From positions 96,001 to 160,000 of the forward strand of contig CAWKHF010000001.1 of the NCBI GenBank assembly GCA_963849325.1: a DNA stretch of 64,000 bases, written 5' to 3'. Source of the DNA: an uncultured Planctomycetota bacterium (GTDB lineage Bacteria > Planctomycetota > Planctomycetia > Gemmatales > Gemmataceae). The notes under the pieces are model-generated. The model searched no databases. It was not told the DNA's origin and saw only the letters and a list, made by a program, of their open reading frames with translations. Of the stretch, positions 1 to 64,000 are shown piece after piece; position 1 is the stretch's first letter, and each line of letters opens with the position of its first letter. Made by a program: the position numbers and the translations under genes.

Positions 1-2
1 TC

Positions 3-491
3 GCCACGCCGTTCGACAAGGAACTGGCCGAGATCAACACCGAACTGGCCCGGACAACGCTGGTCTACGGAGCCGGTGAGATGAAGGCGCGCGGTGCGCT
101 CAAGCTGGAGGCTGCCCGCTCGCTGCCCGCCCCCGCCGCCGCCGACCGCGCCGCCAAGGCCGCCAAGGACGGCAAGGCCGCCGCCTACGACCTGCTCGAC
201 GCCGTCAAGGAAGGCAAGGTCGATCTCGACAAGCTCAAGAGGGAAGAACTGCCTGCTCAGATGCAGAAGATGGATCCCAAGGAGCGCAAAGCCTATCTCG
301 ACAAGCTGGACAAGCGACGCGCCGAGCTGAACAAGAAGGCGCTGGAACTCGACAAGAAGCGCGGCGAATACATCAAGGAGGAGTTGGCCAAGAAGGCGAA
401 GAAAGAGGGCAAGGACGGCAAGGACAGCTTCGACAATCAGGTTCTCGAAGCGTTGCGCAAGCAAGCGAAGACGCACGACATCGACTATTAA
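3..491 (+). CDS. C-terminal part of a protein running off the window edge; charged coiled-coil tail resembling planctomycete vWA-domain proteins
   Basis: Open frame from position 3 (ATPFDKELAEINTEL...) to TAA at 489-491 with strong GC3 bias. Confidence 0.6.
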   Translation, partial: ATPFDKELAEINTELARTTLVYGAGEMKARGALKLEAARSLPAPAAADRAAKAAKDGKAAAYDLLDAVKEGKVDLDKLKREELPAQMQKMDPKERKAYLDKLDKRRAELNKKALELDKKRGEYIKEELAKKAKKEGKDGKDSFDNQVLEALRKQAKTHDIDY

Positions 492-512
492 ACGACTCGT
501 CCAATCCTGCCT

Positions 513-585
513 TCTCGTTTAGCCGCGACGCGCAGCGGAGCGCGGGAGAAACCCGCGCTCCGCTGCGCGTCGCGGCTAAACGAGA
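513..585. repeat. REP-like perfect palindrome, family A, copy 1
   Basis: Arm CGTTTAGCCGCGACGCGCAGCGGAGCGCGG, short loop, then its reverse complement. Confidence 0.95.
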
Positions 586-631
586 TACTTGTTGTTGGAC
601 AAACCGCCAGCGGCTTTTCTTTCCCACTCCG

Positions 632-660
632 TTGCAAACCGCGCCGTCCTGCCGTACATT
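632..660 (+). promoter_or_regulatory. sigma70-type promoter
   Basis: TTGCAA-N17-TACATT upstream of ATG 702. Confidence 0.6.
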
Positions 661-701
661 GCGTGCTGCCCGCGAACATCCTACCGAGTGGAGACCTTCT
701 G

Positions 702-1754
702 ATGAAACGGCGCGACTTTCTCAAACGAACGACCGCGGCCGGCGCGGCCGCCCTGGCGGCGAACGCGGCCCCGACGGTCCTCGGCGCCCGCGATAAGAGC
801 GGCACCAAAAACCCCATCATCGGCCACGGCGACTATCGCTACGAGTGCCTCCACGACTGGGGCCAGCTGCCCAAGCACATCCGCTGGCAGACGACTCACG
901 GCGTCACCCTCGACGATGACGGTTTCGTCTACATCAAGCATCAGGGCCACGGCGGCGCGGCCATGGACACCATCGTCGTCTTCGACCCCAAGGGCAAGTA
1001 CGTCCGCTCCTTCGGCAAGGGCTATTACCCCGGTGGTCACGGCATCGACCTCCGCAAGGAGGGCGGCGAGCCGTTCCTCTACCTGAGCGACATCCACAAT
1101 CGGCAGGTAGTCAAGACCACCCTCAAGGGCGAGGAGGTCTGGAAGCTGTGCTACCCCGTGGAGTCCGGCGTCTACGCGCGCGTCAACCAATATCGTCCGA
1201 CCAACGTGGCCTTTGCGCCGGACGGCGGTTTCTACGTCGGCGATGGTTACGGCTCCAATTACATCCATCAGTACGACAAGAACGCCCGGTGGGTCCGCAC
1301 CTGGGGAGGCACCGGCAGCGGCAACGGTCAACTGAAGACGCCGCACGGACTCTGGCTCGATGACCGCCCCGGCCGTCAGCCGTCCCTGGTCGTCGCCGAT
1401 CGCGCCAACGCGCGCTTGCAATACTTCACGCTGGACGGCAGGTATCTCCGCACCATCAAAGACGTGCTATTTCCCGCTCACTTCGACATCCGCGGCGACG
1501 TGTTGCTGGTGCCCGACCTGCACGCGCGCGTTTCGCTGTTCGACAAGGACAACAAGCCGATCGTGCATCTGGGCGACGACCCGGCGTGGCGCAAAAAGGT
1601 GCTGGACGGCTTCAAGGTGCGCGCCAGGCCGGAGGATTGGCTGCCGGGCAAGTTCGTCCATCCGCACGACGCCTGTTTCGACCGCGACGGCAACATCTTC
1701 GTCGTCGAGTGGGTGCAAACCGGCCGCGTCACGCTGCTGCGCCGCGTCGTTTGA
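702..1754 (+). CDS. Tat-exported NHL-repeat beta-propeller, PAL (peptidyl-alpha-hydroxyglycine lyase)-like
   Basis: Twin-arginine signal MKRRDFLK; motifs GHG, DGY, PHG, ADR, PHD. Confidence 0.8.
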   Translation: MKRRDFLKRTTAAGAAALAANAAPTVLGARDKSGTKNPIIGHGDYRYECLHDWGQLPKHIRWQTTHGVTLDDDGFVYIKHQGHGGAAMDTIVVFDPKGKYVRSFGKGYYPGGHGIDLRKEGGEPFLYLSDIHNRQVVKTTLKGEEVWKLCYPVESGVYARVNQYRPTNVAFAPDGGFYVGDGYGSNYIHQYDKNARWVRTWGGTGSGNGQLKTPHGLWLDDRPGRQPSLVVADRANARLQYFTLDGRYLRTIKDVLFPAHFDIRGDVLLVPDLHARVSLFDKDNKPIVHLGDDPAWRKKVLDGFKVRARPEDWLPGKFVHPHDACFDRDGNIFVVEWVQTGRVTLLRRVV

Positions 1755-1813
1755 TGCTCCCGGCAGAGTGTCGAGCTATGTTCACTTGCTCACGTGTGAA
1801 ACAGAAATTTCAT

Positions 1814-1842
1814 TTGCCTGTGGTGGAGACAATGGTTAACCT
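1814..1842 (+). promoter_or_regulatory. sigma70-type promoter
   Basis: TTGCCT-N17-TAACCT upstream of ATG 1915. Confidence 0.5.
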
Positions 1843-1914
1843 TGGGTTATCTCACCACCGTGCCTCTCCTTCGCCCGGGAGAGCGTCTCTCAACCTGTTA
1901 GGGGGGTCTCACCT

Positions 1915-3191
1915 ATGTTGACACTTTGGGGCCAAAGGCAGAAGTTCTGCGACGGATTGTCGCGGCGAAACTTCCTCAAGATCGGCGCCTTCGGCGCCGG
2001 CCTGACCTTGGCCGAGATGCTGCGGCTGCGCGCCGCGAGCCGGCACCGGCTCGTCGAACAAGGCCGCCATCATGATCTACCTGCCGGGGGGCCCGTCGCA
2101 CATGGACATGTACGACCTCAAGCCGGACGCACCCAAGGAATTCCGCGGCGAGTTCAAGCCGATCGCCACCAACGTGCCCGGCGTGCAGATCTGCGAGCAC
2201 TTCCCGCTGCAGGCGAAGATGTGGGACAAGCTGGCCGTGCGTCCGCTCGCTCGTCTCCGTCGATGAGCACTCCGACTCGCTGGTCATGACCGGCTACAGC
2301 GAGAACGACAACCGCACGGCCCATCATCCGTCGTTCGGCGCCGTGATGTCGAAGCTGCGCGGCGGCGCCAACGACATCCCGCCGTTCGTCAGTCTGCGCG
2401 GCATGTCGCGCTCGGCACCGAGCCCGGCTATCTCGGCGTGGCGCATCGGCCGTTCACGCCGGACGGTCCCGGCTTCCAGAACCTGCGCCTGGCCGGCGGC
2501 GTCGATGCTGGCCGCATGGACGACCGCAAATCGCTGCTGTCCAACTTCGACGACGTTCGCCGCGACATCGACGCCAGCGGCACCATGAAGGGCCTCGACT
2601 CGTTCACCGCGCGCGCCTTCGACATGATCGCGTCGGGCAACGTGCGCAAGGCCCTCGACCTGAGCAAGGAGGAGCCGCGCTCGCGCGACCGCTACAAGGG
2701 CATCGAGCAGTTCCTGACGGCTCGCCGTCTGGTCGAGGCCGGCGTCGGCTGCGTCACGCTGTCCATCGGCGGTTGGGACACGCACAGCAGCAACTTCAAG
2801 ACCCTGCGGCGGCAGCTGCCGGAGGTGGACCGCGGCATCGCCAACCTGATCCAGGATCTGCACGACCGCGGCATGGACAAGGACGTGGTGACGGTGATGT
2901 GGGGCGAGTTCGGCCGCACGCCGAAGATCAACAACAGCGACGGCGGCCGCGATCACTGGGCGCCGGTCATGAGCGCCCTGGTGGCCGGCGGCGGCCTCAA
3001 GATGGGCCAGGCCATCGGCACGCACCAACGCCCGCGGCGAGTATCCCAAGGACCGCCGCGTCACCGTGCCGCAGGTGCTCAGCACGATGTATCACGCCAT
3101 GGGCATCGATCCGTCGCAGACGTTCCCCAACGGCAGCGGCCGGCCGATGTACATCCTCGACGACCGCGAGCCGGTCAGCGAATTGATCTGA
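1915..3191 (+). CDS. DUF1501-family Tat-exported protein (split by several frameshifts, probably sequencing errors)
   Basis: [37 protein letters not shown] and GRDHW spread over successive frames. Confidence 0.85.
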
Positions 3192-3195
3192 GAGG

Positions 3196-3309
3196 AGGGA
3201 ATAGGGAATAGGGAATAGGGAATAGGGAAGAGACTTTTTCTCTCTTTCCTATTCCCTATTCCCTATTCCCTATTCCCTATTCCCTATTCCCTATTCCCTA
3301 TTCCCTATT
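3196..3309. repeat. Inverted heptamer array (AGGGAAT)x4-5 / spacer / (ATTCCCT)x8
   Basis: Read directly; lies between convergent genes. Confidence 0.95.
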
Positions 3310-3315
3310 TCTTCA

Positions 3316-4482
3316 TCAACGTCGGCCGCTGGCGCCATAGCGCAGGTTCAGGTAAATAAAGACGTTGGCCACAATCCAGTAGGTGAGCATCGGACCGCAG
3401 GCCAGCCCCAGCAGGACGGCACGCATTCCGTCGGCCACCTCGTGCAGCTCTTGGGGTGGACAGAACGTCGGCAGGAACAACGGGGCGATCAGCAGCAGAA
3501 ACGGCGCGGTCGCCAACATGCCCAGTCCCACGGCCATCGTCTGATATAAAAATACCCGGCCGAGGTGCTGTCGCAGCAAGGCCAACCATCGCCGCAGGCC
3601 GTGTCGGAGCGAGCACTCCTCTACCACCAAGACCGACGGCATCAGCCACCAGAAGAAGAAGAGGGGCCACAAGAACGCCTCCAGGACCATGCCCAGGGCC
3701 AGGGCGGTCCCCGCGACGGTCTGCCGGATCGCGGTCTGCGAACCCTCGGGACCGGGTCCGAGCCAGTACGGCAGCCAGCGCAGGAGCACGATCAGCCCCC
3801 AGGTCGAACCGCGGACGATCACCTGCGTCAGGATCAACCGGATGGTCAGCGGGACGATGTGGGACAGCCCCTCGCGCCAGCGGGCCGGACGCAGCCGGGC
3901 CAGTTCGATGTAGGTCAACTGCGTCAGCAGCGCCGTCAGGAAATCGAGCACAATCATCGCCGCTCCGGCCAGGCACCAGGCCGGCACCAGCCGGCGACTG
4001 TCCGTCTCGAACCAGGCGGCGCGCTCGGCGGCGAGCAGAACGCCCAGGAAGAGGCCGGCCCCGAAGCCGAGCAGGATTTTCTTGGCGACGAGCGTGCTGT
4101 CGAGGGCGGCCAACAACTCCTCGACGTGGCCGCGCACACCGACGAGGTGCGGCCGAGACGAGTCCAGACGCGAACCGACGGTGGCGGAGTGTTCGACGGC
4201 GGGGTGGTTCGCCGCCTCGCCGCGACGGCCGGGCTTATGGCGGCGCGACTCCGGCGACGGGACCGGCTCGGGCGGCGGAGGCGAGGCCGAATGCTGCCCG
4301 ACCAGATCGGCGAACTCTTGCGTCCATTCCAGTGACACCCACTCGTCACTGGGTGCGCGGCGCACCGTACTGCCGAGCGGGATGTGTCCGGCGTCCACCT
4401 CGTGACGCAGGATCGCCGTGCTGGCGGCGCGGAGGATGCGCCCGTCGGGAAAGCGGACGTACCAGAAATCGGCCTGGCTCAT
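3316..4482 (-). CDS. Membrane protein with N-terminal GYF_2-like domain
   Basis: WYVRFPDG...EWV-type N-terminus followed by several hydrophobic helices. Confidence 0.65.
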   Translation of the reverse strand: MSQADFWYVRFPDGRILRAASTAILRHEVDAGHIPLGSTVRRAPSDEWVSLEWTQEFADLVGQHSASPPPPEPVPSPESRRHKPGRRGEAANHPAVEHSATVGSRLDSSRPHLVGVRGHVEELLAALDSTLVAKKILLGFGAGLFLGVLLAAERAAWFETDSRRLVPAWCLAGAAMIVLDFLTALLTQLTYIELARLRPARWREGLSHIVPLTIRLILTQVIVRGSTWGLIVLLRWLPYWLGPGPEGSQTAIRQTVAGTALALGMVLEAFLWPLFFFWWLMPSVLVVEECSLRHGLRRWLALLRQHLGRVFLYQTMAVGLGMLATAPFLLLIAPLFLPTFCPPQELHEVADGMRAVLLGLACGPMLTYWIVANVFIYLNLRYGASGRR

Positions 4483-4679
4483 GGGACAACCGGGATAACG
4501 TCTCGGGCGGAAGCACTCTCCGCGAGGGAAGACGCTGTTCTTCCACCTTACGGCGGACGCCGCCCGTGCGCCAAGCGGCAACTGCGCCGATTACCCGGAA
4601 AAAACGCCGATCGCACGGCACGAGCCGCTTGCAGTCCGCAGGGCAGAGGGATAGGCTAAAGGAACCTGGAGATGTACCC

Positions 4680-5243
4680 ATGCGACGTATCCCTCGTTGT
4701 TGCGCTGTCCTGGTCTTGTTCGGTGCGGCCGTCTGTTCGGCGGAGGAGCCGTGCCAGTCGGGGCCGAAGCCAGGCCAGCGTCCGGGTCCGTATTCGTCCC
4801 TCGTCTCGGTGGGTCCGCAGCGCGGCCAGCCACACTGCTTCATCTGCGAGACGGCCGATCGGCCCGCCGTCATCGTCTTCGCCCGCACGCTCGGCGAACC
4901 GCTCGGCAAGCTCGTCCGCGGACTGGACAAGGCGCTGGTCGATCACAAGGACGCCGAACTGCGTGCCTGGGTGACGTTTCTGAGCCGCGATCAGACCGCC
5001 TTCGATCCGAAGGTCGTCGAGTGGAGCAAGAAGCAGGCCCTGCGCAACGTACCGCTGGCCGTGTTCGAGGACGTAGTCGGGCCGCCGAGCTACTTGCTGG
5101 GCCGTGATGCCGACGTGACGGTGCTGCTCGCGGTCAAGCAGAAGGTCGTCCGCAACTTCGCTTTCCGCGCCGGGGAGCTGAACGACGAACGAATCGCCGA
5201 AATCCTCAAGGCAGTACCGGAAATCACGAAGTCATCAAAGTAA
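4680..5243 (+). CDS. Exported hypothetical protein, possibly thioredoxin-like fold
   Basis: Signal peptide MRRIPRCCAVLVLFGAAVCSA; CFIC motif; GGAG RBS. Confidence 0.7.
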   Translation: MRRIPRCCAVLVLFGAAVCSAEEPCQSGPKPGQRPGPYSSLVSVGPQRGQPHCFICETADRPAVIVFARTLGEPLGKLVRGLDKALVDHKDAELRAWVTFLSRDQTAFDPKVVEWSKKQALRNVPLAVFEDVVGPPSYLLGRDADVTVLLAVKQKVVRNFAFRAGELNDERIAEILKAVPEITKSSK

Positions 5244-5244
5244 T

Positions 5245-5309
5245 GGCGAACGGCCGGCGTCAGCCGGCTGGTGTGTACCAAACCAGCCGGCTGACGCCGG
5301 CCGTTCGCC
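5245..5309. repeat. REP-like palindrome (GGCGAACGGCCGGCGTCAGCCGGCTGGT arm)
   Basis: Perfect 28-bp inverted arms between convergent genes. Confidence 0.85.
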
Positions 5310-5315
5310 CCTTCG

Positions 5316-6963
5316 CTATCGTACGCGGGCCTGGAAACGAACGACGCCGCTGGTCCCCGGCATCAACCGGCCGCTGATTTCCCAGCGCAGAATGACGGAG
5401 CCGGCCTCGTTGGCCTGCGTCGTGAACACCGCCGGGCGGTCGGACTGGGCGCTGCCGGGAACATACTCCAGGCGCGTCGTCAGACTGTCGGTGACGGCCA
5501 CGTCCGTGATCGGTCGGCCGCCGTGGTTGCTGTATTTCAAGAGGAACGTCACAACGTCGCCGACGTTGGCGGCGTGACGATCGGCGCACTTGATCAGGAC
5601 GAGCGGCTTGTCCGGCGGGCAGGGCGTCTCGTTGCAACAAACCGTCAGGTCGCGCGTCTCCACCTCGGCCCGGACAACCTGTGGCCCCGCCTCGACGCGA
5701 CCGACCACCGCCGTGCCGACCACCTGCTCCGTCCCCTGCACGTTGACGCGGTTACTCAACTGACGCGCCAGCTCCATTTGTTTCGCCAGCCGCGCGCGTT
5801 CGACCTCGCTGAGGGTCCGCACGGCCTTCGTGTCCAGCAGGGCAATCGGCCCGAGCGGGACGTCCATCGCATCGAGCACTTCCAGGTGGATCAAGCCGCC
5901 GGTGCCCGTGACGGCTTCGTTGACGCTCGGCCGGGCCCGGCCGTGCGCTCCCTGGAGTTGCTCGTATTTGCGTGCCTGCAACGGGGGCGTGAGTACGTCG
6001 AGGCGTTCGTGGAATTGCACGCGGCGAGCGTCGTTGACGGCCTGGACGCTGTCATATCGGCTTAGCGGCGTCTGACCGCGCAACACGGCATAGCGCGGCA
6101 CGCACAGGCAGACGCGATTGGAGTGCGTGACGTGGCGTCGGCCGTGGCTGTCGGTGTACTCGGCGACGGTGTCCTCCGGCTCGACGCCGGCCAACCGGCC
6201 GTCGGCGTCGAAGCCGGCGCGGTTGCCCTGGTCGCCGCCGTCGTGCAGGCACTCCTCTTCGGGCGGTTTCGGGCCGTACCGTGGATCGAAAAACGGCCGG
6301 CAATCCCAGAGCAGGCAGGGCGGTCGAGCCGCCAGCAGAATCACCTTCTCGCCGGGATGCAAGATCGTGCCCGGCACCGACGATTGAGCCAGTTCCTCGT
6401 CGGACACCAGCAGACGGCCGCCCATGCGGATGACGAGCATGGGCCGGCCGCGGTCGCGCGCCTCGGCCAGCAAATTCCGGCCGGGCGGCAGGTCGGTCTC
6501 GGTCGGCAGGTCGGGCGATGTCGTGGTCGGCAGCGCGTGGTCGGGGTGCTCCAGGTATACCACCTTGGTAATCAGGTTGCCGGCCAGGACGCTTTCGACG
6601 TCGTCGTCGGTCAGCACGACAGGAGCAGGATAGGCGGAGGCGTTCAGCCGCGGCGGCAGATTCAAACTGCCGCGTACTTCCAGCGTCGGATAGATGCTGA
6701 CGCCGGGACGGCCCGGCAGGTGGCTGAGCTGCACGCGGTAGAAATAGCCCGGCCTCATACCGACGGCCACCGGGGCGTCGAAGGCCCGGCCGCGCGACTG
6801 CCCCTGGTAGAAGGTCGCCCGCAGGCCCGGCGGGCCGAGGAAGCGGACGAACAGCAGCGGCGAGGGGCCGCGCCCCGGCAGGGGCGGGACCATCTGAGCG
6901 ACCGCCGGCGCCGCCACGGCGGCCAGCAGCACGAGCAGCCAGCTTGAGATGACGGAGGTTCAT
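5316..6963 (-). CDS. Exported protein with C-terminal DUF11 domain and Cys-containing segments (probable frameshift in the signal peptide)
   Basis: GDVVTFLLKYSN...VTDSLTTRLEYVPGS...RFQARVR DUF11 signature; signal peptide. Confidence 0.8.
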
Positions 6964-6995
6964 GCGGAGATCCGAGGGTAGGTATCATCGGCCAG

Positions 6996-7065
6996 TCCGT
7001 TTAGCCGCGACGCGCAGCGGAGCGCGGGGCTTACCGCGCTCCGCTGCGCGTCGCGGCTAAACGGA
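6996..7065. repeat. REP-like palindrome, family A, copy 2
   Basis: Same arm as 513-585. Confidence 0.95.
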
Positions 7066-7084
7066 GTTATGGTTCCACAAACGC

Positions 7085-8590
7085 TTAGCGTGCGCCGGGC
7101 GCGGGTCGGGAGTCCGACGGTCCCCAGCTGGTGAGCTGGCCGGCCAACTCGGCCAGGGTCGGCCGGCGTCGGGGCGTCTGCTGCGTTTGCTTCTGCGACT
7201 CGACCGGCGGCGCGAAGGGGCTATACTGCGCCTGCTGCACATTGCCGGGCGGCGGAATGGCCGCGCCCAGTGGCGTGCCCGGCTGACCGGGGAAAGGCGC
7301 GCCTACCGGGGACGTGTTCGGCGGAACCGGCATCTGCGGCCCGGACGCGCCCGGCACCGGCGGCAACATCTGGCCCGGTGGCACCAGGTTCGGATTCGGC
7401 GCCTCCGGCAGCGGCATCTGACCGTTCACCACCCCGTAGGGCACCATCGGCGGACGCGGCGGCAGACCCGGTCCCATCTGTCCCATCTGCATGGGCATGC
7501 CTGGCGCGGCCGGCATACCCGGCGGCATCTGTCCCGGCGGATGCACCGCCTGCTGCTGGAATGGGTTGGGCGCCTCCATCGACGGCGTATTCGGCGCCTC
7601 CAGGTCGATATTGCCCAGCCGGATCACCAGCAGGATGCTGCCGCGCCGCTTGGCCTCGACGATCGGATCGACGCCCGGCTCCAGCCGCGACGACACCACC
7701 TCGTCCGGTCCCGTCGCCGCCAGATCCTGGAATTGCGGATCGGGCAGGTAGATGACCTTGACCACGAAATTGCCCGCCGCCACCTGCTCGAAGTCCTCCT
7801 CGGTGAAGGCGACCGGCACGGCACTGTGGGCCAGGAACGTGCACGTCTTGGCCTTGGACGGCACCACTTCCAGGGTCGGATACAGCTCGACGCCCGGCCG
7901 ATTGGGAATGTCGCTCAGCTTGAGGCGATAGATCGACGCTTGCAGGAAGTTGTAGCGTGCCGGCGCTTCGAGGAACTGCGGCCCGAAGCCGCCGCGGCCG
8001 TCGGCGGTCGGTCCATACCAGGCGATCTTCATGCCGGCCGGGCCGACGAAGCGCACCTCGGTGCGCTGAATGGGAAAAGGCGCGGCCACGCCGCCAGTGA
8101 GGGCGCCGACGGCGGCGACGGCCCCCGGCGGACGCATGCCCGGCGGCAAAACGCCCGGCGGCATGCCGGCGATGCCCGGCGGCGAGATCAGTTGTCCCGG
8201 CGGCATCAGGCCCGGCGGCATCGGACCACCGGCCCCCGGCATGGGGCAGGCGCCGCCGGCGCACTGTCCGCCGACCGGCACGATCGGCAAAGCGCTATCC
8301 TTGAAGTAGCCGCTCTGCTGGACCAACTCCAGCGGCATGCTCTGCGCCAGCATGGCGCGAGCGGCATCCGTCCCGTTGGGCGGCTTGACGTTGTACGGCG
8401 CCGCCATCGCCACGGGTTGACCCCACGGGCCTTGCACCGTCGCCACCTCCGGCATCGACTGCGGACCCCAATGGACGCCGTCGGGCGCCTCCTTGTTCCA
8501 GTACTGGCTCATGAAAGGCCCGCCCAGCGCCGAGGCCGCGCCGCCGCCCAGCACGGCCAGGAGCAGCAGGATCGCCCGGGTTCGCTTCAT
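7085..8590 (-). CDS. Exported Pro/Gly/Met-rich protein with a central globular domain paralogous to the N-terminus of the downstream DUF11 protein
   Basis: Signal peptide; shared motifs RPG.x.YPTLEV and KV.YL; GGGGGAAG RBS. Confidence 0.8.
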   Translation of the reverse strand: MKRTRAILLLLAVLGGGAASALGGPFMSQYWNKEAPDGVHWGPQSMPEVATVQGPWGQPVAMAAPYNVKPPNGTDAARAMLAQSMPLELVQQSGYFKDSALPIVPVGGQCAGGACPMPGAGGPMPPGLMPPGQLISPPGIAGMPPGVLPPGMRPPGAVAAVGALTGGVAAPFPIQRTEVRFVGPAGMKIAWYGPTADGRGGFGPQFLEAPARYNFLQASIYRLKLSDIPNRPGVELYPTLEVVPSKAKTCTFLAHSAVPVAFTEEDFEQVAAGNFVVKVIYLPDPQFQDLAATGPDEVVSSRLEPGVDPIVEAKRRGSILLVIRLGNIDLEAPNTPSMEAPNPFQQQAVHPPGQMPPGMPAAPGMPMQMGQMGPGLPPRPPMVPYGVVNGQMPLPEAPNPNLVPPGQMLPPVPGASGPQMPVPPNTSPVGAPFPGQPGTPLGAAIPPPGNVQQAQYSPFAPPVESQKQTQQTPRRRPTLAELAGQLTSWGPSDSRPAPGAR

Positions 8591-8636
8591 ACTTCCCCCC
8601 TAGTTACGGTTAGCCTGTTCCGGCGAACGGTTTCCC

Positions 8637-8695
8637 ACCAGCCCGGAGCGCTAGCGACGGGTTGCTACAACCCGTCGCTAGCGCTCCGAGCTAGT
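8637..8695. repeat. REP-like palindrome (AGCCCGGAGCGCTAGCGACGGG arm)
   Basis: Near-perfect inverted repeat related to 28580-28637. Confidence 0.85.
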
Positions 8696-8819
8696 AGGTC
8701 ATCGGCGCACCCCGAGGGCGACGCGCAGTGTCCAGTTCGTCTTTTGTCTTTCCCCTCCTGTGGGTATAAGTCGGCCCGCCGTGCGGATGATCTTTCGTCA
8801 AACCCGGAAGGCTTTACCC

Positions 8820-9788
8820 ATGTGGATGTACCGATTCCTTCTGGCGATTCTCGGCGGCAGCTGCCTGGTGGTCCTGTCGGCCACGTTGACGCGGACGGCG
8901 GCTTCCCTGGCTCCCGTCGCTTCCGCGGCCGTCGCCGCTCCCGCCGCTGCCGAACTTCCCGCGATTTCGCCCGCTCCCGATCCACGGCCGGACCCCGAGG
9001 CCGAGCGCGGCATGGAGCGGGCCATCGAGGCGCTCAAGGGCGATCGCTTCGTCTGGCAGGAGATGGCGATCTGGCAAAAGGTCCAGCTGCCCGGTTACGC
9101 CTACGAGGCGGACGGATGCTACCGGATGGCGCCGGGACAGCGCTTCCGCCTGGAGATGCACACCCACCTGGGCGAGTCCGAGGGCACGATGCTGATGGTC
9201 AGCGATGGCCGCGATTTGTGGCAGGCCGTCCGTTCCGGCGAGGGACCGTGGGAGAACGTCACGCGCCTGAACCTGTCGGAAGTGTTCGCCGTTATGAATG
9301 GCCCATCGGGACCGCGGCTGCGCGACGAGTTCCTGCAACGGCCGCATTTCCAGGGCATGGCGCCGCTGGTACGCAACCTCCGCCATTGCCTGGTATGGGC
9401 GCGGATCGAGACGATCGAACGCCCTGCCGGCGGGCAGATTCACTTGGTCGGCGTCTGGTCGAAGGAGGACGCGATCCGGCACGCGCCGGCGGGCGAGGCG
9501 TGGCCGGCCGGCTTGCCGCGTCAGTGTCATCTGTACCTCGACGCGCGCACGCACTGGCCGCAGCGCGTCGAGTGGTGGGGTCCTCACGCCGCCGCGGGCG
9601 CCGACCGCTTGCTGGTGCAGATGGAGTTCCGTAATCCCGTCTTCGACCGTCCCTTGTCGGCGGAGGCGTGCGAACGTCTGTTCGCCTTCCAGCCCGGCGA
9701 CGCCGAGGTCGAGGACGAAACCGCGAGCGTGACCGCCGACCTGACCAACCGTGCCCGCGAGCTGGCGGCCCAAACGGCGACGCATTAG
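8820..9788 (+). CDS. Exported hypothetical protein, possibly LolA/LppX-like fold
   Basis: N-terminal hydrophobic segment; VSDGRDLW and LYLDARTHWPQRVE patterns resemble LolA-like proteins. Confidence 0.6.
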   Translation: MWMYRFLLAILGGSCLVVLSATLTRTAASLAPVASAAVAAPAAAELPAISPAPDPRPDPEAERGMERAIEALKGDRFVWQEMAIWQKVQLPGYAYEADGCYRMAPGQRFRLEMHTHLGESEGTMLMVSDGRDLWQAVRSGEGPWENVTRLNLSEVFAVMNGPSGPRLRDEFLQRPHFQGMAPLVRNLRHCLVWARIETIERPAGGQIHLVGVWSKEDAIRHAPAGEAWPAGLPRQCHLYLDARTHWPQRVEWWGPHAAAGADRLLVQMEFRNPVFDRPLSAEACERLFAFQPGDAEVEDETASVTADLTNRARELAAQTATH

Positions 9789-9803
9789 AAGGTCCAACAA
9801 AAT

Positions 9804-9914
9804 GAGCCTCACGCAAAGGCGCGAAGAACGCAAAGGAAAAGAAAATGGAGACCCAAGCGACTCGCGCCTCTTTTTTGTCTTCCTTTGCGTTCTTTGCGCC
9901 TTTGCGTGAGGCTC
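9804..9914. repeat. Inverted repeat built from degenerate 9-mers (CGCAAAGGC-like)
   Basis: GAGCCTCACGCAAAGGCGCGAAGAACGCAAAGGA ... near-exact reverse complement. Confidence 0.85.
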
Positions 9915-9921
9915 TTCATCT

Positions 9922-11934
9922 TCAATCCACATACGGATCGGCGCCGAGATCCTTGAGGATTTCCTGGCGCTGGTGTTCGTGGACGAGCAGATCGACGCGG
10001 CTACGGAAGTGGCGGCGTTCGACGCGGCGCTGGGCGCGGCGAAACAGGAAGAGGTACTTGTCCCAGTCGAGGTTGCCGCCGCGCCGGCCGAACTCCTTCC
10101 ACTTCTCCTGCGTCCGGGGGCCGAGTCCTTCGAGCAGCTCGTCTTCCAGCGACAGGAAGAACTGAGCGCTGCCGGGGTCGCCCTGGCGTCCGGCGCGGCC
10201 CATGAGCTGGCGGTCGATGCGCAGCGCTTCGTGCCGCTCGGTGCCCAGGACGTGCAGGCCGCCGGCGGCCAGCACCTCGGGAGCCGGCTTGATGTCGGTG
10301 CCGCGGCCGGCCATGTTCGTGGCGATCGTCACCCGACCCGCCTGGCCCGCCTGGGCGACGATCTTCGCCTCCTGCTCGTGCTGCCGGGCGTTGAGCACCT
10401 GATGCTCGATCGCCCGCCGCCGTCAGCCGTTCGCTCAGCTTCTCCGACTTCTCCACCGAGCGCGTGCCGATCAGCACCGACCGGCCCCCGGCACGCAGTC
10501 GGCACCACCTCCTCCACCACGGCGTCGAACTTGGCGTCCTCGGTCGGGAAGACGCGGTCGGGCCAGTGGTCGCGACGGATCGGCCGGTTGGTCGGCACGC
10601 ACACCACCCAGAGCTTGTAGACGCGGCGCATCTCCCAGCGGTTCTGCAGGGCCGTGCCGGTCATGCCGGCCAGCTTCTTGTACAGGCGGAAGTAGCTCTG
10701 GAAGGTGATCTGGGCGGCGTGGTCGGACGGCATGTGTGATCGGCACGCCTCTCCTTGGCCTCGACGGCCTGGTGCAGCCCCTCGCGCCAGTGGCGATCCG
10801 GCATGCGCCGGCCGGTGAACTCGTCGATGATGACGATCTTGTCCTTGTCGATCATGTAATGCTGGTCGCGGCGGAAGCGGTAGTGCGCTTGCAGCGCCTG
10901 CTCGAGGCGCTCCTGCAGCTTGTCCATCGCTTTGCCGTGCGGCCCGGACGGCGGGTTGGAGTAGCGGGCCAGCTGCTTGCCCACGCCGGTCAGCTCGAGC
11001 TTCTGCTTCTTCGGTGTCGAAGTAGAAGTGCTCGCTCGTACTTCATCTGCTGGACGAGTTGGTCGGCCCAGAGGTAGACGATCTGCTCCTCCGGCGTGGC
11101 CGGCCGCGCTCGGCCGGCTGATGATGAGCGGCGTGCGCGCCTCGTCGATGAAGATGTTGTCGGCCTCGTCCACCAGGGCGAAGTGGTGCGGCCGCTGCAC
11201 GTTGGCGTCCTCCGGCGAGGCGCCGGCGCTCGCTCTTGAGCCAGGCGTCCCAGAACGGCGTGTCCTGGCCGCGCGCGCCGGCCACCTTGAGGCGGTCGCG
11301 CAGGAAGTCGAAGCCGAACTCCGAGGCGGTGCCGTAGGTGATGTCGCAGCGGTACGGCGCTGTGCGGTCCTGGTCGCCCATCTGCTCTGCATGACGCCGA
11401 CGCGTCAGGCCAAGGGCGTTGTAGATCGGCCCCATCCACTCGGCGTCGCGGCGGGCCAGGTAGTCGTTGACGGTGGTGACGTGGACGCCCTTGCCTTCCA
11501 GGGCGTTGAGGAACGCCGGCAGCGTGGCGATGAGCGTCTTGCCTTCGCCGGTGGCCAGCTCGGCCAGGGCGCCCTGGTGCATGACGACGCCGGCGGCCAG
11601 CTGCACGTCGAAGGGCCGCAGGCCCAGGTGACGGCGAGACGGCCACGCAGACCAGGCCGAACGCCTCCGGCAGCAGTCGTCCAGCGATTCGCCGCCGCGC
11701 GCCCGGCCGCGCAGCCGCAGGCCGGTCAGTCCGAAGCTCCGCGTCGGACAGGCGATCGTAGGTCGCTCTCCCAGTGGCGGATGCGCGGCACGTACAGGGC
11801 GGCCCGCGCCAACCGTCGCTGCCACGGCAGACCGACCAGGGCCAGCAGGGCGTTGCGCCAGCGATAACCCAGACGGTTGCGCGGCAAGGGACGGCAGGAG
11901 TGTACAACGGCTTCCGGGGATTCGGGCCGGTCAC
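9922..11934 (-). CDS. secA: Short SecA paralog (SecA2-like), multiple frameshifts; start approximate
   Basis: [55 protein letters not shown]; ends about 55 aa after FLSLED. Confidence 0.9.
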
Positions 11935-12065
11935 GGTCGATGCTCGCTCAAGGCGACGGACCTCCGCAAGAGACGGGCGACGTCTGGTCCGCCAGCATAC
12001 CAACACCGTCCGGCGCAGGCTGTACGACCTCTCCCGTGGCCAGCAAGCCGGAAGGCTGCAAACCG

Positions 12066-12127
12066 AAAAAAAACCGGCCGACTCGCTGTACCACCTCTCC
12101 CATGGCCAGCGCGAGCCGGTCGGTTTT
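12066..12127 (-). terminator. Intrinsic terminator-like hairpin
   Basis: ACCGACCGGCTCGC...GCGAGTCGGCCGG followed by TTTTTTTT. Confidence 0.7.
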
Positions 12128-12155
12128 GGTTCGCTCTCTCTCCCAGAGACGAACG
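12066..12155 (-). ncRNA. Candidate ~90-nt small RNA with two hairpins carrying GGGAG loops
   Basis: Bounded by a sigma54 promoter and a hairpin followed by U8; no credible ORF. Confidence 0.55.
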
Positions 12156-12165
12156 GCCCTCTGAG

Positions 12166-12181
12166 AGCAAACGTCGGACCA
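12166..12181 (-). promoter_or_regulatory. sigma54 (-24/-12) promoter
   Basis: TGGTCCGACGTTTGCT = GG-N10-GC with TTGCT. Confidence 0.65.
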
Positions 12182-12447
12182 ATTGCGAAACCTTCGATTC
12201 CTGCGGGGTCTTCTCATCCCGCTAATGCTTTTTACAAGCGAGTTTACGTCCAAGTGCTTCGGCGGGTCGGATCGCCGGAGCGGACGCGCTCTTCGGAGGA
12301 TCGCCCAATCGCCATGCGTTGCCTGCCCGTTCTCTGGGCGAGGGACCGGCTCGGCATCGTCGATCGGCAGAGCGAATGCGGTTGGTTGGGTCGTTTGAAT
12401 TTTCTGCATTTTGTCGATCTTGTGTCCGAAGGATAAACAGGAGCAAA

Positions 12448-12476
12448 TTGACCTCGCCCCGCCAACCTCCTAGCAT
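12448..12476 (+). promoter_or_regulatory. sigma70 promoter of cysE
   Basis: TTGACC-N17-TAGCAT. Confidence 0.7.
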
Positions 12477-12506
12477 GAAGCGGGGGTTGCATCCGGGCCG
12501 ATGCGA

Positions 12507-12560
12507 CTTTGTTTCGCCGCGACGCGAGCGAGTCGCACTGCGCGTCGCGGCGAAACAAAG
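12507..12560. repeat. Palindrome related to family A, in the cysE leader
   Basis: CTTTGTTTCGCCGCGACGCG...CGCGTCGCGGCGAAACAAAG. Confidence 0.8.
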
Positions 12561-12593
12561 AGCATAAGCGGTCCCCAACCAGTGAGCATTGCG

Positions 12594-13556
12594 ATGGCCA
12601 CCGACATCCGACTGAAGGAAGCGCTGCCGGAGATCACCGAGACCGTCGTCGCCACCTATACCGAGTGCAGCCGCACCAGCCACCTCGGCCACAAGCCGCT
12701 GCCCAGCCGCGAGGCCGTCGTCGAGATCCTCTGCGACTTGCTCGACATCCTTTATCCCGGTTACTGGCGGCGGCAGAACCTGCACATCGGCAACGTCGAG
12801 TACCACGTCGGCGACCTGATCGACGGCCTGCACGACAAGCTGACGCAGCAGATCGCCCGCGCCCTGCGGCACGAGCAGGATTGCTCGCCGGCCGAGGCGC
12901 GCGCTGCCGATCGACTTCGAGGCGTTGGCCCAGCAGAAGACGGTCGAACTGCTCAAGCGGCTGCCCGACGTGCGCATGGATCCTGGAGCAGGACGTGCAG
13001 GCGGCCTTCGAGGGCGACCCGGCCGCCAAGAGCTATCACGAAATCATCTTCTGCTATCCCGGCCTGGAGGCGGTGTCGGTCTACCGCATCGCCCACGAGT
13101 TGCTGCTGCTCGGCGTGCCGCTGATTCCGCGCATGATGACCGAACACGCCCACTCGCAAGACCGGCATCGACATCCACCCCGGCGCCCGCATCGGGCCGG
13201 GCTTCTTCATCGACCACGGCACCGGCGTCGTCATCGGCGAGACGTGCGACATCGGCCGCAACGTCAAGCTGTACCAGGGCGTGACGCTGGGGGCGCTGTC
13301 GTTCCCGCGCGACGCCGACGGCAACATCATCCGCGGCATGAAACGGCATCCGACGCTGGAGGACGAGGTGGTGGTCTACGCCAACGCCACCATCCTCGGC
13401 GGCGACACGGTCATCGGCCGCCACGCGGTCATCGGCTCCAACGTCTGGCTGACGCAGAGCGTGGGTCCGTTCGCCGTGGTGTCGCTGGAGAAGCCGTCGC
13501 TGCGCATCCGCCAGCCGGGCACCAGCGTCGAGGAGGCGCTGAACTATCAGATTTGA
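12594..13556 (+). CDS. cysE: Serine O-acetyltransferase (frameshifted)
   Basis: [42 protein letters not shown]. Confidence 0.9.
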
Positions 13557-13595
13557 ATTCGGGACGTGCGCCTTCTCGTTCCCGATCCCTGCGCG

Positions 13596-13964
13596 TCAGA
13601 TTAGTTCGGACAGCTGCGCTTCGCTCAGAGGCACGACGAAGGTGCAGCCGGCGAGGAACGTACCGTCGCCGAGCGGTTGCAGATGTTTGACGCGGACGAG
13701 GACCGATCGCGTTTCCAGGGAGGTGCCGGGAAAGCGGATTACCAGTACGGAACCCTGGGCGAACGAACGATCGACGATGAGACCGACGCCCTGCATGGAG
13801 AGATCCTGGATCTTGGCCGGGCGCGGCTCCGCTGGTTTCATGCCGAACAAATGCCAGAGCATTTGCAAGCGACGCGGTGGATAGCGCACCCACGCCCGCC
13901 GCTCCGCGGTCTGCGGCACCTTCGGCGTGCGGGTCGGCGTTGGAGCAGGATCGGCCATGCTCAT
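13596..13964 (-). CDS. Stand-alone PilZ domain protein
   Basis: RxxxR (RRAWVR) and DxSxxG (DLSMQG) c-di-GMP motifs. Confidence 0.85.
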
Positions 13965-14074
13965 TCCTTGTTGGGGTGTTTCTCTCGTTGAGGCAACCCT
14001 AAAATATCTTTTCGCACCTGTCAAACAAATGGGAAAGACCGAGGAGGAATCTCCTCGCTGGGCGGCCGTCGCGG

Positions 14075-15082
14075 ATGAAAACTTCCGTCTTCACGATCGA
14101 TCCGAACGCGCCGGACGCGAAAAGCATCGCCGAGGCGGCGCGCGTGATACGCGACGGCGGCTTGACGGCCTTCCCCACGGAGACGGTCTACGGACTGGGA
14201 GCGAACGCCCTGGACGCCTCGGCGGTGGCCCGCATCTTCGCCGCCAAGGGCCGGCCAGCCAACAACCCGCTCATCGTCCACGTCGCCGAGTCCGGTGAGG
14301 CGAAGCAGCTGGTCGCCGACTGGCCGGCGACGGCCGCGCGCCTCGCCGAGCGATTTTGGCCGGGGCCGTTGACGCTGGTGCTGCCCCGGTGCGACCGGGT
14401 GCCGGACGTGGTGACGGCGAGCGGGCCGACGGTGGCCGTGCGCGTGCCGGCTCATGCGGTGGCGCAGGCGCTGCTGCGCGCCGCGGGGGTGCCGATCGCC
14501 GCCCCCAGTGCCAACCGCTCGACGGAGCTATCGCCGACGCGGGCCGAGCACGTCCTGCGCGGCCTGGACGGGCGCATCGACGTGCTGCTGGACGGCGGGC
14601 CGACGGCGGGAGGCATCGAATCGACGGTACTGGATCTCACTGCACCCTCGCCGCGCCTGTTGCGTCCCGGACTGCTCGGCATCGCTGAATTGGAATCCGT
14701 GGTCGGGCCGGTGACTCTTATGGTAAGGGGCGAGGAAACGACTCGGACGCTTCCCTCGCCGGGTATGCTGCCGCGCCACTACGCGCCGCGCACGCCGCTG
14801 GAAGGCGTCGAGGCGGCCAGCGCCGAGCGCGTCGCGGCCCTGGTTCGGGAGGGACGGCGCGTCGGCTGGGTGACGTTCGCCGATTCCGACCAGACGGCGA
14901 TGCCCGGCGTTTGGCAGCGCGTGCTGCCGGCCGACCCCGCCAGCTACGCGGCTGGCCTCTATGCGGTGCTGCACGAACTCGACACCGCCGGCCTGGACCG
15001 CATCATCGTGGCGCTGCCACCGGATACCCTCGACTGGTTGGCGGTACGCGATCGCCTCCGCCGTGCCGCTGCGGACGGATAA
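14075..15082 (+). CDS. sua5: L-threonylcarbamoyladenylate synthase (Sua5/TsaC2)
   Basis: PTETVYGL, KGRP, APSAN, PGM..HY. Confidence 0.95.
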   Translation: MKTSVFTIDPNAPDAKSIAEAARVIRDGGLTAFPTETVYGLGANALDASAVARIFAAKGRPANNPLIVHVAESGEAKQLVADWPATAARLAERFWPGPLTLVLPRCDRVPDVVTASGPTVAVRVPAHAVAQALLRAAGVPIAAPSANRSTELSPTRAEHVLRGLDGRIDVLLDGGPTAGGIESTVLDLTAPSPRLLRPGLLGIAELESVVGPVTLMVRGEETTRTLPSPGMLPRHYAPRTPLEGVEAASAERVAALVREGRRVGWVTFADSDQTAMPGVWQRVLPADPASYAAGLYAVLHELDTAGLDRIIVALPPDTLDWLAVRDRLRRAAADG

Positions 15083-15140
15083 GTGGAGAACTCGGATCGA
15101 GTTATCCGTTGAAAATACTCCTCAACTCGGAGGAATGCTC

Positions 15141-16445
15141 ATGTCGTCTCGCATTCCCAGGTGGCGACGGTGGATCATCGCTTGCGGATGGACCGCTGCC
15201 ATGATGTCGGCCGCAGCACGGGCGGAGTCGGCGGAACCACGTCCCGTCTGGCCGCAGTGGCGCGGCCCATCGCGCGACGGCAAGGTCGAAGGACCGGCCT
15301 GGCCGCAACGTCTGCAAGGCACGGCCCTGCAACTCCTCTGGCGCGTCGAGCTGGGACCGAGCTACTCCGGCCCCATCGTGGCGCCGGATCGCGTCTTCGT
15401 CACCGAGACGCGCAACAAGACCAACGAGGTCGTGCGTGCTCTGGATCGCGCGACCGGCAAGGAACTCTGGCAGGTCCACTGGAAGGGGTCCGTCACCGTG
15501 CCGGCCTATGCGCGCGGCAACGGCGAGTGGATCCGCTCGACCCCCGCCTACGACGGCGAGGCCGTCTACGTCGGCGGCATGCGCGACGTGCTCGTCTGCC
15601 TGGAGGCGAAGGATGGCCATGAGCGTTGGCGTGTCGATTTCCCGGCCCAGTTCCGGACGGCGGTGCCCATCCTCGGCCTGGTGAGTTCGCCGCTGGTGGA
15701 CGGCGATGCGGTGTACATCGTGGCCTCGGCCGCGCTGGTCAAACTGGATAAGCGGAGTGGAAAAGTGCTGTGGCGCAGCGTCGAGGACAGGGACAAAGGC
15801 GACGCCTACGCCTCGGCGGTCTCGTCGCCGACGATGGCCACGCTCGCCGGCAAACGACAAGTCCTGGCGCAGAACCGCAAGGTCCTGGCCGGCGTCGATC
15901 CCGACACCGGCGAGGTGCTCTGGCGGCGGGACGTGCCGTCCTTCCGGGGCACCAACATCATCACGCCAACCCTTTACGGCGATCGCAGCGTCGTCACCAG
16001 CGCCTTCGGCGGTCGGACGTTCCGCTTCGATGTCATGGCCAAGGATAGCTCCTTGCAGGTCCGCACCGCCTGGGACAACCCCGCCCAGGGTTACATGTCC
16101 TCGCCGCTCGTTATCGGCGACTATCTCTACATACACCTGCGCAACCAGCGATTCACCTGCCTGGACCTGCGCACCGGCAAGGAGCGCTGGACCACCTCCG
16201 GAGCCTTCGGCAAGTACTGGAGCATGGTGGCACGGAAGGACCGCATCCTCGCACTCGATGAGCGCGGCATCCTTTACCTCCTCCGCGCCAACCCGGAGAA
16301 GTTCGACTTGCTCGACCAGCGCCGGGTGAGCGAGGCGGAAACCTGGGCCCACCTGGCGGTCTGCGGCGAGGAACTCTACGTCCGCGAGTTGAACGCCCTC
16401 GCCGTCTACCGCTGGACCTCCCCATCTCCGGGGAAGGAGGACTGA
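15141..16445 (+). CDS. PQQ-binding-like beta-propeller repeat protein
   Basis: WPQWRGP, repeated D..TGKE.W, TWAHLAV; signal peptide. Confidence 0.9.
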   Translation: MSSRIPRWRRWIIACGWTAAMMSAAARAESAEPRPVWPQWRGPSRDGKVEGPAWPQRLQGTALQLLWRVELGPSYSGPIVAPDRVFVTETRNKTNEVVRALDRATGKELWQVHWKGSVTVPAYARGNGEWIRSTPAYDGEAVYVGGMRDVLVCLEAKDGHERWRVDFPAQFRTAVPILGLVSSPLVDGDAVYIVASAALVKLDKRSGKVLWRSVEDRDKGDAYASAVSSPTMATLAGKRQVLAQNRKVLAGVDPDTGEVLWRRDVPSFRGTNIITPTLYGDRSVVTSAFGGRTFRFDVMAKDSSLQVRTAWDNPAQGYMSSPLVIGDYLYIHLRNQRFTCLDLRTGKERWTTSGAFGKYWSMVARKDRILALDERGILYLLRANPEKFDLLDQRRVSEAETWAHLAVCGEELYVRELNALAVYRWTSPSPGKED

Positions 16446-16556
16446 GCCGGTTCCTCAAACCGCGGCTCCTTTACGGTTGTGCCGAATTGGCTGATTGTGT
16501 GGAGCGTGGCGAGTCGATAAGGCTCTCGGGATGATGCGCTCATCGGGGGAGCCAAC

Positions 16557-17629
16557 ATGACGGGGGGCGAACGACGGAAAGCGAACGGCGGGGAAACGAC
16601 GCCGCTGGTGTTGCTCGCGTTGCTGGCGCTGACGGTTTCGGGTTGCCTGCACCCCGTCAAGGCCATCCTCCGCGTGGACGGCCCGATCTTCGGCGACATG
16701 GCCCACAACAACAACGACCGGCCGATCGTGGCCATGCCGGTGGACGACGCGGGGCGGGTTTGCAAGACACCGCACGTCGCCATCCTCGACGTGGACGGCC
16801 TGCTCCTGAATACCAATCTCACCGGCCCGTATTCGTCGGGCGACAATCCCGTCGATGTGTTCCGCGAAAAACTCGACGCAGCGATGGCCGACCCTTGTTG
16901 CGTCGCCCTCGTGGTGCGCATCAACAGTCCGGGCGGCTCCGTGACGGCCACCGACATGATGTGGCGCGAACTGCAATCGTTCCGCGCAAGACGAAACGCC
17001 CGGTCGTCGCCTGCCTGATGGACCTCGCCTGCGGCGGCGCCTACTACCTGGCCACGGCGAGCGACTGGATCATCGCTCATCCGACCACCGTGACCGGCGG
17101 CGTCGGCGTTGTCTTGAACCTGTACAATTTCCGCGACGCGATGGGCACCATCAGCCTGGTCGATCAATCGATCAAGGCCGGTCCCAACATCGACATCGGC
17201 TCCGCCCTCAAACCTCTGCCGCCGGAGGCGGAAAGGTTGCTGCAGGAGATGGCCGACGAGTTGCACGGTCGTTTCCGTGCCGTCGTGCGGGGTCGCCGAC
17301 CCGGCGCTCCCCCGATGGAGGACACTGCTCTCGACGGCCGAGTCTTCCTCGCCTCGAAAGCCCTGGAGCGCGGCCTGGTGGATTGCGTTGGCTACTTACC
17401 GGATGCTCTCGCCGCGGCACGGGAGATGGCCGGCCAACCGCAAGCGGGCACCGTCCTGTTGCACCGTACCGGCGACGTTGCGCGGACGCCGTATGCGACC
17501 ACGCCGAACGTCCCCATTCAGGCGAACTTGCTGCCGTTCAGCATGCCCGGCCTGGAACGCAGCAAGCTGCCGACGTTCCTCTATCTGTGGCAGCCCGACC
17601 CGACACTCGAACGACTCAGCGGCCGATAG
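16557..17629 (+). CDS. sppA: S49 family peptidase (SppA-like lipoprotein), one frameshift near 16985
   Basis: Lipobox VSGC; RINSPGGSV, GGAYYLA, HPTTVTG. Confidence 0.85.
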
Positions 17630-17647
17630 CAGAAGGAATGTACTCTT

Positions 17648-17700
17648 CCGAGCCTGAAGCGTAAGCGAAGAGGATCCCTTCGCTTACGCTTCAGGCTCGG
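17648..17700. repeat. REP-like palindrome, family B (GAGCCTGAAGCGTAAGCGAAG arm)
   Basis: Perfect inverted arms; same arm at 37395-37461. Confidence 0.9.
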
Positions 17701-17831
17701 TGGATTGCGGCAAGGCTCTTGCCCTCCCCGCACGATCCGATTACATTCACATCTGGTGATTGATCGCCCGCCCACCTGCCTGCCGTCCCGCCGGATTGGT
17801 CCACCCCACCCGCCTTCGCAGGAGTTTCCGC

Positions 17832-19094
17832 ATGTCGCGACGATTGCTCTGGTCCGCGGCGCCATTGTCGGCGTTGCTCCTCATGGTGTCGGCTTTCGCG
17901 GCCGACAATTTCCAGCCTCAGAAGTTCGATTGGCCGCAGTGGCAAGGGCAGGACCGCACGGCCGTCTCGCGCGAGACCGGCCTGCTGCAAGACTGGCCCA
18001 AGGAGGGACCGCCGCTCGTCTGGAAGCTCGATACGCTGGGCGGCGGCTACAGCACGCCCTCGATCGCGGCCGGCCGCATCTTCGGCATGAGCTATCGCGG
18101 CGACAACGAGGTCGTCTGGGCCTTGGAGGAAGCGACCGGCAAGGAACTCTGGTCGGTGCGCATCGCCACGGCCAACCGCAAGATCGGCTGCGGCGAGGGA
18201 TCGCGCTGCACGCCGACGGTGGACGGCGACGTGCTCTACACCCTGGGCGTCAGCGGCGATCTCGTCTGCCTGGAAACGGCCACCGGCAAGGAACGCTGGC
18301 ACAAGAACTTGCTCAAGGACTTCGGCGGAAAGGTCGGCGGTTGGCGCTACAGCGAATCGCCCCTGATCGACGGCGACAAACTGCTGTGTACGCCCGGCGG
18401 CAAGACGGCGACGCTCCTGGCCCTGAACAAGAAGACGGCCGAGACCATCTGGATGGCCGCGGTGCCGGGCGGCTCCGAGGCGGCCTATTCGTCAATCGTC
18501 GCCGCCGACGTGGACGGCCAGCGGCAGTACATCCAGTTCCTCGGCGCCGGCGTGGTCGGCGTGACGGCCGACGGCGGCAAGTTCCTGTGGCGCTATACCC
18601 ATCCGTCGGCGGGCATCAACTGCTCGACGCCGATCTACCACGATCAATGCGTCTACGCGGCGGCGGCCTACCGCAAGGGCGGCGGGATGGTCCGACTGAC
18701 CCGCGACGGCGACAAGGTCAACGCCCAGGAAGCCTACTTCCACGAGAACATGGAGAACCATCACGGTGGACTGGTGCTGGTGGACGGCTACCTGTACGGT
18801 GAGGGCAGCGGAAAGCTGGTTTGCCTGGAATTCAAGACCGGCAAGGAGATGTGGCGCGGCGACAAGCCGGGCAAAGGCTCGATCGCCTACGCCGACGGCC
18901 GGCTCTACTACCGCAACGAGGGCGGGCCGATCTACCTGGTGGAAGCCAACCCCGAGCGGATGGTCGTCCACGGCCGATTCGATCAGCCGAAGCGTTCGCG
19001 CAACGCGGCCTGGCCACACCCCGTCGTCGCCAACGGCAAACTGTACATCCGCGATCAGCAATATCTGTTTTGCTACAACGTCAAGCAGCACTAA
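17832..19094 (+). CDS. PQQ-binding-like beta-propeller repeat protein
   Basis: DWPQWQG, GYSTP, WPHPVVANGKLYIRD; AGGAG RBS. Confidence 0.9.
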   Translation: MSRRLLWSAAPLSALLLMVSAFAADNFQPQKFDWPQWQGQDRTAVSRETGLLQDWPKEGPPLVWKLDTLGGGYSTPSIAAGRIFGMSYRGDNEVVWALEEATGKELWSVRIATANRKIGCGEGSRCTPTVDGDVLYTLGVSGDLVCLETATGKERWHKNLLKDFGGKVGGWRYSESPLIDGDKLLCTPGGKTATLLALNKKTAETIWMAAVPGGSEAAYSSIVAADVDGQRQYIQFLGAGVVGVTADGGKFLWRYTHPSAGINCSTPIYHDQCVYAAAAYRKGGGMVRLTRDGDKVNAQEAYFHENMENHHGGLVLVDGYLYGEGSGKLVCLEFKTGKEMWRGDKPGKGSIAYADGRLYYRNEGGPIYLVEANPERMVVHGRFDQPKRSRNAAWPHPVVANGKLYIRDQQYLFCYNVKQH

Positions 19095-19107
19095 TACAAG
19101 CGCTCGG

Positions 19108-19196
19108 TGATGATGTCTCGTTTAGCCGCGACGCGCAGCGGAGCGCGGGATACTCCCGCGCTCCGCTGCGCGTCGCGGCTAAACGAGACATCATCA
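19108..19196. repeat. REP-like palindrome, family A, copy 3 (extended arms)
   Basis: TGATGATGTCTCGTTTAGCC...GGCTAAACGAGACATCATCA. Confidence 0.95.
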
Positions 19197-19202
19197 GGTC
19201 CG

Positions 19203-20031
19203 TCATTTCTCACTGCGAGCCGTGCGATCTCACGGCGAAGTTGCTCGACCTGTTCCTCCAGCGCTCGCAAGCGCTGCTCCCGATCGCTCGAACGATCCGG
19301 GCCGGCCCGGCGCCGGTCGGGCGGCGGAGGCCCGTCGTTGACGCCGGAGCGATTCGTGCGCAGGTTCGTCAGGTTTTGTACTTCGAGATGGCTGTCGCCT
19401 TCCGGCCCGGTCTCCATCCGGCCCGTCACGCGGACGCGATCGCCCTTCGAGGCGATTTTCGCAAATCGATCCTCGCGGTGCGGCGGCCAGTGGATCACGG
19501 TGCCATCCTCCAGGACGGCGCCGTCCACTTCCCCTCTCGGGGCGGACGTGAAGCGGCGGATCACGCCTTCGACCGTCTTGTCGGCCGAGGCGCTATCGAT
19601 CCGCGCGAGGGCCGCGAGGGCCACGGGGACCACGACGCCGCGGCGGCGGGCCGTCGTCGTTGTTTTCGCGTGAGACCTTGGTGCGGAGGTTCGTCAGCGC
19701 GAACACTTCCAGGTGCGTGTCGCCTTCCGGACCCGTCTCCATCCGGCCGGTGACGCGGACGCGGTCGCCCTTGGCGATGATGCTCGTGAATCGATCTTCC
19801 AGGTGCGGCGGCCAGTGAATCACCGTGCCGTCGTCGAGCACGGCGCCGTCCACCTCACCTCGCGGGGCGGTCGTGAAACTCTTGATCGTTCCCTGCACCG
19901 TCCGAGCGTCGCGCCGCTCGGCGCTGCGCCCTCGTCTCCGCGCAGACGATTAGCAAGAGAAACGCCGACGCCAGTGCGGCCGCCGTGCGGACCCATCGGT
20001 TTCCCACGCCGCTTGCGCTTGGCCGAATCAT
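19203..20031 (-). CDS. Exported protein with two tandem ~70-aa OB-fold-like repeats and a C-terminal coiled coil (frameshifted; end approximate)
   Basis: GEVDGAVL.DGTVIHWPPH.EDRF....KGDRVRVTGRMETGPEGD occurs twice; GGAGAGG RBS before ATG 20031. Confidence 0.7.
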
Positions 20032-20141
20032 AGAATCCTCTCCTCGTCATGCCGGGCGCCGAGCCGAAGCTCCCGGAACCAGGTAGGGGGTGTGGCTTTC
20101 TCAACGTGTCGCCTCAGCCCCTCGGCTCTCCAGGGAGGAAT

Positions 20142-20157
20142 CGCTATCGCGATGCCA
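20142..20157 (-). promoter_or_regulatory. Possible sigma54 promoter
   Basis: TGGCATCGCGATAGCG = GG-N10-GC. Confidence 0.45.
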
Positions 20158-20388
20158 AAGGGAGGAGCGGGTCAACTCTCGAAGTGCGGATCGCCGGTCG
20201 CCTCACGGCCTCGACACCGACGGCTCGTTACAAGCGATAGATGGCAGGGAAGATAGGACGAACGAGTCCCGGCCGATCCATGGCGCGAAGACGTGCCGAT
20301 TCGCTCGGAGCCGAAGCGGAATCACCCCCTCGGCGTGGGCGAAATCCCCCCGTCACCGGGGGCTTGGCGCCCGGCTTCGGAGGTTCGC

Positions 20389-22233
20389 CTACAGATGAAA
20401 GGCTTCCTTCAGACAGGCCAGCGCTTCCTCGCCGCGAGCGCGATCGACGACCACGCTGACGCGCACCTCGCTGGTGTTAATCATGCTGATGTTGATGCCG
20501 CGCTGGGCCAGGGCGCCGAACATGCGGCGGGCGACGCCGGTGTGCGTGCGCATGCCGACGCCGAGCACGAACAGCTTGGCGATGTCCGGCGTCGGCCGCG
20601 ACGCGCGCGCCGGGATCGATCGGCGGCGACCACCGTCGCGCGTCACGTCCAGGGCGCGGTCGAGGTCGGCCTGCGGCACGCTGAACGACAGCTCGGCCCG
20701 GCCGGCCGCTCAGGTTCTGCACGATCATGTCCACGACGATGCCGCCGGCGGCCACCGCCTGGAAGACGCGCGAGCAGCTGCCCGGCTGGTCGGGCAGGTC
20801 GAAGACGGTGATGCGGCCCTGGTCGGTCGCCAGCAGCACGTCGCTGACGACGATGTCCTCCATGCTGGCCAGCTGCTGCGTCAAGGCGGCCAGGTCGCGG
20901 CCGGGCTTCGGCGCCACCGCGCCGCCGGGACGGCGCTGGAACTGGCCGGCTGCCCGTGCCGCCGGGCCGTGCCCGCGCCCGGACGCGGCTGATCCAGGCC
21001 GAACGCCTGATGGACCGCCCGCAGCGCCTTGACGCCGTCGGCTTGTGTCCGACCAGCACGGAAATCTTGATGTCGCCGGTCGTGATCATCTTCATGTTGA
21101 CGTTCTCGGCCGCCAGGGCCGCGAACATCCGCTCGGCCACGCCGGTGTGCGTCCGCATGCCGGTGCCGACGATCGACACCTTGCTGACCTCCTCGTCGTA
21201 CTCGACGCGTGGCGCCCAGCTCGGCGGCCAGCGGCCGCAGCACGTGCCAGGGTCGTCCGGCAGCTCGTTGCGCCAGCACGGTGAAGCCGATGGCCGCCCG
21301 GCCGCCGCTGCCGACGTTCTGGGCGATCATGTCCACGACGATGTTGCTGCTCGGCGATGGCGGCGAAGACGCGATGGCTGACGCCCGGCTGGTCCGGCAC
21401 GCCGTTGAGCGACGACGCGGGCCTCGTCGCGGACCATGGCGGCGCCGCAGACGACCACGTCGCGCATCCAGTCCGCCTCCGGCACGATCCAGGTGCCCTC
21501 GGCGTCGCTGAACGAGCGAGCGCACCTGAACCGGCACGTCGAACTTCTTGGCGAACTCGATGCTGCGCGAGTGCATGACGCCGGCGCCGACGCTGGCCAG
21601 CTCCAGCATCTCGTCGTAGCTGATGGCGTCCATCTTGCGCGCCTCGGGCACGATGCGCGGGTCGGTGGTGTAGACGCCGTCCACGTCGGTGTAGATCTCG
21701 CAGTCGACGTCGCCGTTGCCCGGCTGGGCCGCATCGTGCTTCATGACGGCGGCCAGGGCGACGGCGGTGGTGTCGGAGCCGCCGCGGCCGAGCGTGGTGA
21801 TGTTGTAGTTCTCGTCGATGCCCTGGAAGCCGGCCACGATGACGATCTGGCCCTCGTCCAGGGCCTGGCGCATGCGGGCCGTCGAGATGCTCTTGATGCG
21901 GGCCTTGGTGTGCGTGCTGTCGGTGACGATGCCGACCTGGGCGCCGGTGAAGCTGATGGCCGTCTCGCCGAGCGTCTGAATGGCCATCGCCATGAGGGCG
22001 ATGGAGATCTGCTCGCCGGTGGACAGCAGCATGTCCATCTCGCGGGCCGGCGGCTGCTCGCTGATCTCGCGGGCCAGTTCGATCAGCTCGTCGGTGGTGT
22101 CGCCGCGGGCGCTGACGACGACGATGACCTGGTTGCCCGCCTGCTTGGCGCGGATGGCCCGCCGCGCCGCCGCCATGATCCGCTCCGCGTTCGCCACGCT
22201 GGTGCCGCCGAATTTCTGCACGACCAGACGCAA
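20389..22233 (-). CDS. lysC: Aspartate kinase with multiple ACT domains (frameshifted)
   Basis: [31 protein letters not shown]; two [12 protein letters not shown] motifs; TTG start. Confidence 0.92.
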
Positions 22234-22249
22234 GGGTAGATCTCCAAAA

Positions 22250-22403
22250 AGTGATCAGCGGTCAGCGATCAGCGGTCAGCGATCAGCGATCAGCGATCAG
22301 CGATCAGCGATCAGCGATCAGCGATCAGCGATCAGCGATCAGCGATCAGCGATCGCGCAGCTTTTGTCCTTTGCTGATCGCTGACCGCTGATCGCTGACT
22401 GCT
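22250..22403. repeat. Inverted heptamer array (AGCGATC)x15 / spacer / (GATCGCT)x4
   Basis: Read directly; a few variant units. Confidence 0.95.
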
Positions 22404-22424
22404 TTCTTTGTACTTCGCCGTCGC

Positions 22425-24257
22425 TCAGGCGGCAGCGCGGCGCGGCCGGGCCTGGAGGTCGAACAGGCCGAACACGTCGTCCTCGCTCAGGCCCAGCGAT
22501 GGCGGCGGGCCGTTCTGCTCGATCAGCTCGTTGAACAGCTGCCGCTTCTTCTCCAGCACCTCGGCGATGCGTCCCTCGATGGTGCCCTGGCGTGATGAAG
22601 CGCGTCACGAACACCGGCGACTTCTGGCCCAGGCGGTGGGCGCGGTTGATGGCCTGGTCCTCGACGGCCGGGTTCCACCAGCGGTCGAACAGGAAGACGT
22701 AGTTGGTGAACTGCAAGTTCAGGCCGACGCTGCCGGTGCCGTAGCTCATCAGGATGACGTGCTTGCTCGGGTCGCTCTTGAAGCGGTCGAGGATCGCCTG
22801 CCGTTCCTTGTGCGGCACCTTGCCGTGGTACTGCAGCGGGCCGAACTGGCGCAGCGCCTCGGCCAGGTACTCCAGCGGCTCGACCCACTGCGAAAAGACG
22901 ATGGCCTTGCGGCCGCTGCTCGGCCACCTCGGCCATGTCGGCCATCGAGCTGCTCGAGCTTGGCGCTCTGCCCGGTCCGCGGGTCGAAGTTGCAGATCTG
23001 CTTGAGCCGCATGACCAGCTCGAAGACGTGCTGCACGGTGATGGTGTCGCCCAGGGCGTTGAGGTGGACGACGCCTTCCTTCTCGGCCAGGTCGTAGGCC
23101 TCGCGCTGGGCCGGCGTCAGTTCCAGGTAGGCGTCGCGGATGATGCGCGGCGGCATGTCGGTCGCCACCTCTTCCTTGGTCCGCCGCAGGATGCAGTCGC
23201 TGGTCAGGGCCGGCAGCTGGCTTGGCCGGCGTCTCCGGCGGGATGCGGTCCGGATCGACGAAGGCGAAGATGTTGACCAGGTCGTCGATGCGGTTCTCGA
23301 TGGGCGTGCCGGTCATGGCCCAGCTGCGGTCGCGGTGCAGGCTGCGCACCACCTGCGCCGTCTTCGACTCGCGGTTCTTGATGCGCTGCGCCTCGTCGAG
23401 CACCACCACGTCGAAGCGGACCTTCTCGTCGCCGACCTCGGCGGCGTCGCGGGTCAGCAGCTCGTAGTTGACCAGCTTGAGCGGGCAGTTGGAGACGTGC
23501 CAGGCGGCCCGCCGCGTCTGGGTGTCGCCGCCGATGACCTCGAAGGGCAGGTCCGGCGGCCCAGGTGCGCAGCTCGCGCGTCCAGTTGATGACCAGCGGC
23601 TTGGGGCAGACGACCAGGGCGCGGCGGATCAGGCCGGCGTGGAAGAGCAGCCGCAGCGCGACGATGACCTGCACCGTCTTGCCCAGCCCCATCTCGTCGG
23701 CGATGCAGGGCGGCGTGCCGCGGCATCAGGAAGGCGATGCCGCTTAGCTGGTAGGGATACGGCTTGAACGGCAGCGACACCTGCTTGCCGGCGAAGAGGT
23801 CCTCCAGCGGCGGCTGCAGCAGGTAGAGCAGGCGATCCTTGAACAGCACCGTCTCGCGCGGCGGCCGCAGCCGCGTTCGCCCTGGCTTGCTCGGCGGCTC
23901 AGACCCTTGCTCCGCCGGAGGAGTCGGTTCCGGCTCCAACTGGGCCAGGCGCGGCTTCGTGGCCGACGCGATTTGATCGGGCGGCGTCGGAAAACGCCAG
24001 CCCTGCGTGGTCACGTCCATGCCGAGCTTGCCCAGCGGCCGTATCCACGGCGGACTGTTCAGGAGCGTCGCTTGCCGGACCGTCACCTCCAGCGGCCGAT
24101 CGAAACGCGGGAGGGTCCGCACTTCCACGGACAGCGCCAGGTCGATCTCGTCAATCGAGATGGACGGCAGCGCTTCGTCCGGGGAGGGAACCTCGGACGA
24201 TGGCCCGCCCGTCGCGGACTCAACCCAAGTATTGGTCTCGGCTGGTGTCGGTATCAT
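22425..24257 (-). CDS. SNF2-family (SWI2/SNF2) helicase (frameshifted)
   Basis: [48 protein letters not shown]. Confidence 0.92.
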
Positions 24258-24630
24258 TCGGTGCGCGAACTATCCGCGAGAATCGATCTCCGTCGATAAA
24301 ACCGGCAAGTCGGGAGGCGCCGGCAGTCTGGCGAAGCGCCGGCCTCCAGGCACCTCATAGATTCGGGTCGGAGAGGGGGAAGACTTTAAGGACGATTGCC
24401 TACGTTCCTTTCACGAATCAAGGTAACTCCAGGGCCGCTTTCAAGCAGGCATTCAACTGCCGTACTGCTGCGGGTAGAACGACAAGGAGGGGTCATCCCG
24501 GCAAGTCCTGGATCCCAGTCCGCATCTGCCCGAGATGGGTCCGTGTGAGGATCGGCGACTCGTGGTGGAGCTTCCGACAATGGCGTATAATAAGGGAGGA
24601 CTACCTATCGCCTGCGGGGAGGCCCAATGC

Positions 24631-25293
24631 ATGAGCTACCGTTCTCTCTCCCGTCCTCGGGCGATCCTGACGTTAGCCGTTCTACTTTTGGCGGGCCGTC
24701 CGGTTTGGGCTCAGCCTCAAACCACCGTGACGCCGCGCGCTGCTGCCCCGCCCGGTGGCGGCAGCCCGATCTCTCCCTTCCTGTTCGGTCCGCGCGCCTA
24801 TCCCTACCTGGCAACGGCACCGAGCAGTTTCACGCCTGCACCGTCGGCCGTCCAGATCAGCAGCGGAATTTACCGTGGACCTTCCCTGGGTTCAACCGTC
24901 TCCCCTCCTCCGGCGCTCGGTCTGAGCCAGTCGATGCAGAACCAGCCGAGGATAGGAGCGTTCGTCGGCTTTGCCCCCCTGTCCTCCCTGGCCCTGACCG
25001 ACCCGAATTCACTACTGCCCGGAGGCAATTACAAACCGACACCGGACAACCGCGCCCATATCTGGCTGCGCGTGCCGGCCGATGCCCAGGTGTGGTTCGG
25101 CGGTAAGGAGACGAAACAGACCGGCGCGTTGCGCCTGTACGATACGCCGCCCTTGACTCCCGGCGAGAAGTATCACTACGAGGTGCGCGTTCGCTGGATG
25201 AAGGATGGCAAACCGATCGAGGAGAAGCGACGCATCGCGGTTGAGGCCAGGGATTGGCTGCGCTTCGATCTCACGCCATCGACCGCTCCCTAA
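24631..25293 (+). CDS. Exported protein with planctomycete TIGR03000-type C-terminal domain
   Basis: VPADAQVWF.G..T...G..R.Y.TPPL.PG..Y.YEVR..W signature; TATAAT at 24586-24591. Confidence 0.85.
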   Translation: MSYRSLSRPRAILTLAVLLLAGRPVWAQPQTTVTPRAAAPPGGGSPISPFLFGPRAYPYLATAPSSFTPAPSAVQISSGIYRGPSLGSTVSPPPALGLSQSMQNQPRIGAFVGFAPLSSLALTDPNSLLPGGNYKPTPDNRAHIWLRVPADAQVWFGGKETKQTGALRLYDTPPLTPGEKYHYEVRVRWMKDGKPIEEKRRIAVEARDWLRFDLTPSTAP

Positions 25294-25313
25294 GGCCGCG
25301 TCCTCGAATAACT

Positions 25314-25382
25314 TCGTTTAGCCGCGACGCGCAGCGGAGCGCGGGATACTCCCGCGCTCCGCTGCGCGTCGCGGCTAAACGA
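25314..25382. repeat. REP-like palindrome, family A, copy 4
   Basis: Core identical to 19108-19196. Confidence 0.95.
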
Positions 25383-25476
25383 GGAAGTCATTCGTGGACG
25401 CATCACGCTTCCGGCTCGGACTGTTCTCGTCATCTCCGTAAGACCGGATAAAGCCGAATTTATCCTGCGGTCCTCA

Positions 25477-25504
25477 TCGACGGCCCCGCGCCAACGGTTA
25501 TAAT
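25477..25504 (+). promoter_or_regulatory. Possible sigma70 promoter of the efflux operon
   Basis: TCGACG-N16-TATAAT. Confidence 0.45.
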
Positions 25505-25760
25505 CCACAAAGGCTCGCGAATTTGAGCAAGAGTTGTCGTTGGTGGGAAGGGGGGCCGGCCGGGCGATCCCGGAAGAGCTTCCGGTCGGCCGAGGTCTGC
25601 AATAAATGCGATTTCATAAGACTTCGCGGCCCTTTACCGATAAGAAATAGACGTGATAATCGGCAGAGCAGGCAGGACCATCATTGGGGAACGACAAAAG
25701 AAGATGACTGGGCAAATCGGTCGAGCTACCACCTGTCCGGCGTGGGATAGGAGATTCAGG

Positions 25761-27158
25761 ATGCGGTCAAGGCTTATTCCGCGGGATGCTCCGCTCGGAT
25801 GTGTGTGGATCCTGCTGGGCCTGCTCGGCCTGATCCTGAACACGACTTCGGCATCCGCCCAGTCGGCCTCCAGGAGCCTTCCACCCCCGATGCCGCCGGC
25901 CGGCGCCGCCGAGGAAGCGCCGCCGCCCCGGCGGGCGAATTCCCCGACCGACGCCGCGCCCTCCCTGCCCGTCCTGTCGCTGGCGGACGCCCTTCGCTGG
26001 ACCATCGAGCATAATCCGCAGTTGGCCCTCGTGCGCAAACAACGAGGCATCGCCCAGGCCGGTATCGTCATCGCCAAGACGTATCCCTTCAATCCCATTA
26101 TTCAGGACTTCGTCTGGGGTTCGATGGGACCGTATCCGGCCGTCACCAATCGCGTCTTCAACGAGCACACGACGCGGTTGGACCTGGAGTTGCGCGGCCA
26201 GGGCAAACATCGGCGGACCCAGGCGCAGGCGGCCCTGTCGCGCACCGAGTGGGAAATCGCGGCCCAGGAAGTCCTCATCGCCATTCAGATGGTGCGGGCC
26301 TTCGATACGGTGCTGTATCGCCAGGAGAAGCTGCGCATCCAGGAGGACATGCTGCGCCTGCAGGGGCAGGTGATGGAAAAGGTTGAGCCGTTGGTTCAAC
26401 AGGGCCATCTGCCGCGCACCGAATTGATGCTGGCGCGGGCGGACCTGGTGGATGCGAAAACCGCGTTGGGTCCGGCCCGCAATCAGCTGGTCGTGGCCGG
26501 CAACGATTTGCGTCGCCTGCTGGGCATGGTGGACGAAAACTTGACGCTGGATGGGACACTGGAAACGTCTCCTCCCAAGCTGGAAGCGGCGGAGTTAGTG
26601 GAGGAGGCCAAGCAGCGGCGGCCCGATCTGCGTGCCCTGGAGGTGGCCGTCAAGGAAGCGGAGGCGGCGCTGCAGCTGCAGATTGCCAACCGCTACGGCA
26701 ATCCTTCTCTCGGTCCCGCCGCCGAAGTGAACGAGACCAGTGTCGCCTTCGCGGGCATGTGGCTCATCTGGAGTCCTCCCGTCTTTAATCGACGCAAGGG
26801 CGAAATCATGCAGCGACAGGCCGACGTCGCACGGGCCATGCAGGCCGTTCGCTCCCTGGACGTCACCATTCAGCAAGACGTGTACGCGGCCCTGAGTCGG
26901 CTGGACTCCGCTGTCGAGTTGGTCCGGACGTTTCGCACGGAGACCATCCCGGCCGTGGAAAGCGCCCGCGAGGGGTTCGATCAGTTGTTCGCGCGGGGAG
27001 AACCCAATGTGACCCTCGCCCGCGTCATCGCCATTCGCCAGCGCTTGATCCAGACGCGCAGCTCCTACCTCGACGCCCTGTTGGAATTGAGTCAGGCGTG
27101 CGCCGACCTGGCCGCGGCCATTGGCGATCCGTCCCTGGCGCTGCCGCTCCCGAAATAA
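25761..27158 (+). CDS. TolC-family outer membrane efflux protein
   Basis: LSLADAL...HNPQL, RRPDLRA, PVFNRRKGEI; first gene of an RND operon. Confidence 0.88.
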   Translation: MRSRLIPRDAPLGCVWILLGLLGLILNTTSASAQSASRSLPPPMPPAGAAEEAPPPRRANSPTDAAPSLPVLSLADALRWTIEHNPQLALVRKQRGIAQAGIVIAKTYPFNPIIQDFVWGSMGPYPAVTNRVFNEHTTRLDLELRGQGKHRRTQAQAALSRTEWEIAAQEVLIAIQMVRAFDTVLYRQEKLRIQEDMLRLQGQVMEKVEPLVQQGHLPRTELMLARADLVDAKTALGPARNQLVVAGNDLRRLLGMVDENLTLDGTLETSPPKLEAAELVEEAKQRRPDLRALEVAVKEAEAALQLQIANRYGNPSLGPAAEVNETSVAFAGMWLIWSPPVFNRRKGEIMQRQADVARAMQAVRSLDVTIQQDVYAALSRLDSAVELVRTFRTETIPAVESAREGFDQLFARGEPNVTLARVIAIRQRLIQTRSSYLDALLELSQACADLAAAIGDPSLALPLPK

Positions 27159-27159
27159 T

Positions 27160-27250
27160 AGTTCTGAGTTCTGAGTTCTGAGTTCTGAGTAAAAAGACCT
27201 CGGGATCCTCCGACTCAGAACTCAGAACTCAGAACTGGGAACTGGGAAAT
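27160..27250. repeat. Inverted heptamer array (AGTTCTG)x4 / spacer / (CAGAACT)x3 plus 2 variants
   Basis: Read directly; lies inside the efflux operon. Confidence 0.92.
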
Positions 27251-27268
27251 TGTGCTGGAGCCGTACTC

Positions 27269-28562
27269 ATGAAGCCACACCGTTTGGGTTTGCTCTTCGT
27301 CACCGGCCTCTTCGGTCTCGGTCCCCTGGGTTGCCACAAGGCGTCGCCACCGCCGGAAGAGGAGGTCAAGGCGCCCGTCAAGGTCGTGACGGCCCAGCGC
27401 GTGTCCCTGGGCGAGCACACGGAATTGCTCGGCGCCACGCAGACCTTGCCGCAGCACGCCGCCCGCGTCACCGCTCCGGTGGAAGGCCATGTCCTGTGGG
27501 CGTTGAGCGATGGCTCCGGCCCGGCCGTGGTCGAGGGCCAGCACGTCGAAAAAGGGCAGGTGATCGTGCAACTGGACGATCGCATCATTCGGGCCAACCG
27601 TGCCAAGACGGAGGGCATGTTGGAAGACCTGCGGGCGCAGAAACGGCAGGCGGACATCGCCGTGCAACTGGCCCAGCTGGAGCGCGATCGACTGGAGACC
27701 CTTCTCCCCGGCGGCAACGGCGCCATCCCCCTGGTGTCGAAGGTGGAGCTGGAGAAAGCGAGCCTGCTCTACAAAGACGCCGAGGCCAAGCGAAACGCCG
27801 TCCTGGCCAAGGAGAAGTCCTTGCACGCCGATCTCGACGTGCTGGACGTGCAGCTGGAATTCCACAAATTGCGCGCCCGATCGCGGGCCGACTCGGCACC
27901 GTCCAGGCCGTGCCGGGACAGACCCTGCCCATCGGCACCTCGGTAGCCGACGTGGTTGATCTGCGGGAAATCGATGTCGTCTGCGTCGTCCCGCCCGACA
28001 GCGCCGCCAAACTCGCCCTCGGCCAGTCCGCCCGGCTGGAGATGAATCAGGGTCCGGCGCTCTCCACGAGTCCGGCCCCGAGGGTAAGGTGGTGTTCATC
28101 GCTGTCCAAGCCCAGGCGGACACGGGCAATTTTCTCGCCAAGGTCCGCTTCCCCAATCCGGACCTGCGTCTCCGCGCCAACATGGTCGTGCGCGTCCAGG
28201 TGTTGACGCAGCCCGAAGAAGAACGGCTGACCATCCCCGAAGCGGCCGTGATGGAGGACCTGAATCAGCCCTTCGTCGTCGTGGTCGAGGATGTCAAGAC
28301 GGAGAAGGACAAGGAGGGGCACGACCAGAAACTCGGCGAGGCCCGCAAGCTCCAGGCGGTCCTCGGTATCCGCGACCGCGAAAAACACCTGGTAGAGATC
28401 CTCGGCCTGGAAGACCCGGAGAAGAAAGAGAAAGTCCCCTTGGACGATCTTTTATTCGTCATCGAGGGCGGCCGCGGTTTGCACAATGAGGATGCCGTGC
28501 GCGTGGAAGAACCCGAGGGCAAGGAAGAAGCGGACGGCAAGGAAAAACCGGCGGACAAATAA
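27269..28562 (+). CDS. RND efflux periplasmic adaptor subunit (lipoprotein; frameshifted)
   Basis: Lipobox LGC; VVEGQHVEKGQVIVQLD; FPNPDLRLRANM; IPEAAV. Confidence 0.88.
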
Positions 28563-28579
28563 AGGACGATTTCCCTCCG

Positions 28580-28637
28580 ACTAGCCCGAAGCGCGAGCGA
28601 CGGGTCTTTCCGCCCGTCGCTTGCGCTTCGGGCTGGT
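28580..28637. repeat. REP-like palindrome (AGCCCGAAGCGCGAGCGACGGG arm)
   Basis: Inverted arms; related to 8637-8695. Confidence 0.85.
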
Positions 28638-28661
28638 TTGGCAATAGAGGCGCTCTTCATC

Positions 28662-31600
28662 ATGTGGAACCTGGCATCCCGAGCGAAGCCGTACTTCGGC
28701 GCCGTTGTGCTGACCGCCGCCTTGCTGACCGCTGGCGGCATCTACAGCGCCCTACGTATGCCGAGCGGCGTCTACCCGGAAGTCACCTTTCCCCGTCTCG
28801 CCGTCGTGGCCAAGAAGCCGGGACTGGCCGTGCCCAACATGGAGGTGATGGTCACGCGGCCGCTGGAACTGGCCGTCAGCGAGGTCATCGGGGTCGAGCG
28901 TGTCCGCTCCAAGACCATCCGCGGCGGTTGCGACATCTCCGTGGACCTGGCCGCCGGCACGGACATCGCCCGCGCCGAATTGTTGGCCTGGAACCGTATC
29001 GGCGCCGCCCGCTCCTCAATGCCGCCGGACGTGGAACTGACTGTCGAGCGCATGACGCCGGCGGTCTTCCCCATCATGTCCGTGGTGCTCAGCGGCGGCG
29101 AGGGCCCTTCGCAGCTACGCGACTACGCCTTCTACCAGTTCGCCCCTCGACTGAAGAACATCCCCGATGTCTATCGCGTCAGCGTCGCCGGCGGCGATTT
29201 TCGGGAGATCGAGGTCGAGGTCAAGCCCGACGCCCTGCTGGCCGCCGGCCTGAGCGCCGCCGACCTCGCCGACCAGATTGGCAAGGCCCATCGTCTGGAG
29301 CCGGTCGGCCGCATCGAGCGTGGCCGAGACGCCTACACGGTCATCGTCAACACCCAGGGAAGCAGCGCCCGCGAGATCGAGGAGTTGATCGTCACGACTC
29401 ACAGCAATCAGCCGCTGCGGGTGCGCGACGTGGCCAGCGTCAAGGTGCTGTCTCAGGACCGCGTACATTCGGTCGGCTTCGCCGGGCAGGACGCCGTCGT
29501 CGCCACCATCTTCCGCAGCCCCGGCGGCAACACGCTCAACATCTCCCGGGCCGTCAAGGAGATGCTGGACCAGCAGTCGCTGCCGGCCAACGTCAAGGCG
29601 ACGGTCGTTTACGACCAGGCGCGCTTCGTCAGCACCGCCATCGACAACGTGCGCGACGCCATCCTGGTTGGCGGCCTGTTCAGCATCCTCATCCTGCTGG
29701 CGTTCCTGCGCAGCTGGCGCGCGACGCTCATCTCGGCGCTGGCCATCCCGACGACGTTGGCCATCACCTTTCTGTTCCTGCACTGGTATGGCGAAACGCT
29801 CAACCTGATGTCGCTGGGCGGCCTGGCCGTGGCCATCGGCCTCATTATCGATGACACTGTGGTCGTCATCGAGAACATCGCTCGCCATCTCGCCCCGGCG
29901 AAAAGGGTGAAGGGCGAGGCCGCCTCTCTCTCCGGGAACGGCCAGACGGCCGCGAATGGCGAGGCAACGGCGAGCGGCCAACCGGCGGCGGTCCCGGTCC
30001 CGTCCGACCCGATCGATGCGGCTTCCGGCGAAATCACCGGGGCCGTCATCGGCTCGACGTTGACGACGGTGCTGGTGTTCGTACCGCTGGCCTTCATGGC
30101 CGGAGTCTACGGCCAGTTCTTTGCCTCGCTGAGTCGGGCGCTGTCGATCGCCGTCCTCGTGTCGATGGTCATCAGTCTCACCCTGGTTCCCGTCTTCGCG
30201 GCCAAGTTCCTGGCGGGCAAGCCGATGCCCCAACCCGGCCCGATCTATCGCTTTTTCGCCAACGTCTACGAATTCTTCCTGGCCATCGCCCTCCGCTTCC
30301 CCTGGATCACCCTGACTCTCTCGGTGGCCGCCGTCTTCGTGGGTATCGTCCTCTACACCGGCATCCCCGATCCTCACCGCGAGAAGGCCGGCGACGAGCC
30401 TCTGGTTCCGGGAGTGCAGACCGGCCTGATGCCCGCCATGGACGAAGGCGCCTTCGTCGTGGACTATTTCGCTCCGACCGGCACTCCCCTGGAGCGGACG
30501 GAAGAGATGGTGCGCACCATCGAGCACATTCTGCTGGAGAACCCAGACGTGCAGGTCTACGTTCGTCGCACCGGGACCCAGCTGGGCATGTTCGCCACCC
30601 GAACCAACACCGGCGACATCCAGGTCGTGTTGCGACCGGCCGAGAACGATCCGGTCAGCCTGCTCCGCAAGCCGGTTCGTCCTCCGTTCGAGGAGATCGA
30701 GAAGGACATGATGGAATGGGGCAAGGAAGCGGCCGCAAGCAAGTACGGTTCCCATTTCAGCGAGGAACAGGCGCTCAAGGAGGGCAAGGCCGTCGTTTGC
30801 TCGAAGTATCGTCGCCGGCCGTTGAAAGCGATCATGGAGGAGATCGAGGACCACATCAAGGAGCATTACAGCGAGCATCAGCTCCAGTTCGAGCTGATCC
30901 AGATCATGGAGGATGAGCTGAACGACCTGTCCGGATCGAATCGGCCCATCGAGGTGAAGCTGTTCGGGCCGGACTACGGCGAGTTGCGACGGCTGGGGAC
31001 CGAAGTGGCGGAGATGCTGGAGACCAAGAGCAAGGAGAAGGGCGGCGGCCTGAAAGAGATCAACAGCAACGTCTTCGCCGGCAACCCCGACCTCATGATC
31101 GAGGTGGACAAGGTACGGGCGGCGAACCTGGGACTGCCGGTCCAGGAAGTGGAACGGCAGCTGAAGGCGATCTATTTCGGCCAGGTGGCCACGCAGGTCC
31201 GCGAATCCGCCGAGCGCATGACGGACGTGCGCGTCCGCTATCCCGACCGTCTCCGCTTCGGCGTGGGCGGCTTCAATCCCGAAAGCGTCCTCAGTCCGTG
31301 GATCCTTCTCCCTGGCACCGCGCCGGCGTCTTCGGGCGGGCCGACGATTGCCCTGTCGGGATTGGCTCGCGCCGTGCCGTTGTCCGCCGTGGCGCGCGTG
31401 GACCGCATCCGCACGCCCGACGAGCAGGTGCGCGAGAACCAGCAGCCGGCCGTCATCATCAACTCCGAGATCGACGAAGCGAAAACCGGCCTGGGCGCCG
31501 CCGTGAGCGACATTCGCCGCTGGATGGCCGACGTCCATATGCCTGCCGGTTATCGCTGGGAGCTGGGCGGACATTACCTCAAACAGCAGGAAGCCTTCGA

Positions 31601-32144
31601 CACCCTGGCCCTGGTCATGGTCGTGGCCGTCTTGCTGGTCTTCATCATGCTGGCCTTCCAGTTCCGCTCGGTCGTGCTGCCGCTGTTGATCTTCCTGACA
31701 CAGCCGCTCTCTCTGGTGAGCGGCTTGTTCGCCCTGTGGATCACGCATACGCCGCTGAACGTCTCCAGCTACATGGGGGCCATTCTGCTGATCGGCCTGG
31801 ACATGAAGAACGGCATCCTGCTGGTCGAGTACATCCAGCAGCTGCGCAGCGAAGGCATGGAATTACGACCGGCCCTCTTGCTGGCGGGGCGGACGCGGTT
31901 TCGGCCGATCTTGATGACGAGCCTGGCGGCCATCCTCGGTCTGTTTCCGCTGGCCCTGGGCATCGGGCCGGGCGCGCAGATGCAGCAACCGTTGGCCATC
32001 ATGGTCATCGGCGGGTTGACCGCGAACATGCTGTTCACGCGCATGGTGATTCCGGTCGGCTACCTGGTGCTGGAGAGGCGGAAAGTCTCGAAGGTGGAGC
32101 GGCCGATCCACGCTCCGGTCAGCCAGCCGGTTGCCAGCCACTAA
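28662..32144 (+). CDS. RND efflux transporter permease (AcrB/CusA superfamily)
   Basis: GLIIDDTVVVIEN, KNGILLVE, RFRPILMTS; about 1160 aa. Confidence 0.95.
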   Translation: MWNLASRAKPYFGAVVLTAALLTAGGIYSALRMPSGVYPEVTFPRLAVVAKKPGLAVPNMEVMVTRPLELAVSEVIGVERVRSKTIRGGCDISVDLAAGTDIARAELLAWNRIGAARSSMPPDVELTVERMTPAVFPIMSVVLSGGEGPSQLRDYAFYQFAPRLKNIPDVYRVSVAGGDFREIEVEVKPDALLAAGLSAADLADQIGKAHRLEPVGRIERGRDAYTVIVNTQGSSAREIEELIVTTHSNQPLRVRDVASVKVLSQDRVHSVGFAGQDAVVATIFRSPGGNTLNISRAVKEMLDQQSLPANVKATVVYDQARFVSTAIDNVRDAILVGGLFSILILLAFLRSWRATLISALAIPTTLAITFLFLHWYGETLNLMSLGGLAVAIGLIIDDTVVVIENIARHLAPAKRVKGEAASLSGNGQTAANGEATASGQPAAVPVPSDPIDAASGEITGAVIGSTLTTVLVFVPLAFMAGVYGQFFASLSRALSIAVLVSMVISLTLVPVFAAKFLAGKPMPQPGPIYRFFANVYEFFLAIALRFPWITLTLSVAAVFVGIVLYTGIPDPHREKAGDEPLVPGVQTGLMPAMDEGAFVVDYFAPTGTPLERTEEMVRTIEHILLENPDVQVYVRRTGTQLGMFATRTNTGDIQVVLRPAENDPVSLLRKPVRPPFEEIEKDMMEWGKEAAASKYGSHFSEEQALKEGKAVVCSKYRRRPLKAIMEEIEDHIKEHYSEHQLQFELIQIMEDELNDLSGSNRPIEVKLFGPDYGELRRLGTEVAEMLETKSKEKGGGLKEINSNVFAGNPDLMIEVDKVRAANLGLPVQEVERQLKAIYFGQVATQVRESAERMTDVRVRYPDRLRFGVGGFNPESVLSPWILLPGTAPASSGGPTIALSGLARAVPLSAVARVDRIRTPDEQVRENQQPAVIINSEIDEAKTGLGAAVSDIRRWMADVHMPAGYRWELGGHYLKQQEAFDTLALVMVVAVLLVFIMLAFQFRSVVLPLLIFLTQPLSLVSGLFALWITHTPLNVSSYMGAILLIGLDMKNGILLVEYIQQLRSEGMELRPALLLAGRTRFRPILMTSLAAILGLFPLALGIGPGAQMQQPLAIMVIGGLTANMLFTRMVIPVGYLVLERRKVSKVERPIHAPVSQPVASH

Positions 32145-32196
32145 AGTCGGTTGGTGTCCTCCCCGGGAGCGCGGGCGTCCCGCCCGCCCCGTTTCC

Positions 32197-33345
32197 TTAC
32201 GCGGATGCTCGGGCTACTCGTCTCCGACGCAGCCACCAGCGGAGGAGGAACGCCGGGACGAGCAAGGCCACGACAACGGTGAGGGCGGAAATCACCGGAT
32301 TGGACTCGACGATCACCCACCAACCTTCTCGCCAGTGCGTTCCCACTCGCGGCTCATCGTAATACTTGCGGACGAATTCTTCTTCGGGGTTTTTGCCCTG
32401 CTCGATCCAGGTCAACTCGTCCTGCCGAACCTTCTCGTACCACGCCTCGGCCTCGGCTAACTCTTGCCGGAACGACGCTTCCAATTCCTCCAGCGTCAGC
32501 TCCGAGGGCGTCAACGAGATGTTTAACGGGCTTTTCGTCTGCATGTACAGGGCCGAACGGGCCTTGTTCTGGTACGCCTGCCTGGCCCTCTCGTCGGAGA
32601 CCTCGTAGGACGCCTTCAAATAGGACCGCGCCCCCAACCGCTTGGCATCCGCAGCATTGTTGCGATTGACGAGGAGGTCTGCCAGGGTCTCCAGAAGCAC
32701 CGGTGAGGCGTGGTTGCCGAACCGCATCATGCCCAGGATGCCCTTGACGGCAAGCCACCGATCTTCGGGGTCCAGGGGTGCCTTCTGCTTCGTGTTGAGG
32801 AAGTCGAAGAAGGTGGTGGGAGTTTCTGCCCCGCTCAACGGCAGCGGTGTCATACTACCACGTCGGCGAGTGAGGACGTATTCGACAACGAGCCGTTGAT
32901 ACTTCTCCCGTCCGAAGTGAGCATCGGGGTTGATCCGCAGCGCCTTGTCGATGTGCTCCAATCCCTTCTCCAGCTGGCCATCGTGGATGTAGAAGGTGCC
33001 CAGGTTGGCCTCGGTCTCGTACAGCCCCGATTTCCTACTCTCCTTGTCGAGCATGGTCTCGATGGCTTTCTGGTGCCGGCCGGTCTTGTCGTAGGCGACG
33101 GCCAAATCGTCGTAGAGGGCCGGGTTGTACGGGTCGCTCTCCAGCTTTTGCAAACGGTCGCGGATACGCCATTCATAGAACTCCGTAGAGTGGCGGAGGA
33201 ACTTGCCGGTGATGAGTTCGAGCGTATCGGGGAAATGGCTCCGTTCTTGCAAGAGGGTGTCATAGTCCCACATGCAAGCGAAGACGAGGGATGGAAACAA
33301 CACGCCGGCCAGGGCCAGCGGCACGGATGAGCGGAGCGATAGCAT
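32197..33345 (-). CDS. Exported TPR protein with C-terminal membrane anchor
   Basis: Signal peptide then CMWDYDTL; TPR-like ANLGTFY...ALRINPDAHFGRE; C-terminal TM plus RRRR. Confidence 0.75.
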   Translation of the reverse strand: MLSLRSSVPLALAGVLFPSLVFACMWDYDTLLQERSHFPDTLELITGKFLRHSTEFYEWRIRDRLQKLESDPYNPALYDDLAVAYDKTGRHQKAIETMLDKESRKSGLYETEANLGTFYIHDGQLEKGLEHIDKALRINPDAHFGREKYQRLVVEYVLTRRRGSMTPLPLSGAETPTTFFDFLNTKQKAPLDPEDRWLAVKGILGMMRFGNHASPVLLETLADLLVNRNNAADAKRLGARSYLKASYEVSDERARQAYQNKARSALYMQTKSPLNISLTPSELTLEELEASFRQELAEAEAWYEKVRQDELTWIEQGKNPEEEFVRKYYDEPRVGTHWREGWWVIVESNPVISALTVVVALLVPAFLLRWWLRRRRVARASA

Positions 33346-33573
33346 CGGAGGGCCTCCTCGGGAGGATACGTTGCCGTGATTATGGCAGAACAACGACAAC
33401 AATCAAGCGACGAGAGAGTCCCCATTGCGTAAAGGACAATTTAGATTAAGTTTGTACTTCTAAATCCATGCTATTCATTCCCGGCACCCTTTCTCCTCTA
33501 ACGCCCCTGTTACTCTGGCGTGCGTTTCCGTCGTGGAGTAATTTGGAAATGGATCGTGCCCAAGAGGTTGGAC

Positions 33574-33795
33574 ATGAACGATCATCCGAATCAGCACATA
33601 CGGGAGGCTGTGGATTACGCCCTCGGAAAGGGTTGGCGGCTGGTGAAATCCGGGCCGCGCGCTCATGCTTGGGGACGGTTATACTGCTCGGCGCAAACGC
33701 GGGGCGGCTGCATACTTAGCGTCTACAGCACGCCGCGCGTACCCGAAAACCACGCTCGCTACATTCGTCGTCGCGTCGATGTTTGTCCGCACTAG
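33574..33795 (+). CDS. Small HicA-like putative toxin
   Basis: 73 aa; GWRLVKSG..AH pattern, STP..PENH; GAGG RBS. Confidence 0.55.
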   Translation: MNDHPNQHIREAVDYALGKGWRLVKSGPRAHAWGRLYCSAQTRGGCILSVYSTPRVPENHARYIRRRVDVCPH

Positions 33796-33824
33796 CCCCC
33801 GGATGGGGCCAAGGAGTGACGCTT

Positions 33825-34082
33825 ATGAAGACTTACGAATTTGACGTCGTCTTGAGGGATGTATCGGAGGTGACCGACGACCAGGCGGATAGACTGTTCG
33901 CGGCCGGTTGCGACGATGGCACGCCGGCTGCCTGCGCGGGCGTGGCCTGGATTCATTTCGACCGGGAAGCAACCTCGCTGGAAGAGGCGATTTTCTTGGC
34001 CGTCGCGCAGGTTCAAGCGGCCGGGTTGGTGGTGTCCAAAGTGGAGTTGGACGCGGACGCGGCGGTGTCCCTGGGGGCGTAA
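33825..34082 (+). CDS. Small acidic HicB-like putative antitoxin
   Basis: 85 aa, acidic; FDREATSLEEAI..A pattern; AAGGAG RBS. Confidence 0.55.
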   Translation: MKTYEFDVVLRDVSEVTDDQADRLFAAGCDDGTPAACAGVAWIHFDREATSLEEAIFLAVAQVQAAGLVVSKVELDADAAVSLGA

Positions 34083-34094
34083 ACGACGCCGCTA

Positions 34095-35141
34095 TTATTG
34101 GGGTGGTACGAAATCCGCCATCCACAGCTGCGACGGCTGCCGGCCGTCTCGCGTCGAGGTCCACATAATCTTCCTGCCGTCGCGGCTGAACACCGGCAGC
34201 ACGTCGGTCCCCGGAGCGAAGGTCAACCGGACCTTGTTGGGAAGAGGCCTGGAGTCTTCTGATTTTTCGTCAATGTCCATCCAGTAAAGGTCATAATTCG
34301 GCCGGCCGGGCACGGCATGGTTGGCGCCGGCGTAGACGATGTGCCGGCTGTCCTTGTACCAGTACGGTCCCCACTGCACCCAGTTCAGGTCGTCCGTCAG
34401 CGCCCGCTCGCCGCTGCCGTCGGCGTTGATGACGAAGAGTTGCAGGTGGTCCTTCTTTTTGCGGTCGCTGCGGAAGATGACGCGCCGGCCGTCGGGCGAG
34501 AAGAATGGACCACCGTTGTAGCAGCCGGGTGCGTGCGTCAATTGGCGGACGTTGCGGCCGTCGCGGTCCATGACGTACAGCTCGAAGTTTTCCGGGCCGC
34601 TGCGGTTGGAGCAAAAGACGATGTGCCGGCCATCGGGCGAATAACTGCCCTCGGCATCGTAGCCGGGCGCGTCGGTCAGGCGCTTCAGCTCCGTGCCATC
34701 GGGGTTGGACTCGAAGATGTCGAGGTGTGGATCGAAGTCCCATTTGTAGCGGCGGCGCTTGCCCGACTGGCGATCCTCTTCGCGCTGGCGGTATTCTGCG
34801 TCGTACTGCATTTTGGCGTCCGGGTCGAGATGACTGCTGGCGAAGATTATCTTCTTGCCATCGGGCGAGAAGTAAGAGCAAGTGGTCTTGCCGACGCCGG
34901 GACTGACGCGGCGGGCGCGGCCGGTCTCCAGGTCCTGGACGAAGATTTGATAGAAGGGATTGCCGCTGTCCTTCTCCTCGGCCTGGAAGATGACCCGCTT
35001 GCCGTCGGGTGAGAAGTAGCCCTCGCCGGCGCGAACGAAGTCACGCGTCACCGGACGGACGTGGCGCAGGTGGACGGACTCGGCTTGTTGCCAGTCGGCC
35101 GGTTCGGCGGCGAGCAGGGAGAAGACCAGCCAGGCGTACAT
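34095..35141 (-). CDS. TolB-like PD40-repeat beta-propeller protein
   Basis: Repeated FSPDG...F.S.R motifs. Confidence 0.88.
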   Translation of the reverse strand: MYAWLVFSLLAAEPADWQQAESVHLRHVRPVTRDFVRAGEGYFSPDGKRVIFQAEEKDSGNPFYQIFVQDLETGRARRVSPGVGKTTCSYFSPDGKKIIFASSHLDPDAKMQYDAEYRQREEDRQSGKRRRYKWDFDPHLDIFESNPDGTELKRLTDAPGYDAEGSYSPDGRHIVFCSNRSGPENFELYVMDRDGRNVRQLTHAPGCYNGGPFFSPDGRRVIFRSDRKKKDHLQLFVINADGSGERALTDDLNWVQWGPYWYKDSRHIVYAGANHAVPGRPNYDLYWMDIDEKSEDSRPLPNKVRLTFAPGTDVLPVFSRDGRKIMWTSTRDGRQPSQLWMADFVPPQ

Positions 35142-35258
35142 GCGCGTGCTCCTTTACGGTCAGGCTCTTGAATGCGGCGGCGGTTTCCTCCACCATTATA
35201 GGAGAAAGCCCCTCCACCCGAATGGGCAGCGACGGGACAACACGGGAGCGACCAACGG

Positions 35259-35405
35259 ATGGCACCCTTTCTGCGCGGCGTGTGGGCGGATGAGCAGCCG
35301 GGAGCGCCGCTGATCGGCAACAATAGCCTGTTCTACAGCGTGGCCGGCGGCGTTCTGCTGGCGCTGCTGCTGTTGTTCCGCTGGGTGCGCCGCGGTCGGG
35401 AGTGA
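35259..35405 (+). CDS. 48-aa small membrane protein (not in the ORF track)
   Basis: MAPFLRGVWADEQPGAPLIGNNSLFYSVAGGVLLALLLLFRWVRRGRE; GGGAG RBS; stop 7 nt before the next ATG. Confidence 0.55.
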   Translation: MAPFLRGVWADEQPGAPLIGNNSLFYSVAGGVLLALLLLFRWVRRGRE

Positions 35406-35412
35406 GCCGCTG

Positions 35413-36072
35413 ATGATGGATGAATTGCGTACACGACTGGCACCGCTGACGGATTGGATACCGCCTGAGCTGCGCGACCGGCTCGACGTGGAAGTCTGGT
35501 GGTTGATCTTTCTCGCCGTTGGTCTGCTGCTGTTGCTATTCGTCGGCCTGTTCCTGCGCAGCCTGATGCGATCCGTCTTCCGTCGCCGAGGTCCGGCGGC
35601 GCCCTGGGACCGCGAGCTGCGCGAGGATCTCGACGCGTGCCCACTCCCGGCGCGGCCTCCCGGCGACCGCATCCTGTACGCCTACCATCTGCCGGTACGG
35701 CTGCGACTGGTCATCGTGGCGGGGTCCGGCAAGGAGGCGGACGTGGACGCCACGGCCATCGAGAAACTGCTGGACCGCATCGTGCCCGGCCTGGGAGGCA
35801 TTGCCGCGCGCGATCGGCCGCGCATCCGTGTCTGGCCGCCGCAGTTGAGCCAGCAAGGTTTCCTGGCCACCTTCCATCGCTGTACGCCGCGGCCCGAGCC
35901 GGACGGCGAACCGTCGCGCTGGCTGCTGATCGCCGGTCGGGCGCTGCTGGGCCGACAACCCGTCCTCCTCGGTCTGGGGCTGTGGGCGGATGAACCTCAC
36001 ACCCTCGGCCGTGTCCATCTGGAGCCGCACCAGTGGCTCGACGTGTTGCGGTTGCGTTCCGTCTCGGCGTGA
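35413..36072 (+). CDS. Hypothetical protein with N-terminal transmembrane helix
   Basis: 219-aa ORF with one TM followed by a basic stretch; tight operon spacing. Confidence 0.7.
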   Translation: MMDELRTRLAPLTDWIPPELRDRLDVEVWWLIFLAVGLLLLLFVGLFLRSLMRSVFRRRGPAAPWDRELREDLDACPLPARPPGDRILYAYHLPVRLRLVIVAGSGKEADVDATAIEKLLDRIVPGLGGIAARDRPRIRVWPPQLSQQGFLATFHRCTPRPEPDGEPSRWLLIAGRALLGRQPVLLGLGLWADEPHTLGRVHLEPHQWLDVLRLRSVSA

Positions 36073-36085
36073 GCGATCCTCCATC

Positions 36086-37402
36086 ATGGAATTGCGCCTC
36101 GATCATCTGCTGCGGAAGTTGCGCGAGCAACCCGTCCCCATCCTCGAAGCCATCGACCGCGATCCGATGCTGCTCAAGCGCACGAGCGGCCCTCTCGTGC
36201 TGGCCAACGCCAGTCAGGCGTTGTACACACCGCAGCAGGAGCATCAGCTCTACGCCAAGGGTATCGTTTATCGCCGCGATCCCTACCGCCTCGTGTCGCT
36301 GCCGCTGGTCAAGATCTACAACCTCGGCGAGCGTAACGTCACCATCGCCGACCTGGCCGCGCTGACGGACGAGCCACAGGTGCGCCTGCGCTTCCTGCGC
36401 AAAATCGACGGCTCGCTGGTGCAGATCTTCCGCCACGATGGCCGCGTCTGGTTCACGACGCGCGGCCTGATCTCGGAAGAAGGGACTAGGGGCGAGGGAA
36501 TAGGGACTAGGGAAGAAACCTCTTCCCTAGTCCCTATTCCCTATTCCCTATTCCCTTCTTCTTTCGATTATCTCGGCGCCGCTCGCCGCCTCGCCGCCCA
36601 GCGCTATCCGCGCCTGCTCGACGACGCCCGGTTGCTCGACGGCCGCACGCTGATCTTTGAATTGATCCATCCGGCCGTGCAAAAGGTGACGAGCTATGGC
36701 CCACGGATGGACCTCATTCTCTTGGCCTGCCTGGACGTGCGCCGCCTGGCCTACGCTGCCTACCCGGAGGTCGCCGCACTGGCCGAAGCTCATGGCTTGA
36801 CCGTGGTGGACGCGCTGACGCCGGCCGGGGCAACGCTGGCCGAGCAGATCGAAAGCCTGTTGGCGGCGCTGGCCGGCACCGACCAGGAAGGCAGCGTCCT
36901 CCAGTTCGAGCGCCCCGACGAAGTTATCTACCGCGTCAAGGTGAAATCGCCCGCCTATCTCCGCCTGATGCGAGCGATGGCGGAATGCACCTACGAGCGC
37001 CTGGCCGCGCTCCTTGACGAGCATCCGCACCGGGCGAGCTGGGCGGAAGTGGAGGCACTGCTGAAAGAGCGAGGCCGCGAAGAGGTACCGGAAGAGGTGC
37101 TGGCGTTTTATCGGCCGCATTACGAACGCTACACCGCCTACCTCGCCGACTGCGACCGACTGCGGCAGTGGGCCGAACAGGTGTACGGTCAGCTCGAAAA
37201 ACAACTCGGCGATCGGGAGGACCGAGGCACGCCAGCGTATCGCAAGGCGTTCGCCGCCCTGGTCGGAGCGTATCCGTATGCCGGTCTTCTCTTCGCCGCC
37301 CTGGACGGACGACTGGACCGGCAGCGTGTCCGCCAAATGGTCCGCGATCCGGAGCAAGCTCGACGGGCCTTGCGGGCCGTGGAGCAATCTTTCGGAGCCT
37401 GA
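36086..37402 (+). CDS. ATP-dependent RNA ligase-like nucleotidyltransferase (T4 Rnl1-like)
   Basis: KIYNLGE, motif I KIDGSL, FELIHP, EGSVL, motif V RVKVKS. Confidence 0.8.
   Translation: MELRLDHLLRKLREQPVPILEAIDRDPMLLKRTSGPLVLANASQALYTPQQEHQLYAKGIVYRRDPYRLVSLPLVKIYNLGERNVTIADLAALTDEPQVRLRFLRKIDGSLVQIFRHDGRVWFTTRGLISEEGTRGEGIGTREETSSLVPIPYSLFPSSFDYLGAARRLAAQRYPRLLDDARLLDGRTLIFELIHPAVQKVTSYGPRMDLILLACLDVRRLAYAAYPEVAALAEAHGLTVVDALTPAGATLAEQIESLLAALAGTDQEGSVLQFERPDEVIYRVKVKSPAYLRLMRAMAECTYERLAALLDEHPHRASWAEVEALLKERGREEVPEEVLAFYRPHYERYTAYLADCDRLRQWAEQVYGQLEKQLGDREDRGTPAYRKAFAALVGAYPYAGLLFAALDGRLDRQRVRQMVRDPEQARRALRAVEQSFGA
36476..36561. repeat. Inverted heptamer hairpin (AGGGACT/AGGGAAT) inside the ligase CDS
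   Basis: Same unit as 3196-3309; reading frame stays open. Confidence 0.9.
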
Positions 37403-37461
37403 AGCGTAAGCGAAGAGACGGCAACCTTCGGTTGCCGTCTCTTCGCTTACGCTTCAGGCTC
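37395..37461. repeat. REP-like palindrome, family B; contains the ligase stop codon
   Basis: Perfect arms with a TTCG loop. Confidence 0.9.
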
Positions 37462-37609
37462 GGACAAGCGTTCGTTTGTTCCGGCACTCGGAGAGGCAAA
37501 CCATGAGGCCGGTTGCCTCGTCTATTCCAGGGGGCGGTTCTCCGACGCGCGGGCGGAGATACTGCCTTCACGGTACGGAACGCTACCTTCGGTCAAGGGT
37601 GGGACGAAC

Positions 37610-40600
37610 ATGCACGGCAAACGGGCGTCGATCGTTCTCGGTGTTACGCTGGCTTTCGTGTCGGCGGGGTCTGGCTGTCGGCCGCGGATCGGCCGGCGCC
37701 GGCGCGGCGAGACAACCTCATGAAGACCTTCCATGCGGGCAATTTCAAGGACGCCTACGACGGTCTGCGCAAGCTGGCCCTCGACCCCAAGGACGACCCG
37801 GCCAAGGTCGGCGACGATCTCCGGACCGGCCATCACCTGCCTGCAACGGCTGGGCCGCTCCGACGAGATCGACGACTTCCGCGAGGCCGTCATCGACGCC
37901 CACAAGAAGAACTGGCGGCTGCTGGAGACGGCCGCCGAGACGCTACGCCAGCAACCAGATGGAGCATTCGGCTTCATCGTGGCCGGCAAGTTCTATCGCG
38001 GCCACAAGCACGGCGGCGGCCGCTACGTCGGCACGATGGAGCGCGACCGCGTCCGCGCCCTGCAACTGATGCAGCAGGCACTTGCCGTTGACAGCCAAGG
38101 AGAACGACAAGCCCGCCCTGGCTCGCTTCCACCTGCACTTCGCCCAACTGCTGCTCCACGGCGCCGGCTGGCACGACGCCTGGCGGCTGCAATACCTCAC
38201 CGACCTCAGCAAACTGCCCGACTACGAGGAGGGCTATTTCTGGAATCGCGGCGACACGCGCGGCGCACCGGTCGATGCCAAGGGCGATCCGATCTACTAC
38301 CACGTGCCCAAGAGCTACGAGGCGGCCGCCAAGCGACGGCGAACGCTGGCGCTGGATGCTGTCGCAGGCGGCCGAGTTCGATCCGGCCCGCGTCGGCGAG
38401 GTCGACATGCAGCTGGCCAACTTCTTCCGCTCGCAGTTCGGCGTGCAGACGATGGCGCAGTTCGGCTACGGTTTCCGCGGCGACGCCAACGGCGACAAGA
38501 AGAGCGGCACCTTCGCCCTGCACACGCTCAAGGACGACGAGACCATCGCCAAGCTGGCCACCGGCATCAAGCGCTTCACGCTGCCCGACGAGTTCAACTG
38601 GATCAAGATCGACGAGCGCGTCGCCGGCCGCGGCAAGAGCCAGCCCGGCGAGCAGGCCCGCGACCTGCTCGCCCAGGAATACGAGGATCGCCGCCAGTAC
38701 GTCAAGGCGGCCGAGGCGTGGAAGAAGGCCATCGAGGAGTACGGCGCCGGCCACGACGAGTTCCGCCAGAAACGGCTCGACCAGATCGTCGGCAACTGGG
38801 GCCGCTTCGAGCCGGGCGCAGATGCAGCCGGCCGGCAAGAAGGCCATCGTCGATTTCCGCTTCCGCAACGGCAAGAAGGTGTCCTTCGAGGCCCACGCCA
38901 TCAAGGTCGACAAGCTGCTCGACGACGTGAAGGCCTACCTCAAGAGCAACCCCGGCCAACTCGACTGGCAGCACGATGAACATCGGCAACATCGGCTATC
39001 GCCTTGTCGAGCAGAACCAGCAGCAGTACCTCGGCGACAAGGTCGCCGCCTGGGACGTGGACCTGAAGCCGCGTCCGGCCCACGTCGATGACCGCATCAC
39101 GGTCACGACGCCGCTGGACAAGCCGGGGGCCTACCTGCTGACGGCGACGATGGAGGGCGGCAACGTCAGCCGCATCATCGTCTGGGTCAGCGACACCGTC
39201 ATCGTCAAGAAGCAGCTCGACGGCCAGACGTATTACTACGTCGCCGACGCCGTCACCGGCCAGCCGATCGCCAAGGCCGACGTCGAGTTCTTCGGCTGGC
39301 AGCAGCAGCTAGTGCAGCCCAATCCGAACCGCTGGCGCGTCGATACCACCGCCTTCAACGACAGCACCGACGCCGACGGCCAGATCATCGTCGGTCAGGC
39401 GAAACTGCCGCAGGACCACCAATGGCTCATCACCGCCCGCAAGGCGAAGGCCGGCGCCAACGGCGCCGACCGCTTCGCCTACCTCGGCTTCACCGGCATC
39501 TGGTACGGCCGGACATTACGACCCCGAGTACAACGCCGACCAAGGTGTTCACCATCACCGATCGGCCGGTGTATCGGCCGGAGCAGAAGGTGCAGTTCAA
39601 GGCGTGGATCGAGCACGCCAAGTACGACCAGGCCGACAACTCCGCCTTCGCCGACCAGGCGTTCCCGGTCCGCATCCACAACCCGAGGGCGAGAAAGTCC
39701 TCGAGAAGAACTTCACGACCGACGACTACGGCGGCCTGGCCGGCGAGTTCCCGCTGTCCAAGGGCGTCATGCTCGGCGTCTACTCGCTCCAGGTCTGCGA
39801 TCCGCCGGCAACCGAATCTTGGCGGCGGCAACTTCCGCGTCGAGGAGTACAAGAAGCCGGAATTCGAGGTAAGGTCGAGGCGCCGAAGGAGCCGGTGCGC
39901 CTGGGCGAGAAGATCACGCCACCATCAAGGCGAAGTATTACTTCGGCGCGCCGGTCGACGCAGCGCCAAGGTCAAGTACAAGGTGCTGCGTACCAGCTAC
40001 AGCAACCGCTGGTATCCGACGCGGCAACTGGGACTGGTTCTACGGCGCCGGCTACTGGTGGTTCGCCGCCGACTATCCCTGGTATCCCGGCTGGCGCGAG
40101 TGGGGCTGCAAGCGTCCCGTGCCCATCCTGGTGGGGCCGCGGACAGGAACCGCCGGAGGTCGTGCTGGAAAACGAGGTCGAGATCGGCGCCGACGGCACC
40201 GTGAAGATCGCCATCGACACCGCGCCGGCCAAGGAACTGCACGGCGACCAGGACCACCAGTACTCGATCACGGCCGAAGTGGTGGACGAGTCGCGCCGCA
40301 CCATCGTCGGCACCGGCAACGTGCTGGTGGCCCGCAAGCCGTTCCAGGTCTTCGCCTGGCTCGATCGCGGCTACTACCGCGCCGGCGACACGGTGAAGGC
40401 CAGCTTCCGCGCCCAGACGCTGGACCGGAAGCCGGTCGAGGGCAAGGGCGAGCTGACGCTGTTACCGCATCACCTACGACGAGAACAACAAGCCGGTCGA
40501 GAAGGCGGTGCAGACGTGGAAGCTGGACACCGACGCCGAGGGCAAGGCCAGCCAGCAGGTCAAGGCCGCCGAGCCGGGCCAGTATCGGCTCTCGTACAAG

Positions 40601-43600
40601 CTGACCGACGCCAAGCAGCACACCATCGAGGGCGGCTACGTCTTCGTGGTCCGCGGCGAGGGTTTCGACGGCCGCGATTTCCGCTTCAACGACATCGAAC
40701 TGGTCACCGACAAGCGCGAGTACGCGCCGGGCGACAAGGTCAAGCTGCTCATCAACACCAACCGCAACGACGGCGTCGTGCTGCTGTTCGTGCGGCCGAC
40801 CAACGGCGTCTACCTGCCGCCGCGCGTGCTGCGCCTGCAAGGGCAAGAGCATCGAGCAGGAGATCGCCGTCGTGCAGAAGGACATGCCCAACTTCTTCGT
40901 CGAGGCGGTGACGGTGGCCGACGGCCAGGTCCATACGGAGGTGCGCGAGGTCGTCGTGCCGCCCGAAAAGCGCGTGCTGAACGTGGAGGTGCAGCCGTCG
41001 CAGCAGGAGTACAAGCCCGGCCAGAAGGCGACGGTGAAGGTCAAGCTGACCGACTTCTTCGGCAAGCCGTTCGTCGGCTCGACGGTGCTGAGCGTCTACG
41101 ACAAGAGCGTGGAGTACATCTCCGGCGGCTCGAACGTGCCGGAGATCCGCGAGTTCTTCTGGAAGTGGCGGCGACATCACTATCCGCAGACCGAATCGAG
41201 CCTCGGGCACTGGCTGGGCAACCTGCTGCGGCAGCGGCGAGATCGGCATGTCCAACCTCGGCGTGTTCGGCGCGACGGTCGTGGAGGAATCGGCGAAGGA
41301 AGCGGACAGCAAGGCTGAACGGCAGTCGCTTCGGAAGGAGGATCGCCTCCTGGGCCGCGCCGGCGGCAAGCCCGCCGCCGCTCCGCGAGGAGCCGCGGCA
41401 GGTTTCGCCGCTGGCGGCCAAGGCGGAGCACGCCCGTCGAGGCCTGGACCGCGATGCGAACGCCGCCGACAAGAAAGCCGATGGCCAGAATCGGGCGCCG
41501 GATGAGGCGCGGCCAGCCGCCCCAGCGGAGCGGGCCGGCGCCGGCCGTCCGCAAGAACTTCGCCGACACCGCGTTCTGGGCCGCCTCGCTGACCACCGAC
41601 AAGGACGGCCTGGCCGAGGTCACGCTGACCATGCCGGAGAACCTCACCGCCTGGAAGGTCAAGGTCTGGGCGATGGGCGACGGCACCCGCGTCGGCCAGG
41701 GCGAGGCCGAGGTCGTCACCAAGAAGAACCTCCTCGTCCGCCTGCAGGCGCCGCGCTTCTTCGTGCAGAAGGACGAGGTCGTCCTGTCGGCCAACGTCCA
41801 CAACTATTTGAAGTCCGACAAGATGGTGAATGTCTCGCTGGAGCTGGAGGGCGGCACGCTGTCCGCCACCGGCGCGATGACGCGACAGGTGCGCATCCCC
41901 GCCGGCGGCGAGCAGCGCGTCGATTGGCGCGTCAAGGTGACGGGCGAGGGCGACGCCATCGTCCGCATGAAGGCCGTCACCGACGAGGAATCCGACGCCA
42001 TGCAGATGCTCTTCCCCTGCTACGTCCACGGCATGCTCAAGACCGATTCCTTCTCCGGCGTCGTCCGCCCCGAGACAGAAGTCCGGCCGTGTCGTCTTCC
42101 ACGTCCCGGCCGAGCGCCGCATCAACGAGACGCGTGCTGGAAGTGCGCTACTCGCCGACGCTGGCCGGCGCCATGGTCGATGCCCTGCCGTACCTGGTCG
42201 AGTATCCCTACGGCTGCACCGAGCAGACGCTCAACCGCTTCCTGCCGACGGTCATCACGCAGCGCATCCTGCAAGGGATGAAGCTGGACCTGAAGGACAT
42301 CGAGAAGAAGCGGACCAACCTCAACGCCCAGGAGATCGGCGACGACAAGAAGCGCGCCGAGGGCTGGAAGCGTTATGAGCGCAACCCGGTCTTCGACGAG
42401 GACGAGGTGCGCCGCATGGCCGAGGCGGGCGTGCAGGCGCTGGCCGGCATGCAGTGCGGCGACGGCGGCTGGGGCTGGTTCTCCGGCTTCGGCGAGCACT
42501 CCTGGCCGCACACCACGGCCGTGGTCGTCCACGGCCTGCAGATCGCCAAGCAGAACGACGTCGCCCTGCCGCCCGGCATGCTCGAGCGCGGCGTCGCCTG
42601 GCTCAAGAACTACCAGGCCGAGCAGGTGCAGACGCTTGCAGAACGCCCCGGCCAAGGTGCATCCCTGGAAGGAGCACGCCGACAACCTCGACGCCCTGGT
42701 CTACATGGTCCTGGTCGACGCCGGCGTCCATGAACAACGACATGCGCGAGTTCCTGTACCGCGATCGCACGAGTTGGCCGTCTACGCCAAGGCGATGTTC
42801 GGCCTGGCCCTGCACAAGGAGCAGCAGGCCGAGAAGCTGGCCATGATCCTCAAGAACATCGAGCAGTTCGTCGTCCAGGACGAGGAGAACCAGACGGCGT
42901 ACCTGCGCTGCCGGCCAACAATCCCTGGTGGTACTGGTACGGCAGCGAGATCGAGGCCGACGCCTACTACCTCAAGCTGCTGGCGCGCACCAACCCCAAG
43001 GACGGCAAGGCCGCCGGGCTGGTCAAGTACCTGCTCAACAACCGCAAGCACGCGACCTACTGGAACAGCACGCGCGACACGGCCATCTGCATCGAGGCGA
43101 TGGCCGAGTATCTCAAGGCCAGCGGCGAGGACCGGCCCGGACATGACCGTCGAGGTCTGGCTCGACGGCAAGATGTACAAGGAGGTCAAGATCGACGCCG
43201 CGAACCTGTTCAGCTTCGACAACAAGTTTGTGCTGAAGGGCGACGCCGTCGAGTCCGGCAAGCACGCGCTGGAGATCACGGCGAAAGGGCACCGGCCCGG
43301 TCTACTTCAACGCCTACCTGACCAACTTCACGCTGGAGGACTTCATCACCAAGGCCGGCCTGGAGGTGAAGGTCAACCGCAAGTATTACAAGCTGACCCG
43401 CGTGGACAAGCCACGGTCAAGGTGTCCGGCGCGCGCGGCCAGGCGCTCGACCAGAAGGTCGAGAAGTACAAGCGGACGGAGCTGCCGAACCTGTCGGCGC
43501 TCAAGAGCGGCGACCTGGTCGAGGTCGAGCTGGAGATCGACAGCAAGAACGATTACGAGTACCTGATCTTCGAGGATCCCAAGGCCGCCGGCTTCGAGCC

Positions 43601-43835
43601 GATGCTGGTCCGCAGCGGCTACAACGCCAACGACCTGGGCGCCTACATGGAGCTGCGCGACGACAAGGTCTGCTTCTTCGTCCGCCGTCTGGCGCGGGGC
43701 AAGCACAGCGTCGCCTACCGCATGCGGGCGGAGATCCCCGGCAAGTTCAGCGCTCTGCCGACGCGGGCGTATGCCATGTACGCGCCGGAGCTGAAGGGCA
43801 ACTCCGACGAGATCAAGCTGGTGATTGAGGACTGA
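37610..43835 (+). CDS. Bacterial alpha-2-macroglobulin family protein (~2000 aa, many frameshifts)
   Basis: [30 protein letters not shown], thioester [22 protein letters not shown]. Confidence 0.9.
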
Positions 43836-43875
43836 TCCTCGACTCGATCCAGTTCAAGGGGACCGCCAACCGCTT

Positions 43876-44667
43876 TCACGAGAGCGGTTGGCGGTGGCGC
43901 AGGATGCGGGCGGTCAGGCCGGCGACGGTGAGCGTGACGAGGAAGAGGACGACGAACAGGGCGTTGGTGTCCGGCCGCACGCCGAAGCGCATCTGGGCGT
44001 AAATCTTGATGGGCAGGGTGTCGTTGCCGATGCCCTTGGTGAAGAAGGTGATGAGGAAGTCGTCGAACGACAGGGCGAAGACCAGCAGCCAGGCCGCGAA
44101 CAGGCTGGGGGCGAGTACCGGCACGAGCACGAGCCGAAACGCCTGCCGCGGGGTCGCGCCGCTGTCCAGGGCCGCGGCATACAGATCCTCGTCCAGGTCG
44201 GCCACCGCCGCCGACAGGACAATGAACGCATAAGCGATGCCAAAACTCGTATGGGCGAGGACGATCGAGAGCAATCCCTGACGTGTGCCCAGGGCGTGAA
44301 AGAACAGGGCCAGCGAGATGCCGAGGATCATGTCCGGCACGACCAGGGGGAGGGCGAGGACGGCCTGCGCCAGCCGTCGCCATCGCCGCGACCAGCGCGA
44401 CAGACCCAGGGCGGCCAGCGTGCCCAGCCCCACCGAGAGCGTGCTCGCCGTTACGCCGACCAGCAGGCTCACTTGCAAACTCCGCCACAGGTCACGGCGT
44501 TGACTCAGTTCGACGTACCAGCGCGTCGAGAAGCCGGTCCACACCGCGCCGAGGCGCGAAGCATTGAAGGAATAGACCAACACCATCAGCAGCGGCGCAT
44601 ACAGGAGGGCGAAAACCAGAGCGAGAAGGGCGCGTCCCAGCCAGCGGGCCATGATGCGATCAGCCAT
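43876..44667 (-). CDS. potC: Polyamine ABC transporter permease
   Basis: YSFN, AALDSGATP, LSFDDF, TLPIKIY. Confidence 0.85.
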   Translation of the reverse strand: MADRIMARWLGRALLALVFALLYAPLLMVLVYSFNASRLGAVWTGFSTRWYVELSQRRDLWRSLQVSLLVGVTASTLSVGLGTLAALGLSRWSRRWRRLAQAVLALPLVVPDMILGISLALFFHALGTRQGLLSIVLAHTSFGIAYAFIVLSAAVADLDEDLYAAALDSGATPRQAFRLVLVPVLAPSLFAAWLLVFALSFDDFLITFFTKGIGNDTLPIKIYAQMRFGVRPDTNALFVVLFLVTLTVAGLTARILRHRQPLS

Positions 44668-45481
44668 CTCTGCCCTCCTCCCGACGAGGCTTCGCGTACA
44701 CGGACTGGGAGCCGCCTCCGAAGGCGGACAGCAAGATCGGCAGCGTCACGATGGCCAGAAGCCACAGCGCCGCCGCCGCGGCGTAGGGCCAGTTCCGCCG
44801 CTCCATGAACTGCTGAACGATGAGCGTCCCGAGCACGGAAACCTTGCCGGCGCCGACGAAGTGCGGCACCAGGTACTCGCCGGAGGCCGGGATGAACACG
44901 AGGGCGCAGCCAGCCCATGCCCCGCGACGGGTCAGCGGCTCGGTGACGTGCCAGAACGTCTGCCACGGCGTAGCGCCCAGGTCCATCGCCGCCCGCGGCA
45001 GATCCGCATCGATCCGCTCCCACGCCCGCAGCAGCGGCAGCACCAGGAACGGCAGGTAATTGACCGTCATCACCAGGACGACGGCCGCCGGCGTACCCTG
45101 CCACGCCAGGGGCAGCAGGTTCATCCAGCCGTAGATGCGCAAGAGCAGCGACGTGACCAGAGGGAAGGCGAGCAGCATCACGGCGGCCTGCCTCCGCGCT
45201 CCGTTCATCTGCGCCAGGACCATGGCGCACGGATAACTGAGCAGCAAACAGGCCAGCGTCACGCCTCCGGCCAGCAGCAGCGAGCGCGCCAGGATCTTCA
45301 GCGTGACGGCGCTGGTCGCGTCGTGCCAGCCTTCGGTCGAAAACTTCTCCGTCACCTGGCCGTAATAATCCCGTTCGAGGACCGAGTAGCGGGCCACCAG
45401 CAGCGTTGGCGCGAGGAAGAAGACGGCCAGATACAACAAGGGCGGCCAGGCCAGCCAGCGCGCGAAGCCGGAGCGGTTCAC
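44660..45481 (-). CDS. potB: Polyamine ABC transporter permease
   Basis: AAMDLGATP, VFIPASGEY, RNWPYAAA; GTG start. Confidence 0.85.
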   Translation of the reverse strand: MNRSGFARWLAWPPLLYLAVFFLAPTLLVARYSVLERDYYGQVTEKFSTEGWHDATSAVTLKILARSLLLAGGVTLACLLLSYPCAMVLAQMNGARRQAAVMLLAFPLVTSLLLRIYGWMNLLPLAWQGTPAAVVLVMTVNYLPFLVLPLLRAWERIDADLPRAAMDLGATPWQTFWHVTEPLTRRGAWAGCALVFIPASGEYLVPHFVGAGKVSVLGTLIVQQFMERRNWPYAAAAALWLLAIVTLPILLSAFGGGSQSVYAKPRREEGRDG

Positions 45482-46566
45482 GTTCGGTCCCTCGTCTCCG
45501 CTGGGAACAAGTGGGTGGCTCGCGGCGGCCAACCCACGCGGCACGTCGCGCCCACGGCGGGGACAGGGCCATCGGCCGCAACGGTAGCGATGAGCCGAAT
45601 TCCGCCGTCCATCTCCAGGCCCAGCGATACGGATGCTCCCGCGAACTGGCGCTGCACCACGCGAACCGGCAGCCCGCTTTCCGCGCCGACCCGCAACGCC
45701 TCGGGCCGCACGCCGAGGAGGACATCGCGGCCGTCCGGTAATTTCTGTCCGTCCAGGTGTACGAGATGTCCGCTGGTCAGGCGCGCCGCCGGCTGATGGT
45801 CCTGGCTCGTGATCTCCGCGGCGAACCAGTTGATCGGGCCGATGAAGGAGGCGACGAAGGCGTTGGCGGGCTGGTGATACACCTCCTCCGGCCGTCCCAC
45901 CTGTTGCAGTCGTCCCTCGTGCAGGACGCCAAGACGGTGGGCGGCGCGCAGCGCCTCCTCGCGGTCGTGGGTCACGTACAGATACGTCACCTGTAAACGA
46001 TCCTGTATCTCCTGCAACAGTTCCAGGGTCTGCCCGCGCAGGTGTGGATCGAGGGCCGACAGCGGCTCGTCCAGCAGGACGCACTCGGGTTCATCGACCA
46101 GGGCGCGAGCCACGGCGACGCGCTGGCGTTCGCCGCCGGACAGCCCGGCGATGCGCCGCGCCGCGAACGTCTCCAGCTGGACCCAGCTCAGCGCCTTCCG
46201 CACGCGGTCTCGACGTTCGTTGCGCGGCACGCCGGCCACCCGCAGCGGAAAGCCGACATTGTCTTCGACGTTCAGATGGGGGAAGAGGGAGTAGTTCTGG
46301 AAAACGGTGTGGACGGGCCGGCGGTACGGCGGGACGGCCGTGACGTCGCGGCCGGAAAGGCAGACGCGGCCGCTGTCGGGCACGTCCAGGCCCGAAACCA
46401 TTTTCAGCAGCGTGCTTTTGCCGCTACCGCTGGGTCCGACCAGCGCGAAGAACTCGCCGCGGCCGACGCCCAGGCTTACGCCGTCGAGGATGGTCCGTTC
46501 TCCGAACCGTCTCGACACCAACAGCAACTCCACGGCGGCCGGGGAGGATTCCTCGTTGGCGATCAT
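45478..46566 (-). CDS. potA: Polyamine ABC transporter ATP-binding protein
   Basis: GPSGSGKST, VFQNYSLFPH, LSGGERQR, LLDEP, TOBE-like tail. Confidence 0.9.
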   Translation of the reverse strand: MIANEESSPAAVELLLVSRRFGERTILDGVSLGVGRGEFFALVGPSGSGKSTLLKMVSGLDVPDSGRVCLSGRDVTAVPPYRRPVHTVFQNYSLFPHLNVEDNVGFPLRVAGVPRNERRDRVRKALSWVQLETFAARRIAGLSGGERQRVAVARALVDEPECVLLDEPLSALDPHLRGQTLELLQEIQDRLQVTYLYVTHDREEALRAAHRLGVLHEGRLQQVGRPEEVYHQPANAFVASFIGPINWFAAEITSQDHQPAARLTSGHLVHLDGQKLPDGRDVLLGVRPEALRVGAESGLPVRVVQRQFAGASVSLGLEMDGGIRLIATVAADGPVPAVGATCRVGWPPRATHLFPAETRDRT

Positions 46567-46670
46567 ACCGGAGCAGCACCCTTTCGGAAGACGCGCGAAT
46601 CGCAAACCTGGGATATGCTGGGCCGGAGGCGTGGATTTGTCAACAGAAAGGAGCGGCCCAGCGGTTTGCT

Positions 46671-46716
46671 CCGAGCCGGAAGCGTAAGCAAAGGTTGCCG
46701 TGCCTTCGCTTACGCT
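46671..46716. repeat. Degenerate family B palindrome
   Basis: CCGAGCCGGAAGCGTAAGCAAAGG...CCTTCGCTTACGCT. Confidence 0.7.
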
Positions 46717-47468
46717 AGCGCTGGGCGTGAAAGAACCAGTCCCACGGCGGCGGCTGATCGCCGAGGTCGCGGGCGCAGCCGAACTGGTGCCAGGCCAGGT
46801 GGACCTTCGCCAGGCGTAGACAGCGGAAGCCGGCCCGGCGCAGGCGGTAGCGGACCTCGAACGGCTGCCAGAAGTGTTGCTTCAGTCCGGCGAAGCGAAA
46901 GGTGCCGAAAGCGAAATCGTAATACTCGTGCTCGGCGTGGTGGGCGGCGTTCTGACGGGCCTTGTCCTCCGGCATGCCGATCCGCCGGGCCCGGTCGAGC
47001 AGCAACATCGTGAAATAATGCACGGCATCGATCGCCGGCACGATGCCCAGAAAATGTCCTCCCGCGCAGGGCGGCATGGATCGACCGCAAGGCGGTGTCG
47101 AGGGCGGCCGTGTCCGGCAGTACCAAACTGTTGACGGCGACCGCCACGTCCACCTGTCCGGCCAGGTCGCTCAGGTCGGTCAGGTCGCGCTTGCGGAACT
47201 CGACGTTCGCCAATCCCGGACAGTGTTCGCGGGCGCGGGCCAGCATCCCCTCGGCGAAATCGACGGCGACGACCCGCCCGAAGCGCTCGGCGAGAAACGG
47301 CAACAGCGGCCCGATGCCGCAGCCGAGGTCCGCAACCATCTTGTGCTTGTCCGCCAGTGCCGCCACGGCCTGCCGCAGCGGATTGCGCACCTCCGGCAGA
47401 TAGGGGTCGATGAAGGCTTCTTCGTACCCCTCGGCAGCTCGGCTCCAGTGCTGCGCTTGCTCGGACAT
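46715..47468 (-). CDS. Class I SAM-dependent methyltransferase (one frameshift near 47065)
   Basis: DLGCGIG, AVDFAEGML. Confidence 0.85.
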
Positions 47469-47478
47469 GGTCGCCGAC

Positions 47479-47817
47479 TTAGGAACGGGCATACAGCACC
47501 TTCCCTTCCCGCGCCGCCGGCCATTCGATTGTGCCGACAACATCCTTTCTCCAGGCGAAGTCCTCCGGCCTGGTAACGATGATGTTCTTGGGGACAAGAA
47601 TGTCGTGAAGCGTCTGCATTATCTCCAGTCCCTTGTCGAAGACGCTACCCTCGAAGGCCATTACGACCAGCCGATCCACGTCGCTGTCCGGCTCGGCGTC
47701 GCCGCGCGCGTGCGAGCCGAACAGGATCACTTGCCGCAGGCGAAACTTCGTCACGATCCGTTTGACCATGCGGTCGATGTGTGCCCGCACCGTCGTTCTT
47801 TTCGAGATTCGGGGCAT
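47479..47817 (-). CDS. Minimal nucleotidyltransferase (MNT) domain protein
   Basis: ILFGSHARG....SDVD; REGKVLY C-terminus. Confidence 0.85.
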   Translation of the reverse strand: MPRISKRTTVRAHIDRMVKRIVTKFRLRQVILFGSHARGDAEPDSDVDRLVVMAFEGSVFDKGLEIMQTLHDILVPKNIIVTRPEDFAWRKDVVGTIEWPAAREGKVLYARS

Positions 47818-48122
47818 GATCGACCTCTTGACCTCAGAACCGCCAGAGACGAGGGGACATTCATCGTCTCGGAAATGATGGATGTCTTTTTATCCATTTA
47901 TCGTACAACGTGGGGTGATTCGGGGCGACGAGCCGATGGAATTGGCATGCAGGAGCGACCTTGTCACCTTGCCACCGGCCGAAGGAGGTTCGGCAAAGTT
48001 GATCCATCGTGCAAGTCCTCATAAATTCGGATATTTCAACCCTGCGATCCCGCACTGTCAAGCGAAACCGGAACCGATGACTCCATTCGCATCTTGAGCC
48101 GGGAGCCGGACGGAGGAGCAGA

Positions 48123-49229
48123 TCACTCGAAAAGAACGGCCTCGGCCACCAGACCGGGACCGAAGCCGAGCGCGACGCACGGCAGCGGAGCGCGTCGCCG
48201 CCGCAGATGATCGAGAATGAACAACACGGTCGGCGACGACATATTGCCGTGGGCGGCGAAGACCTCGCGGGCCGAGGTCAACTGGTCCTCGCCCAGGCCG
48301 AGTGCCTCGGCGATGGCGTCGAGGATGCGCGGGCCGCCGGGGTGGATCGCCCACGAGCCGACCGTCTCGACGCGCTGGCCGTGACGGCCGAGCCAGCCTT
48401 CCAACCACGGCCGCAAGTGTTCGCGGATCAGGCCCGGCACGCGCTTGGATAGCGTCATCTCGAAGCCGTGATCGCCGATGGTCCAGCTCATCGCCTGGCG
48501 CGAGTCAGGCAGAAGACAGGAGCCGGCCGCGGTCACGCGCCAGGCGCCGGCCGGGCCGAGCGCGTCGGGCACACCGACGACGGCGGCGGCGCCGTCGGCG
48601 AAGATGGCGTTGGCGACGATCTTCTGCGGATCCCAGCCGTAATGGTAGTGCAGCCCGCACAGTTCGACGGCGCAGAGCAAAACGCGGGCGTCTGGATCGG
48701 AGTCGGCGAAGGCGCGGGCAACGCGCAGGCCGTTGAGCGCTCCGTGACAGCCCATGAAGCCGATGTGCGTCCGCTGCACCGTGGGCGTCATGCCGAGTCC
48801 CTGGATCAGCTCGAAATCGACGCCCGGCGCGTGGAAGCCGGTGCAGGAGACGGTGACCAGGTGCGTCAATTCGCCCACCGCCAGGCCGGACACGTGCAGC
48901 GCCTGATGGGCGGCGCGCAGGGCCAGCGGGCCGGCGTCGGCGACGTACTGCCGCATACGCTGGCCGGTCGTCGGCCCGCGGTCGTCGTCGCGCCCGTTGG
49001 GCAGCCAGATCGATTGCGACAAGGTCGTGCCGTGCAGGATGTCGTCGATCACTTGCCGTCCGAAAATCAGGTGACGCGAGCGGATGCCGGTGTGGTCGTA
49101 CAGCAAGGGCAGCCACGTCTCCTGTTCTTTCGTGCGGCAGCAGACGGCGCGGGCGATCTGGGCGGCGTCGGCCTGCGTGATGCAGGCGGGCGGCACGGCG
49201 GTCCCCAGTCCGAGGATGGCGAAGCTCAT
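48123..49229 (-). CDS. Type III polyketide synthase
   Basis: FMGCHG, HPGG, GNMSS triad motifs; GFGPG. Confidence 0.95.
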   Translation of the reverse strand: MSFAILGLGTAVPPACITQADAAQIARAVCCRTKEQETWLPLLYDHTGIRSRHLIFGRQVIDDILHGTTLSQSIWLPNGRDDDRGPTTGQRMRQYVADAGPLALRAAHQALHVSGLAVGELTHLVTVSCTGFHAPGVDFELIQGLGMTPTVQRTHIGFMGCHGALNGLRVARAFADSDPDARVLLCAVELCGLHYHYGWDPQKIVANAIFADGAAAVVGVPDALGPAGAWRVTAAGSCLLPDSRQAMSWTIGDHGFEMTLSKRVPGLIREHLRPWLEGWLGRHGQRVETVGSWAIHPGGPRILDAIAEALGLGEDQLTSAREVFAAHGNMSSPTVLFILDHLRRRRAPLPCVALGFGPGLVAEAVLFE

Positions 49230-49378
49230 GCGGATGGTCCTTACGGCGAGGCGGGCGCCCCTCCTGGAATGAGTCCGTTCGTTCCCTTGTTGTTCCCAAG
49301 GAGTCGAGCTTGACGACGAGAAGAAGGGCCGATCCGCGCGACGAGCCGCCGCGCGGATCGACGAAACCAGTGCGTCCC

Positions 49379-49493
49379 TAAGCCCCTCTCCCCCGCTTCG
49401 GGGGAGAGGGGTTGGGGTGAGGGGGAATAGCTGCGAAAACCCGCCCCCTCACCCCAACCCCTCTCCACCTGAGTACAGGGGGAGAGGGGCTTA
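49379..49493. repeat. Compound palindrome (CCCCTCTCCCCC..GGGAGAGGGGTTGGGGTGAGGGGG and its inverse)
   Basis: Two inverted units, each with an internal hairpin. Confidence 0.85.
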
Positions 49494-49514
49494 CCGGACA
49501 GACTCGAAACCTCG

Positions 49515-51353
49515 TCAGCCGAGCAGCGTTTTCACCGCCTTGACGATGTGGGCCGCGTCGATGCCGGCGGCGTCGCAGCAGCTCGCGCCGGCGTGCCGGA
49601 GCCGGGCATCTGCCGCACGGCCAGCTTGACCACGCGCGGCAGCGCCCCCTCCGCCGCGAACGCCTCCAGCACGGCGTCGCCCAGGCCGCCCTCGATCCAG
49701 TGGTCCTCGACCACCACGATCTTGCCGTCGGTATCCTTGGCCGCCTTCACCAGCGTCGCCCGGTCGATCGGCTTGACCGAATAGGCGTCAATGACACGGA
49801 CAGCGACGCCCTCGCCCTTCAGCGTGTCGTGGGCCTTGAGCGCCTCGTGGACCGTGATGCCGGCCGCGACGACGGCGACGCGGTCCTGGCCGGACTGACG
49901 CACCACCTTGCTGCCGCCGACCGGGAACTTCTCGCCGGCCGGATAGAGGATCGGCGTCTTCTCGCGCGTCGTGCGCAGGTAGGAGATGCCTTTGAGGTCC
50001 ACCATTTGCCCGACCAGGTGAGCGGTCTGATTGGCGTCGCACGGATAGAGGACGGTGCTGTCGCAGACGGCCCGCATCATGGCCAGGTCTTCCAGGGCCA
50101 TCTGCGACGGGCCGTCCTCGCCGATGCTGACGCCGGCGTGCGAGCCGCTCAGATGGATCGTCGCATTCGAGATGGCGGCCATGCGGATCTGATCGTAGGC
50201 CCGCGTGAAGAAGCGGCGAACGTCGAGGCGAAGGCGCGCTTGCCCAGCACGGCGAGGCCGACCGCGGCGCCGAGCAGCTGCTGCTCGGCGATGAACATCT
50301 CGAAGAAGCGATCCGGGTAGGCTTTCTTGAACTCGTCGGCGTGCGTCGAGTTGGACACCTCGCCGTCCAGGGCGACCACGTCGGCCGCGACTGGCGCCCA
50401 GGGCGACGAGGGCGTCGCCGTAGGCCTTGCGCGTCGCCTCCTTTTTGCCGACTTCGTAGGTAGGCAATTTCAGCGGCTGCGTCTTCGGCTGCTCCGCCGG
50501 CTTGCGGTCCTCCGGCTTCGGCGTGGGGACGGTGAGGTGGCGGACGCCGCCCAGCTCGGCGAGGGCGGCCTTCTCCTGTCCGGCGGCAGCGCCTTGCCGT
50601 GCCAGCCGTCCTTGTTGGCCACCTGCGAGACACCGTGGCCCTTCTCCGTCTTGGCGACGAGGCAGGTCGGCTGGTCCTTCTGGTTCATCGCCTCGGCGTA
50701 GGCGCGATCGATGGCGTCGAGGTCGTGGCCGTTCAGCTCGATGGCGTGCCAGCCGAAGGCGCGGGCGCGGGCGGCGTAGGCGGCGCTGTTCCAGCCCAGG
50801 TCGGTCTCGCCGCGCTGGCCGAGGCGGTTCATGTCGAGGATGCCGATGAGGTTGTTGAGCTTGTAATACGACGCCTTGTCGAACGCCTCCCAGATGGAGC
50901 CTTCGGCCATCTCGCTGTCGCCGAGGACGACCCAGACGCGGTAGGGCAGCTTGTCGAGATACTTGCCGTTGAGGGCCATGCCGACGCCGATGGGCAAACC
51001 CTGGCCGAGCGAGCCGGTGGCGACATCGACGTAGGGCAGGACGTGCGGATTGGGATGGCCCTGCAGGCGGCTGCCGAACTTGCGCAGCGTCAGCAGTTCC
51101 TCGTCGGTGATGGCGCCGGCGGCCTTGAACATGGCGTACAGCAGCGGGCAGGCGTGGCCCTTGCTGAAGATGAGGCGGTCGTTGCTGGGGCTTGTGCGGA
51201 TTGGCCCAGTCGTAGCGGAGATATTTGCGCCATCAGCACGGCCATCAGGTCGGCGGCGGACATGGAGGAGGTGGGGTGTCCGGAGCCGGCCGCCGTCGTG
51301 CAGCGGATGCTGTCCACGCGCAGCTGGGCGGCCAGTTCTCGCAGATCGGTCAT
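49515..51353 (-). CDS. tkt: Transketolase (frameshifted)
   Basis: SGHPTSSMS, KGHA, TGSLGQG, GDSE..EG, IAEQ, GEDGPSQM. Confidence 0.92.
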
Positions 51354-51415
51354 GGGATACTCCTTCGCAAGTGACATCGAATTGTCATGTATTCGTCCGG
51401 GCGACCGAGGTCGTG

Positions 51416-52942
51416 TCAAGAAGACCGCTTCGGCTCCGACACGGCGTCGGGAGCCAACCAGTGCCGGCCGTCGCGCGCCATCAGGTCGTCGGCCTCCTCC
51501 GGTCCCCAGGAGCCGGCGGCGTAGTTGGGAAAGTCCTCCGCCGTTTGCGCCCGCCAATCTTCCAGGATGGGCTGCACCACCGCCCAGGCCGCCTCGACCT
51601 GGTCGGCGCGCATGAACAGCGTGGCGTCGGCGCGGATCACGTCCAGCAGCAGCGTCTCATACGCCTCCGGCGTCGGCGCCTGAAACGAGTCCTTGTACGA
51701 GAAGCGCATGTGGACCGGCCGCAGATGCACGGTGGGTCCGGGCTGCTTGGCCTGGAAACGCAGCAGAATGTCCTCCTCCGGCTGAATGCGGATGGCCAGG
51801 CGATTGGGCATCCAGTTGGCCGAGGCGCTGGACGGAAAGGAGCGGTGCGGCACCGGCTGGAACTGGATGAAGATTTCGGAGACGCGCGTCGGCAGACGCT
51901 TGCCGGTGCGCAGGTAGAACGGCACGTCCTGCCAGCGCCAGTTATCGACGTACAGTTTGACGGCCGCATACGTCTCGGTGGACGAATCGCCGGGCACGTC
52001 CGGCTCCTGTCGATAGGCCGGCACCGTTTGCCCTTTCGAGTCGCCCATGTCATACTGGCCGCGGACGGCGAACTGCGACACCTGGTCGGCCGCGATGGGA
52101 CGAATGGCCCGCAGCACGTCGGTCTTCTTGCTGCGCACCTCGTTGGCGTCGAAGGAGACCGGCGGCTCCATGGCGATGCAGCACAGCACTTGCAGCAAGT
52201 GGTTCTGGATCATGTCGCGCAGGGCGCCGGCGTGGTCGTAGTAACCGCCGCGATGCTCGACGCCGACTTCCTCGGCCACGGTGATCTGCACGTGGTTAAT
52301 GTAGCGACGGTTCCAGATCGGTTCGAGAAAACTGTTGGCGAAGCGCAGGGCGAGGATGTTTTGCACCGTCTCCTTGCCGAGATAGTGGTCGATGCGGTAA
52401 ATCTGGTCTTCGTTCATCTGGCCGGCGAGCTGTCGATTGAGGGTCCGGGCCGAGTCGAGGTCGTGGCCAAACGGCTTCTCGACGACCAGGCGGGCACGTT
52501 TCTCGTCGGCGAGGAGCTGGGCCTGGTTGAGCTGGCGAGCGATGACCTCGATCATGCTCGGCGCGGTGGCCAGGTAGAAAATGTGCTGGGCCTTCGTCTG
52601 CCAATCCTTGTCCCAGTCGCCGAGGCGCTCGGCGATCCGAGCGAACGCGTCTGCCTTGGTGAAGTCGGCGGAGAGATAGGACAGGTGCGCGGCGAAGCGG
52701 TCCCATTCTTCGTCCTTGGTCCGGCCGCGACGCGAGAACTGATCGACGCTTTGACGCAGGTTGCGGCGAGAAGCGTCGTCGTCCATCTCAAGCCGGTCGA
52801 TGCCGAGGATGGCAAACGGTTCGGTCAGCCAGCGATCGAGAAAAAGGTTGTACAGGGCCGGCACGAGCTTACGATGGGTCAGATCGCCGCCGCCACCGAA
52901 GATCGCCACCACCGTCGGTCCCGCATGAGCCTGTGAATCCAT
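51416..52942 (-). CDS. zwf: Glucose-6-phosphate 1-dehydrogenase
   Basis: GGGGDL, EKPFG, RIDHYLGKE, LRTGKR. Confidence 0.97.
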   Translation of the reverse strand: MDSQAHAGPTVVAIFGGGGDLTHRKLVPALYNLFLDRWLTEPFAILGIDRLEMDDDASRRNLRQSVDQFSRRGRTKDEEWDRFAAHLSYLSADFTKADAFARIAERLGDWDKDWQTKAQHIFYLATAPSMIEVIARQLNQAQLLADEKRARLVVEKPFGHDLDSARTLNRQLAGQMNEDQIYRIDHYLGKETVQNILALRFANSFLEPIWNRRYINHVQITVAEEVGVEHRGGYYDHAGALRDMIQNHLLQVLCCIAMEPPVSFDANEVRSKKTDVLRAIRPIAADQVSQFAVRGQYDMGDSKGQTVPAYRQEPDVPGDSSTETYAAVKLYVDNWRWQDVPFYLRTGKRLPTRVSEIFIQFQPVPHRSFPSSASANWMPNRLAIRIQPEEDILLRFQAKQPGPTVHLRPVHMRFSYKDSFQAPTPEAYETLLLDVIRADATLFMRADQVEAAWAVVQPILEDWRAQTAEDFPNYAAGSWGPEEADDLMARDGRHWLAPDAVSEPKRSS

Positions 52943-53071
52943 GAACGTCTCCTGCTTCCGCGATCATCAGCACGTCGAGCGCGACGGCCGCTACGATCAT
53001 AATAGGACCGAGGCCGCTCGGAATCCGCAGAAGTTTCGCCGTTTTCTTCCCCATCTCCGCGAGAGGACATC

Positions 53072-55185
53072 ATGATCCGGGCAAAAGGACTGATGGTGCT
53101 GGCGCTGTGCGCCGGCGGTTTGCCGGCGCGGGCCGGCGTGGTCGCGCTGGAGGTCCACCAGCGCGAGCCGTTCGCCGGCGGCAAGGCGTTCGGCGACGCG
53201 GGATTCTACGAGAAGATCACCGGCATCGTCCGCTTCGCCGTCGATCCGGCCCACGCCCGCAATCGAGTCATCGTCGATCTGGAACGCGCTCCGCGCCGGA
53301 CGGCAAGCGGGTCGCGTTCGAGGCGGACTTCTGCATCCTGATGCCGCGCGACCTGGCGCGCGGCAACCGGGCGATCCTCTACGACGTGAACAATCGCGGT
53401 AACAAGCTGGCCCTGAGCTTCTTCAACAATGCTCGCGGGAGCAACGACCCGGCCAGCGAGCACGACGCCGGCGACGGCTTCCTGTTCCGTCGCGGTTACA
53501 GCGTGGTGTGGTGTGGCTGGATTGGCGAACTGCTGCCCGGCGGCGGCCGACTGCTGTTGCATCCGCCGGTGGCGACGGAGGGGGGCGAACCCATCCGCGG
53601 CCTGGTGCGCTACGAAATGAGCAGCGACAAGCCGGTCGAGACCTTGCCGCTGTCCCGCCGCGACGGCCACGGCTGCTACAACCCGACGCGGCGGGGCGAG
53701 GCGGAAGGCGCCCTCACCTGGCGCATGCGCGAGACCGACGAGCGTGTGCCGATCCCGCGCGGGCAGTGGTCGATCGAACGGCTGCCGATTCCGCCGGTCC
53801 CGCAAGGCGTACACGGCACGCTCGGTCAGGTGCGGCTGCGCCTGGTCGGCGGCTTTCGTCCCGGCTATCTCTACGAGCTGATTTGCGAGGCGGAGGGACC
53901 GATCGTGCAGGGTCTTGGCTTCGCCGCCGTCAGCGACCTGGTGTCGTTCCTGCGCTACGACGGCGGCGAAGGCAACCCGCTGGGCCGCGACGGCAAGCCG
54001 GTCATCGCCCGCGCCCACGCCTTCGGCGTCTCGCAAAGCGGCCGTTTCCTGCGGAATTACCTGCACCTCGGCTTCAACGTGGACGAGTCCGGCCGCAAGG
54101 TGTTCGACGGTATGATACCGCACGTCGCCGGCGGCGGACTGGGTTTCTTCAATCACCGCTTCGCCCAGCCGACCCGTCACAACGGCCAGCACGAGGACCA
54201 CCTGTATTCCGCCGACCGCTTCCCCTTCACCTACGGCGATTCCGAGCTGGCCTACCTTCGGGCCGACACCGGCAAGCCGGAAGCGACGCGCCGGCGCGAC
54301 GGCATCCTGCGGCGCACGGCGAGCGAGGACGTGAAGCTGCTGCCGAAGGTCCTGCACACGCAGAGCGCCGCCGAATACTGGCACCGCAGCGGTTCGTTGG
54401 TCCACACGGACCCGCTCGGTAGACGAGACGCCGGCATCCCGGAGAACGTGCGCGTCTACGCTTTCGGCGGCACGCAGCATGGCCCGGCCGCCTGGCCGCC
54501 CAGCCGCGGCAACGCCGACAACCTCCTCAATCCGGGCGATTATCGTCCCTTCCTCCGCGCCTTGCTCGATGCTCTCGACACCTGGGTCAAGGACGGCACG
54601 GCGCCGCCGCCGAGCGTGTATCCACGCATTGACAACGGAACACTCGTAGACTGGAGGCAGCGGAGCACCGGCTTTCCCGCCCTGCCGGGCGTGCGCTACC
54701 CGCAAGTCATTCATCGTCCGCTGATCGCCGATTTCGGCCCGGATTTCGAGTCCAAAGGCATCCTCACCGTCGAGCCGCCGCGTATCCTGGGACAGTATGT
54801 CGTCCTCGTGCCCAAGAGTGACGCGGATGGCAACGATCTAGGTACGCTGTTGCCGGTCGAGGTGGCCGTGCCCGTGGCGACGTACACCGGCTGGAACCTG
54901 CGCCGCCGCGACGTCGGCGCCGAGGCGATGCTGGCCAACCTGTCCGGTTCGTACATCCCGCTGCCGCGTACTAGGGCGGAACGCCGGAAGACGGGTGATC
55001 CTCGGCCGTCGATCGCGGAACGCTATGGCTCTTTCACCCACTACTGCAAGCAGTGGGACGACGTTTGCAAAGACCTGGTGCGACGGCGCTACCTGCTGGC
55101 CGAAGACGTGGAACGGCTGACCGCGAAGCGCGAGAGGCGCGCACGCTGTTTTCGGAAGGGCCATAACGGGAGGAATGACAAATGA
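53072..55185 (+). CDS. Exported alpha/beta-hydrolase-domain protein (frameshift near 53295)
   Basis: Signal peptide; YDVNNRG, GVSQSGRFLR, GTQHG. Confidence 0.8.
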
Positions 55186-55724
55186 AGAGTTTACCAATGG
55201 TTTTTGTCTCGGTCCTGGTTGTCCTGGCAGCCACGAACGCGCATGCGGAGGAGAAGAAGGGGCCGACCATCTCGGACAAGACGTTCCGGCGGGCCAGCTT
55301 CCTGCTCCTGGATGATCCGCTGAGCAAAACCGCGCGCGATTCGGCGCGGCTCATCCTGCTTTACACCCTGCAGAAGCCCAATGCCGCCGTGGGACTGAGC
55401 CGGCAGGAACTGAGATGGATCGGCAAGGGCGACCAGCGCAGTCTCTTGTTGCTCGCCGCCTATGCGGCCGGCGACGTGGGGTCGCAGCTCAACTCCGGCG
55501 TCAAGCGCAACGATCGCTATTCCGGGCTGCTGTGCCTCTTTCGCGTGTACCGGGCCTTACGCGAAAAAGAGGAGAGTTTCAAGGTCTCCGAGGTCGAAGA
55601 CCTTCTTCAGTTGCACCAGGAGGGCAAACTGGTGAACCACCTTCAGAAACTCGAAGAGAAGACGCCGACCAAGCTGAGTCCGGCGGAGGAACAGGTCATC
55701 CGCAAACTGATGGAGCGGAAGTGA
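55182..55724 (+). CDS. Exported hypothetical protein
   Basis: Signal peptide ending AHA; GGAGG RBS; overlaps the upstream stop. Confidence 0.7.
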   Translation: MKSLPMVFVSVLVVLAATNAHAEEKKGPTISDKTFRRASFLLLDDPLSKTARDSARLILLYTLQKPNAAVGLSRQELRWIGKGDQRSLLLLAAYAAGDVGSQLNSGVKRNDRYSGLLCLFRVYRALREKEESFKVSEVEDLLQLHQEGKLVNHLQKLEEKTPTKLSPAEEQVIRKLMERK

Positions 55725-55740
55725 ACGGTGATCCAAAGAA

Positions 55741-55797
55741 ACGAGCCGCGAGCGCCAGTGAGCGGCGTCCTGTCGCTCGCTGGCGCTCGCGGCTCGT
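55741..55797. repeat. REP-like palindrome (GAGCCGCGAGCGCCAGTGAGCG arm)
   Basis: Inverted arms. Confidence 0.8.
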
Positions 55798-55800
55798 CCA

Positions 55801-55915
55801 AGAGTCTGTCCCCTACGGGTTGTGGCGGCACGTTTCCAACGTGCCGGAGGGCCGGAGAATCCAGCAGATCGGCACGTTGAAAACGTGCCGCCACAACCCG
55901 TAGGGGACCGACTCT
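55801..55915. repeat. REPIN-like long palindrome with internal GGCACGTT..AACGTGCC units
   Basis: Long inverted arms, each with an internal hairpin. Confidence 0.85.
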
Positions 55916-56927
55916 AAGTGTTGACCAGCGGCCGGCTCTTCTCGCCCTTGCCGTCGAGCCGGTCGAGGTGCGCCCCCCACTTCTTCGCCAGGGCGACTGT
56001 CTTTTCCTTCAGCTCGTTCGCCTCCGCGGGCGTCATCGGCTTGAACGTCTTCGCCCACTCGACGTTCTGCTCCAGCTCCTTTTCCGACCCCATGCCGATG
56101 ACGGTCAGTGTCACTCCCTTGACACTCTGGGCGAAGCGAAACGAATCGTGCATCAGCTCGGCCGGCATCTTGCAGGTTGTGATGCCGCCGCCGAAGACCT
56201 TCATCGCCGCCAAACCGATCTTCTTCTTGCGTGCCTGGGGCCAAACCACGTCTTCAAAGGCGTAAGTATGGCGATCGACGACATTGACCGCATTCATCAT
56301 GACGTCGATGTCGCGGCGAGCGATGACTTGCGCGAACTTCTCGGGACGGTTGTGGCCGGTGATGCCGACGAAGCGCGTCAGGCCATCTTTTTTGGCGCGT
56401 TCGAGGGCCGCCATCGGTCCCGCGTCGCCGACCAGCGCATCGAAGTCGTAGACGGCGTGGCCGATCGAGTGCGTGTACGTCAGGTCCACCTGCTCCACGC
56501 CCAGCTCGTCCAGGTTCTTCCGGAGCAGATCGAGGGTCTTGTCGCCGTCCGTCTCCAGGCATTTGGTAACGAGGAAGACCTCCTTGCGTCGTTCCTTGAG
56601 CACGCCGTTGAGGAATTGCTGTGCCCGGCCGTAGCCGGTGAGGAAGGCGAGGCGCGTTCGCGGCGGCGCCGTGTCGATGTAGGTGACGCCGAGATCGATG
56701 GCCTTGTGCAGCAGCGCCACCGCCTTCTTTTTGTCGCCCAGGTTGCCCAGGGCGACGGTGCCCAGCCCGAGGATGGGCACACGGACGCCTGTCTTACCCA
56801 GCGGACGCTGCGGCAGACGCGCGCCGCCCTCGCCTCGCATGGGCGGAGTGTTCCCCAGCAGCACGGCGGCGCCGGCGGCACCGGCGCGGAGAAAATCGCG
56901 TCGGGACAGGGAGGCTTTCTCGTTCAT
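55914..56927 (-). CDS. Tat-exported aldo/keto reductase
   Basis: SRRDFL; LGKTG, IDTA, LVTK, GITGH, AMKVFGG. Confidence 0.9.
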   Translation of the reverse strand: MNEKASLSRRDFLRAGAAGAAVLLGNTPPMRGEGGARLPQRPLGKTGVRVPILGLGTVALGNLGDKKKAVALLHKAIDLGVTYIDTAPPRTRLAFLTGYGRAQQFLNGVLKERRKEVFLVTKCLETDGDKTLDLLRKNLDELGVEQVDLTYTHSIGHAVYDFDALVGDAGPMAALERAKKDGLTRFVGITGHNRPEKFAQVIARRDIDVMMNAVNVVDRHTYAFEDVVWPQARKKKIGLAAMKVFGGGITTCKMPAELMHDSFRFAQSVKGVTLTVIGMGSEKELEQNVEWAKTFKPMTPAEANELKEKTVALAKKWGAHLDRLDGKGEKSRPLVNT

Positions 56928-57069
56928 AACCCAGCTCCTTCGGAAAGGGGATGCCCGTCGCGATGGTCGCATCCGAGCTTCTCGTTATCGAGAGAATAAT
57001 CGGCGGAGGCGTCCTTGCATTCCACGGCGGCCAGCCTTCGGCCCGGCGCCGATTTGTAAACGGCTGAGC

Positions 57070-57086
57070 TTCCGCAACTTGCGGAA
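57070..57086. promoter_or_regulatory. Perfect 17-bp palindrome, candidate transcription factor site
   Basis: TTCCGCAA-C-TTGCGGAA in a divergent intergenic region. Confidence 0.45.
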
Positions 57087-57257
57087 TTTGCCCTTGTCCG
57101 TTCCCGCCTCCATCCGGTAAAACTTGGTTACGGGCGAAGGCGCGGAACGGAAGCCACGTGTGCCCGACCGCACTTTCCGCCGCTCCGGGGGATTTCTCAA
57201 AGGCGAGCGAAAATCCCTCACTTTGTGTTCCCGCACTGTCTCGAAAGGAGTCTTGCC

Positions 57258-57467
57258 GTGCTGGTCCTGTCTCGCCGTCTTCACGAGAAAATCGTTCTGC
57301 CCGGCCTCAACGTGACCATCCAGGTGGTCGCCGTCAAGGGAGGCACCGTCCGCATCGGCATCGAGGCGCCGCCGGACGTGCAGGTGATGCGTGAAGAACT
57401 GCTCGACCAGTCCCTGGCGCCGGCCGTGCTTGGCCGGAACGCCGACAAACAACTTTGTCATGCGTGA
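57258..57467 (+). CDS. csrA: Carbon storage regulator CsrA family protein
   Basis: MLVLSRR..E.I...VRIGIEAP..V.VMREEL; AAGGAG RBS, GTG start. Confidence 0.9.
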   Translation: MLVLSRRLHEKIVLPGLNVTIQVVAVKGGTVRIGIEAPPDVQVMREELLDQSLAPAVLGRNADKQLCHA

Positions 57468-57536
57468 CCCCCACGCAGTCGCAGTAACCGCTTGCGGCTT
57501 CGCGCTTGTCGCCAAGCCGCAAGCGGCCCTTCTGAT

Positions 57537-59313
57537 TCACGGCTTGTCGCCGTCGAGATAATAATCGATCCATCCAATCATCATCTCTTCCCACGTCTGA
57601 TCGCCCCAGTAGACCGCCTGCTTGGGGTCGGGATTGTTGGGATTGTTGGCGGAGTTATCGAAGTGGGCGACGCAGTGGAGCTTGGACCCCTTGGGCATCG
57701 CCACCGGCTGAGCCAGGCGGTAGACGCTCTGCCAGCCGAAGTCGTAGCGCGGCACCGAGAGCAGGACTTCCTTCTTGCCGTCGGGGTAGAGGGCTTCGTA
57801 GAGGAAATCCTTGCCGCGCAGGTGCATGTGCGGCATGAAGTGCAGCAGGTGGGCGTCCTCCTTGAAGACGTACTCGGCCTCGATCTTGTAGTTGGCCGCC
57901 CCGGCCGGGATCTTGTCGAAGCGCGTCAAAAACGACGGGTTGTAAACGGGCTTGGTCAGGACGCGGTGCCGCGGCGGCTCCTTGGCGAAGATCATCGCGA
58001 CCGAGGACTGATCGCGGTACGGCTTGCCGTTGGGCGTGTAGTGCATCTGGAAAATCAGCCGGGCGCCGGCGGGGATTTTCTTGCCTTGGTCCGGCGGCAG
58101 GTCGAGCGGCATGTCGCCGGGAGCGGTGCCGCACAGGACGGCGCCGGGCGCATCGGGATTAAAAAGCTCTCCCTTGGGCACGATGAAGACGACGATGTGA
58201 TGGACGACGGCCGGAGCGCCGGCTCGCGCCACGGCTCGCTGCACCCAGCGGTCTTCCCTGAAGCCCGGATCGACCGTGAAATACTGGTAGGGAATGCCGC
58301 CCTTGGGCGTCTGGGCCGGCACCTCGTAGGCGCGCGGCATCGGGATGACCAGGTCCGGCTTGCCGATGCTCCAGCCTTCGACGAAGCGGCGCGGCGGCGG
58401 CAAGTCCTTGTCGTCGCCGCGCGGAGTGCCGTGGTCGATCCAGCTCAGCAGCGTGTCGCGGTCCTCGTCCGACAGGTGGCGGTCGTTGCGGAACTTGCCG
58501 TAGCGCGGATCGGCGTGCCAGGGTGGCATGCGGCCGTCACCGACGACCTCGCGGATGGTGTCCGACCAGGCCACGGCATCGTCGAAGGTCAACAGCGCCA
58601 TCGGGCCAATCCGCCCCGGTCGGTGACACTCCTGGCAGTTCTTCTGCAAGATGCGGCTGACGTGGTGCGCGTAGGTGATTTTCCCATCCGCCTTCGGTCG
58701 GGCGACGCGGCTGATCCGGCAGCCGGTCGCCTCGGTTGCAGCCAGAGACACAGGCTTGCCGGCCAGCACTTCGTCCAGCGCCGCAGCCAGGTCGCGCCGC
58801 GTCGGCTTGCCCGGCCGCGCGTAGCCGATGCCGAACTGATCGTCGATGCGCCCCTGGTACAGAATGCTACCGCCGGTGTCGAGGACGAACGCTTCCGGCG
58901 TGCGGCGGGCGCCGGACTGGTCGGCCAGCTTGTTGCCGGCGTCCTTGACGACCGGAAAGGCGATGGCGTGCCGGCGAGCGTGGGCCGCCACGCGCTCCAG
59001 GCCGTCCTGCGAGTTGGCGTTGATACCCAGGAAGGCGACCCCCTTGCCGTGGTATTTCTTGTGCAGTTCCGCCAGGACGGGCAGGTACAGGTTGCTGACC
59101 GGACATTCGACGCCGAGGAAGACCAGGACGACGGCTTTCTTGTCCTTGAAATCGGCCAGGGAGACCGTGGCCTGGTCGCGCGGATCCTGGAGACGGAAAC
59201 CGTCCACTTTTCGGCCAGCAGCGGTGCGCAGGCTCGGCACGCGGCCCGCCCTCACCCCCCAGCAGGACGACGGACCCGATCAGGAATACGTAGGTGGTGA
59301 AACGCATCGACAT
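57537..59313 (-). CDS. Exported redoxin + CxxCH + PHM-like copper monooxygenase multidomain protein (frameshift near the N-terminus)
   Basis: ECPVS..Y, YQGRIDD, CQECH, VVHH, QMHY, PHMH, EEM. Confidence 0.85.
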
Positions 59314-59345
59314 GACATAGCCTCCTGATCCGTGGGAGTGATTCC

Positions 59346-59400
59346 TCAGTTGTCAGTTGTCAGTTGTCAGTAATTCAGACAACTGACAACTGACAACTGA
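59346..59400. repeat. Inverted heptamer array (AGTTGTC)x3 / (GACAACT)x3
   Basis: Read directly. Confidence 0.92.
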
Positions 59401-59402
59401 TC

Positions 59403-60264
59403 CTACAGTCCCGGACGCGGCTGGACCTTCACCTCGATCTCCTTGCCGCCGCGCTGGACGCCCACCGATACGGTGGTCCCCGGTTGGACGTGACCGGCGG
59501 CCGCGTACAGATCGGCGAGCGTGTCGGTCCAGCGGCCGTCGAGGGTCAGCAGACGGTCGCCCGGCTTGAGTCCGGCCGCGGCCGCGGCGCCGCCGGCCAG
59601 CACTTCCTTGACGATCACGCCCGCCTCATCGTCGCCATCCGGCTTGTGCGCCACCAGACCCCATTGTCCGGCCGGCGCCAACACCTTCGGCGGCGGCGAA
59701 CCGCTGGTCATGAGCTGGAGCATCGTCGATTCGATCGAGCGCAGGACGTTGGCTGGCTTGTAGCCGTTGGCAACGAGGGTCAGCGTCTGGGCCTGGTAAT
59801 CGATGGTCATCTTGTAGCGTGCGAAGAAGGGGAAGCCGACAATACCGTAGAGCGGCCCCAGCTTGTGCGACATCAACTCGACCAGGGGATGATCCATGAT
59901 GATGGCGGGTTGGTCGGCGGCCTTCGCCGTGCCGACTTCCATCTCCTTCACCGTGACTTCGCCGATCCGACCGAGAAACGGCAGCGTCGATGGCGGCGTG
60001 TCCCGAAGCAGACCCGCCTCGCGGGCCAGTTTGTTGTTGAGCAGGTTGATCGGAGGCGCCGGTGTCGAAGACGACGCGGTACGGACCCTTGCCGTTGACC
60101 TTGATCCTCACCGCCATGTGGCCACTCTTGAGCAATTCAAACGGCACGACGACCGGCCGGGCGGCGGGTTTCTCGATCGGCTTGACGGACGGTTGCTCCG
60201 CGGCCGACAGCCGCAGCGTCCCAGACAGGGCCAACACCGCAAGAAGTAGATGACGAGGTTTCAT
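59403..60264 (-). CDS. Exported retropepsin-like aspartyl protease with C-terminal PDZ domain (frameshifted)
   Basis: VFDTGA, GIVGFPF, AAAAGLKPGDRL. Confidence 0.85.
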
Positions 60265-60265
60265 G

Positions 60266-61104
60266 TCACAGGCCCTCCCCGATCTTGACGGTGATCTCCC
60301 ATTTTTCCTTGCCGCGCCGCACGGTCAGCTTGAGGTCTTCCCCGGGGAGGAGACGGCCAAGGAAGCGGCTGCACATCGTCGCTATCGAGGACGCTGCGCC
60401 CCTGGACGCGAGTTATGCGATCGCCGGCCTTGACCCCCGCCTTGCCGGCCGGACCTTCGGCGAGGACGGACTGCACGACGGGGTTGTCCTCGTCGTCTTT
60501 CAATTCCACGCCGAGGAAGCCGCGCAGCCGCACGGGTGGACTGGCCTTCGTGCCGAGCAGATGGCCCAGCGATTTCAGAATGCCGCCCAGGAGGTCGATC
60601 TCCCCGGCGCCGCGGGCCTTGCCGGCCAGCGACAGCGCCATCTTGGGTTTGCCTTCCAGCTCCGTCCACACCATCTTGTCGCGCGTCAGGTCAATCTCCA
60701 TGCGGTAGCGCGCCAGGACGTTGTAGCCGATCATGCCGTGCAACTCGACGCCGGCGAGTCCGAGTCCGTTCATGCCCTCGACCTGCGGAGGGGTCTCGAC
60801 GCGGCCCTGGAGCTTGGTAGGACGACGCCGCCCTCGATCTCGAAGCGATCGAAAGTGCCCCAGCCCTTGTCGTCGGCCTTGACGCCGAGCTTGTCGCGCG
60901 ACCGGCACGGCGACGAACAGGGCCGGCGCTCCGGTATCGACGATGAAGTTGTACGGTCCCTTGCCGTTGATCTTGGCCCGCACGAGGATGTGTCTGGGTT
61001 TGGTCAGCTGATAGGGAACCTGGAACGATTTGGCCGGCCCCTCCGCCCGTCGCCGGCGGCGCGAGGCCGAGCGCCGCCAGGACAACACAGCAGAGTATTT
61101 TCAT
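60266..61104 (-). CDS. Exported retropepsin-like aspartyl protease with C-terminal PDZ domain (frameshifted)
   Basis: IVDTGAP, GMIGYNVL, FLGV...PAGKAGVKAGDRI. Confidence 0.85.
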
Positions 61105-63153
61105 CGCAAGACTCCCGAGATGCGGACTCCGAGGGATGGGACGACACTCCGCGGATTATAACAGATGCGACAGCGATCGTTTAGCCGCGAGCGGGGGGCG
61201 TCAGCGCCCTCGAGTCTCGCGAGCACTCGGCGGCTGACGCAACCCGCTCCAGGCATTTCGCGATCCATTTCGTCTTTGGAGCGCTGGCCATCCCGGCGGA
61301 CCTTGATCCGACCCGGCGTGTCCGATGTGGCCCCGAGGAAGATGTAACACATCTCATCGGTGGTCTGTTCGCCGAATTTCACCCAGCGCGGCGGGTTCGA
61401 CGGGTTGTTCGGGTTCTTGTCGGTGTTGTCGTAGATGGCCTCGACCTGCAGGCGCGTGCCGGGCTTGAGGGCGATGGGTTCCTTGAGGAAATACGTCTCC
61501 TGCCAGTTGTAGTCCCAGTCCTTGATGGCCACGAGGGTCGTCGGCCGGCCGTCCGGCGGCGTGAGCGTCACCTTGACTTCGCGGCCGAGCATGTGCATGT
61601 GCGGCATGACCGAATACAGCATGCACTCCTGCTGCACCTCCAGGCCGCCGTGGACGACGAAGCGCTCCTTGCCGGGCGGGATGAGGAGGAAGCGGCCGGG
61701 GATGACCATGCCCTTCCACGGCTTGGTCTTACCGTCCTTGGCGAAATAAAGTCCGATCGACGTGCGGTCCTTCTCGACGCGGCCATTGCGGTGATAGTGC
61801 AGTTGCAGAATGACGTCGGCGCCGGCCGGCAGACGATAGCCGTAGCCGTCCGGCAGATGGCGGATCATCTGGCCCGGCGCCCATCCGCCCAGACCGCCGA
61901 CCGCGCCCGCCTGAGGGATGAAGCCCAGCCCCATCGCCACGGAGTACCCCGGCCCGCGATCCTGCGCCGGTCTTCTCCTGGAGGCGTTCCTTCTTCTCCA
62001 TCTCGCGCGCCTTGCCGCTGGTGTCGAAGAAGTTGAGGGAATGATGGACGACGCGATGATTGCCCGGCCGCACTTCGACGGCGGTGACGTACTTGTCCTC
62101 GGGCAAGCTCGTGGGCAGGACGAAGCAGCGGAACAGGTCGGGACCGCTGGCGCCGAGGGTCATCTCCTCGGGGACGGTCAAAACGAGGTCGGGTTGACCG
62201 AGCTGCCAGCCGTCCACGAACGTCCGCGGCGGCGGCGCGTCCTTGGGATCGCCCTCGGGCGTACCGCCGTCCACCCAGGCCGACAACGTGCGGATGTCCT
62301 TCTCCGACAACTTGCGCTCGTTGTGGAAGGCCGGACCTTCGACCGGCTTCCACGGCGGCATCTTGCGCTCCTGCGCGTATTCCTTGAGGTCGCCGGCCCA
62401 GTTGAGGGCCTGCTTGTACGTCATCAATGCGAACGGGCCGACCGCGCCGGGCCGATGGCACTCCTGGCAATTCTTCTGCAGGATCGGCAGGACATCGCGG
62501 TGGTAAGTGACGGCGCCGTCCGCGCGGGCCGTTCGTTCACGCGGAATGGGACAGCCGACCGGCCGGGTGGCCGGCTCACTCACGGCCTTGCCCGCCAGCA
62601 ATTCATCGAGCGCCTGGCGCAGATCGAAACGGGTGGTTCGACCATTCTTCTTCAGGCGAGCATAGTAACCGTTATCGATACGGCCGCGATAGCGGAGGAC
62701 GAAGTTGTGATCGAGCACGAACGCCGACGGCACGGTGTCGGCCTTGAAGGCGTCGGCGGCGCGAAAGCGCTCGTCCTTGAACACGGGAAAGGGCAGCTTG
62801 AACTCGGCGGCCTGCTTGGCGATCTGGGCGGCGTCGCCATCGTCGCTGCTGTTGACGGCCACGAACGCGACTTGCTTGTCGCGGTAGGTCTTCGCCAGCT
62901 CCGCCAGCGCCGGCGCGTAGCTGGTGGACACAGGGCACTCGAACGACAGAAAGACGACGACGATCGCCTTTTTGTCCTTCAGCTCGTACAGCGACCGGGC
63001 CTCGCCCCTGGCGTCCGCGAGCGTCACATTCTCGATCTTCTTGTTGAGCTTATCGACGACCAGATCCGTATCGGCGCGAGCGGACGCGCCGGTCGATCCG
63101 ATCCGTGCCATCAAGACCAGCAAGAGGACCGAACCCAATAGCCATCGCGGCAT
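61101..63153 (-). CDS. Second redoxin + CxxCH + PHM-like copper monooxygenase protein (frameshift near 61980; true stop probably earlier, around 61250)
   Basis: ECPVS..Y, YRGRIDN, CQECH, VVHH, QLHY, PHMH, DEMC. Confidence 0.85.
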
Positions 63154-63282
63154 AAGATTTCTCTCCAGGCAATTCCGTGTGGGATGAACGTTTACGGATC
63201 GATAATCCAGCATAGGGAATTTACTCGCCGGGCGACATCCGGGTTTCAATTCGGAGCTCGCAGCATCAGCGAGGGAAGCCCG

Positions 63283-63317
63283 AAAAGACCAGAAGCCGGT
63301 GACTTGCGTCACCGGCT
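63283..63317 (-). terminator. Terminator-like hairpin
   Basis: AGCCGGTGAC-GCAA-GTCACCGGCT then TCTGGTCTTTT. Confidence 0.55.
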
Positions 63318-63396
63318 CGCAGGAAGGTGCTTCGGGAAGTGGGTCGTAGGCATGGGAGTGGGCCGCGGGAAACAGCCCGACAAGGTATTCGATGGC
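63283..63396 (-). ncRNA. Candidate sigma54-dependent ~115-nt small RNA or attenuated leader with C-rich motifs
   Basis: Consensus sigma54 promoter upstream; ends in a 10-bp GCAA-loop hairpin plus U-rich tail. Confidence 0.5.
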
Positions 63397-63406
63397 GAGA
63401 TTGGAC

Positions 63407-63422
63407 AGCAAGTGCTGTGCCA
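63407..63422 (-). promoter_or_regulatory. sigma54 promoter
   Basis: TGGCAC-AGCAC-TTGCT, exact match to TGGCAC-N5-TTGCW. Confidence 0.8.
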
Positions 63423-63652
63423 TAGCAAACGGTCGGCGACGGGATGCCGCCGTAAACGCTCATCTCCGCTGCCTTTGAGAAAAAGGAATGTCCATTCTGC
63501 CCGAAGGAGTAATCGGCGGATCGTGCAAGTTTTACTACGCGGCCCTGAAAGAAAGGAAAGCGTCGGGAATGTCGGTTCCGATTCGCGGCACCCTGGAGCC
63601 ACGAAGGCGCGGTTGATTTCGTGAAGCTTGCGAAGAAGTAATCCTCCCGCTC

Positions 63653-63681
63653 TTGCCTGCGGCCCTGGGTTGTGGCATTCT
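63653..63681 (+). promoter_or_regulatory. sigma70 promoter with extended -10
   Basis: TTGCCT-N17-CATTCT with TG one base upstream of the -10. Confidence 0.55.
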
Positions 63682-63687
63682 TACTAT

Positions 63688-63753
63688 TGTCACGTTGATT
63701 GGGCGACAGCGTGACGTGGGCCGGCTCCTCTTCGGGGGAGCCGGCCTTTTTTT
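63688..63753 (+). ncRNA. Candidate ~65-nt two-hairpin small RNA
   Basis: Promoter, 9-bp hairpin, then strong terminator; no ORF between them. Confidence 0.5.
63719..63753 (+). terminator. Intrinsic terminator
   Basis: GGCCGGCTCCTC-TTCG-GGGGAGCCGGCC-TTTTTTT. Confidence 0.85.
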
Positions 63754-63981
63754 GCGCCGCGGCAACCCCTTCCAGCCCCCTGCCCAGACGGGAAGAGAGC
63801 TTCCCGACCGGCGTTCCCCAGCCCAGCGGGCCACGAGGACAAACGAGGGGAACGAACCGAATCCGTCCCCGCACCTCGTGAACTCCGCCGCACTGGTTCG
63901 ACTGTTACGCCGGAGCGGCTCGCTGTTAGAATGAGTCCTGCGGGGGAGAGGGGCGGTCGGCGCACCCGATGGGAGCGATCC

Positions 63982-64000
63982 GTGTCCATCGTCGTCGAAG
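63982..64000 (+). CDS. Probable start of the next gene (MSIVVE...), cut by the window edge
   Basis: GGGAG RBS, GTG start, TGtTAGAAT -10 at 63924-63932. Confidence 0.4.

Follow-up and report, generated by a model that had tools for sequence, protein, structure and literature searches.

A predicted sigma-54-type small RNA gene of the planctomycete family Gemmataceae with Shine-Dalgarno-like hairpin loops

Known CsrA sites lie in a canonical A(N)GGA or CAGGAUG-like context, and CsrB/CsrC and RsmX/Y/Z, which sequester CsrA/RsmA in Gammaproteobacteria, have about 4-22 sites per molecule. Promoters of the CsrB/RsmZ type are read by sigma-70 and activated by GacA/UvrY. In Bacillus, Campylobacter, and Borrelia, CsrA takes part in a partner switch with FliW, and the hag leader carries two sites. 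Another set of small RNAs depends on sigma-54 and its enhancer-binding proteins (bEBPs), namely CrcZ/CrcY (activated by CbrB, and a sponge of Hfq/Crc), Qrr1-5 (LuxO), GlmY (GlrR), NrsZ (NtrC), and Pxr. Riboregulation in Planctomycetota is almost uncharted, with 8 annotated small RNAs counted for the whole PVC group in the table of a 2022 review (PMC9029176). Our literature search found no description of the RNA reported here or of any other Gemmata or Gemmataceae small RNA.

We analysed a candidate small RNA gene within a 64-kb window, meaning the whole stretch of DNA under study. An earlier note on this DNA had placed the element at 12181-12066 on the minus strand, and reading the minus strand across 11700-12600 confirmed both its description and its coordinates: a -24/-12 promoter, two hairpins with GGGAG and GGGAGAG in their respective loops, the second being a long terminator, and a run of eight U. 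The features of the locus are as follows.

12301 to 12342, minus strand: conserved block CTCGCCCAGAGAACGGGCAGGCAACGCA..N9..GGGCG, located 120-160 bp ahead of the -24 element.
12166 to 12181, minus strand: sigma-54-type -24/-12 promoter TGGTCCGACGTTTGCT, from its sequence and its conservation in homologues.
12129 to 12154, minus strand: hairpin 1, GUUCGUCUCU-GGGAG-AGAGA(G)CGAAC, from the minimum free energy (MFE) fold, with its loop at 12144-12140.
12074 to 12123, minus strand: core (terminator) hairpin, comprising a covarying basal stem, a 2-nt bulge, and an apical stem UGGCCAU/GUGGU(A)CA.
12066 to 12073, minus strand: U8 tract, the inferred 3' end from the sequence, giving a predicted RNA of about 88 nt.
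11998 to 12060, minus strand: second core module, with apical motif CTGGCCACGGGAGAGGTCGTACAGC at 12043-12019, matching the core-hairpin model R2 at E = 2.6e-4.
12448 to 12476, plus strand: sigma-70-like promoter TTGACC-17-TAGCAT of the divergent cysE-like gene, from a promoter scan and conserved in the genus; it bounds the upstream region of the small RNA gene.

The -24/-12 element claimed by the earlier note is present at 12181-12166 as GG-N10-GC, the 10 nt between GG and GC being the geometry of sigma-54 promoters. With GG at -25/-24 and GC at -13/-12, transcription is predicted to start at about 12155, at the base of hairpin 1. By itself, without comparison to relatives, the pattern is only suggestive, as TGGYMYN5TTGCW matched the window twice against 0.35 expected and 6 of 100 shuffles reached two matches. 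The match becomes significant because it is conserved in relatives: the T-GG and T-GC of the promoter are invariant in all 14 aligned homologues, and the 10-12 nt separating promoter from hairpin 1 are unconserved in the same alignment. The motif TGG[CT]N7-8[TC]TGC was found within -60..+25 of 57 of the 78 distinct hits of R1, a covariance model of the full-length RNA, compared with 4.2% of 5000 random 85-nt windows of the same loci. R1 has no promoter columns, so the motif near its hits was not built in. In most homologues the promoter ends 8-11 nt ahead of the R1 model start, and the hits without a -24/-12 motif, when the list was read by eye, were mostly second modules right behind a first. 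Near-variants of the promoter included TGGCACGGCAGTCGC in Zavarzinella formosa and GGTGC at another homologous locus (L021).

The source genome encodes one copy of RpoN and gave 23 matches to Sigma54_activat, 14 of them long. Upstream of the promoter, the block at 12301-12342 is kept when 12 upstream regions, drawn from the genus and two related genera, are aligned, and it occurs once in the source genome. From its position, it is a candidate enhancer (bEBP) site. Across 56 non-redundant upstream regions, TCGCCCA was found in 15, and no dyad was common to all lineages.

Homologues of the element were frequent in its own family. A DNA search of 61 genomes, including the source genome, matched 19, with matches in 9 of the 10 genomes of the genus, 18 of the 36 family genomes besides the source genome, and none of the 24 outside the family. 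Genus matches were 82-90% identical and extended from query positions 8-20 to 132-137, that is, from just before -24 to the U tract, at which relatives carry U5-U8. The conserved block thus matches the promoter-to-terminator extent of the predicted gene. Model R1 detected the RNA in 78 of 151 family genomes (53 of 90 genera), with one strong copy in the source genome and no match in 150 other Planctomycetota genomes. Model R2, built from 74 sequences and covering the core hairpin only, raised this to 101 of the 151 sampled genomes (68 of 90 genera) and gave one weak match among 15 genomes of the sister family. The 151 genomes were assigned to Gemmataceae by record titles. Scanning GTDB species genomes for an exact 20-mer gave a list of 50 stretches, one of them from the type strain Zavarzinella formosa DSM 19928, and nearly all were titled Gemmataceae, Gemmatales, or Planctomycetota; these titles identify Gemmataceae as the home family of the RNA. 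One contig titled as an uncultured Alcaligenaceae MAG (L079, CAZESP010000012.1) also carries the RNA; the contig probably stems from Gemmataceae and was mis-binned or mislabelled. Many family genomes have modules or genes in tandem or paralogous copies, for instance three units in G033 and two loci each in G013, G071, and G117. Zavarzinella formosa DSM 19928 likewise has two copies (L066:1949-2036 and 1412-1493, minus strand of that locus).

The earlier note had proposed Rfam and a covariance-model search of Planctomycetota as checks. The latter recovered homologues with conserved GGGAGAG loops across Gemmataceae, and Rfam returned no known family in either gathering-score or E-value mode: Rfam 15 gave no match at gathering score in the whole 64-kb window, and searching 11900-12300 (401 bases) at E up to 10 gave only mir-341 at 14.8 bits, a chance match. 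The two long open reading frames that overlap the element matched no Pfam family. We considered and rejected a T-box leader, given that the stretch GGUGGUAC.GCG resembles the T-box sequence. Such leaders have a stem I with a specifier loop and an antiterminator/terminator switch, and they precede genes related to aminoacyl-tRNA; here there was no match to Rfam RF00230, the predicted RNA has about 88 nt and two simple hairpins, and the neighbours are unrelated. PyrR-site, SRP, 6S, and Y-RNA were also rejected, having no Rfam match and the wrong size or context. The predicted gene of Gemmataceae is previously uncatalogued.

In the fold of the predicted 95-nt transcript (12156-12062), two hairpins are followed by a tail; the MFE is -45.2 kcal/mol (z = -3.76), a stability equalled or exceeded by 1 of 200 shuffles. 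Both the MFE fold and RNAalifold returned the same two hairpins that had been described before. The heptaloop GGGAGAG of the core hairpin lies at 12101-12095; the loop given earlier as UGGGAGAGG takes in the closing U.G pair. Once promoter bases are included, an alternative pairing rivals hairpin 1, and it uses bases upstream of the inferred start.

Covariation was strong. RNAalifold on 14 homologues gave 26 pairs, 7 of them with compensatory changes. For hairpin 1, helices 1-2, 90-96% of cells were paired and compensatory changes occurred in 6 of 6 pairs. In alignment A3 (109 model hits, 78 distinct), which was fitted to the covariance model and had 50 of its 92 source loci fished by 20-mer, 95.3% of cells were paired and 24 of 26 pairs had changed on both sides; none of 500 shuffles reached the observed values and slid controls gave 36-42%. 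The unfitted MAFFT alignment A4 (74 sequences), in which pairing was counted against a structure specified by the analyst, had 90.4% of cells paired and double changes in 17 of 19 pairs, with none of 500 shuffles reaching the observed values and slid controls at 33-42%. The A4 count also supports two further pairs (U-A and G-C) that lengthen the apical stem beyond the bulged A.

These changes bear on whether there is an RNA at all. A conserved DNA element, such as a protein-binding palindrome or bidirectional terminator, could resemble a small RNA gene, but this is very improbable: the compensatory changes preserve RNA pairing, including G.U, on one strand, an oriented conserved promoter lies upstream and a U tract downstream, and the reverse strand scored far lower (0.278 versus 2.9e-21). 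We consider a sigma-54-type small RNA gene at 12181-12066 on the minus strand highly probable from its sequence and conservation.

The two parts of the core hairpin evolve differently. Across more than 60 genera a 26-nt apical module hardly changes, in contrast to the freely covarying basal stem. Within the module, all 74 of 74 sequences share GAGAG in the loop, and at least 90% of them keep the flanking GG and the GGCCAU/GUGGU arms. In many other genera the 5' hairpin has the form GUUC-U-GCUCU-GGGAGAG-AGAGC-GAAC, with the same heptaloop, and in distant members it is GGC-GNRA-GCC instead of a second GGGAGAG loop. One homologue (L034) has the loop GAGAGAG, which contains no GGA.

We also found a third hairpin module that had been missed. 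The 25-nt apical motif CTGGCCAYGGGAGAGGTSGTACAGC gave 2 matches against 0 expected, the additional copy at 12043-12019 having 0 mismatches to the degenerate motif. In the second core module around this copy (11998-12060) the stem is mismatched and the U tract poor, and the module lacks a separate promoter. Eight genomes (G143, G141, G168, G076, G083, G023, G029, and G105) carry homologous second modules that are intact and have U tracts. The 88-nt RNA has two GGA loops, or three when the downstream module is included. A third genomic match to the loop motif, on another contig (G000:C6), sits within an RHS/YD-repeat-like coding region and was dropped as a further copy.

We next considered whether the element belongs to a neighbouring gene. 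Downstream on the same strand is a secA-like gene (SecA_DEAD, E = 2.4e-56), and divergently upstream is a serine O-acetyltransferase-family (cysE-like) gene with its ATG at 12594. The cysE-like neighbour of one homologue (L005) is an intact 334-aa open reading frame that matched TIGR01172 at E = 3.4e-49 and 167 bits, under the 210.65-bit cut-off. In the source assembly, which is 84.7% complete in 14 contigs, the secA-like (9922-12006, minus) and cysE-like (12594-13690, plus) frames are each split over two or three frames. The splits reflect assembly indel errors or pseudogenes, with indel errors the likely cause, and homopolymer lengths such as U8 should therefore be read with caution.

The sigma-54 transcript could in principle be a cis-acting leader or attenuator, forming the beginning of the mRNA for the gene downstream (here secA), with terminator hairpins that set read-through, or the element could regulate the divergent cysE-like gene. 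Among 99 partly redundant loci, 39 have secA downstream in the same orientation and 74 have a divergent cysE-like gene upstream; the second module, with its poor U tract, abuts the secA leader. Against this, downstream genes differ even within the genus (tRNA/rRNA methyltransferase-like, MoxR-like, MalQ-like, and GlmS), and the downstream gene is convergent in 4 of the 14 loci examined. Genus conservation ends at the U tract, paralogous copies occur at other loci, and in several genera an extended -10-like element, TGGTATGCT, was seen by eye between the RNA and secA. We therefore regard a leader as improbable. Because downstream genes vary and some are convergent, the RNA appears to be a self-contained small RNA gene, and its prediction as stand-alone rather than leader is held with high confidence. 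The earlier claim of an unannotated, sigma-54-driven planctomycete small RNA is thus strongly supported by promoter-to-terminator conservation, covariation, a conserved -24/-12 element, the lack of an Rfam match, and variable or convergent downstream genes. None of the 99 loci contained csrA or rpoN, and one contained a bEBP gene.

Several other observations were made around the locus. At one homologous locus (L033, G014:C5) the small RNA gene is directly upstream of glmS. The 5' UTR of the cysE-like gene contains a perfect 20-bp inverted repeat at 12507-12560, an insertion lacking in 11 aligned relatives. Its arm TTYGTTTMGCCGCGACGCG has 246 genome matches with up to 2 mismatches, and the repeat thus belongs to a REP/MITE-like palindromic family. 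A G-rich repeat, GGGGGAGAGGGGTWGGGGGTGAGGGG, has 94 matches with up to 3 mismatches, often as inverted pairs (e.g., C5:593594 and C5:665541).

To characterise the loop, we counted how often GGGAGAG is followed within 3-12 nt by ATG or GTG and an open reading frame of at least 100 codons. This was the case for 12.2% of 1452 occurrences, compared with 12-15% for canonical Shine-Dalgarno heptamers and 6-10% for non-Shine-Dalgarno controls. The GGGAGAG loop is Shine-Dalgarno-like in its own organism.

This resemblance underlies our proposed mechanism. The stand-alone gene at 12181-12066 (minus) would encode a trans-acting small RNA of about 88 nt. Sigma-54 RNA polymerase, together with an enhancer-binding activator, would initiate at about 12155; termination would occur at U8, with some read-through adding the third hairpin. 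Stable hairpins of the RNA would present the invariant purine loop GGGAGAG, with two copies in the short form and three in the long one. By molecular mimicry, these loops would serve as decoy ribosome-binding sites, resembling the organism's own Shine-Dalgarno sequences, and would bind and titrate a protein that reads GGA or Shine-Dalgarno-like motifs in hairpin loops. The best candidate partners are one or more of nine CsrA paralogues, whose mRNA targets would be freed while the sigma-54 signal is on. The analysis establishes the gene with its structure, promoter type, and conservation, and the likeness of its loop to Shine-Dalgarno sequences; that it is transcribed, that it depends on sigma-54 in vivo, and which partner it binds are inferences.

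As the earlier note stated, a csrA gene lies in the window (57225-57467, plus), one of nine paralogues in the source genome, and CsrA was found in all 151 family genomes, at 1-15 matches per genome. Judged by eye, the residues that bind RNA (L2, L4, R6, and R44) are conserved. With CsrA universal and the RNA detected in roughly two genomes out of three, their co-occurrence is uninformative. Searches of 101 Gemmataceae genomes found neither FliW nor Hfq in any of them, and ProQ was not found in the source genome. One csrA gene (C5:320684) adjoins a bEBP gene (C5:319577), 15 kb from rpoN. CsrA genes are reported as enriched among predicted sigma-54 promoters in Planctomycetia (PMC12316311). That enrichment was not reproduced in the source genome, where none of the nine csrA genes has a -24/-12 motif within 260 nt upstream.

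A CsrA decoy is favoured by the two- to three-fold repetition of a Shine-Dalgarno-like GGA loop, a layout characteristic of CsrA/RsmA decoys, by the tandem modules or genes of many genomes, by a universal and multi-copy CsrA, and by the failure to detect FliW or Hfq. It is opposed by the small number of sites and their non-canonical form. The loops had been noted to deviate from canonical ANGGA, and indeed none of the 2-3 sites has an A(N)GGA context, the loops being closed by U.G or C-G. Moreover, the invariant core is GAGAG rather than GGA, the one homologue mentioned above lacks GGA altogether, and csrA linkage is absent from the 99 loci. The near-invariance of the 26-nt module, stem included, also speaks against it; CsrA sites do not require such conservation, which suggests a partner recognising a larger part of the RNA. 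Hairpins with GGGAGAG loops elsewhere in the genome numbered 19, versus 14-26 for control heptamers; with this lack of enrichment, no family of look-alike mRNA sites was found. On balance, titration of CsrA by a Shine-Dalgarno-mimicking decoy is the single most likely mechanism, although we advance it only tentatively.

One serious rival is a base-pairing riboregulator, in which the G-rich loops (GGGAGAG and GAGAGAGC of hairpin 1) would pair with CUCUCCC-type stretches of mRNA leaders, freeing masked Shine-Dalgarno sequences, or would sponge C-rich anti-Shine-Dalgarno small RNAs. Like many seed regions of small RNAs, the loops are single-stranded, invariant, and repeated, and Hfq-independent pairing is the norm in lineages without Hfq. 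Individual sites can be named, including a C/U-rich hairpin loop, CGCUCUCUCUCC, just upstream of a Shine-Dalgarno-ATG (G000:C2:837098), and a 13-nt leader match at C4:415967. However, compared with permuted heptamers, CTCTCCC is unenriched at -200 to -1 of 2685 putative starts. The 15-nt apical complement, with at most 2 mismatches, had 20 matches (2 being the small RNA locus) versus 7 for the control, and several of them are the antisense strand of Shine-Dalgarno regions. Exact complementary runs of at least 12 nt are mostly GC-rich chance matches to the variable stem, and no outlier site emerged among long complementary runs in the source genome.

A potential partner for such pairing is encoded in the window itself:

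63285 to 63422, minus strand: second sigma-54 small RNA candidate, with the near-consensus promoter TGGCACAGCACTTGCT (63422-63407).

Downstream of this promoter come some 115 nt that include an unpaired C-rich stretch and end in a terminator hairpin, GCCGGUGAC-GCAA-GUCACCGGC plus UUCUGGUCUUUU. This candidate is conserved in 9 of 10 genus genomes, mostly as two paralogues, the second copy in the source genome being at G000:C9:340547-340688. A DNA search of 30 other genomes did not find it, and it has no Rfam match at gathering score. Its CUCCCAUG in the source genome is complementary to CAUGGGAG of the RNA, but CUCCCAUG is unconserved in 13 homologues. Pairing between the two RNAs was therefore dropped, and the earlier suggestion that the loops sequester anti-Shine-Dalgarno small RNAs found no support, the 8-nt complementarity of the C-rich candidate to the loop being unconserved in the genus. 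Base pairing would also leave the conserved stem of the apical module unexplained, and we judge it unlikely, albeit not negligibly so.

The other serious rival would account for that stem. The RNA could be a ligand for a different protein or complex that reads the whole apical module, comprising the heptaloop, the UGGCCAU/GUGGU(A)CA stem, and the bulges, possibly as a compact fold with the loop of the 5' hairpin docking on the core hairpin. The contrast between a nearly invariant module and a freely covarying basal stem is as expected for such a ligand, as is an invariant core of GAGAG instead of GGA. Replacement of the GGGAGAG loop by GGC-GNRA-GCC in distant members suggests a structural role for the 5' hairpin. 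On the other hand, synteny offers no candidate protein, the recurrent cysE-like and secA neighbours have no known RNA-binding role, and no Rfam family of protein-binding RNAs matches. Tandem duplication of modules is also more typical of decoys than of a single folded domain. We therefore place this possibility somewhat lower still.

Were the CsrA decoy correct, the invariant 26-nt module could confer selectivity for one CsrA paralogue among many. The RNA would then be the first RNA antagonist of CsrA outside Proteobacteria, a sigma-54-controlled decoy linking enhancer-dependent signalling to global translational control, although this larger claim is on the doubtful side. Whatever its partner, the RNA family is well supported, with a promoter of defined type, a defined structure, and one motif that is invariant, and it occurs in cultured strains such as Zavarzinella formosa DSM 19928. 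Control of CsrA paralogues in Gemmataceae, where neither FliW nor Hfq was detected, thereby becomes a directly testable question.

Compared with CsrB/CsrC and RsmX/Y/Z, the RNA likewise repeats a GGA-containing, Shine-Dalgarno-like motif in the hairpin loops of a non-coding RNA. Its intrinsic terminator itself carries a site, as in CsrB/RsmZ, paralogous or tandem copies exist, and the host encodes CsrA. It differs in matching none of the Rfam models, in having 2-3 sites, in a GGGAGAG loop outside the A(N)GGA context, and in a stem beneath the loop whose sequence is conserved. Further differences are its sigma-54-type promoter and a planctomycete host family with up to 15 csrA paralogues and no detected FliW. 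The RNA is, by this analogy, CsrB/RsmZ-like in its proposed working but not a member of those families.

With CrcZ/CrcY, Qrr1-5, GlmY, NrsZ, and Pxr it shares a -24/-12 promoter directly before a short, terminator-ended RNA, a conserved block as far upstream as an enhancer would lie, and, in some genomes, several copies or copies in tandem. There is no homology to these RNAs, and an activator gene adjoins in 1 of 99 loci. CrcZ sets a precedent for a sigma-54-driven protein decoy, although the motif here is G-rich and Shine-Dalgarno-like, in contrast to the A-rich motif of CrcZ and the base-pairing seed of Qrr. The CsrA-FliW systems are similar in combining CsrA and flagellin genes in a lineage outside Gammaproteobacteria, and the flagellin leader of the source genome, with ACAGGACA near its 5' end and the Shine-Dalgarno sequence AGGAGAGG, is reminiscent of the two-site hag leader. 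They differ in that FliW, the known protein antagonist of CsrA, was not found in Gemmataceae, and an RNA antagonist would putatively fill this gap.
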